From Armatimonadota bacterium (GTDB lineage Bacteria > Armatimonadota > HRBIN16), in contig OY781964.1 in NCBI GenBank assembly GCA_963677485.1, positions 1,568,001 through 1,632,000 on the forward strand: 64,000 bases of DNA. Direction: 5' to 3'. The notes under the pieces were generated by a model. That model was given only the letters and a program-made list of their open reading frames with translations. It searched no databases and was not told the origin of the DNA. The position numbers were made by a program, and so were the translations under genes. Positions 1-64,000 of this stretch are shown piece after piece (the first letter of the stretch is position 1; each line of letters opens with the position of its first letter).

Positions 1-2705
1 TCCGGCCGCATTAGTCGCAACTCACTCATGTTGATGCTGATACCTGACCTGTCGACAGAAATAGCCGGTATTCTGGTTTTAGAAAGATGATCATAGATGC
101 TTTCAAGAAACGCTTTGATTTCACCATCGCTGCGCTCTATGTCGAGCGTGGTTAATACACGATTGAGGAACAGGAACCGACTGTTTTTGCCCTTACCGAC
201 GAAGGCCTCACGGTTCAGGCTCCAGTCTTCTTCTTTGGTGCTGAAATGCATATCATCATCTACGTCTTTAGTGAAAGGTTCATTTGGTATACTGCAGCGA
301 TAGAACTCACCTAACCGTAAGGTATCAAGAATCACTGCCAGTATATCGCTATACGCCTCTGTGACATTGGCAGAACACCCATTGAATACGTCTGGACACT
401 CCAACCGCTCAAGTCCTGGATACTCCACCTCAAGCAACCCCTGTGTTTCGAGTGAATTAGCTCCCGGTTTTGCAGTATGGAACTCCTCACAAAACAGCTT
501 ATATATGTCCTGCTTTGCCACTTCGCGCCAGCGTGTTCGCATGTAGTCACCATCATCCCATTCTCCAGGTTCCTCGTAATGAACACGTCCTTGTATCCAT
601 GGGTCAAATATCTGGGCAGCGTGCCAATCTGATCCCGCATGCCTCATGAGCTCTTTGACGACAATGGCATGATTGAGTTTTGCACAGATATCATCTAGCT
701 CCTCACGCTCATCTGGTTCTAGTAAACCCGCCTGCTCCTTTGTGGTATAACGTTTATACCTCAGCTGGTCGTTTATGGTGAGTTTCGAACAGCCTTGTGA
801 CAACAGCCAGTGTTTAAACAGTAGGCTGTTATGCTGGTGGGTCAGTGTAGGACCAAGTATGGCCGCTTTTCGACGGCTATCACTAAAAGCCAGCAGGCGC
901 CTGCCACCTGCCGGCAGGGTTGATTCATCAACCCCTGGCATTGGCGGAATGTGTTGAATGACTGTTTCTACAACTAACGAGTCTGTGATATGGTGAGTGT
1001 ACAGCGGGCCGATATGACGTGATTTTCCGCACCGAGCACACTTAGCTCCTGTCACAACTCCACGTTGTGGCGACCTATCAACCTGGCGCTTCGCACCTGG
1101 GATTAGACCGGTATCATCGTGATCATCGAGTGCTTGATACCAATCAACGGGCGTGATCAACTGGTCGCCCATAGGAGCCGTGATTCTCAGCACGGGAGTG
1201 CCGCATGACTGGCAATGCCATAGTTCAGCGACTTTATCGTGTAGGCAGTAAGGGCAGTTCGATGACTCTTTGTCGAACAAGCCTCCAAATGGTTCCGCCT
1301 TGATGGATGCTGTACACTGACCGCTCAGGCAGACATAGAGTGTCTCGATTTGGCTTACCAATGCGTGCAGACGATGCGGTATCAATGGCTTGTGATCAGC
1401 TTTTTGGCGCGCGCTGGCTCCCAGGTTCAACAGCCAAAGAAGCCGCTTATCGGTTGATATCTCACTGAGTTTGCCAATCCGGTTCTGCTTCAATGAATCT
1501 ACAAGCCATCTGGCATATGGTGAGTGCGTGAGTATGTCGTATAACTGCCTTGCTGGTTGTGTCTCGGATTTAAACTCATATCCTGGTGCCAAAACCCGAA
1601 GCTTTTCACGAAGCCGTGCGCATTCATCTGGGCAGTCGACAAGATTCCCATGCTCAAATGTAGGTCGTGGTTCATACGGCTCAACCATCTTAAGCTGTTC
1701 AATGGGCCAGCTCTCAACTGTTTCAAACGGCTCCAACACATCGGCATCCTCACCCTTGATCAGGCGAACAGCTGAGGCTGGTTTGTCGGTAAACATTGCC
1801 GCGAATTTCGTTTGCTCATTCCCATCTCCGCCAAGAGTAGCAGAAGCTAGAATGTGCAATATGCTAGTGGCACCCATTCCGCTCGAATAACAAATACGCT
1901 TAAGCATCATGGCCATTTCGGTCGCCATTCCGCCAAGATACTGGTGAGCTTCATCAAGAACAAGGCATTCGAGTGCTTTGTCCAGCAGGCTGCTGTCTTT
2001 GGGACGAGCCAGGATGAACTCAAGCATCGAATAATTCGTGATGAGTATATCCGGCGGACAGTCACGAATATCTGTCCTGGTTCTGCGTCTATACTCACCA
2101 AAATGTTCGATGCTTTTGACGTCTGCGTCATCGTCATCTTCTGGTGTATCACTGGTGAAATAGGCGAAACTTAATCCAAGTTGGTTGTTTTTGAGCCAGT
2201 CATCCAGCCGATTCACTTGGTCGAATATGAGGGCATTCGTTGGGTAGATGATAATTGCCCGAACCCCATTGCTACCTTTTGCCCTTGAAATGCTCACAAG
2301 CCGGTTCAGCATAGGCAATAGAAAAGCCTCAGTCTTACCTGAGCCAGTTCCGGCGGTGATCAGCATTGTGGGCTGAACCGCTTCATGACGGCTTTTATAC
2401 TCTGTAATGATCGCCTTGTGCTGATGCGTGTAGAGTGTGCGTTCAGGATTTATGTGCATATGCGGCAACTTAAGCAGATCGGGGTGGAATACGCCCTTGT
2501 CCGCGAGTTTTCGCAGTGTCGATTCGCTAGATTTATACGGCCAGGTTGCTTCCAGCCAGAGTTCGCTGACCAGGCGGCTCTCCTCACATTCAAAAAACCG
2601 CTGAATGGTATCTAGCAATGGCTGGTGGTTTACATAACCATCTTCCAACGCATGCGCCATGAGCCGTTTTTTTACATCCTGTATAGCTTTAATGGCGTTA
2701 AGCAT
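1..2705 (-). CDS. Large SF2 DEAH-box helicase, DruE-like (type III Druantia); N-terminal ~900 codons, continues beyond the left edge
   Basis: Hand translation from ATG 2705 (MLNAIKAIQDVKK). These motifs are all in one frame: Q-motif LYTHQ, Walker A TAGTGSGKT (~2331-2357), IIIYPTNAL, DILITNYSMLE, VLDEAH (~1944-1961), SAT, Cys pairs CPYC/CQSC/CARC, LPAGGRRLLAFSDSRR (~870-917) and NSLETQGLLEVEYPGL (~415-458). The last two resemble DruE as I recall it. Missing from the ORF track because there is no stop inside the window. Confidence 0.85.
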   Translation of the reverse strand, partial: MLNAIKAIQDVKKRLMAHALEDGYVNHQPLLDTIQRFFECEESRLVSELWLEATWPYKSSESTLRKLADKGVFHPDLLKLPHMHINPERTLYTHQHKAIITEYKSRHEAVQPTMLITAGTGSGKTEAFLLPMLNRLVSISRAKGSNGVRAIIIYPTNALIFDQVNRLDDWLKNNQLGLSFAYFTSDTPEDDDDADVKSIEHFGEYRRRTRTDIRDCPPDILITNYSMLEFILARPKDSSLLDKALECLVLDEAHQYLGGMATEMAMMLKRICYSSGMGATSILHILASATLGGDGNEQTKFAAMFTDKPASAVRLIKGEDADVLEPFETVESWPIEQLKMVEPYEPRPTFEHGNLVDCPDECARLREKLRVLAPGYEFKSETQPARQLYDILTHSPYARWLVDSLKQNRIGKLSEISTDKRLLWLLNLGASARQKADHKPLIPHRLHALVSQIETLYVCLSGQCTASIKAEPFGGLFDKESSNCPYCLHDKVAELWHCQSCGTPVLRITAPMGDQLITPVDWYQALDDHDDTGLIPGAKRQVDRSPQRGVVTGAKCARCGKSRHIGPLYTHHITDSLVVETVIQHIPPMPGVDESTLPAGGRRLLAFSDSRRKAAILGPTLTHQHNSLLFKHWLLSQGCSKLTINDQLRYKRYTTKEQAGLLEPDEREELDDICAKLNHAIVVKELMRHAGSDWHAAQIFDPWIQGRVHYEEPGEWDDGDYMRTRWREVAKQDIYKLFCEEFHTAKPGANSLETQGLLEVEYPGLERLECPDVFNGCSANVTEAYSDILAVILDTLRLGEFYRCSIPNEPFTKDVDDDMHFSTKEEDWSLNREAFVGKGKNSRFLFLNRVLTTLDIERSDGEIKAFLESIYDHLSKTRIPAISVDRSGISINMSELRLMRP

Positions 2706-5652
2706 TGTTCATCAACCATCTTTCACACAGTTTTGCTAAAAGATACTCTGTCACTGTGTTATGCGTGTTCTTCGATAATATGGCTATTTCACTGACGTAT
2801 CTTTCGATCCGCTTACTAGCAGAACGCATATCGTTTCCTGTCGCTGCACGGTATACCTCTTCATGCATAACAGCTAGATTATTTAGGGAGATAGGTGAAG
2901 ATTTGAGTATTGCCGATATGCCAAGTATATCCTCACATGGCAACTTCTCTCTAAGGATTTCAATGCATTTCTCCATAGAAATCACGTTCTTATTGTACTG
3001 TTTATCTTCTTCCTTAGTATCATTGCTTAATATATACTTATTTACATACCAATGATATAGATGATCACTAAAATACTCAAAAACACTATCAACCGGAACA
3101 CTGAACCATCGTGCCATTTTGAAGCTGATCACAGGTCCATATTTGTGACATATCGACATCAACGTATCCATACGAAAATCATCTGACATGAGGTTACAAC
3201 AATAACCATCGATTTCCACAGCAGTAAGAAGACCACAGACATCATTCACAAAACAACGCTTCAGTAGGTAATTTGACACTGGGTATTTAGTATAGTTGGA
3301 ATCTGGTGCCGACCATATCGTTACGCAATCAGTTTGGTGACCCAGGAAGTAGTCATAAAGCGAACCATGTGACTTCGGATCCAAAACTAGTGCATGCATC
3401 GATGCTAGATTCTCAACAAGGTCAGATGGATTCATGTCACTTCCATAACATCCATACCAGTCGTTCGCAGTTGCCCATCCGACTTCTCCGCCGTCCGCCA
3501 TCACCGTAACTAGGTACGGTTTCCTATCGTATTTATCAACGCGAACGATCAACCCATCACCAGAAGCTATGCACGCACCATACTCGCTTATACCAGAACA
3601 ATCCCAAATGCGTATGCTAACCACACGGTCAAGGCTGATCTCATGGCGTAAACGTACCGTTAGGGCACTACCTTGTAGTTTCATAGTTGGTTCATTGACA
3701 GCTACACAACCGCGGTATACAGATACGAATGGCAGAGTCTTGAATGAACCATCAGCCCATTTCAATGAGTATCGCCCACCCATACCTTTCGGCCTTCCAC
3801 TCACATTGACATCGCCCTGCTCTGTCACATATCCAATTGAGACCGTACCACCATAAAGTGCGTCTTCACATAGAACAGCACCGGACAACATGAGCCTCTG
3901 ATCCGCACCGGGCCAATATCGTATAGCCGGACGATCACTTTTTGCGTCGATCTCAACGTAGTCCGTTTCACTCAGTTGAATCCAACTCATTTGATCAACA
4001 GGCGTTTCCGAATATGCGATGAACTCACAAGGGTTCATGTAATGATGTGCATCATCGTATGGAGTGAAAGGGTTACCATGACCCTGCAATTTTACCCGAA
4101 TTGGTATCCTGGTGCGTGTGACCGATCCTGCATGTTTCCATACATATCCGTTACGATCTGCAGCCAATTCAAAGCCGTCTGTGTAACCGGCGATATACAC
4201 AGAATGAATTTCTGTTTCAAAATCGCGGGTAAAAATAGTGAACCCATCCTCTGTGGGCGTAAACTCTATGAGTTTCCGCTGTTCTTCTGCGCTCAACTGT
4301 CCATTATCATGGCAGCTTGAACGCCATATCTCCTCGCCATTGACGTCTGAAATAACGAGAGGTGGTGAAAACAGGCAGTATTCAATACTGTGCTGGCTAT
4401 ACTGGTCTACGTTACAGCTCCAGTCCCACTTGCTGGGCCATATAGCAAGGTATCGTTTATTTTGATCTAGTCTTTTATACATTGATATGCGCGTTCCGTC
4501 TTCAGCGTACAAACATGGTTCACCATCGAACTCAACCAAAGAGACCAGTTCAGATGCTAGTTCATGATCTTCTTCATCATGAATCGTGACTGTCACATTG
4601 TGGTGTTCACCTAAATACCCACACAGCGTATTCGATTTATGGTTAAGGTCAGGTTCCAGATTACCCTTATTCCATGAGTAGGTGATTTCGTCATCGCCGC
4701 ACCGAACTGTGAATGGTTCGAATTGAGACAGATTCTTGATAGCCGGCAATACGCCCAGTATATCCACAGCAACAGGAATCTCAAATCTGATGAGCGCGTT
4801 AGTGTAGATGATCCTTGGGGTACCCAGCCATTGTGTAGGCACATTCGGCTCAGGGCCGGGAGAATTGGTTGGTGTGTTGGGTGCGTACCGCTTTTTCGGT
4901 TTCGGTGTGCTCTTTATGATTTCGTCTACCCATTCAGGTAAGACCCACGGCGATTCGGTGAGATATTTCCGGAAATCCGGCTGTTCTATATCGCCCGATG
5001 TGTAGCGACGAATCGTATTCCAAAGACTCACAAATGTCTGAGATCGTATGTTCTGCACGCGTGTGTTTTGATCTATATGGCCTGATAACAAGCACCTCAC
5101 GGCAACACGAACCCTGTGTTCACTAAAATAGTCGTCAGGATTGTCATAGTAGACCGAAACCCAGTCCTGGAGTTTGGATATCGTGCGTTTGGTCAGCCCA
5201 CACTGCAGATTCATAAAGTTATAGTAGTTCTTCCCAGCTTCATACGGAAAAAGATCACGCAGATACGATAACCCGATGCCTTCATGAGATTCGTTCGAAT
5301 ATGCTGTTGACTTAATGTATTCATTAAGACCGGGTTTAGGGTTCATTGAGCTGGAGATGAATAAGGTATTTGTGATGGTTCGGTTAAGCTCATATAGATA
5401 TCCATATATGGATGGCCATAGTGTCTTTTCATCGTCAGTTTGGAAGGTACGCCGGTTAACTGCCACCATAAGAATCAGGGCTAACCAATAATGTTGGCGG
5501 TATAGGACCTCAAGACATGCATACCACTCCCGCAGATCCGCGTACTCATCCTCGGTCACACGCAACTCCGCGATGGACCAGGGACGGGCAAGTTTATGGA
5601 ACGCATCTACGCGCTTCCGAAGGCTGGCGATTGTTTCCGTTACGCTACTCAA
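2698..5652 (-). CDS. DruH-like (STY4851/ECs_5259-like) 984-aa protein
   Basis: Long ORF with a TTG start 7 nt after GAGGT; overlaps the helicase start by 8 nt. N-terminal RPWSIAELRVTEDEYADLREW resembles the DruH-family N-terminus as recalled. Size and position match druH-druE. Confidence 0.65.
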   Translation of the reverse strand: MSSVTETIASLRKRVDAFHKLARPWSIAELRVTEDEYADLREWYACLEVLYRQHYWLALILMVAVNRRTFQTDDEKTLWPSIYGYLYELNRTITNTLFISSSMNPKPGLNEYIKSTAYSNESHEGIGLSYLRDLFPYEAGKNYYNFMNLQCGLTKRTISKLQDWVSVYYDNPDDYFSEHRVRVAVRCLLSGHIDQNTRVQNIRSQTFVSLWNTIRRYTSGDIEQPDFRKYLTESPWVLPEWVDEIIKSTPKPKKRYAPNTPTNSPGPEPNVPTQWLGTPRIIYTNALIRFEIPVAVDILGVLPAIKNLSQFEPFTVRCGDDEITYSWNKGNLEPDLNHKSNTLCGYLGEHHNVTVTIHDEEDHELASELVSLVEFDGEPCLYAEDGTRISMYKRLDQNKRYLAIWPSKWDWSCNVDQYSQHSIEYCLFSPPLVISDVNGEEIWRSSCHDNGQLSAEEQRKLIEFTPTEDGFTIFTRDFETEIHSVYIAGYTDGFELAADRNGYVWKHAGSVTRTRIPIRVKLQGHGNPFTPYDDAHHYMNPCEFIAYSETPVDQMSWIQLSETDYVEIDAKSDRPAIRYWPGADQRLMLSGAVLCEDALYGGTVSIGYVTEQGDVNVSGRPKGMGGRYSLKWADGSFKTLPFVSVYRGCVAVNEPTMKLQGSALTVRLRHEISLDRVVSIRIWDCSGISEYGACIASGDGLIVRVDKYDRKPYLVTVMADGGEVGWATANDWYGCYGSDMNPSDLVENLASMHALVLDPKSHGSLYDYFLGHQTDCVTIWSAPDSNYTKYPVSNYLLKRCFVNDVCGLLTAVEIDGYCCNLMSDDFRMDTLMSICHKYGPVISFKMARWFSVPVDSVFEYFSDHLYHWYVNKYILSNDTKEEDKQYNKNVISMEKCIEILREKLPCEDILGISAILKSSPISLNNLAVMHEEVYRAATGNDMRSASKRIERYVSEIAILSKNTHNTVTEYLLAKLCERWLMNNA

Positions 5653-5685
5653 TGTCGTTACCTCATCGAATCACAATTTAACGAC

Positions 5686-5713
5686 ATTATACACTTAACG
5701 CATGGAAATGCAA
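5686..5713 (-). promoter_or_regulatory. Sigma70-type promoter of the druH/druE-like operon
   Basis: Minus strand TTGCAT-16 nt-TATAAT, about 35 nt upstream of the TTG start. Confidence 0.6.
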
Positions 5714-5770
5714 AACCTTACCCATCCGCATCATCTGCGGTTCAGACAAACAGATCGGCCTGGCCATATC

Positions 5771-5805
5771 TCTCTGCGCCTTTGCCCCTTTGCGTCTTTG
5801 CGTTG
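5771..5805 (-). repeat. Short tandem ~8-nt micro-repeat (acgcaaag-type)
   Basis: Minus strand aacgcaaag acgcaaag gggcaaag gcgcagag, about 20 nt after the MTase stop. Confidence 0.6.
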
Positions 5806-5824
5806 GACCCCATCCGAACCGCCA

Positions 5825-7018
5825 TCACAACGCCGCCCTCTGCCCGTAACCAAGCGCATCAAAAGCCAGCGCATCGGAGGTGGAGGCAGTAGGCGCACCG
5901 GCCAGGCGCACGCGCTTCCCGCCACGTAACATGAAGCTCTGCGCATGGAAGCAGCCAGCCAGCATCTGACCCTCGGCCAGCAGGCTGCACCATTCACTGG
6001 GTTCCGGCTGTTCCATGGTCAGTTCGGGGTGCTTCTGCAGGCATTCCGGCTGGTAGTTTCGCAGAGACACCACGCACTCCGCCGGGTCATAGCTCCACGA
6101 GCTTTCGGGGTATGCAGGCCCGTAAACGCCAAAATGCGAACCTAGCTGCAGCATCCTGCAGCGCGCGGTATGTATGGCCAGAGGACCCACATCCAGTCCC
6201 GCCCAACGGCGACCAAGCCGGTGGGCTGTCTCCAGCCAGCTTCCGCTGCCGCAGAAGGGGTCAGCCACCAGATCGTTTTCGTCGCTGAAGCCGCTCATCA
6301 GCCGGTGTAATAGGGAAAAGGGCTTCTGCGTGGGGTATCCAAGCCATTCGGTCGAGTGGTTCGGCGGGCGTGAGATATCCCACACATCGCCGCTGACTTT
6401 ACCATCTGGGTTGAACAGATGCTGCCGCTTTGAGGCGATGATCGCATCATAGGGAACGCGAACGGCCTCGGGATTGAAGCTGTAGTGTTCGCCTTTACGG
6501 TAAAGATATAGCGTGTCGTGCTTGTGACCCAACGCCTTCTTGCTGCCGCCGCCGCTGCGGTAACTCCAGATGATCTCGTTTACGAAGTGCTTACGGCCAA
6601 ACAGCTCATCAAGAAGCAGCCGTATCCGGCTGTTGGCGTGCTGGTCGATATGGACACACAGCAGACCGTCGGGGTGCATCCATTCCCTGATGGCGGCCAG
6701 CCGATGATACATATACTGCAGGTAATCCACACCGTCGGCGCCCCAGGAATCACGAAATCCGGCTGGCACTGATATTCGTTGCCCGTTTGCCAAGTTCACA
6801 CGAGCCAGGAACTTCTCACCCATATCGAAAGGCGGGTCCATATAAACCAGTTTGGGTTTGCTCGCAAGCTGTGGTGCGCACAGGCAGTCTGCATGGATCA
6901 GTGTGCCGCCATCGGCTCCCCACGCCTCCACCTGCGAGGGCACGGGAGGAAGGGCATGGAGCTCGAGAGGGCACTTATCTGGCCAGTTTAGTGTGATGAC
7001 CGGTTGGTGTTCCATCAT
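5825..7018 (-). CDS. Site-specific DNA methyltransferase, N6-adenine/N4-cytosine beta class
   Basis: Motif IV YMDPPF precedes motif I ADPFCGSGS; also FVNEIIWSY, DVW and YPTQKP. Confidence 0.9.
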   Translation of the reverse strand: MMEHQPVITLNWPDKCPLELHALPPVPSQVEAWGADGGTLIHADCLCAPQLASKPKLVYMDPPFDMGEKFLARVNLANGQRISVPAGFRDSWGADGVDYLQYMYHRLAAIREWMHPDGLLCVHIDQHANSRIRLLLDELFGRKHFVNEIIWSYRSGGGSKKALGHKHDTLYLYRKGEHYSFNPEAVRVPYDAIIASKRQHLFNPDGKVSGDVWDISRPPNHSTEWLGYPTQKPFSLLHRLMSGFSDENDLVADPFCGSGSWLETAHRLGRRWAGLDVGPLAIHTARCRMLQLGSHFGVYGPAYPESSWSYDPAECVVSLRNYQPECLQKHPELTMEQPEPSEWCSLLAEGQMLAGCFHAQSFMLRGGKRVRLAGAPTASTSDALAFDALGYGQRAAL

Positions 7019-7019
7019 G

Positions 7020-7050
7020 TAAAAAGGGGTGCAGCAGACGCTGCACCCCT
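7020..7050 (-). terminator. Intrinsic terminator of metK
   Basis: Perfect 11-bp stem AGGGGTGCAGC/GCTGCACCCCT followed by a T run on the minus strand. Confidence 0.8.
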
Positions 7051-7066
7051 ATCATTTACTCCTTGA

Positions 7067-8173
7067 CTACGCTTCCCAGGGCAAGTAGCTCTTGCCAAAA
7101 TGACCGTAGTTGGTGGTCTTCTTGTAGATCGGCTTCAACAGACCGAGCCGCTCGATGATGGCAGCCGGGCGGAAGTCGAAGTTCGCACGTACAAACTCTT
7201 CAGCCGCAGCGGATTCGCCGGTACCGAAGGTATCTACCAGCACGCTGACCGGTTGAGCCTGCCCGATGGCATACGCCACCTGCAACTCAGCCTTCTTAGC
7301 CAGGCCGGCTTTGATGATCTCGCGGGCTACATACCTGCAGAAGTAAGCGGAGCTGCGGTCCACCTTGCTGGGGTCTTTGCCGCTGAACGCTCCACCGCCG
7401 TGCCGGGCTGCCCCACCGTAGGTGTCTACGATGATCTTGCGGCCGGTCACGCCGCAGTCGGCGGTAGGCCCGCCAAATTCAAAGCTGCCGCTGGGGTTGA
7501 CGATGAACTTAATGTCTGGCCGGAACCACTCACCCAGTGCGCGCGGGGCGATCACTGTGGCCACATACTGCTTGATATCGGCCTGAGCATATCCTGCAGT
7601 GTGCTGGGTACTCACCAACACCGTATCAACAAGCACCGGCACGATGCCTTCATAACGCACGCTCACCTGGGTCTTGCTATCGGGGCGCAGCCCAGTGTTT
7701 TTACCAGATTTTCGGTCGACAGCCAGCTCATAGGCCAGGTTGTGGGCCAGTTGGATGGGCAAAGGCATCAGCTCTGGGGTTTCATCGCTGGCGAAGCCAA
7801 ACATAATCCCTTGGTCACCGGCCCCCTGATCTAGCCCGTTGTCCACCGCGCTGTTGATCTCATGGCTCTGTTTTGACAGCAGATTGGTGATTTTCACATT
7901 ATCGGCACTGAAGGCTTCGGAGTTATCTATATATCCAATTTCGCGAATTGCGTCGCGAACTATTTGGTCGTATTCGAAATTGGCGTTGGTGCTGATCTCA
8001 CCGGCCAATATGACTTGACCCGATTTTGCGAGCACCTCACAGGCGACATGACTATGAGCATCTTGCTCAAGACATGCATCGAGGATGCTGTCTGCGATGG
8101 TATCGCATACCTTATCGGGGTGCCCTTCGGAGACAGACTCCGAAGAGAAGATCGAGTACTGTTTGTCCATCAT
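7067..8173 (-). CDS. metK: S-adenosylmethionine synthetase
   Basis: SESVSEGHPDK, GAGDQG, GRKIIVDTYGG, HGGGAFSGKDPSKVDRS. Confidence 0.98.
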   Translation of the reverse strand: MMDKQYSIFSSESVSEGHPDKVCDTIADSILDACLEQDAHSHVACEVLAKSGQVILAGEISTNANFEYDQIVRDAIREIGYIDNSEAFSADNVKITNLLSKQSHEINSAVDNGLDQGAGDQGIMFGFASDETPELMPLPIQLAHNLAYELAVDRKSGKNTGLRPDSKTQVSVRYEGIVPVLVDTVLVSTQHTAGYAQADIKQYVATVIAPRALGEWFRPDIKFIVNPSGSFEFGGPTADCGVTGRKIIVDTYGGAARHGGGAFSGKDPSKVDRSSAYFCRYVAREIIKAGLAKKAELQVAYAIGQAQPVSVLVDTFGTGESAAAEEFVRANFDFRPAAIIERLGLLKPIYKKTTNYGHFGKSYLPWEA

Positions 8174-8221
8174 TCAGGTTTCCTTTCGCCCATATGGGCC
8201 TTCACAGGGTCAAATTGACCC

Positions 8222-8258
8222 AAAAAAACGCCTATCGCCGTATCCAGAGGCGAAGGCG
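8222..8258 (-). terminator. Riboswitch-controlled intrinsic terminator in the metK leader
   Basis: CGCCU-UCGCC [UCUGGAUAC] GGCGA-U-AGGCG followed by U7. Confidence 0.85.
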
Positions 8259-8284
8259 CAGTCATGTCCACATTGAACACACAG

Positions 8285-8394
8285 GGAGACAATTTTTCGG
8301 AATAAGATCCCGCGTATCGAGGGGGGTTCCCCTCGGGCACCGTTGGCGTCTCCTGCCCGGTTGCCGGATTCCTATTGGAATCACTCTGGATACG
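8285..8394 (-). ncRNA. SAM riboswitch aptamer, SAM-I/IV-type
   Basis: Core AUCCAGAG...CGGCAACC...GGUGCC...GAU. P1 CGUAUC/GAUACG; P2 GAUUCC/GGAAUC; P4 GAGGGG/CCCCUC; P5 CGGGAU/AUUCCG; PK-2 pairs L3 GGAGAC with GUCUCC. Lies directly upstream of metK. Confidence 0.9.
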
Positions 8395-8399
8395 TGTAT

Positions 8400-8408
8400 A
8401 TTTTACCA
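8400..8408 (-). promoter_or_regulatory. Extended -10 promoter for the riboswitch-metK transcript
   Basis: TGgTAAAAT ending 5 nt before the first P1 base. Confidence 0.65.
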
Positions 8409-8582
8409 TGAGGGTATAGGTTTTAGCGAATATCACTGATTCTGTTCAAAATATATTGATTCTATGTGTTAAAACATGCCATAGTTGAATAAGATGGTAA
8501 GGCTGATGGGTAATGCCAGTAGAGGCTTTCCTGGTGCGACACCTTCGCATATTGAATTTCCGAGAAGAAAGGGAGTGGGATC

Positions 8583-8882
8583 ATGGGCCCGAACAGCGAA
8601 CAGAGCGCCCACCCATCTGATGCCAACAGGATACCTGCACTCACGAAACGTGAGGTAGAGGTGCTGATGCTTATCATTGATGGCCGCTCAAGTAAAGAAG
8701 TGGCGCAACAACTTTTCGTCAGTAAGCGGACGGTAGACTTCCATCTCGCGAATGTTTACCATAAGCTTAATGTGACTAACCGCGTGCAGGCGTTTCGAAG
8801 AGCTGCAAGTTTAGGACTCATCCCGTTTGAGTTGGGCGGAGCCAAACAGCTAGAAGATCAGTTGAATCCGCTGCCGGAGTAA
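8583..8882 (+). CDS. Stand-alone LuxR/GerE-type helix-turn-helix regulator
   Basis: LTKREVEVL...GRSSKEVAQQLFVSKRTVDFHLANVYHKLNV. Confidence 0.93.
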   Translation: MGPNSEQSAHPSDANRIPALTKREVEVLMLIIDGRSSKEVAQQLFVSKRTVDFHLANVYHKLNVTNRVQAFRRAASLGLIPFELGGAKQLEDQLNPLPE

Positions 8883-9089
8883 CGGGCAGCGCAATCCCCA
8901 CCGGGCCCTGTTCGGCTATTCGCGCAAGGCCCTGTCTTCGCGCAACTCCCCACCACACGGAGTTCTTCCCAGCAAACCCGTGCCGCAGCATATCTGAATC
9001 GTCAGTAGCCATGCGCTTCAGCGCATTCTATTCCCATAAACATGGGATAGGTTTGTTTCCTTAATCGATTACGCCAACAGCCGCGCAGC

Positions 9090-9460
9090 CAATTGCCCAC
9101 AAATCCAGATTGGGATCGTATCGACCATGTTCCGCGACATAAATGTCTCGGCTATTGATCAACAAGCAACCGCCCGTGCTGGCACGGCAGCCTATCCTGT
9201 AACGGATACGGTCGTAGGGGCGTCCCTTGTGGGCGCCCTAATCGTTGTTTACTCGATGACTATGTTTAGGGCGCCCACAAGGGACGCCCCTACGACCAGT
9301 TACTTACAAGCCCGCTAAACCGGGCTGCGGAGCTCCTTGCCGACAAAGATAACGTTAATAAAGACTGCTTCAGCAGTCTTGGTGTTCAATAGCCGAGACA
9401 TTTATGTCGCGGAATCGGTGACCTACTGGCCATGCAATATTTGTGGGTAATAGACTGGGG
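9090..9460. repeat. Nested inverted-repeat (MITE/REPIN-like) element containing a REP doublet
   Basis: Outer IR ttccgcgacataaatgtctcggctattga (~9129) / tcaatagccgagacatttatgtcgcggaa (~9386-9414). Inner IR gtaggggcgtcccttgtgggcgccct (9214) / agggcgcccacaagggacgcccctac (to 9293). Confidence 0.85.
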
Positions 9461-9576
9461 GCTTTCAGCCCGCGGTAGGCCAACGATCGATATATGTTGT
9501 ATATATGGCTCCGATATATGCGTGGGCCATAGACTACGCTTTACCGAATGGCAGACAAGCTACCCGGCGCATCGGC

Positions 9577-10338
9577 CTATCTCAGCTTCAGCAACTCAGG
9601 CACCGTGACCAGCCGGTATCCCTGCTTTTTCAATCCTTCGATCAAAATCGGCAAGGCCTCGATGCTCTTTTCACGTGAGATGGGATGACAGGGCTGCCCG
9701 TCATGCGCCAGTATGATATCGCCTGGACGCACCTTGTTCAGCACCCGATCAGCCATCTGCTGTGGTGTGTGGCAGGTGTGGTGCTCCAGCGCCAGACTCC
9801 AGAGCACAATCTTATAACCCTCATCCATCGCCGCCAGGAAAGTATCGCCGTCCCAAAGCCCTTTCGGTGGTCTGAACATTTTTGGCTGCTGACCGGTCAC
9901 CAGTTTGATTTCCGCACCTGCTCGTTTCACCTCGTTGATGTCTTGATTCAAACGCTCTGCTGTCATGCTAGGATGATCCCACGTATGGTTGCCTATGGCG
10001 AAACCGGCATCCCGCTCCTGCCGCGCGATCTCAGGGTTCAACTGCACCTCTTTACCCACCAAAAACACAGTGAACGGCACGTTGTATTTGCGTGCCATTG
10101 CCAGCACCCTTGGGGTATATTTGGAATCAGGCCCATCATCCAGGGTGATGGCAACCACCTTCTGTTTGGTGTGGCTGCGCCAGATGATTTCGCCAGATGT
10201 CTTCTCCCAGTTCTTGAACAGCAGTTGCGCTTCATGCCGTTCTTGCTGCCAACCCACCATGGCCCTGATTGTGACCAAAATGAGCAGAACCATCCAAACC
10301 TTTTGCAGGTTGATCCGTTGCAGAGGCTTAGTTGTCAT
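9577..10338 (-). CDS. Polysaccharide deacetylase (NodB/CE4) with N-terminal anchor
   Basis: TLDDGP, NHTWDH, FRPPKG, IILAHD. Confidence 0.93.
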   Translation of the reverse strand: MTTKPLQRINLQKVWMVLLILVTIRAMVGWQQERHEAQLLFKNWEKTSGEIIWRSHTKQKVVAITLDDGPDSKYTPRVLAMARKYNVPFTVFLVGKEVQLNPEIARQERDAGFAIGNHTWDHPSMTAERLNQDINEVKRAGAEIKLVTGQQPKMFRPPKGLWDGDTFLAAMDEGYKIVLWSLALEHHTCHTPQQMADRVLNKVRPGDIILAHDGQPCHPISREKSIEALPILIEGLKKQGYRLVTVPELLKLR

Positions 10339-10411
10339 CGGTCATGTCACTCCAGTGTCGGTTGGTCGTAATGAACGGTACCCGCCATGGACCACCGCAT
10401 TCATGCATGAT

Positions 10412-12481
10412 TCATTTCCGGTCGCTCCCTGCTGTGCTCACCGTCAGATCCTGGACTACGCACTGCCCGTTCCAGTTAAACGATAGCTGCCCAGATCGAT
10501 AGTTATAGGCGTGGATGGATACCGCGTGGGCATCATTGATGAAACACTCGATGATGTCGTTATTGACAAAGGCACGCACATCAATCGGCTTCGATGTATC
10601 CAGCTTGCAGTTAAACTTCGCGGAGCGGTTCACGCTGTTTTTCAACTCGATGGTGCCCGTGGCAGGGTTCACGACCAGTTGATAACCCGAGTCGGCTTTG
10701 CCTGGCTGCTGACGGAACCCAATGGTGACAACAGAGTTCTGCTCCACATTAAGCTGACAGTGAAGTATGTAGTTCGCGGGTACCTTGAGCTCTTTCGTCT
10801 CTTCAAGTTCGGGACTCAGGCCGGTTACCGGTTCTTTAAAATAGTTGACCACTTCTTGGACCGGCCGTTGGTGCAGCTCCCCGTCTTTACCAGCGTAGAT
10901 TTCCCTGGCCATCGACAGCGTGCCGCCCCATTTGCCGTCCCCTTCGTCTACAAAGCCCTCTTGATCCCACATCCAGCCCCATATGATGTTCCGCTTGCCG
11001 TCATATGCCCCCTTGGGCACCTCCAGCAGACCAACACCGTAAGGCACCATCTGCGCACGATATGGCCCGCCAGGCTGATCGGAAACGGTATACAACTGGC
11101 CTGCCGCAATGATGTACCACTTGCCGTCCATGGTCATGATGTGCGGGCAGTCCAGGCTGTAGTCGGCGACATACACTGGCTGTTGAGGTGTCCACTTCAT
11201 CAGGTCATCGGAGGTGTAAAGCCCAACCGCGGCTTTTGAGCCCTGTACGGTGCAGGTGTGAAGCAGCATCCACCACTTCTTGGCGGCTTCATTCCAAAAC
11301 ACCTCTGGGTCGCGGAACGCCTGATGGTGGTAGGGCTGGTAGGCATCGATGGCGCCGTTCACCGGTTTGCTCCAGTAAATCTGACCATCAGCGTAGAAGG
11401 TGAGCCCAAGCTGCTTCTCCCAGGTGATCAGGTCCTTGCTGGTGGCATGCATCACTTTTTGGTCACCGAGTGGGTCGCCACTGTTCTTACCGGTGTAGAA
11501 TATGTGGAACAGCCCATCATGCTCCACCACGCTTCCAGTCCAGATTCCTTCGTAATCCGGACCCAGCTTATCGTCACCTGGCACCAAGGCGTGGGGCAGC
11601 TCTTTCCAGTGGATGAGGTCTTTGCTGACTACATGCGCCCAGGGTGATCTGGCGGGGTCGCCACCCTTCAGATAGAAAACATGATATTCCCCGCGCCAGT
11701 AAAACGGGATGGGGTCACCCACAAACCCGGGTTCATGGGGCCGGTAGTTGATGGTAGACGTAATGATCGGCTTTTTAGTTTCGGTCGTGCGGGCCATCAT
11801 GAATGCTCCTTTACCGTTCAATATGAGCGCGCCGTTTTTGATGCGTGCCCCGCCCTGAAGGCTGGCATATTTATATACGCTCATTCGGTCATGAAGTGTT
11901 TTGTCGCTAAAGCACCACCAGGCTAACGGATCCACACCCGTCTTTTTACCGATCTTCTGTTCAGCGATCTGGGTCGGTGTGAGCGCGGTATTATAGATGC
12001 GCGCATCGAGCACCGCACCGTTGAAGAAAGGCGTGCCGCCGGCATCCATATGGCGCTTGCCGATGAGAACCGTGCTGGCAGCAGGAAATGTCAGTGGCTG
12101 AGTGGTGGTATAAGCCGCGTATGGCTGGCCGTTGCGGTAGATACTGACCTGGTTTCCTTTATAGACTATGGCGATCTGAACCACAGCTTTCGGACCAGCA
12201 TTTTCCACAGGCGAGGCACTTTGGCCACCCTGTGTCCGTGCCCAGTTTTCACTGCCCGCCATCCACTTGCGGGGAGTGTTTTCTCCGAATACGATCGAAT
12301 CAAACTGACCACCGCCGCGCTCCAGGGTGAGCACCCCGCTGCCGGTCTGTTTCAGCTCTGCGAGTTTGACCCAGGCCATCAGGGTTTTGTTCTCGATATT
12401 CGAACTCATCGCGGGAAGGCAGGTGGTCGCCAGTGCAGCCGATAGCAGCGCGACAGAGGATACAATCTTGTGCCGAGTCAT
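10412..12481 (-). CDS. Secreted GH32-family glycoside hydrolase with N-terminal LamG-like domain
   Basis: Signal peptide; GDPIPF, WAHVVSKDLIHW, WTGS, FRDP, DCP; C-terminal beta-sandwich (IIECFIND). Confidence 0.85.
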   Translation of the reverse strand: MTRHKIVSSVALLSAALATTCLPAMSSNIENKTLMAWVKLAELKQTGSGVLTLERGGGQFDSIVFGENTPRKWMAGSENWARTQGGQSASPVENAGPKAVVQIAIVYKGNQVSIYRNGQPYAAYTTTQPLTFPAASTVLIGKRHMDAGGTPFFNGAVLDARIYNTALTPTQIAEQKIGKKTGVDPLAWWCFSDKTLHDRMSVYKYASLQGGARIKNGALILNGKGAFMMARTTETKKPIITSTINYRPHEPGFVGDPIPFYWRGEYHVFYLKGGDPARSPWAHVVSKDLIHWKELPHALVPGDDKLGPDYEGIWTGSVVEHDGLFHIFYTGKNSGDPLGDQKVMHATSKDLITWEKQLGLTFYADGQIYWSKPVNGAIDAYQPYHHQAFRDPEVFWNEAAKKWWMLLHTCTVQGSKAAVGLYTSDDLMKWTPQQPVYVADYSLDCPHIMTMDGKWYIIAAGQLYTVSDQPGGPYRAQMVPYGVGLLEVPKGAYDGKRNIIWGWMWDQEGFVDEGDGKWGGTLSMAREIYAGKDGELHQRPVQEVVNYFKEPVTGLSPELEETKELKVPANYILHCQLNVEQNSVVTIGFRQQPGKADSGYQLVVNPATGTIELKNSVNRSAKFNCKLDTSKPIDVRAFVNNDIIECFINDAHAVSIHAYNYRSGQLSFNWNGQCVVQDLTVSTAGSDRK

Positions 12482-12579
12482 GTTCTACCTCAGATATCTA
12501 TTTACAGCTGATGCCTGATGCCAGTGTACCTTACTTACTCTATATCACGCAGAACCTTCTGAACTGTCAGACTGCGCAG

Positions 12580-15084
12580 TCATGGTTTGGCAGGATATCC
12601 AAACACATCGAAGGCGGTAATACAGGCCGTATTGCCCACTGCCCCGGGCTGCTGGCTTTTGGTCACCCGCAACTGCACAAACCGCACCGGATCGGAACCC
12701 GATACGGGTAGGTCCACCCAGTCCTGTGTGTTCTCCTTGAACTCCGCCAGTTTTCGGTAGTCCACCCCATTGATGCTGCCATAGAGCTCTGCGGCAGCAG
12801 CGTTGAGCTGATGCGGCAGGAATGTGCCCGCCAGATGCGTACGCCAGCGTGTGATGATGGATGGCGCAGCCAGCTCTACGGTCAATATGTGAGGGCCGCT
12901 GCCTTCCTTGCTTTGCCAGAATGTGCGTGTGTCACCGTCGAGTGCATCCGCCGGACGGTGCCCTGTAGCAATACTGCTCGCGAACGCTGGACGTTTTGTG
13001 GTCAGTGACTGCTCCAGATGTATATCCAACCTCTCAGCCCCGACCGTAAACGGTCGGTTGTTGAAGGTGAGCTGCTGGGATAGACCGTACATATCCACCT
13101 TGCCTTTGAATGTATCGTCAAACTCCGCCCACAGCGACTGCTTGTTACCCCCACCGGTGACGAAAAAGCCGTAGAAGTTGATCTGGCCACCACCGCGAAA
13201 CCGAACAGCCTCTACCTTGGGCACATCGAACACGGTGCTCCAGAACTTCGCATCACGGCATCCCCCACGTCCCTGGTCAATGAACTCCATATAACGGTGC
13301 GGCGCGAAACCGGCCAGATGGAAACTGCGCAGGTTCGTGCAGTCGCCAAACTCGTATTGCACCGAATGATCGTCCAGATATCCCTGTATGGCCGCTACGA
13401 TTTTGTTGCCCGGCACATCGGGGTAGGCGGTCAACACGCGGTAATCCGAGCTGTGCACGCCGTAATCCATGTTGATATTCTCCAGCAGCACACGATCGGA
13501 GTTCGCCCCCACACGGATGCCGGTGTGGTAGGGTGTGGCCCACACATTGACCACCTGCGCCCGGTCGCATCGGGCCTGTCCCAGGTCAATGGCATTGTAG
13601 GCATTAGGCAGCACGGTGTCGTATATGTATAACTCGCGTCCCAACCCGCGGATGGCGTATGGGTAGGTCGAGACGGCCAGCTTCACGTCTGGGCCGGTTT
13701 CGTAGATGTTCTTCGCATGGCAGACCGCCACTCCGCGAAGCCCCGCTCTGGCCTTCATGTTGATGGCCGCCGGTGCATCCTCCGGGTCGTTTGACCGCTC
13801 ATCGAAGCCGATGATCAGCGTGCTGACGTCCAGATACCAGGCCCTGACCCCCACACCCAGATAGCCCCCTCGTAGCTCCACACCGGAGGGGATGGTGATG
13901 GGTGCTCTTAGCACCGTCCAGCCATGGGGCAGCAGCACGGTCCCGCCGCCGTTGGCCCCCGCTTTGTCCAGAGCACGCTGCAGTGCGGCGGTGTCGTCAC
14001 TGATCTTGTCAGCCTTCACCCCGAAATCGGTCGCCTGGTAGACATCACGCTTCGCGGCCTGCCGGAGAGTGGCGAATCGGTAGCTCTTATGCTGCAACTG
14101 GGGGTAGTTATCGAGGTCGAAATAGTGGGTGCCAAAGTACCAGCCGCCCTCCACGTCGGTGCGCCGACCTTTCACTTTACCGATGCCACCGCCGAAACCA
14201 TACTGGCTGCGGTCGGTCATCATGTATTTCACATCGTCCTCATCAAGCTTCACTAACACCGGAGTTTTGGCTTCGGCTAGATCCGCGTTGTAGAGTGACA
14301 GCCCATCCACTTTCGCCACCTGAACCGCCACCAGCTCATCTGCCACAGATCGGCGCAGTTTGGCGGCGTCCACACGGCTCATCCGTGCCTCCGGTAGGCG
14401 TGCCCAGTAGTCGCTGTTTAGGCGGATATTGTAGCAGGAGCACAGCTCGCTGGAGCTCTTCAGCACGATGCCGCGCTTCAGCACCGTTCCATACACGCTC
14501 GAGACGCTGCTGCCGCTGAATGGCGCCATCATGATGCCCTGATAGCTGTTCACCAAGGTGATGTTGTGGATGTAGGAGACATTGCCCTGGATGCTAAACG
14601 GGTAGGAGATGGGCTCTGCGGCACTTTGCTCAGGGTAGTATATCGTCAGGTTGAAGGCATTCGCATGACCCAGCTCCTGGCTGGACAGCAGTGCGGGACC
14701 ATCCGATTTACCCTGATCGGCATACGCCAGCAGAACCGTTCCGGAGAGGGGCCGACCGGGCTGCGGCTTCCGCCACTCGCCGCAGAGGGTCACCGTTGCT
14801 GGCAAGGAGATATGGTGCTCGAGACGGTATCGTCCAACCGGCAGGAAGGCTGTGCCGCCGCCATGCCCGTTCACGTCATTGACCATCTTCTGGATGGCTG
14901 CCGATGCGTCAGTTTTGCCAGTGTTGTCCGCATGATACGGTGCATCTGTGACTACCGCTGCTGCCACCACCAGCTCACCGTTGCTATAGATCGGTTGATA
15001 GCATTTGCCCACATCCGCCACGCCCATTTTGGTGATCAAGGCCACCATGATCATCGTCAGCCATATCGATCGATTCATCATCAA
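12580..15084 (-). CDS. Secreted protein with two pectate_lyase_3-type beta-helix domains (GH55-like) and a C-terminal F5/8 type C domain
   Basis: ADNTGKTDASAAIQ and ADKISDDTAALQRALD cap motifs; ALDGDTRTFW discoidin motif. Confidence 0.75.
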   Translation of the reverse strand: MMMNRSIWLTMIMVALITKMGVADVGKCYQPIYSNGELVVAAAVVTDAPYHADNTGKTDASAAIQKMVNDVNGHGGGTAFLPVGRYRLEHHISLPATVTLCGEWRKPQPGRPLSGTVLLAYADQGKSDGPALLSSQELGHANAFNLTIYYPEQSAAEPISYPFSIQGNVSYIHNITLVNSYQGIMMAPFSGSSVSSVYGTVLKRGIVLKSSSELCSCYNIRLNSDYWARLPEARMSRVDAAKLRRSVADELVAVQVAKVDGLSLYNADLAEAKTPVLVKLDEDDVKYMMTDRSQYGFGGGIGKVKGRRTDVEGGWYFGTHYFDLDNYPQLQHKSYRFATLRQAAKRDVYQATDFGVKADKISDDTAALQRALDKAGANGGGTVLLPHGWTVLRAPITIPSGVELRGGYLGVGVRAWYLDVSTLIIGFDERSNDPEDAPAAINMKARAGLRGVAVCHAKNIYETGPDVKLAVSTYPYAIRGLGRELYIYDTVLPNAYNAIDLGQARCDRAQVVNVWATPYHTGIRVGANSDRVLLENINMDYGVHSSDYRVLTAYPDVPGNKIVAAIQGYLDDHSVQYEFGDCTNLRSFHLAGFAPHRYMEFIDQGRGGCRDAKFWSTVFDVPKVEAVRFRGGGQINFYGFFVTGGGNKQSLWAEFDDTFKGKVDMYGLSQQLTFNNRPFTVGAERLDIHLEQSLTTKRPAFASSIATGHRPADALDGDTRTFWQSKEGSGPHILTVELAAPSIITRWRTHLAGTFLPHQLNAAAAELYGSINGVDYRKLAEFKENTQDWVDLPVSGSDPVRFVQLRVTKSQQPGAVGNTACITAFDVFGYPAKP

Positions 15085-15115
15085 ACTCCTTCGCGTCTAC
15101 GCGTGAAACAATCCC

Positions 15116-17779
15116 TCAGTGCCGTGACCAGTCGATCTTCATCTGCTCACGCGCGCCGATGGCCTGCTTAATGGGCCACGAGGCGCGCAGCTCACTCTTG
15201 TATGGCCCGATCTTCTCTACAGGGATCGGCTGGAATCCCAGCTTGAACGCGGGTGAGTTGGGCTTCAGCCGGTAGTCGTCAGCCGCGCGATTCACAAACA
15301 GCGGGTCGGCTATGACGGAGTGCTTGTCCAGACCTTTCGCCTGCCAGGCTTCCCATTCCGACATCGTATCGGCTTTGCGCTGCTCCACATCGTCAACCCA
15401 CAGGCTGCCTGTCGCCTGAGAGATATCAATGCGGATTCGCACTGTTGACATGTCGGCGTGCCAGTCGGGGTCACCTTTGGCTGGGAAGCGGAAGACGGTT
15501 TCGATCTGCTTCCACTCTGGACCAGCCGTGAAGCTGTTGTATTTCGCCCAGAAGTATTTGTTTGCGAGATAGGCTTGCGGCATGATCGTGCCGGGCGTGG
15601 GCACATCGGCACGCACCCTGGCACTCAGCCGGTAAGTCTGGCCGGGGATCAGCGTGATACCCTTTGTTACGAAGTTCACGTTCAGTGTCTGGCCGCTGGA
15701 GTCGGTTGTCGTGCCATGAGCATCGAGCCGTAGCGACTGCTTGCCAGAATGTTTCACGGTGGGGTCGAGTTGCGCGGACGAATCACCCGGCTTGATCTGC
15801 CACTCCCAGCCCTCGGGCAAACCGCCCGCGTCACCTGCTTCGAAACCCGGATTCGGCACCAGGTTGGGCCCTGTCAGCCCCTTCAGGCTGGTGACGCCGG
15901 TCAGCAGAGGAGCTTTGTTGTGCCAGATCAAGTTGTAGTCTGAGACCGTCCGATCGAACGGTAGGTTGTAGTGCTCATAGAGTTTCGCTTTGGGTTCGCT
16001 GTAGCTCACGATGTTGCGCACAAACCGGTTGTCGGCCATCTTCCAGGCGTCGTCCAGGCCCTTGGTCAGCCGCTCGTAGCCCGGGTATTTCAGATACGCC
16101 GACGTGCCCGAAAACTGCTTCCATGTCTCGGTCATCATGGGCACAGGGTGGCCCCCCTGCACATAACCGCTGTATTGCACCTGGCTGTCACGCCCATCCA
16201 CCAGTATGTTGTTCTCAATCACGTTGTCGCGCCCGCCGTGCACATGCACCCCGCCCAAAATGGTGCGCGCCACGATGTTGCCATACACATGCGTGCCGCA
16301 GGTGCCGTCATCCAGGTAGATACCCCAGTTCATGTGCGGGCTGGTCCACTTGCCGTTCTCCTGACCGAAGCCGATGATATCATGCAGGTAGTTGTAGCGG
16401 ATCTGTGTGCCGCGTTTGGTCCAGTCCACCTGCCAGCAGTAGATCGCGCCGCAATCGGCCGTCTCCAGATTGCAGTGGCGTATCTCGTTGTATTCGATGA
16501 TGTGGTCATTACCGCTCCAACCGATGCCGAAACGCGGCAAATCATGCATCAGGTTGTGAGAGATGCGGTTGCCCACGCCATTGAGCTGCACCCCGACGCC
16601 CTGCTTAAAGTAAATTCCGGTATGGTGGATATAGTTGTTATCGGCATAGTTGCCCGCGGGCTTCAACGTCACCCGATCGCGGCCATCGATACTCACCGCA
16701 TCACGGCCGATGTCATGGATATCGCAGCCCACCACCCCGTTGCGCTCTCCGCCATTGATGACCACCCCGGAGCCATAGAAGTCGCCCACATTGCGGATGG
16801 TGCAGGCGGCGATCCGGCAATTCACGGTCTTTTCCATCTCGATCGCATTGCCTTCGCAGCATTCGAACGTGAAGCCGCGGAAGCTGATGTTCGACGCGCC
16901 CTCCTGAAGCTTGAGTATCGTGCGCACAGCCGGTGCCGAAACGCTCATTGTGGCCGGGTTGACACCTTCAGGGGGCCAGAAATAGAGCGTTTTGGTCTGT
17001 GCATCAAGATACCACTCTCCCGGCGCGTCCAGCTCCTCAAGAAGGTTCTGCACAAAATAGCGGTCGCCGGGCCGGATGGCGTAGGAGGCGTTGGCACTGA
17101 GCGTGATGCTGCGCGTAGCTTTGTCGACTGAGGCGATACGGATGATGTCGTTCCACCAGTTGTATCTTGGAAAGATCATCACCTCAGCCTGCTCAGGGTG
17201 CGCCCATTGGCGGGCATCGGCCTCGCGATACTGAAGCAGTTTCATCGATTCGCCTGGGACATCGGCGTATAACGGCACCGGTTTGCCATCCACATAAGCC
17301 CAGCCGCCGGTGACAGGATTGTTGGCGTCACGGTTGGGGTAGCGGGCCAGATCCATGCGGTGGCCATTGCACAGCAACTGCCGGAAGTTGATATCAGCAA
17401 ACCCCTGCGCGCCCACATCCGCCTTCAGTATCTTGCCCTTGTATGGCACGAAACCGCTGATCGGCTTGCCGCCAATGAGAAAGACCTTCTCGCCGGGGTA
17501 CGCCTGCCACACCACCGGAGCTTTCTCGGTGCCGGAATCAGCCGCAGTTAATGCCAAAGTAGCAGGCAGTTCATAGACGCCGGCCCGAACCTGCACTGTC
17601 ACCGGCTCGGTCTTGTTCATAGTTCGCAGCTTCGTCTGAGCAGCAGCCAGTGTGGCCATCGGCCTGGCTTTCGTGCCCGGGTTGGCATCGCTGCCGGTGG
17701 GTGATACGTAGAGCTCCGCGGCAGAGGTTTGGAGGCCTAACAGTATGATTGCAGTTACAAAGAGGAACAGAGACTTCAT
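15116..17779 (-). CDS. Secreted right-handed beta-helix protein (GH141/GH110-like) with an inserted CBM4/9-like domain
   Basis: YVSPTGSDANPG, ELDAPGEWY, DCGAIY, GIYLDD; NLVPNPGFE...LWVDDV. Confidence 0.8.
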   Translation of the reverse strand: MKSLFLFVTAIILLGLQTSAAELYVSPTGSDANPGTKARPMATLAAAQTKLRTMNKTEPVTVQVRAGVYELPATLALTAADSGTEKAPVVWQAYPGEKVFLIGGKPISGFVPYKGKILKADVGAQGFADINFRQLLCNGHRMDLARYPNRDANNPVTGGWAYVDGKPVPLYADVPGESMKLLQYREADARQWAHPEQAEVMIFPRYNWWNDIIRIASVDKATRSITLSANASYAIRPGDRYFVQNLLEELDAPGEWYLDAQTKTLYFWPPEGVNPATMSVSAPAVRTILKLQEGASNISFRGFTFECCEGNAIEMEKTVNCRIAACTIRNVGDFYGSGVVINGGERNGVVGCDIHDIGRDAVSIDGRDRVTLKPAGNYADNNYIHHTGIYFKQGVGVQLNGVGNRISHNLMHDLPRFGIGWSGNDHIIEYNEIRHCNLETADCGAIYCWQVDWTKRGTQIRYNYLHDIIGFGQENGKWTSPHMNWGIYLDDGTCGTHVYGNIVARTILGGVHVHGGRDNVIENNILVDGRDSQVQYSGYVQGGHPVPMMTETWKQFSGTSAYLKYPGYERLTKGLDDAWKMADNRFVRNIVSYSEPKAKLYEHYNLPFDRTVSDYNLIWHNKAPLLTGVTSLKGLTGPNLVPNPGFEAGDAGGLPEGWEWQIKPGDSSAQLDPTVKHSGKQSLRLDAHGTTTDSSGQTLNVNFVTKGITLIPGQTYRLSARVRADVPTPGTIMPQAYLANKYFWAKYNSFTAGPEWKQIETVFRFPAKGDPDWHADMSTVRIRIDISQATGSLWVDDVEQRKADTMSEWEAWQAKGLDKHSVIADPLFVNRAADDYRLKPNSPAFKLGFQPIPVEKIGPYKSELRASWPIKQAIGAREQMKIDWSRH

Positions 17780-17862
17780 GCCATTGTCCTTATTTGAGTG
17801 ATGGTATTATGATTGTTTTACGCCTGAGACTCAACATGAACGAGCATACGACCGTCATTCAC

Positions 17863-18531
17863 TCACAACCGTTCAAGTGTTGTCACCCATTCATTGAAAT
17901 GCCGGCACCTGGTTCTTAGTGTTGGCAAGCCGATCTTCGAAGCCACAGAGACACCGGCGTTTGCCTTATCATAATCCTCAATCTCACTAGTGATGCGCCT
18001 GGACGGAGCAGTGGTATAGCCGTCATCGATGAGCTCCGGGTTCTGGTCACCGACCATCGTGACAATGTTGTTGATAGGTTTGTCGTGATCACCATATTCC
18101 CATTCCAGTTTCCTCGGGTCAGCCAGTATGAGTGCCTCAAATTCATGGAGCTGGATATAAGGAATAAATACATTACTGCCAATGTCGTCATACAGGGCAT
18201 CCTCAAGCAGCCGAACTCGAGTATAAGGATCAGACTCCGCCTTGGCATGTGCATACCCTGGAAAGTCATCAGGAAGAGCGTACAAATCGAACATCGTAGT
18301 GAATCGGCATTCAGGTGCTTGATCTTCTTTCATCCAGGTGAGGATATCTGCTTTGGCCTTTTGATAGCTGACCAAACCACCACGAAACTCCCTGGAGGTA
18401 CGGTGATCTTTACTGGTCAGCACGCAACGCGAATAGGCGAACACATCGTATTGAGCCAGGTGAGGTGCCAATACCATCGTGACGAAGTTCCGTTCTGCTT
18501 GCCCCTCAGCCGTGACCAGCAGCCGAATCAT
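17863..18531 (-). CDS. DUF4276-family (TOPRIM-like) protein
   Basis: Probable start MIRLLVTAEGQ at 18531, an ATGA overlap with the ATPase stop; VTAEG, TTMFDLY, HEFEALILAD, TAPS. Confidence 0.8.
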   Translation of the reverse strand: MIRLLVTAEGQAERNFVTMVLAPHLAQYDVFAYSRCVLTSKDHRTSREFRGGLVSYQKAKADILTWMKEDQAPECRFTTMFDLYALPDDFPGYAHAKAESDPYTRVRLLEDALYDDIGSNVFIPYIQLHEFEALILADPRKLEWEYGDHDKPINNIVTMVGDQNPELIDDGYTTAPSRRITSEIEDYDKANAGVSVASKIGLPTLRTRCRHFNEWVTTLERL

Positions 18532-19640
18532 GGCTGTCCCCCCAGCACGTTCTTTTCCCACAACTCAGACAGGCTATACCTCTCCATCCATTCGCTCAGC
18601 TTGACGGCATCGAGCTTTTTGAACACAGAACAACGATTGTCAGTGTCGCGTTCCACAACCAGGATCACCTCGGGAGAGAACTCATCTACCAGTCGGGTTG
18701 ACTGCGTGGCTACCAGTACCTGTGCCTTCTGTGATGCCGATTTAATCATGGCGGCAAGCTGAGCGATGGCCGCAGGATGGAGGCCGAGTTCTGGTTCGTC
18801 CAACACGATGAACTTAGGCATGAGGGCCGGAGGCTGCATCAGAAGAGTCGCGAGTGCCATGAACCGCAGCGATCCATCTGATATCTGATCTGGATCAAAC
18901 AAGTAGTCTTGCCCACTGGAATCCGTCCAGTTAAGCCTCACATATTTGTCATTTTCGGGGACAAGGCTCAGCACGAAGTCACCAAACTGCGGCATCATGC
19001 GCTGTATGTGTCTCACTATCCGCTCATAGTAAGCCCGGTAATCCGGATGGGTCTTCATCATGCGTAAAAAGGCCGCCAGGTTGCTCCCATCACTTCGTAG
19101 ATAAGCCGCATCATCTACGTAACCCCTGTCCTTGATTTTCGCTGTATCCGAGGTATCGTGGAACTGGTAGGTTCGTATCTCTGAAAGCAGCTTGAAGATC
19201 GCCTCACTGGTTGTCCTCTCATCAGTACCCAGGCTGATTTCTGCGCCTCCGCCATGGAGGTAGTATTCCTGATCCCGGTCTTTATCTTCCCTATGACACG
19301 CCACCTTTTCGCCACTGACAAACAGGCGGTCTGGGAGACCGTGTGAGAGTATGAACTCATAGGTATCAATAGAAGATTCATCATCGAAGGAAAGAGTCAC
19401 CGATATAGATTCTGTGATTTTTGGCCCATAATACAGAAGCCGACTGGCTCCCTGCTTGCCAACATATTGCTGTAATTTACCCGTCGTCATAGAGTTCAGC
19501 ATCTTAAAAAAGGCGATCAGATTACTTTTTCCCGAGCCGTTGGCACCCAGCATCACCGTCAAATCCCCAAGGGGTATGGTCTGCCCCTGCTGGCCATCCA
19601 CCGACTTAAAGCCTTTGATGAGGATCTGGCTAAGTTTCAA
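18528..19640 (-). CDS. AAA_21/AAA_15 ABC-type ATPase
   Basis: IKGFKS, GANGSGKS, ISDGSLRF, LDEPELGLHP, ATQS; TTG start after AGGAG. Confidence 0.92.
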   Translation of the reverse strand: MKLSQILIKGFKSVDGQQGQTIPLGDLTVMLGANGSGKSNLIAFFKMLNSMTTGKLQQYVGKQGASRLLYYGPKITESISVTLSFDDESSIDTYEFILSHGLPDRLFVSGEKVACHREDKDRDQEYYLHGGGAEISLGTDERTTSEAIFKLLSEIRTYQFHDTSDTAKIKDRGYVDDAAYLRSDGSNLAAFLRMMKTHPDYRAYYERIVRHIQRMMPQFGDFVLSLVPENDKYVRLNWTDSSGQDYLFDPDQISDGSLRFMALATLLMQPPALMPKFIVLDEPELGLHPAAIAQLAAMIKSASQKAQVLVATQSTRLVDEFSPEVILVVERDTDNRCSVFKKLDAVKLSEWMERYSLSELWEKNVLGGQP

Positions 19641-19719
19641 GTTCGTGTGCTCCTTCGAATCGTGGCGGGTATATCCATTATAACCAGTAAATAACGGCGT
19701 ATCCCCCGCGTTCGCTAAC

Positions 19720-20523
19720 TCACACCCCGTGGCTTCTGCGGTAGAACTCCCGTTGCAGCGCGGGGAGGGCTTCGTCGGATTTCACGGCCCGGATCAGCTC
19801 CACCATATCTGCGATGTTGTAGTCCGCATACCGGGCGCCACGCTCTGCGCTGGCGTGCCGTGCGTTGCCGAGGTAGCACTCTGGGCACCCGGAAAACCAG
19901 TTCAGACCGGTGAAGGCATGTCTCTCTATTCCAGCAGCGCGGTCCAGCATCGGGGAGACATCGTCAGTGACATTGTCGAGATTCACCGAATCCGCACCTT
20001 GCAGATGCATGGTCATGCTGGCTTCCCACTCGCAAGCGTGACCGGTTGGGCGGCCCTCGTTATCATCAGCCAGCATCTGATGGAGCTGCTCACTCTCCGA
20101 ATCCCACCAGTTTCGGTAATACACCACATAATCCTTTGGCTGGTGCATGTCGGTGAAGCCCATGAACCGCATAAAAGGATCGTTGCCGCCGTGTCCGTTG
20201 AGCACGATGATCTTGCGGAATCCGTTGCGTGCGATCTCTTCATACACGTTGCGCAAGAGCTGCACCAGCAGCTCAGGTTTCAGCGCGATGGTGCCCGCAC
20301 AGGCCATCGATTCGCAGACCTGCGCGAAATAGAACCCCGGGAAAACCACCGCGGGCTCCTGCTCCGCCGCCAGACAGGCCAGCTTATGCACGTTCAGGTA
20401 GTCGGTGCCCAGAGGCATATGGGCACCGTGGCGTTCCAGCGAACCAGCAGGTATGATGCACACTCCGCCGCTCTCGCGCACGGCACTATCGAAGTCCTTC
20501 CCGTTCAGCAGTTCCCATTGCAT
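19720..20523 (-). CDS. Creatininase-family amidohydrolase
   Basis: GSLERHGAHMPLGTD, NGHGGN, HACEWE. Confidence 0.92.
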   Translation of the reverse strand: MQWELLNGKDFDSAVRESGGVCIIPAGSLERHGAHMPLGTDYLNVHKLACLAAEQEPAVVFPGFYFAQVCESMACAGTIALKPELLVQLLRNVYEEIARNGFRKIIVLNGHGGNDPFMRFMGFTDMHQPKDYVVYYRNWWDSESEQLHQMLADDNEGRPTGHACEWEASMTMHLQGADSVNLDNVTDDVSPMLDRAAGIERHAFTGLNWFSGCPECYLGNARHASAERGARYADYNIADMVELIRAVKSDEALPALQREFYRRSHGV

Positions 20524-20559
20524 CGCAAGACTCTCCTTATATATATGTATGCTCAGGTG

Positions 20560-22551
20560 TCACTTCGTCCGTCGGTAGGTGATGATGGCCACGCCGGGTT
20601 GGTCGGAGATGGTCACGACCAGCCCCTTCTCCATCAGCTCTTTGCCCGAAACCCGCGTGGTGCCCTCGGTATCGAAGTTGGTCAATTCATACTGCGCATC
20701 TCGATCCAGCCCGCACAACCGGAATCGCTTCGTGTTCTCCTCACTGGTGTCATGGCGGAACGCCTGGATCACACCATCGCCCTGCTCCGGACGGTCGAAC
20801 TGCCAGGCGATCCACCGCTCCGGTGCCAGGGTGTAGGACGTCAACGGGTAATAGTCACCCAGCATCAAAGGGGCCACGATGCGGCATTCGTCGTAGAGTG
20901 CCTTGGCCTTCTTCATGTCCTGGTTTCCGCCCAAACCGAAGGCGGGCATATAGTAGCTGCGCGCGGGGTATTTCTCCACAGAATACACCCCGGAACCATA
21001 ATACGGAATCCAGGAGGATATCCCATAGGTCTGCCCGTGCTGCGCTTCCCAGTCCTTTGCTGGCTGATAGTCGCTTCGCAGCAGGGGCACCGCCCGTCGC
21101 AGCGTCTCCATATCGTTGCGCCGACCGCCTGAGGCGCAGGAGTCGATCAGCATACCGGGGTGACGGCGACGCAGCTCATCCCAAAAGGCGAGATAACCCT
21201 GAACATGCAGGTTCTCTGTGATGCCCTGCCGGTCGGGAGCGTCATTCGCCCGCCAGAAACTCAGCGGGTCGATGTTGAAATCCTGGCGGTAGTAGTCGAT
21301 GCCGTTCTCCCTCATGAAGTTGTCTGTGTGTTCCAGAACCCACTTTTGTGCCTCTGGATGACCCATATTGAGCAGCGCACCGCCGAGAATCCAATCCGGG
21401 TGGTTCTTAGGAAGCCAGCTATTCGGATCGCCTATTCGTTCCGGTTCGAACCACACAATCAGCTTCTTACCGCGGGCATGGATCCAGTCGGCGAGAGGTT
21501 TGAAGCCCCTGGGATACCGCACGCGGTCGACCTCCCAGGTTCCGGTCAACGGCCAACTGGGATCAGCCCCGCAGGGATACCAGCCCGCGTCGTTCCAGTA
21601 GACGTCGATGTCGATACCGGCCTCAGCGAAGCTTCTAGCCTCACGCCACTGCTCCTGCTCGCTGCCTTTGCAGGCCGGTGACAACTGCATCTGCGCGATG
21701 GGTGCCGGCGGTTTGCCGTTGATTTTGGGGATATTATGCGTCATGAACCATCGCCGCCAGAGGTTTTGAGCCCGCACCAAATCGGCACCTTGCCAGAACA
21801 GCAGCGCCATCAGCGGGGTTCGTATCTGCTCACCCGGTTTGAGTGAGAGATGCGTCAACTCCTGCCCCGCCACGATCCTCAACCCGTTCTGATCATCGCG
21901 TATGAAGGAGCTAGCCCACTGACCGGGCCAGCCGATGGCCATCATGACACCGCCGTCACTCCATTGGATGTTGTAATATGGCCAACCGTTGGCTCCGTTG
22001 GTCGGCCGTCCGCCATCAGGCGCGAAGTTGTGGGTCGTGTTCGGTTTGAGCACCCGCCGAGTGGGCTCGTAACCCTCGCGCACGTAGTAGTCGCCCTTGT
22101 TGCCGTTCAGAATGAAGTCGCGGCTGTCCGTCTTTTGAAACAACGTGTCGAGTGACCGGATGTCGCGAAAAATCGGGGTGTTCTGCTTGCCTGTGTTTTT
22201 GAAGTAGACCGTCCACTCGATGGCGGGGAAGTCGGAATACTCGACCGAAATACAACGCACCTCAAGACCGTTCTTCGCGTCAGTCCAAGTCACGGTGAGT
22301 TGTGAGCGGCTGGCATCCAACCTCTTGCGTTTCTGAGTTCGGGGCCATTCTGCCAGCAGCTTTTCCGACGGTTGGTCGCCATAGACGAACGAAAACGGCA
22401 TCTGTGCCTGAGTATCCGACAAATGCTGCTTGCTCCACTGGTCACGCTGCTGCATTTCCGCCGGACGCACAACGCCCTCCCTGGCATGCAGCTTGCGGGC
22501 CAGGATCATCGATACGCCGATGGTCAGTAATACGCCTAACGTTACGCTCAT
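20560..22551 (-). CDS. GH36-like alpha-galactosidase
   Basis: WNDAGWY, VWFEPE, YYRQDFN, IDSCASGGRR, LLRSD, GH36 C-terminal domain. Confidence 0.85.
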   Translation of the reverse strand: MSVTLGVLLTIGVSMILARKLHAREGVVRPAEMQQRDQWSKQHLSDTQAQMPFSFVYGDQPSEKLLAEWPRTQKRKRLDASRSQLTVTWTDAKNGLEVRCISVEYSDFPAIEWTVYFKNTGKQNTPIFRDIRSLDTLFQKTDSRDFILNGNKGDYYVREGYEPTRRVLKPNTTHNFAPDGGRPTNGANGWPYYNIQWSDGGVMMAIGWPGQWASSFIRDDQNGLRIVAGQELTHLSLKPGEQIRTPLMALLFWQGADLVRAQNLWRRWFMTHNIPKINGKPPAPIAQMQLSPACKGSEQEQWREARSFAEAGIDIDVYWNDAGWYPCGADPSWPLTGTWEVDRVRYPRGFKPLADWIHARGKKLIVWFEPERIGDPNSWLPKNHPDWILGGALLNMGHPEAQKWVLEHTDNFMRENGIDYYRQDFNIDPLSFWRANDAPDRQGITENLHVQGYLAFWDELRRRHPGMLIDSCASGGRRNDMETLRRAVPLLRSDYQPAKDWEAQHGQTYGISSWIPYYGSGVYSVEKYPARSYYMPAFGLGGNQDMKKAKALYDECRIVAPLMLGDYYPLTSYTLAPERWIAWQFDRPEQGDGVIQAFRHDTSEENTKRFRLCGLDRDAQYELTNFDTEGTTRVSGKELMEKGLVVTISDQPGVAIITYRRTK

Positions 22552-22571
22552 ATTCGGTCTCCTTGTAAGTA

Positions 22572-22652
22572 CTAGGGGCGTCCCTTGTGGGCGCCTTAAA
22601 CAAGAACTATCGAACGAAAAACGATTAGTGAGCCCACAAGGGGCGCCCCTAC
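22572..22652. repeat. REP doublet of the same family as 9214-9293
   Basis: taggggcgtcccttgtgggcgcc ... gagcccacaaggggcgcccctac. Confidence 0.8.
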
Positions 22653-22723
22653 GACGATATCAGATACAGCAAGGGCTGCCGTGCAAGCACGAGCGGATGC
22701 TTGGGTGCTTCTCATGCTAACCA

Positions 22724-25432
22724 TTACTCCCGCCCTACGACGACATCATCCACATAGAACGCGCCGGGCTTATTATCGGAGCCCATGACACCCAGCCAGT
22801 TGAAATTGGTGAAGCCCTCGCTGACAAACTTCAGCCCAGAGACCGACGCGCCATCCGGACCCAGCGTCACGGAGTAGCTATTCGCCCGGCCTTTACCTTC
22901 GGAGAACCGCACATTCACCGTCAGCCATTCGCCAGACGAACAATGGCCTATCGGCTTCATCACACCGCCATCGGAGGCCTGCACCGTGCCGTCTGGCATC
23001 AGCCTCAGGTAAGGGCCGGTGGCATATTTCGCGCCGATCATACCCGGCCAGTCACGCAGTTCCAGCTCCACAACCACGGGGTGGAGAGGGTCGTTGCGCA
23101 GTTTCGCTTGAAGATGGACCGCTCCCTTCATGGGTATCCGCTTGATGAACCAGTGCGGCTTCCAGACGTCCTGCGAGGGGCCGTCGACGAACTTCAAGCA
23201 ATAGGCTCCAGATGCAGGTGATTCTTCTGTCACGGAGCAACTCGTAGCTCCATCGGGAGGAACGGCCCCATCGGGTATGTCGCCAGAGTCATACTCCTCG
23301 AAGTCATATTGCAGAAGCCCCTGGGTGTTGGGGTCCGGTTTCGGCCCCTTCTCCACAGCTTGGTGGCTGATCTTAGTTGGCAGTTTGGTCCAGGCAGCGT
23401 CACCATACAGGCCGACTGTGCTCAAATCGATCGGCTGGATGCCCAGCTTCAGGGCAGGTGAATTAGGCTTCAGCCGGAAGTCATGCTTGCGGGCGTTCAT
23501 AAACCACGGGTCGGCCACGAGTGAGTGAGTATCGCGCCCGGTGGCCTGCCATCCCGCGAAGTTTAGGCCGTAGAAGTCGGGCGATGTTGTTTTTTCGCTG
23601 AAATAGCAGTTATAATCTGCCGAGAATTTGCCTTTGGCGGTCCAGTTATCACCATCAAACATCCGGCCGTTGGAGTTATACACGATGTTGTGCTCCAGCA
23701 CGGCGTGGCTGCTTTCGGTCTCCTCTGTGTTGTTGCGCACCAACTGACCGGCGCCAGCATATGCGAACACATTGTTCACAATCTCATCACCGTAGGGGTA
23801 TCCAAAACTGTGCAGGTGCAGACCGCCGTCACGGGTGTTGTAGACCACGTTGTTCTCCACGCGAATCTCGGAGCTCGCGGCGTCCAGGTAGATGCCCCAG
23901 CCGCCGTAGCCCTCTTCGCCGCGCTCAAACCGCGTGATGTCGTGGATGAGGTTGTGGTGAATCACTGTGCCGGCCGACACACCCAGGGTGTAGATGCCCC
24001 CGATGTCGTTCAACACCCCGTTGCCGATGTGGTGGATGTGGTTATACGCGATCTCATTGTGATGCGTATACGCTGGGTTTTTGGCGGTCCAGCTCCAGCC
24101 CATATGCACGCCCATCCAGCTCAGGTCGCATATCTCGTTATGGGTGATCCGGTTGTAGCTGGCACTTCCGCCCAGAAAGACTCCGCAACCAGCCCGGAAG
24201 ACTTTGCCGCCGTCGTGGATAAAGTTGTTGTCGATGGTATTATGCGCGGTGAGAAACCACTCCGCGGTGTTGGCTGGCCCCGCTTCCGACAGATAGATGC
24301 CGCCCCCGCCCGTATCGAATATGCGGCACCGGCTGACGGTGTTGCCGGAGCAGCCCTCCAGCAGCGAGACCGCGTGCTCACCCAGCCGCGTGAATTCACA
24401 CTCGTCGATGACGCAGTTGCGAGCACCGCGCCCCACGATGGCACCGCGCTGCGTTTCGGCTCCCTGCACACTGGGCCGGTAGCCAGGAGAGAGTTCCGCA
24501 TCGGTGTGCTGGAAGGAGAGATCACGGAACTGAAGGTTTTGCACATAGTTCCCAGACTCCGGCACGCCGCGCAATTCCAGAAGTGTCTGCTTCACCACCG
24601 GTGCTATGACCTCAGCCTTAGCCATGTTCTCACCCGGCACAGGATAATAATAGAGCAGTCCGGCCTTGTGGTCGAGATACCACTCGCCGGGAGCGTCCAG
24701 CGCACTGCGCAGATTTTCCACATAATACCGCACGTTTGGGCTCAAGAAGAATATCCCTGCCAGGCGCGTGAAGTCCAGACGGTGCCGAGTCCAGTCGGCT
24801 TTGCCCACACGGTTGTAGGAGTTCACCCAGTTGTGGAACAGGCAGATGAGCGCATCCTCATCTTGATCCCAAGGTTTCAGATCGCCCTCGGTAAAGGTCA
24901 GCCCGTCGCATTGCGGGTATGGACTGTTGCGGTCATCATATAGCAATCGGCGGGTGTAGAGATACTTCCCCTCGTTGGGGGTGCGCGCACGCACTCGCCG
25001 CTTGCCGTTCACAAAAAGCTGCGTAAAGGGTGCGGTTAGCGGCTTAGCCCAGGGCACATCTGCGACCCAGAGCTGCTTGCCCTGCCTGCGCCAGTTTTGG
25101 ACGAACCGCCCTCCGCTGATCACCGCCTTCGCTCCTGGCACAGATCGGTAGATGATTGGATGCTCCAGCGTGCCCGAATCCTGCGGTGTGAAGACCACCG
25201 GCTCCGTCAGACGATAGCCGCCTGCGTGCAGCCAGACCGTCACCGTCTCTGGTGTGGTGCTCCGAGCCCGCCAGGCACGTACGGCGTCGCGGGCACCAGC
25301 CATCGTGGCGACCGGGTGTGCCTTCGAACCGTCGGCGGAATCACTGCCATCGGAAGCCACATGAAACTCCACCGCACCGGCGGGAACTACCAGTGCGAAC
25401 AGCAGGCAAATGAACAGGCGAGAGTCCCTCAT
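22724..25432 (-). CDS. Secreted right-handed beta-helix protein (GH141-like) with C-terminal beta-sandwich
   Basis: FHVASDGSD, ALDAPGEWY, DIGGIYTLG, GWGIYLD; paralogous to 15116-17779. Confidence 0.8.
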   Translation of the reverse strand: MRDSRLFICLLFALVVPAGAVEFHVASDGSDSADGSKAHPVATMAGARDAVRAWRARSTTPETVTVWLHAGGYRLTEPVVFTPQDSGTLEHPIIYRSVPGAKAVISGGRFVQNWRRQGKQLWVADVPWAKPLTAPFTQLFVNGKRRVRARTPNEGKYLYTRRLLYDDRNSPYPQCDGLTFTEGDLKPWDQDEDALICLFHNWVNSYNRVGKADWTRHRLDFTRLAGIFFLSPNVRYYVENLRSALDAPGEWYLDHKAGLLYYYPVPGENMAKAEVIAPVVKQTLLELRGVPESGNYVQNLQFRDLSFQHTDAELSPGYRPSVQGAETQRGAIVGRGARNCVIDECEFTRLGEHAVSLLEGCSGNTVSRCRIFDTGGGGIYLSEAGPANTAEWFLTAHNTIDNNFIHDGGKVFRAGCGVFLGGSASYNRITHNEICDLSWMGVHMGWSWTAKNPAYTHHNEIAYNHIHHIGNGVLNDIGGIYTLGVSAGTVIHHNLIHDITRFERGEEGYGGWGIYLDAASSEIRVENNVVYNTRDGGLHLHSFGYPYGDEIVNNVFAYAGAGQLVRNNTEETESSHAVLEHNIVYNSNGRMFDGDNWTAKGKFSADYNCYFSEKTTSPDFYGLNFAGWQATGRDTHSLVADPWFMNARKHDFRLKPNSPALKLGIQPIDLSTVGLYGDAAWTKLPTKISHQAVEKGPKPDPNTQGLLQYDFEEYDSGDIPDGAVPPDGATSCSVTEESPASGAYCLKFVDGPSQDVWKPHWFIKRIPMKGAVHLQAKLRNDPLHPVVVELELRDWPGMIGAKYATGPYLRLMPDGTVQASDGGVMKPIGHCSSGEWLTVNVRFSEGKGRANSYSVTLGPDGASVSGLKFVSEGFTNFNWLGVMGSDNKPGAFYVDDVVVGRE

Positions 25433-25730
25433 CCGTATCTCCTTGAGCAGCTAACAGTGTAAGCTGCCGGATTTCGAAGCCAACACAGTGTCAGTTTCTT
25501 GGTCACTGGCTGGGTTTCCTTCCCAACGGTTCGGATAGAACCACTGTAATACCCGAAAAAGGCCTTACCATATTACTTTTCTGAGCCATCTTGCCATCAT
25601 ATGAACTATAAAATGGTAACCCCGTAGCATCTTGAGCTTCAAGCCAGACAGCGGTCGGTGATGGGCCATTCACTACGGTACCATGTAAATAGATGATTAA
25701 AATCATCTCAACACAACAGGAGACAACGAG

Positions 25731-25979
25731 ATGAAGACCCGAATCGCCTCAGTCCTCGCCATGGTGTTTGTCATGGGATTTGCCACCGCTGGTTTTTCGG
25801 CAGGGACCTGCCCAATGGCCGGCAAAGACGCTAAGCCCGCCTGCGCGAAGCAGATTGGCCAATGCGGCAAAAAAGATGGCAAGAAATGCACTTGCGCTAA
25901 ATGCAAAGACTGCAAAAAAGGCGCCAAGGCCGGATGTCCAGCACCTAAGGGCAGCAAAGGCACATGCCCCAAGAAGTAG
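25731..25979 (+). CDS. Small secreted Cys/Lys-rich protein
   Basis: AGGAG RBS 6 nt before ATG; signal peptide; 9 Cys in the mature part; hairpin downstream (~26007-26035). Confidence 0.75.
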   Translation: MKTRIASVLAMVFVMGFATAGFSAGTCPMAGKDAKPACAKQIGQCGKKDGKKCTCAKCKDCKKGAKAGCPAPKGSKGTCPKK

Positions 25980-26099
25980 TGGCCGCTTTCCTGCTAGCGG
26001 AATCTCCACCGCCCCAGTGGTCTCCACCGGGGCGGCTTGATTTTAAGTTTAACAGCCATCAGATAATTCGGCCATTCAGGATGTAATGGGATGGCCATC

Positions 26100-26475
26100 T
26101 TTCCCTTGCGCCGGCCGGAGCGAAGCGACGCCGGCCGCTATTGATCAGCCGTGCGGTGCAGGAACCCGCACTGGACGCAGTTCCCGGAGCGTCAGCTCCC
26201 GGAACGTAGTCGTGTGGGTGACAAAACCCGCGGCAACGTGGGATGGCAGCCTGCGATCCAAACACCAGACCCCGAGTCGACGGGTTCCATCGCCCCAGGG
26301 GGCTCCATCACCCGTCGCTGATCAAATGGCTGCCCGCGTCGCTTCGCTCCTGCGGGCGCTGGCGTAGGGCATCCTGCGCCCGCTTGCGGGCTGCAAATGA
26401 CTAGACGCGCGGTGAGGGAACCCCGTTAAGGGACGCCAGTCCCTTGGGGTGACTAAACCCGCGGCAGCATGGCTA
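26100..26475. repeat. Composite palindromic repeat mosaic
   Basis: 15-bp IR 26117-26131/26336-26350; direct repeat gtgac.aaacccgcggca.c.tgg (~26219, ~26449). 26278-26323 is the reverse complement of a module in the 46.5-47.8 kb array, and cgcccgcttgcgggctgc is shared with that array. Confidence 0.75.
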
Positions 26476-26598
26476 ATTACAAGCGATGCATGCCAACAGC
26501 ATCGGTTCGACTGGCTCGGATATCCACCAGACCGCCCCAGACCGACACCATTCAGGGCGCAAGCAATAGGATCAACACGATAGAGTGATGACGCTATT

Positions 26599-27603
26599 TT
26601 ACGTCTGACCCAGCCTGACAAGCTGACCGGATTGCGCACTGCGATACACCGCCTCTGCGATGGCGATGGTATGGCGGGCGTCCTCGCCCGTAATCGGCGG
26701 CGGGGTTCCGTTGATGATACTCTCCAGCCAATATCGAATCTCGTCCTCCACCGGATTGGATGCACCGAAGCCGATCTCCTTCAGATCAGCTTGTATCTCA
26801 TCCGCCGCATCGAGTGTGATACGCTCAGGATCAAACGGCGCATCGCTCCTGATCACCGCATTTTCATATCTCATGCTGAAACCGTAGCCGCCTTTGGTAA
26901 AGCCCGTGCCGCCCAGATAACTCGCCGCCAAGCCCGAGCCGAAATCCAGATGAACAGAGACCGCGTCCTCGATCTCGTGCTCTGGTGAGCGCGAACCCTT
27001 CAGGCTGGCATAAACGGCCTCAGGCTCCCCCAACAGGCAGCGCAAGAAATCCAGCTCATGTATCCCCACCTCATACAGATACCCACCGCTCTGCTGCACC
27101 GTCGTCCGCCACTCCGCGCTTCGGGTGTAGGCATCGTCGCCTACCCGCCACACGTCCGCGTTCAGCAGCTTGCCCAACCTGCCTTCGGATTGCCATCTCA
27201 ACAGCGTTTTGAATGGCTCGCAATACCGCAGCACATGGCCCACCATCAGCGTCGTGCCGGCGACCTTCACGGCCTCGTTCATCCGGTCGCAATCGGCGGT
27301 TGACAACGCCATCGGCTTCTCCACAAAAACCTGCTTGCCCGCCTTCGCCGCCTTGAGCACGCTTTCGCAATGCAGATAGTTGGGCACCGCGATGATGACC
27401 GCCTGGATATCGGGGCAGGCGAACAGTTCGTCCATGCTGGCCATCATTCGGCATTGGAACTCAAGCTCAAACGCCGTGGCACGCTCCGTGTCGATGTCTA
27501 CTGCCGCCACGATACGGGCCAGACCCGACGCCACGACACCGTGCGCCAACCCCACGCCCATGGGCCCCAGCCCGACGATCCCTACGTTCACACACTGATC
27601 CAT
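26599..27603 (-). CDS. Gfo/Idh/MocA-family oxidoreductase
   Basis: GIVGLGPMG, VFVEKPMA, GGYLYEVGIHELD. Confidence 0.93.
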   Translation of the reverse strand: MDQCVNVGIVGLGPMGVGLAHGVVASGLARIVAAVDIDTERATAFELEFQCRMMASMDELFACPDIQAVIIAVPNYLHCESVLKAAKAGKQVFVEKPMALSTADCDRMNEAVKVAGTTLMVGHVLRYCEPFKTLLRWQSEGRLGKLLNADVWRVGDDAYTRSAEWRTTVQQSGGYLYEVGIHELDFLRCLLGEPEAVYASLKGSRSPEHEIEDAVSVHLDFGSGLAASYLGGTGFTKGGYGFSMRYENAVIRSDAPFDPERITLDAADEIQADLKEIGFGASNPVEDEIRYWLESIINGTPPPITGEDARHTIAIAEAVYRSAQSGQLVRLGQT

Positions 27604-27768
27604 GAATCACCTCTATAGATATTACGAATCTTGTTCATCCGCGATTGAATACTGCTATCTCGAATTCTGAGTCATCTGCGTCATCTGTGGATATATATGC
27701 CCGATCTATTTCGGCCCCTGCGACAGGCTGTGCTCCACATAACGGCACAACTGGTCGATCTCGCCCAG

Positions 27769-29670
27769 TTAGTAATACTTCTCCAGCCTGAACCTGTCCA
27801 ACCCGGAGTGGCTCAGGATGTCCGCAAACACCTTCTCCTTCAGCCAATAGCCGTTGTCGTATTTCTCGCGCCGTGTCTTGGCTTTCAGGTGTCGCGAGTA
27901 GCCTTTAGGTATCTCCAACACCTTCAGGTCAGCCAGCTCCTGTTTGGTGTAGCTGGTCTTCAGCCCTTGGTCAAGCGATTCCGATCGGTTCAGCTTGAAT
28001 CTCTTCGCCAGCTTATAAAGCATCATCGCATCGGACCATAAATGGTCGCAGACATCGCCATACAGATCAGATATCTTGTCATAGCCCGCCTTGATCGACG
28101 TGCCCCGGAAGGACTGCGGCGTGAGCGGCTTGCCCTTCCACTTCGATATATTCCAGCCGTTGGGCCGTGTGTTCACCCGCGGGTCGATGGTCGCGCACAC
28201 ATCTGGATTCGGGTGATCCTGATCTGCGAACGCCGGAAGATCGACGGTTCTCTCCACCTGTTCGGTCGTGGCCTCATTACCGAACTCCACCGTGCTGTAC
28301 ACAATACGGTCGATATAGCCGTTGCCGTTGGTGTCTGTATATTTCACCTGCGGGTATCGCAGACCAGCCGGCGGCACCGGTCCCTCGGCGGTAGCTGTTC
28401 TGTCGACGCTGCCTTTATATAGACCCAGATAGTCCACCTGCCAGATGGAAAACTCCGAATGGAAGAGATGAATCCGTCCATCGAACTTGCCGACATACAG
28501 CTTGCCTTCTCCTTTGAAGTTCTCGTCGCGCTCGAAGCGGTCGCCGATCTTGTCCGCATACGGAACCCACGGCTCATAGATCGCGAACATCTCTTCCCAG
28601 CGATTGTCGTCGTTGTCCTCATCGAAGAGCAGGAATACACCCTTCCAGCCTTTGAAGTCGGTTCCTATCTTGTAGCCGTCCATATAGGGCAGATATCTGC
28701 GCTCCGGCTGAAGGCGTGTTTTGGCCATGTTCTCCGACAGGAACTCCGAGCCCTTCAATCCTATGATCTGGGGGATGGTCTCAGAATAACCGGTGTAGTC
28801 CAGACCAGCACCGTCATAGTTATAGTAGGTGAGCTGCATGTCCAGCGAATGAGCACGCTGAGGGCCGGTGTCCTTGTTCAGCTCCCAGGCCACCTCAAAC
28901 TCGCCGAGTGACCCCTTATAGCCGTTCGCGGGATCGCTAGTGTCAGCCGCCCGCATCACGATATCCACATACCCGTTGCAGTTCAGGTCATACCAGGCGA
29001 TGGGGTTTTCCCAGGCGTTCCGGGTGTCGGTTGTGTAGCTGTTGAGGAAGAACCCGGATCCGTTCACATTCATGATGTATCGGCCGCCCGGGTAATATCT
29101 CTGCTCATCTGCATAGTAGAAGGAGCCGAAATCCAGGAACGACATATCGCGTTCGCCGTTCAGGTTGAAATGCAGCTTGTTGGAATAACCTTGACCAGGA
29201 AATAGATGGTAATACTCACCTTCAGGGGAGCCGTCGCCGTTGAGGTCGATACTTCGGTAATACCAGTCGGTAGGAGAATCGAACCGACCGCAGCCGTCCC
29301 TGTCCACCAGCAACGTGTAGGAGCCCCATCCGGCTCGAATCGGGTTCCACATGGCAGGAGGATCTTGACCCACATTGAACGCTTTGTTCAAATAGGCGTT
29401 CCAGTCCTGCCCCTCCCACGCCTCAGGCCACGGTAGTTTACCGCTGTCAAAGACCAGCGCCACCGTCTTGCTTTTCCAGGTGGTGATGAGTGTGTCCGCG
29501 ACGCCGTCTTTGTTCAGGTCGTTATAACCCCATTTTAGGGTGGGATGATCAGCCGAACTGTATTTCAAAGGCAGCGGCTCCGCCTGTGCCGTTTTAGGCA
29601 CGATGAGACAGAGGGCCATCAGCAGTGAGATGCTCAGCCAGGGGAGGCAATCCATCAGCTTGTGCTCCAT
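27769..29670 (-). CDS. Secreted hypothetical protein with DxNxDG Ca-binding-like loops; C-terminus possibly clipped by an in-frame TAA
   Basis: Signal peptide; DLNKDG, DLNGDG, DLNCNG, DTNGNG. Confidence 0.75.
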   Translation of the reverse strand: MEHKLMDCLPWLSISLLMALCLIVPKTAQAEPLPLKYSSADHPTLKWGYNDLNKDGVADTLITTWKSKTVALVFDSGKLPWPEAWEGQDWNAYLNKAFNVGQDPPAMWNPIRAGWGSYTLLVDRDGCGRFDSPTDWYYRSIDLNGDGSPEGEYYHLFPGQGYSNKLHFNLNGERDMSFLDFGSFYYADEQRYYPGGRYIMNVNGSGFFLNSYTTDTRNAWENPIAWYDLNCNGYVDIVMRAADTSDPANGYKGSLGEFEVAWELNKDTGPQRAHSLDMQLTYYNYDGAGLDYTGYSETIPQIIGLKGSEFLSENMAKTRLQPERRYLPYMDGYKIGTDFKGWKGVFLLFDEDNDDNRWEEMFAIYEPWVPYADKIGDRFERDENFKGEGKLYVGKFDGRIHLFHSEFSIWQVDYLGLYKGSVDRTATAEGPVPPAGLRYPQVKYTDTNGNGYIDRIVYSTVEFGNEATTEQVERTVDLPAFADQDHPNPDVCATIDPRVNTRPNGWNISKWKGKPLTPQSFRGTSIKAGYDKISDLYGDVCDHLWSDAMMLYKLAKRFKLNRSESLDQGLKTSYTKQELADLKVLEIPKGYSRHLKAKTRREKYDNGYWLKEKVFADILSHSGLDRFRLEKYY

Positions 29671-29830
29671 TCAGACACTCCTGCAGTATTACCGGGTATA
29701 GACTGGCTTCAGTTTACCATTATTGGCGCCCAATGTCAGGACGTAACTTCCAGCCATCACTGCAGACGGGGCACGCAGGTGCGTGCCCCATTATTGCTGG
29801 TATCGAATATCTAGTGACTACCCAACGACC

Positions 29831-31915
29831 TCAGTTCACTGGGATCAACCGCAACTCGAACACATCCACTGGCTGCCACCCGCCGTGATCGGGGCCCTTG
29901 GTGAGTGAGATGACGCTCTTACCCGCCTTCTCTATACGCAGAGTGCCCATGTCCATTGTCCTAATTGAGCTGTCGCCCCATGTGGCAGTAGGTGCTACAG
30001 ACAGAGTCACAGCCTTCGCACCGTCGCATTTTGCGGTGAGTTCCGCACCACGCGCATCGGCACAGGTGTAACTCAGTTGGAGCCGATAGTCGCCAGCTTT
30101 CGGCACCGCGATCTCCCACTCCACTGATTCACCTGCATACCATCCGCGGATATTGACCCGACCTGATTCGGTGTTGCCATTGGCTACGTTGGAGCCCACA
30201 AACCGCTTCACGTCGGTGGGCAAAAGCACGAAACTGCCGGATGCATCCGCTTCCATGCTGGTATCCACCGGCCCAAACTCAAAACCGCTCAGTTTAAAGG
30301 GGTAGGCATAGATACTCGGCCGCTGAAAAGGCTGAAGTTTGGGTGTTTCGATGGTGATCTGCCCATCTTTGATGCTGTATTTCAGCTTATGCTTGTCCCC
30401 GAGCAGCGTCACTGAGGCGTTGGGGTTCGCTTTAGTAATATTGACCCGATGCAGTGTCAGCGGCTGGTGATCTTTGGGCCACTGCATGGCGATGGCATAC
30501 AGATCCTTCTGGTCTTTGCTCATGGTGTAACGCACAGAGACCGCGGCATCGGTGCGATAAGCGCCTGACAGATCAGGCCCCTCTCCGAAAAGCTGATAGG
30601 GGCGTGAGCTGTAGATCGCCTCCCCGTTTACTTTCAGCCACTTGCCGATCTCTCGGAAGGTATCCTGCACGATGTCGGGGATGGTGCCATCTGGGCGCGG
30701 TCCGATGTTCAGCAGTAGGCATCCATTCTTGCTGACCACATCCACCAACTGATCGATGCACCACTGCGGACCGCGGAAGCTATCATCACGCTTGTAGCCC
30801 CAGTTCTGCTGCGTGGTGGTGTCGGTCTGCCATGGCTGCTCGCGGATCTGGGCCAGCGCGCTTTGCTCCAGGTCCAGCACGGCCGCCTCGGTGGGGTAGG
30901 CATTGCCCTTGTAGTTCAACACCACGTCCTTGCCCCAGTCCTGAGCACGGTTATAGTAGTGTGCCGCGATTTTAGCGCGGTAGTCGGCGAAGGTGGGCCG
31001 GTCGATACCGGCATCGAACCAGAGCAGATCAGGCTTGGTCAGCTCGATCAGCTCAATCGTGCGCCAGAACTCATCGGCGTCGTAGTTGGTATCTTTAGGA
31101 GGCCACTCATGGTGGTCGTGCGGCACGCCATACAGCTCCACATTAGCGGGGTCCATCGTGTCAAACTCCGGTTTGAAGGTGTACCACAGCCAGTGCCAGG
31201 CATAGTGCGAGGAGACGCCAAACTTCATGCCCTTCTTGCGCACGGCCTTGCCCAACTCCACCGCGACGTTGCGCTTTGGCCCCATCTTCGCGGCGTTCCA
31301 CTTGGAGAAGGAGGTGTCGTACATCGCAAATCCGTCGTGATACATCGCTACCTCGACTACATACTTCGCGCCGCACTCTTGGAAGAAACTCGCCCACTCA
31401 TCGGGGTTCCACTTCTTCGCTGAGAACTGCGGGATGAAATCCTTATAGCCGAAGGTGTCTTGGTTGCCGTAGGTCTCGCGATGATGATCGTAGATGGTGC
31501 CATAGACGGCATCACGCAGACCAGCATCGACATCTTCAAATGGCTGGTACATGAATCGCCCGTAGTCCGCGGTGCCGTAAGCGGGCACGGAGTAGACGCC
31601 CCAGTGCAGGAATATGCCGAATTTGGCATCGCGGAACCACTCCGGCACCTGATACTGCTTCAGCGATTCCATCTCGGGCTTGAACGGGCCTTCCATGTCC
31701 AGTGGGTAATGAACGGCGTTCGGGCCGCTCCATGGGTTTTGGGTGCCTTTGGCGGGTTGTGTGTCTTTCATCTTCAACTCCTGGCACTGTGCATTCTGCA
31801 GCGTGATGAACATGAGGGCCAGCATCACCAGGCCGCTGCAGACCAAAGTTGTCCTGTGTGCGGGCCGCTTCGGTGCCATGCTTGCGGGCCCAGATTTTTC
31901 ATTGCGAACTGTCAT
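29831..31915 (-). CDS. GH29 alpha-L-fucosidase with C-terminal CBM6/35-like domain
   Basis: WFRDAKFGIFLHWG, HDGF, LWFD, VSKNGCLLLNIGP, WLKVNGEAIY. Confidence 0.92.
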   Translation of the reverse strand: MTVRNEKSGPASMAPKRPAHRTTLVCSGLVMLALMFITLQNAQCQELKMKDTQPAKGTQNPWSGPNAVHYPLDMEGPFKPEMESLKQYQVPEWFRDAKFGIFLHWGVYSVPAYGTADYGRFMYQPFEDVDAGLRDAVYGTIYDHHRETYGNQDTFGYKDFIPQFSAKKWNPDEWASFFQECGAKYVVEVAMYHDGFAMYDTSFSKWNAAKMGPKRNVAVELGKAVRKKGMKFGVSSHYAWHWLWYTFKPEFDTMDPANVELYGVPHDHHEWPPKDTNYDADEFWRTIELIELTKPDLLWFDAGIDRPTFADYRAKIAAHYYNRAQDWGKDVVLNYKGNAYPTEAAVLDLEQSALAQIREQPWQTDTTTQQNWGYKRDDSFRGPQWCIDQLVDVVSKNGCLLLNIGPRPDGTIPDIVQDTFREIGKWLKVNGEAIYSSRPYQLFGEGPDLSGAYRTDAAVSVRYTMSKDQKDLYAIAMQWPKDHQPLTLHRVNITKANPNASVTLLGDKHKLKYSIKDGQITIETPKLQPFQRPSIYAYPFKLSGFEFGPVDTSMEADASGSFVLLPTDVKRFVGSNVANGNTESGRVNIRGWYAGESVEWEIAVPKAGDYRLQLSYTCADARGAELTAKCDGAKAVTLSVAPTATWGDSSIRTMDMGTLRIEKAGKSVISLTKGPDHGGWQPVDVFELRLIPVN

Positions 31916-31923
31916 CTTGACGG

Positions 31924-33351
31924 TTAGTTCTCAGCGAATGGGTGGCGCCGCACGATCTTGAACACGAAAGCATGCTCGCACGGTCTCACGCTGGGGGTCT
32001 CTATGCTCAGCCCCTCTTTCATCATCTCCCACTTCAACTCCCTACCGTCACCAAGCATGGTGATGGAGGCGATTTCAGATGGATACAGACCGGGCCAGTT
32101 CAATTGCGGTGCCAGGCTCTTGATCAGCAGCTTCTCGCCAGGCCAGTTGAGGGCTGAGGCATAGAGTATACTATCCTTCACCGTGAAGCGGATGTCCTCA
32201 CCGGTGTAGCGCAGGTCGTTCTTCTCGTTGAAGCCGCCGCTGGTCTCCAGTTTGGTCGGACCCTCTCCTGCCACGCACCAGGGGGTGGTTCCGTAGATCG
32301 CCTCGCCATTGACCTTCAGCCATTCGCCCATGCCCAGCAGCAGCCTTTTCGCCTCATCCGGGATGGTGCCGTCGGGTCTTGGGCCGACATTGAGCAGCAG
32401 GTAGCCGTTCTTGCTGACGCGGTCCACGAGGTTGACGACGAGGTTCTCAACGGTCTTGAACCCGAGCCCCTTCACATATCCCCACCCCTGACCATCATCA
32501 ATAGTGGTGTCGGTGATCCACTCGTAGTAGGTCAGGTTCGCTTCCTGTCCCAGCTCCAGATCAAGCAAGCCAGCACCAGGCGGTAGATGGTGGTCTTTAT
32601 ACGAAACCACTACCTCCTTGTGCTGGGCGGCTGCTTGATTGTAGTAATACACCAGCATTTCTTGTTTGTAGCTGTCAGGAACCCCATTTAGCCCAAAGTC
32701 GAACCAGATGTAGTCAGGCCCATATTTGTCGATGACTTCGAAGATTTTTCCCTTCCATTGGTCAAGAAAGGCCTGTGTGGGCACCGCGCCCTCGTCGTGG
32801 ATGGGGCCATACAGGCCCGAATAACGCGGGTCGCTGCAGTCGTAGCGTTTATCCCATGTGGGGAAGTAGAACCAGTTTTCCGCATGGTGGAAGGCGGTGA
32901 CGAATTTCATACCGTGATTCTTGATCGCGATGGCGAGTTCGCCCACCACATCCCGTTTTGGGCCCATTTTCGCGGCGTTCCAATCGGAGTACTTCGTATC
33001 CCACATGGCGAATCCGTCGTGATGCTCCGCCACCGGACCAGCAAACCGGGCTCCAGACTTTTGGAACAGCTCAGCCCACTCATCGGCGTCGTAATGCTCA
33101 CCAGTAAACATGGGAATGAAGTCTTTATAACCGAAGGTATCCAGTGGACCGTAGGTCGCTTCCTGGTATTTTCGCTCCGGCCCATCAGGATTCATGTAAA
33201 AGTTGTGGGCATACCAGGTGCAGTTCGGACCTTGTGCAGGGACAGAGTAAACCCCCCAGTGGGTGTAAATCCCGAACTTGCCATCCCGCAGCCACTGCGG
33301 TGTGGGCACACTCTTTAGCGAATTCCAGCTTGGTTGATAGGGTTGTTCCAT
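31924..33351 (-). CDS. GH29 alpha-L-fucosidase without a signal peptide
   Basis: DGKFGIYTHWG, EHHDGF, IWFD, VSKNGYLLLNVGP. Confidence 0.95.
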   Translation of the reverse strand: MEQPYQPSWNSLKSVPTPQWLRDGKFGIYTHWGVYSVPAQGPNCTWYAHNFYMNPDGPERKYQEATYGPLDTFGYKDFIPMFTGEHYDADEWAELFQKSGARFAGPVAEHHDGFAMWDTKYSDWNAAKMGPKRDVVGELAIAIKNHGMKFVTAFHHAENWFYFPTWDKRYDCSDPRYSGLYGPIHDEGAVPTQAFLDQWKGKIFEVIDKYGPDYIWFDFGLNGVPDSYKQEMLVYYYNQAAAQHKEVVVSYKDHHLPPGAGLLDLELGQEANLTYYEWITDTTIDDGQGWGYVKGLGFKTVENLVVNLVDRVSKNGYLLLNVGPRPDGTIPDEAKRLLLGMGEWLKVNGEAIYGTTPWCVAGEGPTKLETSGGFNEKNDLRYTGEDIRFTVKDSILYASALNWPGEKLLIKSLAPQLNWPGLYPSEIASITMLGDGRELKWEMMKEGLSIETPSVRPCEHAFVFKIVRRHPFAEN

Positions 33352-33828
33352 TGATATCCCTCCGTGTCAGAGCATCTGTCTAGAATACCGAATGATGCTT
33401 TTCTATCTACGAGCTCCGATGACTAGTGAATTGGTGCATCGTATGTAATGTACAGGTTCCACGTTGCTCAGTCCATTCCCTATCATTCTGTGCGTTTGTA
33501 CTATGTTTCTGTTTGTGGTCATAGAGTCCTCAGGCCGATAGGGGATGACTTGAACTGTGGATTGTGATTTCCCCTGCCGACCAAGTTCAACAAGGAACTA
33601 GACCGGCGCGGTATGGCGTTGGCTGCTGCCCCCACCGCCTTCCGGTAGGGCGAATTCAGTACGATATCTAGTCATATACAGATAAAAATGCTGCTTTAAA
33701 CACAAAAAACACAATATATACCTCGCAATGAGGTACATTTAGATATCTTTTGCTTCTGAACGAGATCAGGATCACCCCCTATATCGCCTATAGAACGTAA
33801 CTGAATGGCACGATGAGGTATTACGACG

Positions 33829-36687
33829 ATGGCTGATGCAGAAATCCGCTTCCTGTTGGTGTGTCTTTCAGACACGTTGAATGACGAAATACGTAGAGCG
33901 GCATCACACGTCGATAGCATCAGTTTGACTTGTGAAACAACAGATGATCAACAGCAGGCGTTGCTAGATGTGATCTCTGGTTCGTTTGACCTGTTCATCG
34001 TGGGAAATCGGCACGATGATGATCTGACCGTATCGTGGTTAAAGCAGGCCATTCAAGCAGACCCCACTGCCCAACTGGTCGTAATTTCCGAATCGTCTGA
34101 TCCTCAGTATGCCTCGGATGCATTCGCAGCGGGTGCATTCGACTGTTTGTCTGCTGCTGATATCACTCAAGATACTCTTCGCCGCATCTGTCGGTATGCG
34201 CGTGAACGCAAGGGGCTAATTCATAAGGTAGGAACCGCTGAGCTGCGGTATCAAAAAGTCTTTAACAATAGTCCATACTCAATCATCCTATCTAGTGCCG
34301 CTACCGGTCTTTTAGTGGAGGTGAACGACAGGTTCATCCGAGAGACAGGCTACCGCACGGATCAACTTATTGGCGTAGGGATAGAGGAGCTAGGTCTGTA
34401 TGTAGATTTCGCACAAAGACAGCGGTTGATTGATGATGTCAAGGCAAACGGATTTGTCAGCAATCGGCAAATTGAACTGCGGATGGCATCTGGAGAGATA
34501 AGGCAGTGCCTGGTCTCATCGTGCATGCTCAATGCGTCGAATGAAGACCAACTACTGAGTATGCTGGTAGACATCTCACAGAAGTCGATTACTGACAAAG
34601 ATTTGGCGCTCAAAGATGAGCTGCTGCATTCTACGGGACGCATGGGTAGAATCGGCGGATGGGAATTTGATACGGACACCATGACAGGAACGTGGACTGA
34701 GGAGGTATCGCGGATTCATGACCTGGATCCGTCAGACTCGACAAATGTGGAGTTGGGCATCAGCTTTTATGTGGGCCAGTCACGCGTTTTAGTGACCAAC
34801 GCCATCCAACAGGCCATCAGTTCTGGAACCCCCTACGACCTCGAGCTGGAGCTGGTGACGGCCAGAGGAGCTCATAAGTGGGTGCATACGATTGGACATC
34901 CAGTGGTGGAAAATGGCAAGGTGGTGAAGGTTCGAGGGATCTTCCAGGATATCACGGAACTGAAAGAAGCAGAGATGGCCAGGCTTGCCGTAGAGGATCG
35001 GTTCCGCAGGGCGATCGTGAATGCACCGATACCGATTATGATTCACGCTGATGATGGTGAGATACTGCAGATCAGCGATGTCTGGACGGAATTGACAGGT
35101 TATACCCATGCGGAAATCCCCACTATGCCGGATTGGGTCACAAGGGCATATGGTGCTAATCATCATAATGTATTAGCCAACATCAACGCCACATATGGTC
35201 TACGAGGCCGTGTTGATGAGGGTGAATATGAGGTCACGACCAAAGATGGCCGCAAACTAGCCTGGGCCTTTAGTTCATCAAGTCTGGGGCAGTTACCCGA
35301 TGGGCGTCACGCGGCGGTCAGTATGGCCATGGATATCACCAACCGAAAAGAGGCGGAAGAGGCACTGCGGCGTACCGAAGTTCGACTGCACAACATAATA
35401 GAGGTGCTGCAATACAATGAACCGTCCACACAGGCATTCCTCGATTTGGCACTTGACAAGCTGGTGCAGCTGACCAGCAGCAAGCTTGGATATATCTACA
35501 CCTATAGTGAACAAACGCGGCAGCTTGCGTTGAACGCATGGTCCAAGGATGTGATACAGGAGCGCGATGTGGCATCTCCGCTTTCATGTGACGATCTGGA
35601 CAAAGCCGGTATATGGGGTGAGGCCGTCAGGCAGGGCAAGCCTGTCATGCTGAACGACTTTCAAGCTCAGCATCCGCGAAAAATGGTGCAGTCTGAGGGG
35701 CATGTTGTACTGACGAAATTCCTAACCATTCCGGTATATGATGTCGGACAGATTGTCGCGGTGGTTGGTGTAGCCAATAAAGAGGCCGACTACGATGAAA
35801 TGGATGTAATCCAACTGACATTAATGATGGACGCGGTTTGGAAGGTAGTCGAACATAGGCGTTCTGAAGAGGCTTTAAAGCGCATTGAATGGATGCTATC
35901 TCAGAACAGATCCGATGACAGAAATTCCAAATCGAACCGTGTCATCACTCCCCAGGAAGCAAGGATCGGTATTCAGAATGTCTCACACGTGATTATGGAC
36001 GCGGTGGATGAGCATACACTGGATGACATCATGAGTGATTGCCTCGACATGTTGGGTACATCCGCCTTTGTCTATGAGACGAATGGCGACTGCGCTTGGG
36101 CGAAACTGAGCTCTTCCTGGTGCAAGTGTCTGTATCAAGCCTCCTTTAAGTTATGTGAAACAGACGATACCGCGACGGCTAAGTCATGTGATCTATGGCA
36201 CTGTCGGACCTCGAACTGGTGTGATTCGGCCATGAAGGCCATTGTTAATAAGACCCCCGTCGATATCAAATGTGCTGGGGGGATACGGGTATATGCGATT
36301 CCGATCATGTCAGGCGGCGAAGCGGTAGGTGCCATCTCCATAGGCTACGGCGACCCTCCGGCTGACCAGGCCGTTCAATTGCAGTTGGCCGAAAAGTACC
36401 AAGTGCCTGCCCACCAGATATCAGCCTACGCCTCAGCCTATGAGACACGCCCTCCGTTCATTGAAGCCATCGCCAGACGTCGCTTAGAATCGATAGCCCG
36501 CCTGATTGGCGAAATGGTGAACAGGAAACGAGCTGAGCGAGAGTTGGCGCTGCAGCTTGACGAACTTCAACGCTGGCATGAAGTGACCCTGAACCGCGAA
36601 ATGCGGGTAATAGAACTAAAGCGTGAGGTGAATGAGCTGTTGGAGCAGGCTCGGTTACCCATCAGATACGAGAGCGCAGACCGATAA
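33829..36687 (+). CDS. Multi-sensor protein: pseudo-receiver, 3xPAS, GAF, PocR and C-terminal coiled coil; no output domain
   Basis: PAS/PAC ends (QDITE, MDITNRK); GAF (FLTIPV...VVGVANK...YDEMD); Cys-rich PocR-like region; ends REMRVIELKREVNELL. Confidence 0.8.
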   Translation: MADAEIRFLLVCLSDTLNDEIRRAASHVDSISLTCETTDDQQQALLDVISGSFDLFIVGNRHDDDLTVSWLKQAIQADPTAQLVVISESSDPQYASDAFAAGAFDCLSAADITQDTLRRICRYARERKGLIHKVGTAELRYQKVFNNSPYSIILSSAATGLLVEVNDRFIRETGYRTDQLIGVGIEELGLYVDFAQRQRLIDDVKANGFVSNRQIELRMASGEIRQCLVSSCMLNASNEDQLLSMLVDISQKSITDKDLALKDELLHSTGRMGRIGGWEFDTDTMTGTWTEEVSRIHDLDPSDSTNVELGISFYVGQSRVLVTNAIQQAISSGTPYDLELELVTARGAHKWVHTIGHPVVENGKVVKVRGIFQDITELKEAEMARLAVEDRFRRAIVNAPIPIMIHADDGEILQISDVWTELTGYTHAEIPTMPDWVTRAYGANHHNVLANINATYGLRGRVDEGEYEVTTKDGRKLAWAFSSSSLGQLPDGRHAAVSMAMDITNRKEAEEALRRTEVRLHNIIEVLQYNEPSTQAFLDLALDKLVQLTSSKLGYIYTYSEQTRQLALNAWSKDVIQERDVASPLSCDDLDKAGIWGEAVRQGKPVMLNDFQAQHPRKMVQSEGHVVLTKFLTIPVYDVGQIVAVVGVANKEADYDEMDVIQLTLMMDAVWKVVEHRRSEEALKRIEWMLSQNRSDDRNSKSNRVITPQEARIGIQNVSHVIMDAVDEHTLDDIMSDCLDMLGTSAFVYETNGDCAWAKLSSSWCKCLYQASFKLCETDDTATAKSCDLWHCRTSNWCDSAMKAIVNKTPVDIKCAGGIRVYAIPIMSGGEAVGAISIGYGDPPADQAVQLQLAEKYQVPAHQISAYASAYETRPPFIEAIARRRLESIARLIGEMVNRKRAERELALQLDELQRWHEVTLNREMRVIELKREVNELLEQARLPIRYESADR

Positions 36688-36700
36688 TGGAGAATGACGA

Positions 36701-39700
36701 ATGCGGATGAATCAATCGTTGATTACAAAACGGGACAAGCTGGTCATATTCATTATTGCGGTCGCGTTTGGACTTCTGGCAATACTAGGTATCGTGCTCA
36801 ATAATCGGATACTCGCGGGAATCTACTCATATCGGTATGAAGAACTGAAGGCGATTGCAGACATAAAGTGTCGGCAAATCGTGCAGTGGCGGACTGATAC
36901 CATAGACCACATTCGGCTGATCACCCAGACTGAAAGTATGAAGGGTGATCTGACAAGGCTACTAACCAACCCCCATGATATCAACGGCCAACAGCACTTA
37001 CAGGCTGTTTTACAGGCGGTCGTCAAGTATGCTGACTACCAAAACGCCCTGATCGCCACTCCAAACGGACAGGTCATCGGCTCAGCCGATGGCAAGCTCA
37101 TCACTCTGCACCCACTCTCACTAAATTTGGTCATTGAAGTATGTCGCCAAAAACGGGCTATGATCAGTGGAGTGGCTGTGAACTCGGCATTCCAGCTAGA
37201 ATCGCTTGATGCGGCCGGACCGATAGTCGATGAGCACGGACAGGTCATGGCTGTTTTGTTGTTGCGGACAAACCCCGACAAAACTTTCTTGCCAGATATA
37301 GCCCGATGGACAGCACCCAGTAAGAGCCTTGAGATATTTTTGCTGGAGCGGTTTGGCAACGAGGTGGTCTACCTAAACCACTCACATATTCAAGGCAGTC
37401 TATCGCAGCGTCTCCATATACCCATATCGGGGGACGACATAAGCTCGTTGATGGTGGTCAATGGGCGTATAGGGATGTACAAAGGTTATGACTACCGTGG
37501 TGTGCCCATCTTGGCGGATCTGCGTCCCATCCCAGGCAGCCCATGGTATATGGTTGTCAAGGTCGATAAGCGGGAAATCACCGCGGAACACTGGTATATC
37601 AGCCGCTTGATCGGAGGGTTGGTGTTTCTAGGCCTGGCTGTGCTTGGAGCTGTCTTTTTCTTCGTCAATGCCCGAAAACAACAAGGAGTTTATGCTCAGT
37701 TATATCAGCTTGAGCGAGGCCACCGTGAGGCGATAGAACAGATTCGCACGATGTTTTACGCTATTGGTGACGGCGTGATCGCTACAGACGCGCGAGGTCT
37801 CGTGATCAGAATGAATCGAGTAGCGGAAAACCTGACGGGCTGGCAAGAGAAAGAGGCGATAGGCCAGCCGTTGGCTGACGTGTTTAAAGTCATCAGTGAA
37901 ATCACACGACATGCTCTGGAGACCCCGGTCATGCAAGTGGTGCGAACGATGCAGATCACTGGCATGGCAAATCATGCTCTGTTGGTCCATCGTGATGGGA
38001 CAGAACGCCCCGTTGCGGACAGCGGCTCACCTATATTTGGCGAAACAGGCCGGCTGATTGGGGTTGTGCTGGTTTTTCGTGATCAGAGCGCCGAAAGAGC
38101 GTCGCGGAATGCATTGGCCTTCCGTGAGGAATACATCCGCTCGATACTGGGTTCTCTGGATGCCAATATCTGTGTCATTGACCAAAACGGTGTCATCACC
38201 GCCGTGAATAGCATGTGGGAGCAGTTTGCACTCGATAATGGAGCCGTGGGAAATGTCGGCGTAGGGGCTAATTACCTGGATGTGCTGCAGGGATTGTATG
38301 GTCAGGGAGATGACGTCATCGACAACACCCTGACCGGAATCCGAAAAGTTCTGGCAGGGGAAATCAAGCGATTTCGCATCGAATACCCGTGCCACACCCC
38401 GTTTGAACGAAGGGATTTCATGCTACATGTCACGCCACTAGTTGGAGTGGCATCTGGTGCAGTACTGGCCCATGTGAATATCACCGAGCAAAAGCAGGCC
38501 GATGAACGACGCGAACTGGTGCTGCAGATACTAGCGGCCCTGAACAGCGACCTGGAAATCAAACAGCAGATCAGACAGATCCTGGAGCTCATACGAGCTT
38601 ACACAGGGATCGAAGGCCTTGGACTACGGATAAAGGAAGGCGACGACTACCCATATGTGGAATCACTGGGGCTGTCGGAGGATTTCATCAAGAATGACGG
38701 CAAGCTTTTGGCTCGAACCAGTACAGGAGAGATCGTCAGAGACAGTCACAACCAGCCTGTATTGGAGTGTATATGCGGTGCGCTGGTGTGCAATAAGCTG
38801 AATGTGAAAGGGCCGTTATTCACCGAATACGGCAGTTTCTGGACAAACCGACTCACCGTCGACTCGGAGTATATTGATTGGACCGGAGTACAAGGGCAGA
38901 AACGCAACGAATGCCAATTAGCCGGGTATCAATCAGTGGCAATTATCCCCTTGAAGTATAACCAGGCGGTGATCGGACTGATACATCTCAACGACCACCG
39001 TCCACACCGATATACCCTTGAAGACATCCATTTCCTTGAAGGAATCAGTGCCAGTATCGGCATCGCCATGGCTCGCAGGCGGTCGTCTGAACAGGTAGCT
39101 CAAGCGCGGGCCGAGGCGATGCAACTGCTCGACAATGCTGAGAAATCACGCCGGGCTCTGCTCAGTATGATGGAAGACCAAATGCGGGCCGAACAACAGA
39201 GAGAAGCACTGGAAGCTCAGATACGCCAGCAGCAACGTCTTGAGGTTGTGGGGCAGATGGCAGCCGGGGTGGCACATGATTTTAACAACCTGATGACCGG
39301 GATATATGGGTTTACCCAGTTTGCGATTGAAGCCGCAGAGGAAGGCTCCTCCCAGCGTGAAGACCTGGGCGAGGTTCTAGCTCTGGCTAAACGAGCGGCC
39401 GATCTCACCCGTCAGTTGCTGGCATTCAGCCGTAAACAAACGCTGCTTATCACATCGGTTGATATCAACGGTCTGATTGAAAACGAGCTAAAGATGCTAC
39501 AGCGTATCATCGGAGAGCAGATTGATATCAGCTTCACACCATCACCTGCAGCAGGCATCATTAAGGCGGACTCAGGCCAGATTGAGCAGGTGATTATGAA
39601 TCTGGCTGTGAATTCGCGTGATGCCATGCCTGACGGGGGTAGAATACATATTTCCACCTCGATTGAATATATCGAACCCGAGGATGTGCCGCGGTTGGAA

Positions 39701-40381
39701 GACGTGCTGCCGGGTGACTATGTGGTGATCACCGTTGAGGACAACGGAAGCGGTATGACCGCTGATGTTTGTGAACGCGTATTTGAGCCGTTCTTTACCA
39801 CCAAAGAGTTTGGCAGCGGTCTAGGCTTGCCAACCGTATACGGCATTATCAAGCAGCATGATGGGCATATCTGGGTTGAAAGCGAGTTGGGAAAAGGTAC
39901 CAAGATCACCATTCTTCTTGCGCTGGTTGAAGAACGGCCTGCTTCACAGACGGAGCAGCCTGATAACAGCTCACCATCAGGCCGTGAGACCGTGCTGATA
40001 GTTGAAGATGAAGAGGCTGTACGGGCCATCACCGCACGGATCCTTAGGCGGCAGGGATATCATGTGCTTACGGCAAATTCGCCGTCTCAAGCGAAGCAGA
40101 TACTGGCCGCAAGCGGCCAATCTGTGGCGATCATGGTGACCGATGTGGTGATGCCGGAATCCAGCGGAATACAGCTTTATGAATCTGTCAGTGAGCAGTA
40201 TACTCAGATGAAGGTGTTGTATATGTCTGGTTACCCAGAGGCATCTACAACCCAGCAGTACCGGATGCCTCATGGCAAGCCATACCTTCAGAAACCATTC
40301 ACCTTCAAGGCACTGGCCGCCAAAGTTCGTGAAGTGCTGGATGGTATAGTTGTTCCACCCGGTCATACTGAGGGGGATTAG
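36701..40381 (+). CDS. Membrane hybrid sensor histidine kinase (Cache-like, PAS, PAS, GAF, HisKA, HATPase, REC)
   Basis: Two TM segments; GVAHDFNN, MNLAVNSRDAM, DNGSGM, FEPFFTTK; receiver VEDE...TDVVMP...LQKPF. Confidence 0.93.
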   Translation: MRMNQSLITKRDKLVIFIIAVAFGLLAILGIVLNNRILAGIYSYRYEELKAIADIKCRQIVQWRTDTIDHIRLITQTESMKGDLTRLLTNPHDINGQQHLQAVLQAVVKYADYQNALIATPNGQVIGSADGKLITLHPLSLNLVIEVCRQKRAMISGVAVNSAFQLESLDAAGPIVDEHGQVMAVLLLRTNPDKTFLPDIARWTAPSKSLEIFLLERFGNEVVYLNHSHIQGSLSQRLHIPISGDDISSLMVVNGRIGMYKGYDYRGVPILADLRPIPGSPWYMVVKVDKREITAEHWYISRLIGGLVFLGLAVLGAVFFFVNARKQQGVYAQLYQLERGHREAIEQIRTMFYAIGDGVIATDARGLVIRMNRVAENLTGWQEKEAIGQPLADVFKVISEITRHALETPVMQVVRTMQITGMANHALLVHRDGTERPVADSGSPIFGETGRLIGVVLVFRDQSAERASRNALAFREEYIRSILGSLDANICVIDQNGVITAVNSMWEQFALDNGAVGNVGVGANYLDVLQGLYGQGDDVIDNTLTGIRKVLAGEIKRFRIEYPCHTPFERRDFMLHVTPLVGVASGAVLAHVNITEQKQADERRELVLQILAALNSDLEIKQQIRQILELIRAYTGIEGLGLRIKEGDDYPYVESLGLSEDFIKNDGKLLARTSTGEIVRDSHNQPVLECICGALVCNKLNVKGPLFTEYGSFWTNRLTVDSEYIDWTGVQGQKRNECQLAGYQSVAIIPLKYNQAVIGLIHLNDHRPHRYTLEDIHFLEGISASIGIAMARRRSSEQVAQARAEAMQLLDNAEKSRRALLSMMEDQMRAEQQREALEAQIRQQQRLEVVGQMAAGVAHDFNNLMTGIYGFTQFAIEAAEEGSSQREDLGEVLALAKRAADLTRQLLAFSRKQTLLITSVDINGLIENELKMLQRIIGEQIDISFTPSPAAGIIKADSGQIEQVIMNLAVNSRDAMPDGGRIHISTSIEYIEPEDVPRLEDVLPGDYVVITVEDNGSGMTADVCERVFEPFFTTKEFGSGLGLPTVYGIIKQHDGHIWVESELGKGTKITILLALVEERPASQTEQPDNSSPSGRETVLIVEDEEAVRAITARILRRQGYHVLTANSPSQAKQILAASGQSVAIMVTDVVMPESSGIQLYESVSEQYTQMKVLYMSGYPEASTTQQYRMPHGKPYLQKPFTFKALAAKVREVLDGIVVPPGHTEGD

Positions 40382-40515
40382 CAGTTGAATCAGTCAACGT
40401 GAGGATATGCTTCGAATCGATGAGCCTAGTTGATCATCGATTGCGGTAGATTCCGCGGGTTAGTAGCCCGATTCCGTTTCCCGTAATACAATATGCAGGA
40501 TAGATGCCTTCCGGG

Positions 40516-40723
40516 CACCCACGGAGTGGGTAAGATTCTTATAGCCACGGGTGAGCGCCAGCGTAACCCGTGGAGGGCAGTCAGAAACCATCTACCCACG
40601 AACGTGGGTCGGATGCCGTGACCATCAGGTGCGACCCACTTCGGGGTAGGATTATTTGCGGTTTACCAGGGGTTGCGCTTCGCTTACCCCTGGCTGTAAT
40701 GAATCTTACCCACTCCGTGGGTG
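40516..40723. repeat. 208-bp REPIN/MITE-like element with perfect 23-bp terminal inverted repeats
   Basis: cacccacggagtgggtaagattc ... gaatcttacccactccgtgggtg; the internal part recurs at ~63160-63251. Confidence 0.85.
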
Positions 40724-40822
40724 GCCGTAACGTATCTGTCGTGCGGTATATTAGCGGGTTATTGAATGGAACCCTCAGCCCGCGCACGCGGGCATAATCA
40801 ACTAACCTGAGCGGTATATCCC

Positions 40823-41398
40823 CTACTTCAGGCGTCGGCTGCCGCGCTCGGTGATGGGCTCACCGGCTTTGCATTGAGGGCACTCATCGGGAGCCCATGC
40901 CTGCACCACCATGCTCAGCAGACTCTCGGTGGGCACACCCAGATCCACATTGCCTCCGCTGCGGTCCACGAAGATGCCGACTCCCATCACGTTGGCGTGA
41001 TGGTCTTTCAGCATGTCAAGCACCTCGAAAACCGAGAGGCCGGTGGTCAGCACATCGTCTACCACCAGAACGCGTTCGCCGCGCTCGATCTCAAATCCAC
41101 GGCGCAGCACACGCTTGCCATCTTCGCGTTCGGCATACACCGCGCGGACGCCCAGTTGCCGGGCGACTTCATAGGCGATCAAGATTCCGCCGGTGGTTGG
41201 ACCGCATACGACCTCAATGTTTTTGTCACGGAACCGGTCAGCGATATTACGGCACAGCAGTTCCACTTGCTCAGGAAACTGTAGGACCTGGAATTTTTCG
41301 AAATATGTATCGCTGTGTTTCCCGGAGCTGAGTTGAAAGTGCCCCTCTAACACAGCCCCGCAATTGCGGAAGACCTGCAGTAAATCTGCGGACGTCAT
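40823..41398 (-). CDS. pyrE: Orotate phosphoribosyltransferase
   Basis: GHFQLSSGKHS, VLVVDDVLTTG, PRTase fold. Confidence 0.95.
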   Translation of the reverse strand: MTSADLLQVFRNCGAVLEGHFQLSSGKHSDTYFEKFQVLQFPEQVELLCRNIADRFRDKNIEVVCGPTTGGILIAYEVARQLGVRAVYAEREDGKRVLRRGFEIERGERVLVVDDVLTTGLSVFEVLDMLKDHHANVMGVGIFVDRSGGNVDLGVPTESLLSMVVQAWAPDECPQCKAGEPITERGSRRLK

Positions 41399-41530
41399 CA
41401 GTTACTACTCCTTGCATATGGCGCGGTTGAAGCTGCGCCTCCAAAACTATTGTATCAAGCTGTGCCATTTGATACCCAAGTTGTTGTAGATATAATGTAC
41501 ATAGGAAGTAACTCTAGCACTAAGGAGCTA

Positions 41531-41869
41531 ATGATGATATCTCTAACCGAACGCGCTGCCACTGAAATCAAGGCAGTCATGGAGCAAAATAACGCCACCG
41601 ATGCATACCTGCGCGTCGCGGTCGCCGGACACGGCTGCCACGGCATGAACTACCAGCTTGGTCTGGACCCGGAAGTGAGCGAGCCCGATTCCGTATACGA
41701 AAGCTTCGGCGTGAAGATCGCCATCGACGGCATCAGCCTTAGCATGATGGAAGGTTCGACCATCGCGTATATGGAGAGCGAAGATGGTGCTGGTTTCAGC
41801 ATCGAGAACCCGAATGACGTTCCCGAAGAGGGCTGCAGTGGCGGTTGCGCCGGCTGCGGCGGTCACTAA
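41531..41869 (+). CDS. A-type Fe-S carrier (IscA/ErpA/HesB family)
   Basis: AAGGAG RBS before ATG 41531/41534; ISLTERAA, GCHGMNY, GFSIENPN, Cys-rich tail. Confidence 0.9.
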   Translation: MMISLTERAATEIKAVMEQNNATDAYLRVAVAGHGCHGMNYQLGLDPEVSEPDSVYESFGVKIAIDGISLSMMEGSTIAYMESEDGAGFSIENPNDVPEEGCSGGCAGCGGH

Positions 41870-41890
41870 CACCGCATCAGATTTCAGCGT

Positions 41891-41926
41891 AAGGAGCTAG
41901 AGCTTGACCGTTCTAGCTCCTTTTTT
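41891..41926 (+). terminator. Intrinsic terminator
   Basis: AAGGAGCTAGA/TCTAGCTCCTT stem followed by a T run. Confidence 0.8.
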
Positions 41927-41974
41927 GTATACAAACGCAGTCCGAGTTCACAAATCTGGAGATAACCACATCAT

Positions 41975-42994
41975 ATGAGCACACAAATCTATCCTGTAGA
42001 GCCCAAACGCTACTTCGATGGCCGCCCGGACGCCAGTTACCGTCTGGATGTCACCGATGAGGGCGTGGTGTTTGAGCACGGCCACGGTCCTGACCAATGT
42101 GATTACCTTGGCGCCAGAGAGGCTTCCGCCTTCGAGTGGCAGGGGAAATACTACCTGCATTACGATGGTGCCGGACTGACCGGCTGGCTGGCCTGCCTTG
42201 CCAGCAGCACCGATCTACGCCACTGGCAACGTCACGGACCAGTTCTTCAGTTGGGGGAACAAGGCACCCTGGACAGCGGCAGTGCCTCCTCACCCTGGAT
42301 ATACAACGATGGTCACAAATGGCATATGTTCTATGTGGCCACACCGACCACCACCCCTGGACCGGAGTTTGTGCCGGCGTTACCCTATTACACCAATAAG
42401 GCCGAAGCTGATGTACCGACAGGCCCATGGAGAAAGCGCTACGACATCGTGCCGTTCCGCACGGTGCCAGGCACTTATTACAGTCTGGTTGCCTCTCCGG
42501 GACCGGTGGTTAAGTATGGCGACGAGTACCTGATCTTCTTCAGCAGCACCACTGCCACCGAGAAATCTCCCTGTGTACGCACCCTGGGCATCGCGCGCAC
42601 GAAAGACCTGGACGGTTCCTGGACGGTCGACGCGCAGCCGATGGTACCGATCGAGGAGCAGATTGAGAACGCTTCTATCTATTTTGAGAAGAGCAGCGAT
42701 ACCTGGTTCCTGTTCACCAACCACATCGGCATTGACGAGCAGGGAGCGGAGTATACCGACGCCATCTGGGTTTACTGGACGAAGAATCTGAACCACTGGG
42801 ATGCCGCCAACAAGGCGGTTGTGGTGGACGGCGCAAACAGCAGTTGGGCGTTTGAGTGCCTGGGAATGCCCTCTGTGCTGGTGGTAGGTGATAAGCTGGC
42901 GATACTGTATGATGCGGCACCTGGTCATAGCAAAAGCCACATGCAGCGTCACATCGGATTAGCCTGGGTGGATCTACCGCTGGTCACCCCGTAA
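41975..42994 (+). CDS. Five-bladed beta-propeller glycoside hydrolase-like protein (GH32/43/130 clan)
   Basis: YYLHYDG, LASSTDLRHW, WHMFY, IARTKDLDGSW, IENAS. Confidence 0.7.
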   Translation: MSTQIYPVEPKRYFDGRPDASYRLDVTDEGVVFEHGHGPDQCDYLGAREASAFEWQGKYYLHYDGAGLTGWLACLASSTDLRHWQRHGPVLQLGEQGTLDSGSASSPWIYNDGHKWHMFYVATPTTTPGPEFVPALPYYTNKAEADVPTGPWRKRYDIVPFRTVPGTYYSLVASPGPVVKYGDEYLIFFSSTTATEKSPCVRTLGIARTKDLDGSWTVDAQPMVPIEEQIENASIYFEKSSDTWFLFTNHIGIDEQGAEYTDAIWVYWTKNLNHWDAANKAVVVDGANSSWAFECLGMPSVLVVGDKLAILYDAAPGHSKSHMQRHIGLAWVDLPLVTP

Positions 42995-43040
42995 TTTGAG
43001 CGGAGTGATGCCCATGGGGGTGATCGGAAGCGAAGGAATG

Positions 43041-43190
43041 TCACGCGAAGACGCGAAGGCGCGAAGGGGAGGATCCACAGATGGTGCAGATTATGCGGGT
43101 TCTACCCGCCAACATATAACCAATTCCGCGACATAAATATTGCGGCACAGGACGGATACGACCCCAATCTGCATTTGTGGGTAATGGACT
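43041..43190. repeat. Micro-repeats plus a deleted derivative of the 9090-9460 element
   Basis: tcacgcgaag acgcgaag gcgcgaag; ttccgcgacataaat (~43124); 43155-43185 matches the reverse complement of ~9092-9122. Confidence 0.65.
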
Positions 43191-43196
43191 GAACAC

Positions 43197-43235
43197 AAAA
43201 CCGGCGGTCCACTTATGTTTGGACCACCGGCTTTA
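43197..43235. terminator. Probable bidirectional terminator between convergent genes
   Basis: aaaaccggcggtcca...tggaccaccggcttt. Confidence 0.5.
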
Positions 43236-43332
43236 TGTTTGCAGACTAGTTTGGTGTGGCCTGCTACAGTGTCGAACTGTCAGACCAGCCAGGCAGATCC
43301 GCCTGGCCCCACTACCGTCTGCTTGATGTCGA

Positions 43333-43989
43333 TTACTGACGAGCACCAGCTCTTTGCAGAAGTGTCGAGATCTTGGCATGTTGGCGCTGTTTTGCCCAGG
43401 TCAACGGGGTTTTACCCAGTCGATCTCTTACATTCAAGCTCGCGTGGGCTGCGATCAACACTTTGACCACGTCAGCACGGTCTGTGGAGACGGCATCAAA
43501 GATGGGGGTAATCCCCTTCTTGTCACGAACGTTCTTGTCCGCTCCAGCTCGTAAAAGAACTGTGGCACAACTGCCGTTCATAGCATTATGCAGTGCGGTA
43601 CGACCGTCCTGGTCCTGGATATTCACCCTGGCTCCACGGCGTATCAACATCTTGCATTCGGCGATCTGGCCTTGAAGAGATGCCATGTACAGTGGTGTCC
43701 GTCCGCAGTAGTCACGAGTGTTGACATCGGCACCCTTGGAAATCAGCCATTCGGCCAGCTCTATGCCTTTTTGTTTGGCTGCATAGTGTAGAGGCGTCAT
43801 GCCCATGTCATCTCTGGTGCGTGCCAACATGGGTTCGTCTTTGATGATATCCATCACTTGCTGATACTTGCCCAGCCGGATAAGGTCGCCTACTTCATCG
43901 ACTGTCGTGGCACATACAGGTGCGGATATAGCGATTACCGAGAGTCCGAAGGCCAGTAAGGCCATCTTGGTAAGTGTTACTGAACGCAT
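43333..43989 (-). CDS. Secreted ankyrin-repeat protein
   Basis: Signal peptide; GMTPLHYAA, GRTPLYMAS, GRTALHNA, GITPIFDAV, GKTPLTWA. Confidence 0.93.
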   Translation of the reverse strand: MRSVTLTKMALLAFGLSVIAISAPVCATTVDEVGDLIRLGKYQQVMDIIKDEPMLARTRDDMGMTPLHYAAKQKGIELAEWLISKGADVNTRDYCGRTPLYMASLQGQIAECKMLIRRGARVNIQDQDGRTALHNAMNGSCATVLLRAGADKNVRDKKGITPIFDAVSTDRADVVKVLIAAHASLNVRDRLGKTPLTWAKQRQHAKISTLLQRAGARQ

Positions 43990-44044
43990 GCGATTTCTCC
44001 TTAACGGAAGAAAACTACGTCATATATATCACAGGGTATCGGTT

Positions 44045-44551
44045 CTATGGGTTGCTTGTCTGCCTTAAGTCAAGGCGCTTTATGCCGCCCCGCCCACCCA
44101 CGGTGATATAAACGCGAATTGGTGTTGTTTGCTTCATCACTGTAATCTTATGCCTGTCGCAACTGAGTAGAACTGTATCATCAGAGCTGCCTGTAGCCAG
44201 TTGTTTATACTGGTAGCTGGGCTCTGCATGGTTCATATCTAGCGGACAGTACAGCGAATCCCTGTCCTTTTGCGTGAGAAATGGTGTTAGTTGCTTGAGA
44301 TTGGCAGGATACGATCCGTTATGGCGTATCTTGTATCGGTCTATAGCCGATTTTAGCGTGATGGTGTTGAAGCTGCATTGCTGCATTTTTTGATACTGAG
44401 GTAATTTATTGACCTGATAGATTATAAAGCCAAACCCAACCACGGTGATGAGCGCCACAACCATGATGCCCATGAGGCACCCTCGTATGGTGGCTTGAAA
44501 AGGGCTGCGTGTGGTCTTCGTAATCTGACCATTTTCTGGTAACTGTTGCAA
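44045..44551 (-). CDS. Membrane-anchored pseudopilin-like protein
   Basis: Single TM helix followed by CSFN..LKSAIDRY..HNGSYPANL..L..CP, a GspG/pilin-like C-terminal pattern. Confidence 0.55.
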   Translation of the reverse strand: MQQLPENGQITKTTRSPFQATIRGCLMGIMVVALITVVGFGFIIYQVNKLPQYQKMQQCSFNTITLKSAIDRYKIRHNGSYPANLKQLTPFLTQKDRDSLYCPLDMNHAEPSYQYKQLATGSSDDTVLLSCDRHKITVMKQTTPIRVYITVGGRGGIKRLDLRQTSNP

Positions 44552-44679
44552 TGGCTCGGTTCTCCCTCAGCGTTTCAATATGCTGTAACTATACAAGTAT
44601 ACCCGCTGGCTGCATAGAAATGCGTCAGTATAGATTCGTATAGTAATATAAAATGAACACACAAAATAAGCAGGTATAG

Positions 44680-46092
44680 ATGTCCATTAACCGCAGTAGA
44701 ACGGAACTCCTGGATCACGAACCCATCCCACAGCTCCTGTTCAGCTTTTCGCTGCCCACCATCACAGGTATGCTGGTGATGGCTAGTTATAACATCATCG
44801 ATCGCATCTTCATCGGACGGGGGGTAGGATCCGTCGGTATCGCGGCTGTGACCGCGGGTTTCCCTATCATGCTGATCATGATGGCCTTTGGGCAGTTAGT
44901 GGGCATTGGCGGAGGCTCCCTCACCAGCATCCGGCTGGGACAGAAACGCATTGAAGAAGCCGAGTTGATCATGAGCAAGAGCTTTGGCACCATGATAGGC
45001 ATCTCGTTGATGATGATGACGCTCGGACAGATTCTTCTGGTGCCTGCGCTCAGGTTGTTTGGTGTGACGGACGACATCCTGCCATACAGTGTGCAGTTCA
45101 TGCGGATCATCCTCAGCGTCTCTCTGTTCAACACGATCACCATGGGCTGGAACAACTTCATCAGAGCCCAGGGTGATCCCAAAACGGCGATGGTCACCAT
45201 GATGCTTTCGGCTGCCACGAACCTGGTGCTGGCGCCCCTATTCATACTGGTGTTCCATTGGGGTATCACCGGTGCCGCGCTGGCTACAGCTTGCGCTATG
45301 GGCGTATCGACCTGCTGGGTTCTCAACTACTTCCTGAAGGGAAGAAGCGCGCTCAAGGTGCATTGGGATCTGCTGATCATCAAACGGGCCGACTTGCCTC
45401 TGGTGTTTGAAATCATGTCAGTGGGTATGGCCCCCTTCTTCATGCAGTTGGCCAGCGTGATGGTCATGTCTATCTACAACCATGGGGTCATCCATTACGC
45501 ACCACTGAGCGGATATCCTGCGAACCTTGGTCTGGCGGCGATAGGTATTGTGATGGCTACTGGAGCCATCGTGGTGATGCCCATGATCGGCCTGAACCAG
45601 GGCGCCCAGCCGATCATTGGATACAGCTTCGGAGCCAAAAAATACGACCGACTGAAAGAGACGGTGATGTTGGCCATGGGGGCTGCGTCGGTATATGCGA
45701 TTATCTGCTGGGCGGTGATTTGCCACGCTCCGCACGCTGTCGCCTCGGTGTTCAACAGCCAGGACACGCAACTGATCAGCCTGGCTTCGAAGGCACTGTT
45801 CTACTCATTTATCGCCTTGCCAGTGGTGGGCGTACAGGTGGTGTGCAGTAACTATTTTCAAGCCATGGGGAAGGCGAAGATCGCCACTTTCCTGACGCTG
45901 AGCCGTCAGTTGATATTTCTGATCCCCTGCATGTTAATACTGCCGAGGTATCTGGGCATAAACGGCATCTTCATGAGCCAGCCAATTGCGGATGTGCTCT
46001 CCGCACTGATCACCGTCATCGTATTCTTGATTGACTTTAAGCGGTTAGGTCGGCATGATGGCCGCCGAATCGTGGAAGAGGCGTCCGCATGA
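44680..46092 (+). CDS. MATE-family efflux transporter (MepA-like)
   Basis: YNIIDRIFIG, IRAQGD, GAALAT, QGAQPIIGY, RQL; about 12 TM helices. Confidence 0.93.
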   Translation: MSINRSRTELLDHEPIPQLLFSFSLPTITGMLVMASYNIIDRIFIGRGVGSVGIAAVTAGFPIMLIMMAFGQLVGIGGGSLTSIRLGQKRIEEAELIMSKSFGTMIGISLMMMTLGQILLVPALRLFGVTDDILPYSVQFMRIILSVSLFNTITMGWNNFIRAQGDPKTAMVTMMLSAATNLVLAPLFILVFHWGITGAALATACAMGVSTCWVLNYFLKGRSALKVHWDLLIIKRADLPLVFEIMSVGMAPFFMQLASVMVMSIYNHGVIHYAPLSGYPANLGLAAIGIVMATGAIVVMPMIGLNQGAQPIIGYSFGAKKYDRLKETVMLAMGAASVYAIICWAVICHAPHAVASVFNSQDTQLISLASKALFYSFIALPVVGVQVVCSNYFQAMGKAKIATFLTLSRQLIFLIPCMLILPRYLGINGIFMSQPIADVLSALITVIVFLIDFKRLGRHDGRRIVEEASA

Positions 46093-46310
46093 CCACATAT
46101 GTGGTGACTCGAATAGACCCAGAGCCGATCGAAAAGCAGAATGTCTTTGCTGATGACTTTACCCAAGCCGCCGAACGGTCACGCCTGCGCCGTCCAGGCT
46201 ATCTGTTGAGTGTGGCGATTTACAAGCTCAAGAGCAGTGCGATCGTGCGGTTTTACGTCAACCCAGATGGCAGCCTGCAGGAGTTGGGCCGCTACGAAAC
46301 CAAACCGTAG
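46089..46310 (+). CDS. Small hypothetical protein translationally coupled to the MATE gene
   Basis: ATGA overlap with the MATE stop; GAGG upstream; protein-like composition. Confidence 0.6.
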   Translation: MTTYVVTRIDPEPIEKQNVFADDFTQAAERSRLRRPGYLLSVAIYKLKSSAIVRFYVNPDGSLQELGRYETKP

Positions 46311-46467
46311 CGTGTACACCGCAAAGGGAATTCTAATCCACAGATTTCACAGATTACGCAGATTAGGTAATGACCACGCCGGTTTTTCGGTAATATAACA
46401 ATCGTTGAACAGCCCATCTCCGGCGCGGTCTGGCGTATAGGGGTTTTTCGCGATACTCCCTTCCCGC

Positions 46468-47800
46468 CGCGACATCAATGTCTCGGCTATTGATCAATAA
46501 GGCTGCTGAAGCAGTCTGGGTGAGTGCCGATGGAGCCCTATTGCCTATGTCCGGGGCGGTCTGTGCGTAGGCTAGCGGATGCAGAAGGCTCGAGACCGCG
46601 CCGGTCTGGCGGATAGCCATGAAAGATTGGTGTCGGGAACAAGACCGGCACGGTCTATAGCAAGTGGCCTCCGCAAGCGGTACTGACAGACCGCCCCGCA
46701 CATAGCCAATCTGGTTACGGTAGCCTCCCCCGCGCCCGCTTGCGGGCTGCCAACTCATTAGCGATGGGTGATGGAGCCCCGTTCACGGGGCGATGGAACC
46801 CGTCGGAACGAGGCTACTGTCTTTGATCGGAGGTGACCGACCAAGCGGCCGCGACATCAATGTCTCGGCTATTGATCAATAAGACTGCTGAAGCAGTCTG
46901 GGGGAGTGCCGATGGAGCCCTATTGCCTATGTCCGGGGCGGTCTGTGCGTAGGCTAGCGGATGAAGAAGGCTCGAGACCGCGCCGGTCTGGCGGATAGCC
47001 GTGAAAGAAATGTGTCGGGAACAAGACCGGCGCGGTCTGTAGCCAGTGGCCTCCGCAGGCGTACTGCCAGACCGCCCCGGACATAGCCAATCAGGCTGCG
47101 GTGGCCTCCCCCTCGCCCGCTTGCGGGCTGCCAACTCATTAGCGATGGGTGATGGAGCCCCGTTCACGGGGCGATGGAACCCGTCGAAGTAGGGCTACTG
47201 GATATAATCGGAGGTGACCGACCACGCTGCCGCGACATCAATGTCTCGGCTATTGATCAATAAGACTGCTGAAGCAGTCTGGGGGAGTGCCGATGGAGCC
47301 CTATTGCCTATGTCCGAGGCGGCCTGTGCGCAGGCTAGCGGATGAAGAAGGCTCGAGACCGCGCCGGTCTGGCGGATAGCCGTGAAAGATATGTGTCGGG
47401 AACAAGACCGGCGCGGTCTGTAGCCAGTGGCCTCCCCCGCGCCCGCTTGCGGGCTGCCAACTCATTAGCGATGGGTGATGGAGCTCCGTTCACGGGGCGA
47501 TGGAACCCGTCGGAACGGGGCTACTAGCTTTGATCGGAGGTGACCGACCACGCGGCCGCGACATCAATGTCTCGGCTATTGATCAATAAGGCTGCTGAAG
47601 CAGTCTGGGTGAGTGCCGATGGAGCCCTATTGCCTATGTCCGGGGCGGTCTGTGCGTAGGCTAATGGCTGCAGAAGGCTCGAGACCGCGCCGGTCTGGCG
47701 GATAGCCGTGAAAGATATGTGTCGGGAACAAGACCGGCGCGGTCTGTAGCCAGTTGGCATCGCAAGCCGTCTGCCAGACCGCCCGGACATTGCCAATCTA
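46468..47800. repeat. Tandem array of four ~330-380-bp composite palindromic units
   Basis: Units start cgcgacatcaatgtctcggctattgatc at 46468, 46850, 47231 and 47557. Each has nested IRs: outer atgtccggggcggtctg/cagaccgccccggacat (right arm deleted in unit 3) and inner agaccgcgccggtct/agaccggcgcggtct. Confidence 0.92.
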
Positions 47801-47822
47801 GTTACGTACAGGCGTCCGCCGC

Positions 47823-48269
47823 CTACGGCTTGTTAACCGCCACACCCGCCTCACTCAAAACACGCATGGCCGCCAAAACGGCCTCCCGCTGCTCTTCAGA
47901 AAGCCTATCCAACGCCAGCACCATGCGATCAACCCGTCGGGTGCGGCGGGCACCAATATGCTGTATTCCGCTTTCGGTGAGATGCAGTAATTTCACACGA
48001 CGGTCTTGCTGACTCACCACACGCTCCACCAGCCCTGACCGCTGCAGCCGGTCGGCTAATTGGGTAGCCGCGCTGGTGGTGATACCAAGCTCCTTTGCCA
48101 GCTCGGTGATGGGTTTGGGTGCTTCATACAACGCATTACAGGCGCGCATATGAGCCACAGAAAGCTCATATGCGATATCCCCGCTCTCCAGGCTGTACAG
48201 GTTCCGCATCAGCCTGCTGATCAGCAGTACCATTTCACTTGCCTGCGTCTGTAGCTGTGGCTCAGTCAT
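47823..48269 (-). CDS. MarR-family transcriptional regulator
   Basis: Probable start MTEPQ at 48269, overlapping the RND stop; ELAKELGIT.SAATQLADRL..SGLVER....DRR. Confidence 0.92.
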   Translation of the reverse strand: MTEPQLQTQASEMVLLISRLMRNLYSLESGDIAYELSVAHMRACNALYEAPKPITELAKELGITTSAATQLADRLQRSGLVERVVSQQDRRVKLLHLTESGIQHIGARRTRRVDRMVLALDRLSEEQREAVLAAMRVLSEAGVAVNKP

Positions 48270-51200
48270 GAGCGATCTTTTTCCGGCTACGGGCACTCAC
48301 CAGTTGGTCCATTAAGGAATAGACTACCGGCACCACAAACAGCGTGAGCGCGGTGGATGTCAGCAAGCCGCCGATGACCGTGGTAGCCATTGGCGCCTGC
48401 ACTTCAGCACCTTCGCCAAGCGCCAGTGCCAGCGGGAACATACCCAATATTGCTGCGGACGCGGTCATCAAGATAGGCCGTAGGCGGGTGTGTCCTGCGG
48501 TGAGCAAGGCCTCTTCACGTTCAATCCCGCGGTGCCTGAGCTGGTTCGTGTAGTCCACCAGCAGGATACCGTTCTTCACCACGATGCCCACAAGCATCAG
48601 TACCCCAATGAACGCTGTCAAGCCAAACGCGCGGTTGGTGAGGAACAGGCCCAGCACCACCCCCGATCCCGCCAGCGGCACTGAGAGCAGAATGGTCAGC
48701 GGATGGATGAAAGACTCAAACTGAGCAGCCAGCAGCATGTAAATGAGTGCGATGGCTAAGAATACCGCCATCCCCATACCGCCGAACTCATCGGCGGCAC
48801 GCTTCTGGTTGGTGCCCCAGTCCCAGTAATACCCTGATGGCAGCTTCACATCCTTCATCACCTTCTGAACATCGGCCTGGATATCGCCAGAAGACCGCCC
48901 CTGCGGCACTCCGGTGACGGCCACATAGCGCTTGCGGTCCATCCGGCTGATTTCGCTGGGACCCATGCCATACTCAGGCGTGGCCACTTGGCTGAGCACC
49001 ACATCGGGTGCATTCACGCCATTTTTTACGATGATCCCGCCCATCTTCTCCACCGTCTTGCGTTCCGCCTCAGGCAGTTGCACAATGATGGGATACTGGT
49101 AGCCATTCTCCTGGTAATAACTTGCGATGTCGCCATTGGTTGCCGTGCTGATCGTATCGGCGATGTCGCTGAAGCTGACTCCCAGTTGTTGTGCCTTCTG
49201 CCGGTCTACATGCCACTGAACCTCCGGCATCGCTTCCTGCCAGTTTACGTCCAGGTTCTCCAGCCCGTTCACCGTGCGTAGTTGAGCGATGATCTGCTTC
49301 GAGACTGCAGACAGGGTGGTAAGATTATCGCCGAAGATATCGACCTCCACGTTTTGGGCGCCACCGGTCATGATCTGTGTGACAATATCATCCTGTGAGG
49401 GTCGTGCATTCACGCCTGGGATCTTTGCAAGATCTTTACGCAAACCCTTGATGATCTCCAGCGTCGAATGCTTGCGATCGGCCTTCAGCTTCACAGACAC
49501 TGAGCCCTGATAAGGCCGGAGCGTTCCACCTCTCGAACCGCCAGCCCCTGCAGAAGCCATGGCGGTGGCAACATCCGGGTTCTTCAGCACGATTGCCTCT
49601 ATCTTCTGCATCGCTTTGTTGGTTTGCTCCAGGGCCGAACCAATAGGCAGTTTTACGCTGACACTGAAGTTACCGTTGTCCGTCTGCGGCAAAAGTTCGG
49701 TAGGAATCTGGGTGGCCAACAGCATGCCGACCAGCGTGATTCCTACTGCCCCGCATATTGTGATCATCCTGTGATGAAGTGCCCAGCGCAGAGCGTTTTG
49801 GTAGTTGGTGTCCAGTGCATTCAACCATTCACCCGCGGTGTGGAAGGCTCGCATCAGTGGACTGGGGTGAGTGGCTCCGGATTTCAAGCTCTCAGAATGC
49901 GCCTCGCCCGATATCAGTTTTGTGGCCAGCATCGGCACCACCGTGGTGGCGTCAAGAAGAGAGACCGCCAGTGAGAATATCACTACCAGCGCGAACTGCG
50001 TATACATCTGCCCCGCCTGCCCCTTGATGAGCAGCAGCGGTAGAAAGACCACCATAACCGTCCAGGTAGAGGCGACCACCGCCGAGACGATCTCCTCTGT
50101 TCCGCTGATGGCGGCATCATGGGCGTTCTTCTTGTCGCGCTCGATATGCCGGAAGATATTCTCCAGCACCACCACCGCGTCATCCACAATCAAACCCGTA
50201 GCCAAAGCAAGTCCTCCCAACGACATGGTGTTGATGGTGAACCCGCACATATAGATCAGGCCGAAAGTGGAGATGATGGAGAATGGGATGGACAGTGCCA
50301 CCACGAGTGTGCTTCGCACGTTGCGCAGGAAGAAGAGCAGAATCAACACGGCCAGAATACCGCCGATGATAGCACTATCGCGCACATTGTTGACCGAGTT
50401 GCGGATGAATTGCGACTGATCGTAAGCCAGCCCGAGCTTCAGATCGGGAAACAGCGTCTGTATCCGCTTGATACGCTCAAACACCGCATCTGCGGTGCTG
50501 ATGGTATTGGCCGCGCTCTGTTTCGTGATCGAGATGCTGACGGAGGGTTTGCCGTTGAATCGCGTATAAAGGCGTGTTTCTGTGTGGGCATCGCGCACCT
50601 CAGCCACGTCCCTTACCGAAACCAGCCGGCCATTCACCGACCTGATGGGGATGTTCCTGATCTCTTCCGGGTCTTTGAACCAGCCTGTGCTTCGGATGGT
50701 ATACTCTGTGTTGCCCTGCTTGGCGATGCCGGCTGGTAGGTTGACATTCTCCTGAGCGAGCCGTTTGGATATCTCCGCCAGGGAGATGCCGTGAGCTCGC
50801 AGTTTATATGGGTCGACATCGATAATGATGGCCCGCTCTTGCCCGCCTCCAACTGACGATGAAGCCACACCATCTACGGAGTCAAGCATTGGGGTGATCT
50901 GATTATCGACCATCGCGCGAAGTTTGACGGGGTCATCTATGCCCGACACCGCGTAGGAGATGATAGGCATCTGGTTGGGGTCCATCTTCATGATGGTGGG
51001 GTTTTGGATGGTTGCATCCTTAGGAAATGAGCGTTGGGCCCTCTGCACCTGCTGCAGCACATCGACCGTCGCCTGGCCGATATCAACACCCCAGCGGAAC
51101 TGGATCCGAACCTGTGACGAGCCTGTGACGCTGCTCGATGTCACCTGATACATACCTGGCGTAGACGAGACAGCCCGCTCCATCGGGCGGGTGATCTGCG

Positions 51201-51381
51201 CCTCGATCTCCTCTGGAGCCACATTCGGCCATGTGGTGGAGACGCTGACCGTGGGCATGGTCACATTTGGCAGCAGGTCGACCGGCAGCCGGGTATAGCA
51301 GACCGCTCCCAGCAGCACCAGCGCGGCAACGCGCATGATCACCGCGACCGGACGGGTGACCGCATAATGACCGATGCTCAT
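48262..51381 (-). CDS. RND efflux permease (AcrB/AcrD/AcrF family)
   Basis: 1039 aa; LPVDLLP, GLIVDDAVVVLENI, GIVVKNGILLVD, RLRPILMT. Confidence 0.96.
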   Translation of the reverse strand: MSIGHYAVTRPVAVIMRVAALVLLGAVCYTRLPVDLLPNVTMPTVSVSTTWPNVAPEEIEAQITRPMERAVSSTPGMYQVTSSSVTGSSQVRIQFRWGVDIGQATVDVLQQVQRAQRSFPKDATIQNPTIMKMDPNQMPIISYAVSGIDDPVKLRAMVDNQITPMLDSVDGVASSSVGGGQERAIIIDVDPYKLRAHGISLAEISKRLAQENVNLPAGIAKQGNTEYTIRSTGWFKDPEEIRNIPIRSVNGRLVSVRDVAEVRDAHTETRLYTRFNGKPSVSISITKQSAANTISTADAVFERIKRIQTLFPDLKLGLAYDQSQFIRNSVNNVRDSAIIGGILAVLILLFFLRNVRSTLVVALSIPFSIISTFGLIYMCGFTINTMSLGGLALATGLIVDDAVVVLENIFRHIERDKKNAHDAAISGTEEIVSAVVASTWTVMVVFLPLLLIKGQAGQMYTQFALVVIFSLAVSLLDATTVVPMLATKLISGEAHSESLKSGATHPSPLMRAFHTAGEWLNALDTNYQNALRWALHHRMITICGAVGITLVGMLLATQIPTELLPQTDNGNFSVSVKLPIGSALEQTNKAMQKIEAIVLKNPDVATAMASAGAGGSRGGTLRPYQGSVSVKLKADRKHSTLEIIKGLRKDLAKIPGVNARPSQDDIVTQIMTGGAQNVEVDIFGDNLTTLSAVSKQIIAQLRTVNGLENLDVNWQEAMPEVQWHVDRQKAQQLGVSFSDIADTISTATNGDIASYYQENGYQYPIIVQLPEAERKTVEKMGGIIVKNGVNAPDVVLSQVATPEYGMGPSEISRMDRKRYVAVTGVPQGRSSGDIQADVQKVMKDVKLPSGYYWDWGTNQKRAADEFGGMGMAVFLAIALIYMLLAAQFESFIHPLTILLSVPLAGSGVVLGLFLTNRAFGLTAFIGVLMLVGIVVKNGILLVDYTNQLRHRGIEREEALLTAGHTRLRPILMTASAAILGMFPLALALGEGAEVQAPMATTVIGGLLTSTALTLFVVPVVYSLMDQLVSARSRKKIAHD

Positions 51382-52955
51382 TTGGCGCCTGTCTTTCTGC
51401 CACGCCCTCCGGCTTTGCCATCACGTCCTGCGCCTGATCGAACCTGCTGACCATCTTTCAATGTGGAGGCGGACATGATCACCACGCTGCTGCCGGGTTT
51501 CAAGCTCGATCCGATGTTGATATAGCTGTCGTCACTGCCCTGAGGTATCACATCGATGCGCTTGGCCGTGTTGCCTTTATCGATCGTCATCACAAATGAT
51601 CCCTTCCGGTCGGTTTGCACCGCCTCGCGGGGTACCACCACGGCACTGCGAACTCTACCGATTTCGAAATTCACACGGGCAAACATGCCCGGTTTGATCA
51701 AGCCATTATCGTTGTTCAGCACCACCCGAATGGTGAACTGCCGACTGGCAGGGTCCGCTGCGGGATTGATCTGCAACACGCTGGCTTCGATCTTAAGGTT
51801 TGGGAAAGCATCTAGAATGACGGTGGCAGGCTGACCCACACGCAATTGGGCGCAGACCTGGTCTGGCACCGGCACATTGACCCATATCTGTTTGGTGAAT
51901 TGCACCGCAAGCAACGGCTGGGTGGGTGAGGCGATGGCACCCGGATCCGCATTACGCTCGGTAACGAATCCATCCAGCGGGGAGCGAAGCACCGTATCCT
52001 GGCGCTTCAATACGACACCTTCGAGCGTGGCCTGGGCTATGGAAACACTCGATTGCAGTGCCGCGAGACTCTGCCGATAAGCACCTTTTTGCGAGTTATT
52101 CGCCTTCGCATATTCCAGCGAAGCTTTCGCCTGTGTCAGTCTGGCGCTTGACGCGGCGGTGTCAGCCGTCACTTTAGCCTTGATCACATTGTATTGCTGA
52201 GCGACTGACTCCCGTTGTGAGATCGCCGACTGAAGCAGCCCTTCTGCAACCTCAAGGGTGGAGGTCTGCACTGTGAGGGCCGCTTTCGCATCATCGACAT
52301 CCTGCGCCGCGACAAAGCCTTTGTCTAGAAGACGGCTGGCACGGTTATATTTGGTCTGAGCGTTGTTCACGTTTGCTTGAGCACTTTTGATGGACGCTCG
52401 GGCGTTGGCAATCTTGGCGTCGGAGTCCTGCAGGTTGGCTTGGGCGGCGTTGAGTTGAGCTTCTGCTGACTTACGCGCCTGTTCATAGTCAGCGACGGCA
52501 CTGGCCACGGCAGCTTTTTGCAGCGTGATCTGGGTGTTTACCGAAACATCACCAGAATCACGTCCCATCTGCGCTTGTGCTAACCGATAGCGTGCCTCAG
52601 CCACCGCCCCTCTAGACTGTTGCACCTGCGACTCCACGTCGGAGGCGTCTATCCTGGCAACAATCTGGCCTTTCGTCACCCGATCCCCTTCGTGGACCGT
52701 GATGGCATCGATCCGTCCTGATAGTTTTGGGGCAATCTTGACGCTCATGGGTGCCTCTACCGAGCCCATAGCCTCATAGTGCTGAACAAGATCACGAACC
52801 TCCACCTTGCCTATGGCCACCGAGGCCGGCGTTTTTGCTCTGGCTCCAACCATCGCAGTCTGTGCGGATTTCACTGCAGATATCTGCACTAAACGCCATA
52901 CGACCAGCGAGACCAACAGGATCAGGGGTAGCAGGATACTCAGCCACTTTTTCAT
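51378..52955 (-). CDS. RND periplasmic adaptor (membrane fusion protein) with a long coiled-coil hairpin
   Basis: SGRI...VHEGDRVTKGQ, LRSPLDGFV, IKPGMF; ATGA overlap with the RND gene. Confidence 0.93.
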   Translation of the reverse strand: MKKWLSILLPLILLVSLVVWRLVQISAVKSAQTAMVGARAKTPASVAIGKVEVRDLVQHYEAMGSVEAPMSVKIAPKLSGRIDAITVHEGDRVTKGQIVARIDASDVESQVQQSRGAVAEARYRLAQAQMGRDSGDVSVNTQITLQKAAVASAVADYEQARKSAEAQLNAAQANLQDSDAKIANARASIKSAQANVNNAQTKYNRASRLLDKGFVAAQDVDDAKAALTVQTSTLEVAEGLLQSAISQRESVAQQYNVIKAKVTADTAASSARLTQAKASLEYAKANNSQKGAYRQSLAALQSSVSIAQATLEGVVLKRQDTVLRSPLDGFVTERNADPGAIASPTQPLLAVQFTKQIWVNVPVPDQVCAQLRVGQPATVILDAFPNLKIEASVLQINPAADPASRQFTIRVVLNNDNGLIKPGMFARVNFEIGRVRSAVVVPREAVQTDRKGSFVMTIDKGNTAKRIDVIPQGSDDSYINIGSSLKPGSSVVIMSASTLKDGQQVRSGAGRDGKAGGRGRKTGAK

Positions 52956-52980
52956 TTACCGCTCCACATAATGTGCATTC

Positions 52981-53016
52981 ATTAGTTAATATAGCTTAAC
53001 TAATTTATACTGTCAA
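52981..53016 (-). promoter_or_regulatory. Sigma70 promoter of the efflux operon overlapped by a palindromic operator (probable MarR site)
   Basis: TTGACA-17 nt-TATATT on the minus strand; IR ATTAGTTAA-N6-TTAACTAAT at 52981-53004. Confidence 0.8.
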
Positions 53017-53057
53017 GCGGGTAAATTGGTTGGTTCTCACGCGAAGGCATGCACCTC

Positions 53058-53083
53058 AAGGGCGGTTCGCGAACCGCTCCTAC
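53058..53083 (-). repeat. GTAG-type REP overlapping a stop codon
   Basis: Minus strand GTAGGAGCGGTTCGCGAACCGCCCTT. Confidence 0.65.
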
Positions 53084-55635
53084 AAAATCCGGAACCCTTC
53101 GATGGCCTCAGCCACCTCGTTGCGCACCTTCTGGTAGACCGCCTCGTCCAGCTCGTAGCTGGTCAGGCTGGTCGTCAGCTTTCGGGCGTTTGCGATGGCC
53201 TTGATTGCCTTGGCAATGGCTTTCTTATTGCCATGATTCGCTTTGACTAGTTTCTCCAGCATGACCAAATACTCGTAGTCCTCTTCGCCGTCACGCATGA
53301 TCTCCAGCCGGATGCTGGGCAGCGGCTTGTCGGGTGTGGCTCCGGGGTAGATGCTGAAGCCATCGCCGGGCGCACTCTCAATCGGACTGAAGTCGATGGC
53401 GTTGATGTCCGGCATAGGATCCGTGCGCGGTTTCATCGTGCCCAGGATGGGGTCTTGATACCATTTGTAGAAATTCAGACCCCAATACAGTAGTCCATCC
53501 ACATGGTTGGTCCAGGTCTGCCACCACCAGGCACGGTGCTGTACGGCCCTTTGGTCGATGAACAGGTTCGCGTAACGCCGGTCAGAGGGGCCCACGCACA
53601 CATACCACCAGTATTCGCCGCCCTTCTTCACCACTTCATCCTGCCACTGTTTGTTGTAACTGGGTGTGAGCGGGGTGGGGATTCGCAAGCACTCCCTCGC
53701 CTCCTCGGACGGGGCCGTGAGCAGCACCTTCACGTCGGGCATATCCTTATAAACCGCCCGATAAACATTCAACGAGGCGGGCTCGCTGGTTTCGTCACGA
53801 AGCTGCATGTAATGCAGATCATACACGCCTTTTTCGATGTAGTGCTTGCGCGCGATCTCGATCGACTTGTCGACCTTTGCGATCTGTTCAGGACTGGACA
53901 CCGGATACTGCTTTGTGGCGAAATAAGCCCCCTGGTGATGGCTGACACCCAGATGAATGGTGCTAGCCCCGCCCTTCACCATGTGCTCCATGTAGGTGTC
54001 CCACTTGCTCCAGTCTGGGGTTTCATTCAGATCCGTCTCTTTGGTGACAGGATCGGTCTTCACGATGTCCAGATACTGGCTGCACCGCCCTTCATACACA
54101 TCGATGGGGTTCAGTCGATACTCCAGAGCCAAGTCGATCCACTTCATGTAGTCCTCGATCTTGACCTCGTCGAGGTTGTAGAACCTGTTGATCTGATCCC
54201 TGAACATCCAAAAGCTGGAGCGCAGAGATATCTTCTTGGGGATTTCGAAGCTGCGCACCTGCAGGCTGATGGGCAGACTCAACGTATGGCGACCGGAGGA
54301 AATAGTCACGTTGCCCTTGTATTCACCTGCCGGAGCATTATCCGGCACTTTCACGGATATCCAGTATGGCTGGTTGTATCCTGGCTTCAGCTCGGGTCTA
54401 TTACCTTCCGGCAGCAAGGGGTCGGGCTGATAGAGCTGGGTCGCCTTGCCCTCAAAAACCCTGGTATAGGCCACAGCTTGAATACGGATGTTAGCTTGAG
54501 GGATCACCGAACCCTTCGACTTCAACTCGGTGGCCGATATCGTCACATCCTTCACGCTGGTCGCGAGAGGGGTGAGAATCAACTGGAACCCCTCGTGCTC
54601 GCGCCTGGCAGCCGTGAGTTTGATGGTTTCTGGCCTCGCCTTCACCAGCTTTCCTGTCGACAAATCCTGCACACCAACCTTGACCAGATTACTGGCCTGA
54701 CGCACGATCACGCCGATCTGATTGCCAAACTCTCCGCTCTTATTCCAGCGCGACAGCAGCTCCCTCGCCGACCGCTGTTTCCCCTCGCCGTTTCGGGCGT
54801 CGATGGCGAACTGGCTCAGCACGATGCGGAGCTTCGCCTTAGCAGCATCATCCGCCTTCTCATAATCCTCGGCCGCTTTCCGGGCCTCTTGCTCGCTGAA
54901 CAGACTGAGGTAGGGTGCCAGTGCAGACGGCATCCCTTTGGCAGCTTGTTGGTAGGTCTCAGCTGCGAACTTGTAACCGTCGGAGGAAAAGGTGATGCCC
55001 CCAGTTTGGAGCCGTTTTACCGTATCGAAAATCGGAGGAATGACTGCCTTGGTTGACGGTCTAGCGTTGACGATACGCGCGATGACATACTGGTTCACCC
55101 CGGCGTTGTGGATGATCAGGCCGATCCAGAGCTTGCCGTTCCAGCCCTTCGGCGCGTATTTTTGTGGGTCGATGGTGACCCGCTGCGTGTTGCTGTTGGC
55201 CGTGAGCAGGTTGCCATGCATCACGTTGTTGCTCCCGCCGCTGCCCCAGGTGGGCGGATGGGCACCTCGGCTGGCCGGTATGACGCCCACGCCAAAGTGA
55301 TGCCGCACCGAGTAGGCGGAACCCACACCATAGTCAAGGGTGATCGCCGCACAGGAGAAGAGGTCGTATGATGAGTAATCGCCCGAACCGATGATCTCGA
55401 AAGTCAGCGGCTCACTCCACTTGGTCTCGATGGCCGCGAACCCGTAACCCCACTGTGCTGGCCCCATGTTCACCGCCAGCTCCAGCGCGAGGGGGTTGTT
55501 GATCACCGTGTTTTCGGGGCAATAAAGCTCTTGCGCCATGTCGTTGACCTTCATCACGGGCAATTCCGCGCAAAAGCCGTGGCATGAGATGAGCATGAAC
55601 AGACCGATGAGCGTGATTCTGCAACTGACTTTCAC
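53080..55635 (-). CDS. Secreted DUF4091/GH123-like glycoside hydrolase domain protein
   Basis: Signal peptide; AARREHEGFQL, QPYWISVKVP, RDE, WWYVC, DGLLYW, PSIRLEIMRDGEEDYEYL. Confidence 0.8.
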   Translation of the reverse strand: MKVSCRITLIGLFMLISCHGFCAELPVMKVNDMAQELYCPENTVINNPLALELAVNMGPAQWGYGFAAIETKWSEPLTFEIIGSGDYSSYDLFSCAAITLDYGVGSAYSVRHHFGVGVIPASRGAHPPTWGSGGSNNVMHGNLLTANSNTQRVTIDPQKYAPKGWNGKLWIGLIIHNAGVNQYVIARIVNARPSTKAVIPPIFDTVKRLQTGGITFSSDGYKFAAETYQQAAKGMPSALAPYLSLFSEQEARKAAEDYEKADDAAKAKLRIVLSQFAIDARNGEGKQRSARELLSRWNKSGEFGNQIGVIVRQASNLVKVGVQDLSTGKLVKARPETIKLTAARREHEGFQLILTPLATSVKDVTISATELKSKGSVIPQANIRIQAVAYTRVFEGKATQLYQPDPLLPEGNRPELKPGYNQPYWISVKVPDNAPAGEYKGNVTISSGRHTLSLPISLQVRSFEIPKKISLRSSFWMFRDQINRFYNLDEVKIEDYMKWIDLALEYRLNPIDVYEGRCSQYLDIVKTDPVTKETDLNETPDWSKWDTYMEHMVKGGASTIHLGVSHHQGAYFATKQYPVSSPEQIAKVDKSIEIARKHYIEKGVYDLHYMQLRDETSEPASLNVYRAVYKDMPDVKVLLTAPSEEARECLRIPTPLTPSYNKQWQDEVVKKGGEYWWYVCVGPSDRRYANLFIDQRAVQHRAWWWQTWTNHVDGLLYWGLNFYKWYQDPILGTMKPRTDPMPDINAIDFSPIESAPGDGFSIYPGATPDKPLPSIRLEIMRDGEEDYEYLVMLEKLVKANHGNKKAIAKAIKAIANARKLTTSLTSYELDEAVYQKVRNEVAEAIEGFRIL

Positions 55636-55745
55636 GTGGTGTTCCCTCCGAATGGTTCTGACGACCTTTGGCTAGCGGGCGGTGAGATACCCGCCATCTC
55701 CAGCTTACCGATAACCGGTGACATCCGCCAGATGGGCTGGACGCG

Positions 55746-56053
55746 CCAATGTCCGGGGCGGTTTTCTCCTAACCGCGCCGGTCTTTAGGTCTTCAGGGAC
55801 AAGAGACTACCGGCTAACCGCCAGACCGGCGCGGTCAACAGCCCCCTGTAGCAGCTAACCATCTGTCAGACCGCCCGGACATAGGCATGTCATTTCTCAT
55901 ATATCAGTTGCCAATGTCCGGGCGGTTTTCCCCTAACCGCGCCGGTCTTTAGGTCTTCAGGGACAAGAGACTACCGGCTAACCGCCAGACCAGCGCGGTC
56001 AACAGCCCCCTGTAGCCGCTAACCATCTGTCAGACCGCCCCGGACATAGGCAA
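55746..56053 (-). repeat. Two tandem copies (165-bp period) of a diverged subfamily of the nested-IR core element
   Basis: Copies start at 55746 and 55911; the reverse complement aligns with the 46541-46710 core. Confidence 0.88.
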
Positions 56054-56207
56054 TGCATGTCAGATGAATCGGACGAGTAAAGCACACTGTTCGCTTCTTC
56101 TCCTCCTCTCCTTTTCTCCTCCTCTCCTTCCCCGCCCCTCACAAGGAAAATGCCCTCCCCATGGCGAATACTACGACAATATCAACCCATTATCGAGGTG
56201 AATCACC

Positions 56208-57629
56208 ATGAACATCGGCCTTATGGCGGCCATCGGCAGCCTTCTCTTGGCAGCAGCAACACTACAGGCTGCCCCGCAGGTTCCAGCGAAACTGAAGCAG
56301 ATCGTCGAAACCACTGCCTCGTTCGGCCTGAAACGCTACCCCGTCAGCTTCTGGAACTACACCGGCCTGGGCAGAGATGCGGCCCACATGGGCAAGGAGG
56401 CCGTGCAGGACTGGGCGGATGTGGGATTCACCGTGCCCATGAGCCCGGAGTTTAACCCCGCCGACCCCAAGCAAAAGGCCCATATCGCCAAGATGCTGAA
56501 GTGGTGCGAAGAAAAGAAGCTGAAGATGATTGTGTGTGACCCGCGCGGGCAAGGAGTCACCCCCGACGGCAAACTCGACGCCGCGGCTTATGAGAAGAAC
56601 GTCACGGCCGCCTACAAAGACTTCGGGAAGTCGCCCGCTTTGTTTGGGTTCCATGTGGGTGATGAGCCGAACTTCACCCAGTTGCCCGCCTTCTGCGAGG
56701 CGATGCGCCTCCAGAAGAAGGTCGCCCCAAAGCTGCACCCCTTCGGAAACCTGGTGGGCGTGCCTACGGTCGACTGGTTCCGCGGCGGCAAAACATCCGA
56801 CCAGTATCTTAACGACTACGTCAAAGATTCACAGTGCGAACTCATGAGTTACGATGTGTATTCCCAGATGCTCACCCCCACCCGCGGCACGAATATGCAG
56901 TTCGGTGAGGGCGGCATCGACAACTACTACGCCAACCTCAACGGCTTCCGGGCCGCATCCCAACGCAGCGGCGTGCCCTTCTGGAACACTGTGTTGGCGG
57001 TCGGCCACCTGATGTATCGATGTCCCGACTACAACGACATCCGATGGCAGTTCAACACCTCGGTGTGCAGCGGCGCGAACGGCATATTGTGGTTCTTCTA
57101 TTACATGCGCGAGCCCAACGCCAACTACCGGCAGGCACCCATCGATGAGCTCTGGCAGCCCACGCAGGGGCGGTATAACCTCAGTCTGGTGCAGAACAGC
57201 TTCCACAAAATATATGGTGACCTGTTCAATAAGCTGGTCTGCACTAAAGTGATGTATGCCGGCAAGGTCTACGGCGGTGGGAAGCCCTTCGCGCCGGATG
57301 CGATGATCTCCAACGTGACCACCGACCTGCCCAACCACCCGGTGCTGATCGGCGAGTTCGCGGATGCGCAGGGCACCCGATATGTGATGATCGTGAACAA
57401 CAGCCAGACGGTTGATGCCGCGGTGAATGTCACCTTCGTGGGCACCGATGTGCGGGTCACCGGTTGGGACTGGAGCGGAAACCCGCGCCCAGGCAGCTCC
57501 TCGGCCACCACCGGCGGTGCGATGGTGGAGGGCGGTTACCGGCTGGAGCACTGGCTGGCCCCCGGCCAGGAGGCGGTGTACAAGGTGGAGTCCGCCGCAC
57601 TGGCAAAAGAGCCGATTGTGCTGGAGTAG
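56208..57629 (+). CDS. Secreted hypothetical TIM-barrel glycoside-hydrolase-like protein
   Basis: GAGGTG RBS, signal peptide, FGFHVGDEP, MSYDVY, GANGILWF. Confidence 0.7.
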   Translation: MNIGLMAAIGSLLLAAATLQAAPQVPAKLKQIVETTASFGLKRYPVSFWNYTGLGRDAAHMGKEAVQDWADVGFTVPMSPEFNPADPKQKAHIAKMLKWCEEKKLKMIVCDPRGQGVTPDGKLDAAAYEKNVTAAYKDFGKSPALFGFHVGDEPNFTQLPAFCEAMRLQKKVAPKLHPFGNLVGVPTVDWFRGGKTSDQYLNDYVKDSQCELMSYDVYSQMLTPTRGTNMQFGEGGIDNYYANLNGFRAASQRSGVPFWNTVLAVGHLMYRCPDYNDIRWQFNTSVCSGANGILWFFYYMREPNANYRQAPIDELWQPTQGRYNLSLVQNSFHKIYGDLFNKLVCTKVMYAGKVYGGGKPFAPDAMISNVTTDLPNHPVLIGEFADAQGTRYVMIVNNSQTVDAAVNVTFVGTDVRVTGWDWSGNPRPGSSSATTGGAMVEGGYRLEHWLAPGQEAVYKVESAALAKEPIVLE

Positions 57630-57770
57630 GGAGTTCCGTCACGCGGAGACGCGGAGAACGCGGAGGGGATGGTGCATGATCACCGTCCCCTGCGTCCGAC
57701 TCGTCGTACTCATCAGACAGGTCGTAATGTTGGTATCAGGGCAGTCACAACGCAACAGGGGCATTAACCT

Positions 57771-58829
57771 ATGAGTCGGGTGTTGGAAGTAGGCCGGGGT
57801 AAAGTCTTCGAGCTACCGAGCCAGGCCGCTGAGGCCGCCAAAGACGGCGACACGATTGAGATCGCCGCGGGCAGGTATGTCGGCGATGTGGCGGTGTGGC
57901 GGGCCAGTCACCTGACCATCCGCGGGGTGAAAGGGCGTGCCCACCTCGAAGCTGCGGGAAAAGGTGCCCAGGGCAAGGCGATCTGGGTCATGACTGGTCA
58001 CAACACCACCGTGGAGAACATCGAGTTCTCCGGCTGTCATGTGCCCGACCGCAACGGTGCAGGCATACGGCAGGAGGGGGCGGGTCTGACCGTTCGAAAC
58101 TGCCACTTCCACCACAACGATGATGGCATTCTGGCTGGTGCCAACCCGAACAGTGACACACTGATCGAAACCAGCGAGTTCGAGTTTAACGGAGCAGGAG
58201 ACGGACTGTCGCACAATATCTACATCGGTCACATCCGCCGTTTCACGCTTCGTGGCTGTTACTCGCACCATTCAACCATTGGGCATCTGGTTAAAAGCCG
58301 CGCTGAAGAGAACCACATCCTGTATAACCGGCTGACCGATGAAACCGATGGCCGTTCTAGCTACAACCTCGATCTGCCTAACGGCGGGTATTCCTTCGTC
58401 ATCGGCAATATCATTCAACATGGCAGACACTCGGCGAACTCCACCAACATCTCCTACGCGCGTGAGGGTGGCACGAACCGCGTTCAGAAGCTGCTGCTCA
58501 TCCACAACACCATCGTCAACGAGCACCCGAGTGGCGTGTATCTGAAGGTGGGTGGCACCCCATTAGTGCAGATGACCAACAACCTCTGCAGCGGAACTCA
58601 GACTGAGCTGCCGAAACTCGGTGAAATGCGGGGAAACCTCGTCACTCAATCGCCAGGGTTTGTGAATGCGGTAGCGTTTGACTACCGCCTGACCGCAGGA
58701 TCTCCGGCGCGGAAAGCTGGGGTCGACCCAGGGAAAGCGCTCTACCCGGAATACCAGTACCGGCACCCCGCGGGCTTGGTCCGCCGCCCATACTCGAAGA
58801 CACCGGATGTCGGCGCGTTTCAGATGTGA
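57771..58829 (+). CDS. Right-handed parallel beta-helix protein
   Basis: AKDGDTIEIAAG.Y, NGAGIR, HNIYIG, HLVKSRA, DYRL...SPA, PDVGAF. Confidence 0.8.
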   Translation: MSRVLEVGRGKVFELPSQAAEAAKDGDTIEIAAGRYVGDVAVWRASHLTIRGVKGRAHLEAAGKGAQGKAIWVMTGHNTTVENIEFSGCHVPDRNGAGIRQEGAGLTVRNCHFHHNDDGILAGANPNSDTLIETSEFEFNGAGDGLSHNIYIGHIRRFTLRGCYSHHSTIGHLVKSRAEENHILYNRLTDETDGRSSYNLDLPNGGYSFVIGNIIQHGRHSANSTNISYAREGGTNRVQKLLLIHNTIVNEHPSGVYLKVGGTPLVQMTNNLCSGTQTELPKLGEMRGNLVTQSPGFVNAVAFDYRLTAGSPARKAGVDPGKALYPEYQYRHPAGLVRRPYSKTPDVGAFQM

Positions 58830-58975
58830 GGGGAAGTGGAAATAAGACTGTATGAACTATTGCCCCAGGCGTCATACTCGTCGGACTGGTCATATGCACC
58901 CCTTCAACCCGCCCCATCTGTGGTAACATGTGCATAAATGCTCTCTCAACACCCAACGCAGGAGGCTCATTCTTG

Positions 58976-61900
58976 ATGCGCATTTCATCCCTATTGGCGA
59001 TCGGCGGCCTATGCTGCTTCGCAGCCCTCAGCGGCCAAGCCGCGGAAGTGGCCCCATGGCTGAAGCAGGCACCGGAAAATCTGCCCAAAGTGACCGTCCG
59101 CTGGGAAGACGCCGCCCAGCAGAACATCTTCATCGTCGAAGGTGAGCAGTATCAATGCCGGGTCGGCACCCAGCCCGCTAAGATACTCTCACTGACAGTC
59201 AACGGGAAGCAGACACTGCCACAAGGCGGCAGCCAGATCAGCTTCACCGATGCCAAAGGCCAGAAATTCCTGCCGGCACCTGCCGAGTATGCCCCAAGCT
59301 GGAATGTTTTCCGAGGACAGCATTGGGTTCCTGCCGACAGCAGTCGGGCCCGGATGAATGTCTGGAGCGCCACGCCCTACTATTGGGACGCCCATCTGCT
59401 GGACATCCCGATGGTGCGCGAGGACATCCTGAAAAGTGCGGCTGATGTGGCTGAAAAGCCGCTGAAAGAGTGGAATTTCAAAAACGGCCTGCAGGGCTGG
59501 AAAAACTCAAACAACACCAAAGTGGGTATGGGAAACGGGACACTCTCGGTCACTTCAACCGGCTTTGACCCCAACTTTGCATCGCCCGCATGCAGCATCA
59601 AAGGCCCAGTCGATGTGGTCATACGGATGCGCACTTTAGATGGCGGCGGGATGTCCATGTACTGGAGCACCGTTTCAAAAGGCCTACTGGGCACCAATGT
59701 GCAGACAGTCGGCTCAAACGGTGATGGCGAGTGGCACAACTACCGCTTCCAGATCGCCGATAAAGAGACAATCAACATGCTTCGGTTCGATCCGCCGAGT
59801 GAGTCAGGTAAGGTCGAAGTGCAGTCGGTGAAGCTCTATCCTTCATTGTCACTCGCCAAACAAGACAAAATCATCAGGGGAGAGATCATCTTCCATGCCT
59901 ATCCCGACCAACTGCGCATAGAATTCCGCGCTGAACCGGTCGACGGCATCCCAGCACCCAATACGGTTTTGCTTGCCCCCTTCACCGGTAAAACGACCGA
60001 CAGCAACTGGGTGGAAGAGTCCAAATACGACATGAACCGCCCGCTGATCACCGTGAATGACAGTGCCGCCATCCTCGGCGATGCCCAAAGCAAGCTAACA
60101 CCGGCTGGCTGGGAGAGCCCCATGACCGGCAAACGCCCAGGTGCGCTCTGGGTGGTGAAACCCTACCAGGGCGAGCTGAAACGCGATCTGCTGTTCGTCA
60201 ACGACCTGCACCCTCTGACGGACTCCGCGGCCAAGATCACCAACGGCGAATGGCTGGGTTACGAACCCAACTCCGGGCTTTATGTGATGCATGCCGCGAA
60301 TGCCATCGGGCAATACAGCTTCGAAAACGCCTACGCCAACCCCATGCGCCGCGTGCAGGCCGGTGTCTCGCTGAGCAACGACAACCTGCCCCGCCAGATC
60401 GTGATGAAAGCCATGACGGGCATTGGATGCCTCGAGGCTACAGTCATCACGGACAACAACGGCTTCCCGCTGCCCACCGCCGCCTTCGTGGCCAAGAACT
60501 TCGCAGGCGAGATGGAAGAACCAGACGACAGCGCATTTGGCGATGCCTACTTCCCCATGACCCTCAGCGCACAGGACAGCCGTGAGTTCATGGTGCAGCC
60601 GCTGATGCAGAGCTGGGGCGATCATATGCTGAAACAGATCAGCTCTATCCGCTTCTTCCAAATCTACTGGCACCTCAGTACGGGTATCAGCGAGACCACA
60701 TGCTTCACACACAACTGGATGCAGATCGGCAAGAGCGAGGTGCTACACATCCCCGACTTCCGCCCGCTGAGCGGTCCGTTTTGGGCGGGACAGCCGCAGC
60801 ACGCCTGCGAGCAGTGGCCTGGCTTCCTGCAGTACAACAGCGGGAAAGGCCGGCTGGTGTTCGAGCGCACCATCTTCAACAGCATCAGCCCGAACTTCTC
60901 GCACTACACGAACCTCTACCACACCAGCGATGACGCGGCTAAAGGCAGTCTCACGATCTGGGAAATCCCCCAGCGTGACGAGATGCGCACCTTCGTGAAG
61001 ATGCGCTTTGACTGGACCAAGCCTGTGGCTATTACGGGCGATGCCCGCCAGAACTTCCGCTGGATGAACGTCTACGAGTTCAGCACACCGAAGATGCTGA
61101 TGATCACGGCCCCATCTGGCAAGACCGTGCAGTATGCGCCCGATCTCACCAGTAAAATCAGTCCATTAGGCGCGCTGATGAGCACACAGACGCCATTCGC
61201 GGCCTCCAGCCCTAAGGTTAACGACTACGGCTGCGTGCTGCTGGTCCGCAGCTTCAAGGCCAAACTCGGCGGTAAAGTCTACACCCAGGCAGCTTACAGT
61301 GCGCTGTTCGACAAAAGCAACGGCAACTGGTGGCTATCTGTGCCTGAAGCGAAGCTGAACCTGAAACCCGGCGATTACCTTGAGGCCGAAGTGATGCTGA
61401 TGCCTCACGCCGAGCCCACTACCCTCACAATGAAGCCCGAACGTGAGCGCAAAGAACGCTTCGGCATGGGCTGGCCCAAAGTTTCATCGTCCATCGGCAC
61501 ACTGACGAATAGCTTCCCAACCCGAGTGACCGCTAAAGGTGGCGTGGCCTGCGTCAATCTCGAGGGCGGCTTCGACATGATGCCCATTATCGTAGAGGGG
61601 CTGACCCCCGGCGGGTATCCCATGATCTGGCGCGATGGCTCCTGGCAGAACCCGCAAGCCTGGGGCGGTGATGGCGTTCAGATTGACCCCGATGGCAAAG
61701 GCGGCGTGCGTGCTACCGTGCTGGTACCTATCCGACAGGGGCAAAAGTTTGACACGTATGTCACCGATGCCGTCTGCAGCACAGGTGTCAGCGCGGTTCA
61801 GGAAGTGAACGGCCGCGCGGTTCTACGTTCGGCAGGCTCAGGTGACTGGACCATCACCAGCCCGGCTTGGTATGGCCCAGGCAAGAACGTGCGGGACAGC

Positions 61901-62173
61901 AAAAGCCCACTCACTCAGTACTCAGGATCGGGGAGCCAGATCAAAATGCTGCCCGTCTCTGTAGAGGCCACAGGAATCACCACACTGATGGCTGATGCCG
62001 ATGGTCGCGTGTTGAAAATCGACGGACCTAAGTGCGTGGTGAACATCAGCGACCTGTCATCATTCAAAGACTATCGGTTGAAGATTGACGGTCAGGAGAA
62101 GATACTCACCACCGCAGGCGGTGTGCTACGGATTGAGCTGCCCGAAGGCAGCCACACCGTGGAGCGTCTGTAG
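58976..62173 (+). CDS. Large secreted hypothetical protein with a CBM-like beta-sandwich
   Basis: AGGAGG RBS before ATG 58976; signal peptide; DGEWHNYRF...LRFDP module. Confidence 0.75.
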   Translation: MRISSLLAIGGLCCFAALSGQAAEVAPWLKQAPENLPKVTVRWEDAAQQNIFIVEGEQYQCRVGTQPAKILSLTVNGKQTLPQGGSQISFTDAKGQKFLPAPAEYAPSWNVFRGQHWVPADSSRARMNVWSATPYYWDAHLLDIPMVREDILKSAADVAEKPLKEWNFKNGLQGWKNSNNTKVGMGNGTLSVTSTGFDPNFASPACSIKGPVDVVIRMRTLDGGGMSMYWSTVSKGLLGTNVQTVGSNGDGEWHNYRFQIADKETINMLRFDPPSESGKVEVQSVKLYPSLSLAKQDKIIRGEIIFHAYPDQLRIEFRAEPVDGIPAPNTVLLAPFTGKTTDSNWVEESKYDMNRPLITVNDSAAILGDAQSKLTPAGWESPMTGKRPGALWVVKPYQGELKRDLLFVNDLHPLTDSAAKITNGEWLGYEPNSGLYVMHAANAIGQYSFENAYANPMRRVQAGVSLSNDNLPRQIVMKAMTGIGCLEATVITDNNGFPLPTAAFVAKNFAGEMEEPDDSAFGDAYFPMTLSAQDSREFMVQPLMQSWGDHMLKQISSIRFFQIYWHLSTGISETTCFTHNWMQIGKSEVLHIPDFRPLSGPFWAGQPQHACEQWPGFLQYNSGKGRLVFERTIFNSISPNFSHYTNLYHTSDDAAKGSLTIWEIPQRDEMRTFVKMRFDWTKPVAITGDARQNFRWMNVYEFSTPKMLMITAPSGKTVQYAPDLTSKISPLGALMSTQTPFAASSPKVNDYGCVLLVRSFKAKLGGKVYTQAAYSALFDKSNGNWWLSVPEAKLNLKPGDYLEAEVMLMPHAEPTTLTMKPERERKERFGMGWPKVSSSIGTLTNSFPTRVTAKGGVACVNLEGGFDMMPIIVEGLTPGGYPMIWRDGSWQNPQAWGGDGVQIDPDGKGGVRATVLVPIRQGQKFDTYVTDAVCSTGVSAVQEVNGRAVLRSAGSGDWTITSPAWYGPGKNVRDSKSPLTQYSGSGSQIKMLPVSVEATGITTLMADADGRVLKIDGPKCVVNISDLSSFKDYRLKIDGQEKILTTAGGVLRIELPEGSHTVERL

Positions 62174-62370
62174 CCTCACAAATATTCCCTCGGCGCGGCA
62201 GCCTCGCTGCGCCGGGGGATATGCCTCGTTTGACACCCAAATCCCGCATAATCGACACCATACCATACACTTTTTCTATATCCACAGAGGTACATTAAGA
62301 GCATAACCATGAAGCGGTGCTTGATGGTGTCCCATTTTGATCTATACAAACGCTAGAGGAGGGTGCAGTT

Positions 62371-62646
62371 ATGGCAGTCAAAGAGGCCATCGCAAAGCTG
62401 CATGAGATGTGTCAGCGGGGTTCCGTGGTGTTGAGTGATGATGTGCTGGACGAGTTCGTCGACGCATATGGGCTGACCCAGCATCAGTTGTGTGAGGCGA
62501 TTGATGCCGATGAGGGTTTGGAGATTGAAGCCAACATTGCGTTTGAGGATGATGAACCCGAATATGATGAAGACGGTCCGCCGCCAGTGTGGAAGGCCTG
62601 GACACCAGGTCTGAAGCATACCGGCATCACCGTCCGCAAACGGTAA
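62371..62646 (+). CDS. Small acidic hypothetical protein
   Basis: GAGGAGG RBS; 91 aa, D/E-rich. Confidence 0.7.
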   Translation: MAVKEAIAKLHEMCQRGSVVLSDDVLDEFVDAYGLTQHQLCEAIDADEGLEIEANIAFEDDEPEYDEDGPPPVWKAWTPGLKHTGITVRKR

Positions 62647-62703
62647 ACCGCCGCCTTCGGCATCGCAGCCACGGCGAAACAAGAACAAATCTTATATGCC
62701 AGT

Positions 62704-63251
62704 GATGCGTCACGCTGAGGCAACCGAGTGATATGCGAGTTGGCTGTTCGCCTCTATTACAGTCAAGCGTTGGCTGTGTCCGGGGCGGTCTGACCGTAGG
62801 CTAGCGGATGCAGAAGGCTCAAGACCGCGCCGGTCTGGCGGATAACCCTAAAAGATATGTGTCGGAAACAAGCACCCGCCCGTGCTGGTACGGCAGCCCA
62901 TACTGTAACTGATGCGTCACGCTGAGGCGACAGATCGATATGCGAGTGGCTGTTCGCCGCTATTGCAGTCAAGCGTTGCCTATGTCCGGGGCGGTCTGTG
63001 CGTAGGCTAGCGGATGCACAAGGCTCAAGACCGCGCCGGTCTGGCGGATAGCCCTAAAAGATATGTGTCGGGAACAAGACCGGCGCGGTCTATAGACTGT
63101 GGCCTCCACAGGCGTACTGACAGACCGCCCCGGACATAGCCAACCAAGTCAGTTACAAGCGAAGCGCAACCCGTGGAGGGTAGTCCTCCACCATCTACCC
63201 ACGATCGTGGGTCGGATGCTGTGACCATCAGGTGCGACCCACTTCGTGGGT
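62704..63251. repeat. Composite repeat mosaic: tandem ~207-bp duplication with the nested-IR core plus modules shared with 9169-9202 and 40560-40645
   Basis: gatgcgtcacgctgaggc at ~62704 and 62911; core copies at ~62775 (truncated) and ~62977. Confidence 0.85.
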
Positions 63252-63348
63252 GCCCGGAAGGGCTATATGCATGGAAGGGCATTGGATCGTGGTTTTCAGC
63301 CTATAGCATCACATATGCGGGCGACTACCAGCTGCAAAACCGCATGAA

Positions 63349-64000
63349 CTAAGCTGGTAGCGGGAGCCCCATGGCCTGAAGCCACACACGCTGTTTCGCC
63401 ACCCGCTCTTCACCGCTGACCGGCAGGCGTAACGGACGGCCGCGGCCATCGATCAACAGGCCGACCACGCCGCCCTCAACCTCGCAGGTCAGCGGTTTCC
63501 CCTTGCCCGCTCCCACATCGTAACCTCTGGTGGGTTGAATGGTCACACTGCGTTTGACGCCCTCCGCCAGAGGGATCAACTTCAGCTCACCGGATGAAAC
63601 GGCGTAGCTCTGCCCATCCATCTGTAGGATGAGCACGGCTTCGCCATCCTTGCCTGTGCCCACAGGCGAGATGCAACTGCCCAGTTTCACCAGACAGTCG
63701 CGGTGGAACACCTCGGTGGCAGCCTCCGGCGCCACTGTGGCCAGCACACCAAGCTGCGGCATCATGAAGATGCTGTCTACGGCCAGCATGGTCACGCCTT
63801 CAGGCTGGAAGGCATCCACCATCATCAGTGCGGCCTGAGCACGCAGGGGCGCGTGGCTGAGCACACCACCTGAGCCGATGATCATATCCAGCTCCATCAA
63901 GTTGACCAGCGTCGCCCCGGTGTTGCTCTGGCTCATCGCATCGCCGATGGTGCGCTGCTGCTGCACGCCTTTCAAGCCGCGCGCCAGCGATTTATGGTGG
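63349..64000 (-). CDS. Glutamate mutase L (GlmL/MutL)-family protein, 3' part
   Basis: Frame is open to the window edge (HHKSLARGLKGVQ...); IIGSGGVLSHAP, DAFQPEG, MMPQLGVL, GGVVGLLIDGRGRP. Confidence 0.8.
   Translation of the reverse strand, partial: HHKSLARGLKGVQQQRTIGDAMSQSNTGATLVNLMELDMIIGSGGVLSHAPLRAQAALMMVDAFQPEGVTMLAVDSIFMMPQLGVLATVAPEAATEVFHRDCLVKLGSCISPVGTGKDGEAVLILQMDGQSYAVSSGELKLIPLAEGVKRSVTIQPTRGYDVGAGKGKPLTCEVEGGVVGLLIDGRGRPLRLPVSGEERVAKQRVWLQAMGLPLPA

Follow-up and report, generated by a model that had tools for sequence, protein, structure and literature searches.

The window, a 64-kb stretch of DNA from an Armatimonadota bacterium, carries on its minus strand metK (7067..8173), the gene for S-adenosylmethionine synthetase, which encodes all three S-AdoMet synthetase domains (PF00438, PF02772 and PF02773; E 4.5e-37 to 6.6e-61). 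Ahead of metK and on the same strand we recognised a candidate extended -10 element, TGgTAAAAT (8400..8408), a SAM-I/IV riboswitch aptamer (8282..8398), a spacer of about 25 nt, a terminator hairpin (8228..8259) with its U7 tract (8222..8228), and the Shine-Dalgarno (SD) sequence AAGGA (8185-8181). The -10 element, the U7 tract and the SD were read directly from the sequence. An earlier note on this DNA had described the leader, and all the coordinates it gave hold, on the minus strand.

The transcript is predicted to start 0-3 nt ahead of P1 of the aptamer. The earlier note had called the whole switch legible, promoter included. A candidate extended -10 can indeed be read, and the form TGnTA(A/T)AAT is also found upstream in the sister species L006 and L005, but the -35 is poor, and for this reason a consensus promoter scan made no call on the minus strand. 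Between the terminator and the SD, the minus strand of 8220-8191 holds two small hairpins (GGGUCAAUUUGACCC and GCCCAUAUGGGC) that are conserved in L006 but not in L005. Downstream of metK, after a gap of 48 nt, lies a gene for an N6/N4 DNA methyltransferase, type II/III-like (7018-5825, minus strand; PF01555, 2e-40; PADLOC MTase_II, 2.5e-45), followed by a 984-aa open reading frame (5652-2698, minus strand) for which neither Pfam nor PADLOC gave a match. The SAM riboswitch may also govern, by co-transcription, a methylase that consumes SAM and perhaps its partner.

The SAM-I/IV aptamer

Infernal matched the Rfam model RF01725 (SAM-I/IV) to 8398-8282 of the minus strand with 44.3 bits, only 3.2 bits over the gathering score of 41.1. 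The match spans the entire model (positions 1-99 of 99; E 6.2e-4 in the window and 1.1e-5 per genome). SAM-I/IV was the sole Rfam family to reach its gathering threshold in the 64 kb, and the 5.22-Mb genome holds a single copy. This is the family to which the earlier note had assigned the element, and the metK context agrees with it. Alignment to the consensus likewise confirmed an intact SAM-binding core, namely J1/2 (xAGAG), GGCAACC and CGGUGCC in P3, and the P1-P4 junction, and P1 retains the tandem A-U/U-A pairs of the SAM-I-type core. The identity of the bases that contact SAM, including the role of J1/2 in SAM recognition, is known from the SAM-I crystal structure. Relative to the RF01725 family, the window aptamer differs only by U-A for C-G in P1 and by C for A at the first position of J1/2. 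The element at 8398-8282 is an ordinary SAM-I/IV aptamer, predicted from its sequence to bind SAM.

P1 pairs CGUAUC (8394-8389) with GAUACG (8318-8313) and is followed on its 5' side by J1/2, CAGA (8388-8385). P2 (8366..8384) is a plain hairpin with the loop AAUA and has no internal loop, kink-turn or PK-1. Its 6 bp (8382-8377 with 8372-8367) are the bare helix described in the earlier note, to which we add a closing pair, G8384-C8366, with U8383 bulged. P3 (8336..8365) carries the loop L3, AGGAGAC, of which GGAGAC (8353-8348) forms the 5' strand of PK-2; it is complementary to GUCUCC (8290-8285), the 3' strand of PK-2, as had been proposed. P4 (8334-8319) and P5 (8312-8298) are both present and were placed, like the 3' strand of P1, by the Rfam alignment and the fold. 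Judged by eye, the two halves of the PK-2 complement vary together in relatives (GAAGAAC/GUUCUUC in L002, UUGGAGA/UCUCCAA in L012).

A P2 without the internal loop of SAM-I and SAM-IV belongs to the SAM-I/IV consensus, as given by Weinberg et al. 2010 (PMC2864571), and the layout of PK-2 and P5 follows PMC6890682. The window copy resembles the 'SAM-I-IV-variant' of Weinberg et al. in its four-way junction, SAM-I-like core, extra 3' hairpin and pseudoknot between L3 and the 3' tail, and in preceding a gene of SAM metabolism. Its bare P2, P5 and PK-2 are defining traits of SAM-I/IV and nothing special to the window copy. What it adds to the SAM-I/IV aptamers as described is a defined expression platform.

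The terminator and its loop

The hairpin at 8259-8228 is predicted to form an 11-bp stem with a bulged U8234 and a 9-nt loop (-16.8 kcal/mol) and runs into the U7 tract, so that a predicted intrinsic terminator lies between the aptamer and metK. A consensus terminator scan passed over this hairpin because its loop limit was 8 nt.

A 264-nt contig from a metatranscriptome library (X15), corresponding to 8119-8380 of the window with 7 differences, runs from P2 across the terminator into metK; its source may be RNA of a close strain that was read through the terminator, or DNA carried over into the library. Contigs from public runs came from strain-level relatives only, and both strands of the helix considered below were unchanged in them. 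If contig X15 is RNA, it offers a weak argument that the hairpin and U-tract are not used as a terminator, with control acting instead through translation or RNA stability, or with the 5'-3' pairing protecting a short RNA. That some related leaders have no terminator (L007, L008/L009/L011 and L003/L004, considered below) points the same way. Against this, an 11-bp G+C-rich stem leading directly into U7 is a classical intrinsic terminator, and the SD lies at least 40 nt downstream and is complementary to nothing in the switch. We consider it quite improbable that the hairpin serves for something other than termination.

The earlier note had also reported that the terminator loop region is a perfect complement of the first bases of the aptamer. 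This was borne out. The strand concerned, S5 (8384..8394), consists of the 5' strand of P1 (CGUAUC, 8394-8389) together with CAGA and the first base of P2 (8388-8384) and reads CGUAUCCAGAG. Its perfect 11-nt complement, CUCUGGAUACG (8249-8239), can now be placed more narrowly; it is exactly the 9-nt terminator loop (8248-8240) plus the closing pair C8249-G8239. For the 12-nt 5' segment, the longest complement in the 125-nt platform was 11 nt, a length that none of 20,000 dinucleotide shuffles reached. When any aptamer segment was allowed, an 11-nt complement arose in 2 of 2,000 shuffles. A second complementary site after the terminator is lacking in the window. The 5' half and loop of the terminator (8259-8239) also resemble an aptamer strand, the 3' strand of P4 with that of P1 (8324-8313, CCUC-GAUACG). 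The resemblance suggests, tentatively, a double exchange of strands or a duplication as the origin.

The leader was folded as secondary structure only, with ligand and pseudoknot terms left out. The unconstrained minimum free energy (MFE) structure of 8398-8221 contained the 11-bp long-range helix with P2-P5 intact (-69.0 kcal/mol); when P1 was enforced, P1 and the full terminator formed (-65.7 kcal/mol). The 11-bp state was favoured in all three species of the genus, by -3.3 kcal/mol in the window species (L001), -1.2 in L006 and -4.1 in L005. As isolated duplexes, the 11-bp helix and P1 had energies of -17.3 and -5.3 kcal/mol. For transcripts ending from 8245 to 8221, the MFE always contained the growing 5'-strand helix and zero terminator pairs. 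For 3' ends from 8277 to 8246 the folds paired the 5' strand with neither partner, likely because PK-2 lies outside the model and GUCUCC is left free. A fold extended to 8215, in which the 5' strand pairs with the U-tract and GGGUC, was rejected as an artefact, since those bases lie within the polymerase, or behind it, when the decision is made. A mini-hairpin (GCG-CCUU-CGC) in the 5' strand of the terminator, present in the ON-state fold, is absent as a conserved feature from L005 and was dropped.

The leader thus offers a helix that would exclude both P1 and the terminator, being the MFE structure in the three species and backed by the covariation described below. The energy gap is small, so that ligand binding and tertiary contacts could plausibly flip the ranking by the few kcal/mol required. 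The 11-bp helix sequesters only the loop and the closing pair; the other 10 stem pairs keep free partners. That the helix would keep the entire terminator stem from forming is a steric argument. A strained pseudoknot with a 6-bp lower stem is sterically possible as well, and with ten stem pairs left free the antitermination may be partial.

Conservation and covariation of the long-range helix

RF01725 was present in all three species of the genus and in none of 15 genomes from the two other genera of the family; in the phylum it was found in 14 of 151 sampled genomes, 12 of them over the cut-off. L001 and L005 are the most distant pair within the genus. Between them the 11-nt site is identical at 11/11 positions, matching the constraint on P3 (29/30) and on the 3' strand of P1 (6/6), whereas P2 (9/18), P4 (11/17), P5 (10/15) and the spacer (14/26) are only about 50-67% identical. 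A terminator loop free of constraint would be expected to change as well where neighbouring stems diverge so far. The changes that do occur in the helix preserve pairing. In L006, C8394 to U gives U-G and C8240 to U gives G-U, and in L005, C8388 to U gives U-G. The upper stem of the terminator shows a compensatory change from G-C to A-U in L005.

Beyond the genus, the unbiased sample of the phylum gave a mixed picture. L002, L012 and L013 had no significant complement, and the complements in L007 and in L008/L009/L011 were not individually significant; the capture of the 5' strand is not a universal design in the family. In the clades without terminators (L007, L008/L009/L011 and L003/L004) the complement sits on anti-SD or start-codon hairpins. 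L008, L009 and L011 belong to one genus, and in them CGUGAUUU can pair with AAAUCAUG, in the start-codon region, or alternatively with AUCACG, the 5' strand of P1, a 6-nt match that is not significant alone.

With the P3 sequence of the window as a search pattern we collected 26 loci in species genomes, from MAGs titled Acidobacteriota, Armatimonadota, Actinomycetota, Eisenbacteria and Dormiibacterota, and 82 more in metagenomes. These yielded 107 usable leaders, 85 of them unique, of which 65 had a detectable terminator. The 5' strand, located by a P2-anchored rule, was nearly always GCAUCAGGAG. A run of at least 7 pairs (Watson-Crick plus G-U) between a leader's own 5' strand and its terminator hairpin occurred in 44 of the 65 unique terminator-bearing leaders, compared with a mean of 10.8 and a maximum of 17 leaders for shuffled 5' strands (200 rounds); counts of this kind overstate independence, the kin having been picked by identical P3 and terminator. 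The typical complement, CCUGAUG(C), lies in the upper 5' stem and loop of the terminator. The stems vary between leaders, and so do the flanks of the site in a profile conditioned on having the site. Runs were 5 or shorter in 17/65 leaders, and two single variants, GCAUG in L100 and GCAUUU in L050, have no compensating change in the loop. On the terminators of the window's genus, the genus's own S5 gave runs of 11, 12 and 12, and the common strand GCAUCAGGAG gave 5, 6 and 6. The longest and cleanest version of the pairing, at 11 bp, is that of the window's genus.

A covariation analysis, which the earlier note had named as a check, was run on a MAFFT alignment fitted to no structure. It comprised 64 leaders sharing the window P3 (62 distinct); L067 was left out, its pseudoknot and terminator having been mislocated in a 310-nt segment. 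The 5'-strand helix was paired in 81.8% of alignment cells, against 26-58% for controls with slid partners, and P1 was paired in 83.6%, with one pair changed on both sides. Three pairs of the 5'-strand helix were changed on both sides, in 10 cells, a result reached by none of 500 shuffles, and all three changes came essentially from one lineage, the window's genus. One is a C-G to U-A change within P1. The other two, A-U to C-G and G-C to A-U, lie within J1/2 and support the long-range helix specifically, because P1 has no partner there. The helix proposed in the earlier note is supported comparatively and thermodynamically; it is the MFE structure in all three species, its site is invariant where neutral stems have diverged, its changes preserve wobble pairs inside the genus and are compensatory when the genus is set against other leaders, and the design recurs in many leaders of several phyla.

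These data bear on the origin of the complement. If the 5' half of the terminator had been duplicated from the aptamer strand formed by P4-3' and P1-3', it would be complementary to the 5' strand by descent and might be a functionless relic. The likeness between the two segments, CCUC-GAUACG and CCUCUGGAUACG in the window and CGCUCGAUGC and CGCCUGAUGC in Acidobacteriota, speaks for such a history. A relic would hardly keep its 11/11 identity beside neutral stems at about 50-67%, and the loop motif has been retained across terminators with differing stems. The extra UG that extends the pairing into J1/2 is absent from the aptamer strand, and the compensatory changes are specific to J1/2. We regard a functionless complement as very unlikely.

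We also considered whether switching follows the canonical scheme known from textbooks for the S-box, in which the 5' arm of the terminator is taken up by the 3' strand of P1 or of PK-2; the 5' complement would then be merely incidental. In the window, no run of at least 7 was found between 8335-8298 (P4, the 3' strand of P1 and P5) and the terminator. Among 61 related leaders, runs of at least 7 were given by a 12-nt probe around the 3' strand of P1 in 5 and by the PK-2 segment in 8. The long segment of P4, P1-3' and P5 did so in 45/61, mostly through pairing of P4-3'/P1-3' with the 3' strand of the terminator, G-U included; these matches arise because the 5' half of the terminator resembles that aptamer strand. 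In acidobacterial leaders (L017, L042 and similar ones) the P4-3'/P1-3' strand can likewise pair with the terminator 3' strand, with G-U pairs (UCGCUCGA/UUGGGCGG), and strand exchange in many of them may be more complex. For the window, the lack of any such run and the low counts for the P1-3' and PK-2 probes make a canonical antiterminator highly improbable.

Many of the related leaders, including L010, L016, L038, L045, L063, L082, L093, L108 and others, carry a second perfect complement of the 5' strand of P1 and J1/2, the 10-nt CUCCUGAUGC, 40-60 nt past the terminator. It overlaps a hairpin (e.g. GAUGCAUGC...GCAUGCAUC) over the region from the SD to the start. In these leaders, one 5' strand looks like the agent of a dual transcriptional and translational control.

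It is conceivable that the pairing is real and yet no simple antiterminator. The loop might act as a decoy that competes with P1 and sets the SAM threshold or the folding kinetics, or form a partial pseudoknot beside the terminator stem, with read-through governed mainly by terminator strength or other factors. The 10 of 11 stem pairs that the helix leaves unsequestered would fit such a partial role. So would the folds of the related leaders, where with the full terminator present the 5'-strand helix was the MFE in only 10/65 and the terminator won in the remaining 55. The second, longer complement near the SD in many relatives suggests, moreover, that the strand has several jobs. Within the window's genus, however, the MFE is the 11-bp state even when the terminator is complete, a 9-nt loop cannot form the 11-bp duplex while its closing pair is formed, and the second site is absent from the window. 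We judge a merely partial role for the pairing to be unlikely here.

Proposed switching mechanism and related riboswitches

We propose that the leader is a SAM-I/IV riboswitch that probably turns metK off by intrinsic termination, and that the role of switching strand falls to J1/2 and the 5' strand of P1 rather than to the 3' strand of P1. The transcript would begin just ahead of P1, by a few bases. SAM binding would lock P1 and J1/2 in the aptamer; the 8259-8228 hairpin and U7 would then form and transcription would stop. When SAM is absent, J1/2 (CAGAG) would be free. The 5' portion of the terminator loop, CUCUG, would emerge ahead of the 3' half of the stem and dock on J1/2 as a toehold, and GGAUACG, a mimic of the 3' strand of P1, would then displace the real 3' strand. 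The resulting 11-bp helix would take the place of P1 in closing the junction, and the binding pocket would be destroyed. With its 9-nt loop stretched into a duplex, the terminator stem could not join its ends and RNA polymerase would read into metK. Through the contribution of J1/2 to SAM recognition, the toehold would be hidden by the ligand itself. The family, the anatomy, the complementarity with its conservation and covariation, and the energy ranking come from the analysis itself; we infer the binding of SAM, the order of these events and the lowering of termination through capture of the loop.

In textbook accounts of riboswitches, the switching sequence belongs to the 3' half of P1. In S-box (SAM-I) leaders such as B. 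subtilis yitJ and metI, SAM stabilises P1 and the terminator forms; in its absence, part of P1 is drawn into an alternative helix that prevents termination. The S-box antiterminator forms between the 3' strand of P1 and the 5' arm of the terminator stem. The platform proposed here shares with the S-box its OFF-switch logic and the use of one P1 strand by both P1 and the antiterminating helix. It would differ in pairing the 5' strand of P1 and J1/2 with the terminator loop, in having an invader that mimics the 3' strand of P1, in using the ligand-contacting junction as toehold, and in lacking the kink-turn and PK-1. A canonical S-box platform was not found in L001, which has no run of at least 7, and the P1-3' probe gave one in just 5 of the 61 related leaders. 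In cobalamin riboswitches a kissing loop joins L5 of the aptamer to L13 of the platform ('interdomain docking'); the ligand promotes this contact, by which the ribosome-binding site is hidden. There, as here, the loop of a platform hairpin pairs with the aptamer domain. In the window, by contrast, the ligand would prevent the loop contact, and the contact would unfold the terminator.

In the ZTP and pbuE adenine riboswitches, according to the review PMC10907184, a single-stranded toehold beside a helix nucleates the invader and the ligand blocks the exchange; the same review states that the switching sequence lies 'most commonly in the first helix'. The mechanism we propose is likewise a toehold-mediated strand exchange. 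The ZTP and pbuE invaders, as described there, pair with the 3'-side strand and displace its 5'-side partner, whereas in the window the 3' strand would be displaced and the invader lies inside the terminator loop.

In the literature searched we found no account of a SAM-I/IV expression platform, nor of a terminator loop capturing the 5' strand of P1, and no worked-out account of how SAM-IV and SAM-I/IV, with P5 and PK-2 lying behind the 3' strand of P1, relay their signal; the coverage excludes Trausch et al. 2014 and the text of Additional file 1 of Weinberg et al., which may bear on the point. A platform that uses the 5' strand, with a ligand-contacting toehold, appears to be a variant for which that literature gave no description, and its function is what we infer from sequence comparison.

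A broader proposal is evenly balanced in our judgement. It holds that there is a subgroup of SAM-I/IV with a ligand-gated toehold, in which the switching strand consists of the SAM-touching J1/2 and, right at the start of the mRNA, the 5' strand of P1, and decoys of the 3' strand of P1 reside in the terminator loop and often, a second time, in an anti-SD or start-codon hairpin. The leaders so classed come from MAGs labelled Acidobacteriota, Armatimonadota, Eisenbacteria and Dormiibacterota and from metagenomes. If the subgroup is real, one strand would gate first transcription and then translation. It would also account for signalling to the platform by aptamers in which P5 and PK-2 bury the 3' strand of P1.

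With its whole anatomy packed into about 175 nt between transcript start and U7, the switch in the window is a short and conserved system that yields sharp predictions. If confirmed, it would mean that a ligand can gate strand displacement by concealing the toehold itself, and it would provide a compact design principle for synthetic switches. If the proposal is wrong, the element is just another SAM-I/IV riboswitch before metK.

The genes that follow SAM-I/IV leaders are diverse. We compared 76 first open reading frames, many of them partial; 68 stood behind leaders with a P3 of the window type, and 8, all full-length, came from the phylum sample. The latter eight matched no Pfam family at E<=0.01, and the seven of them scanned with PADLOC matched no family there. 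Only 8 of the 76 were metK. The others were spread over at least 25 unrelated groups, of which the two largest had 15 and 14 members. The presence of a predicted SAM-OFF leader before many unknown genes suggests that these genes are induced when SAM falls.
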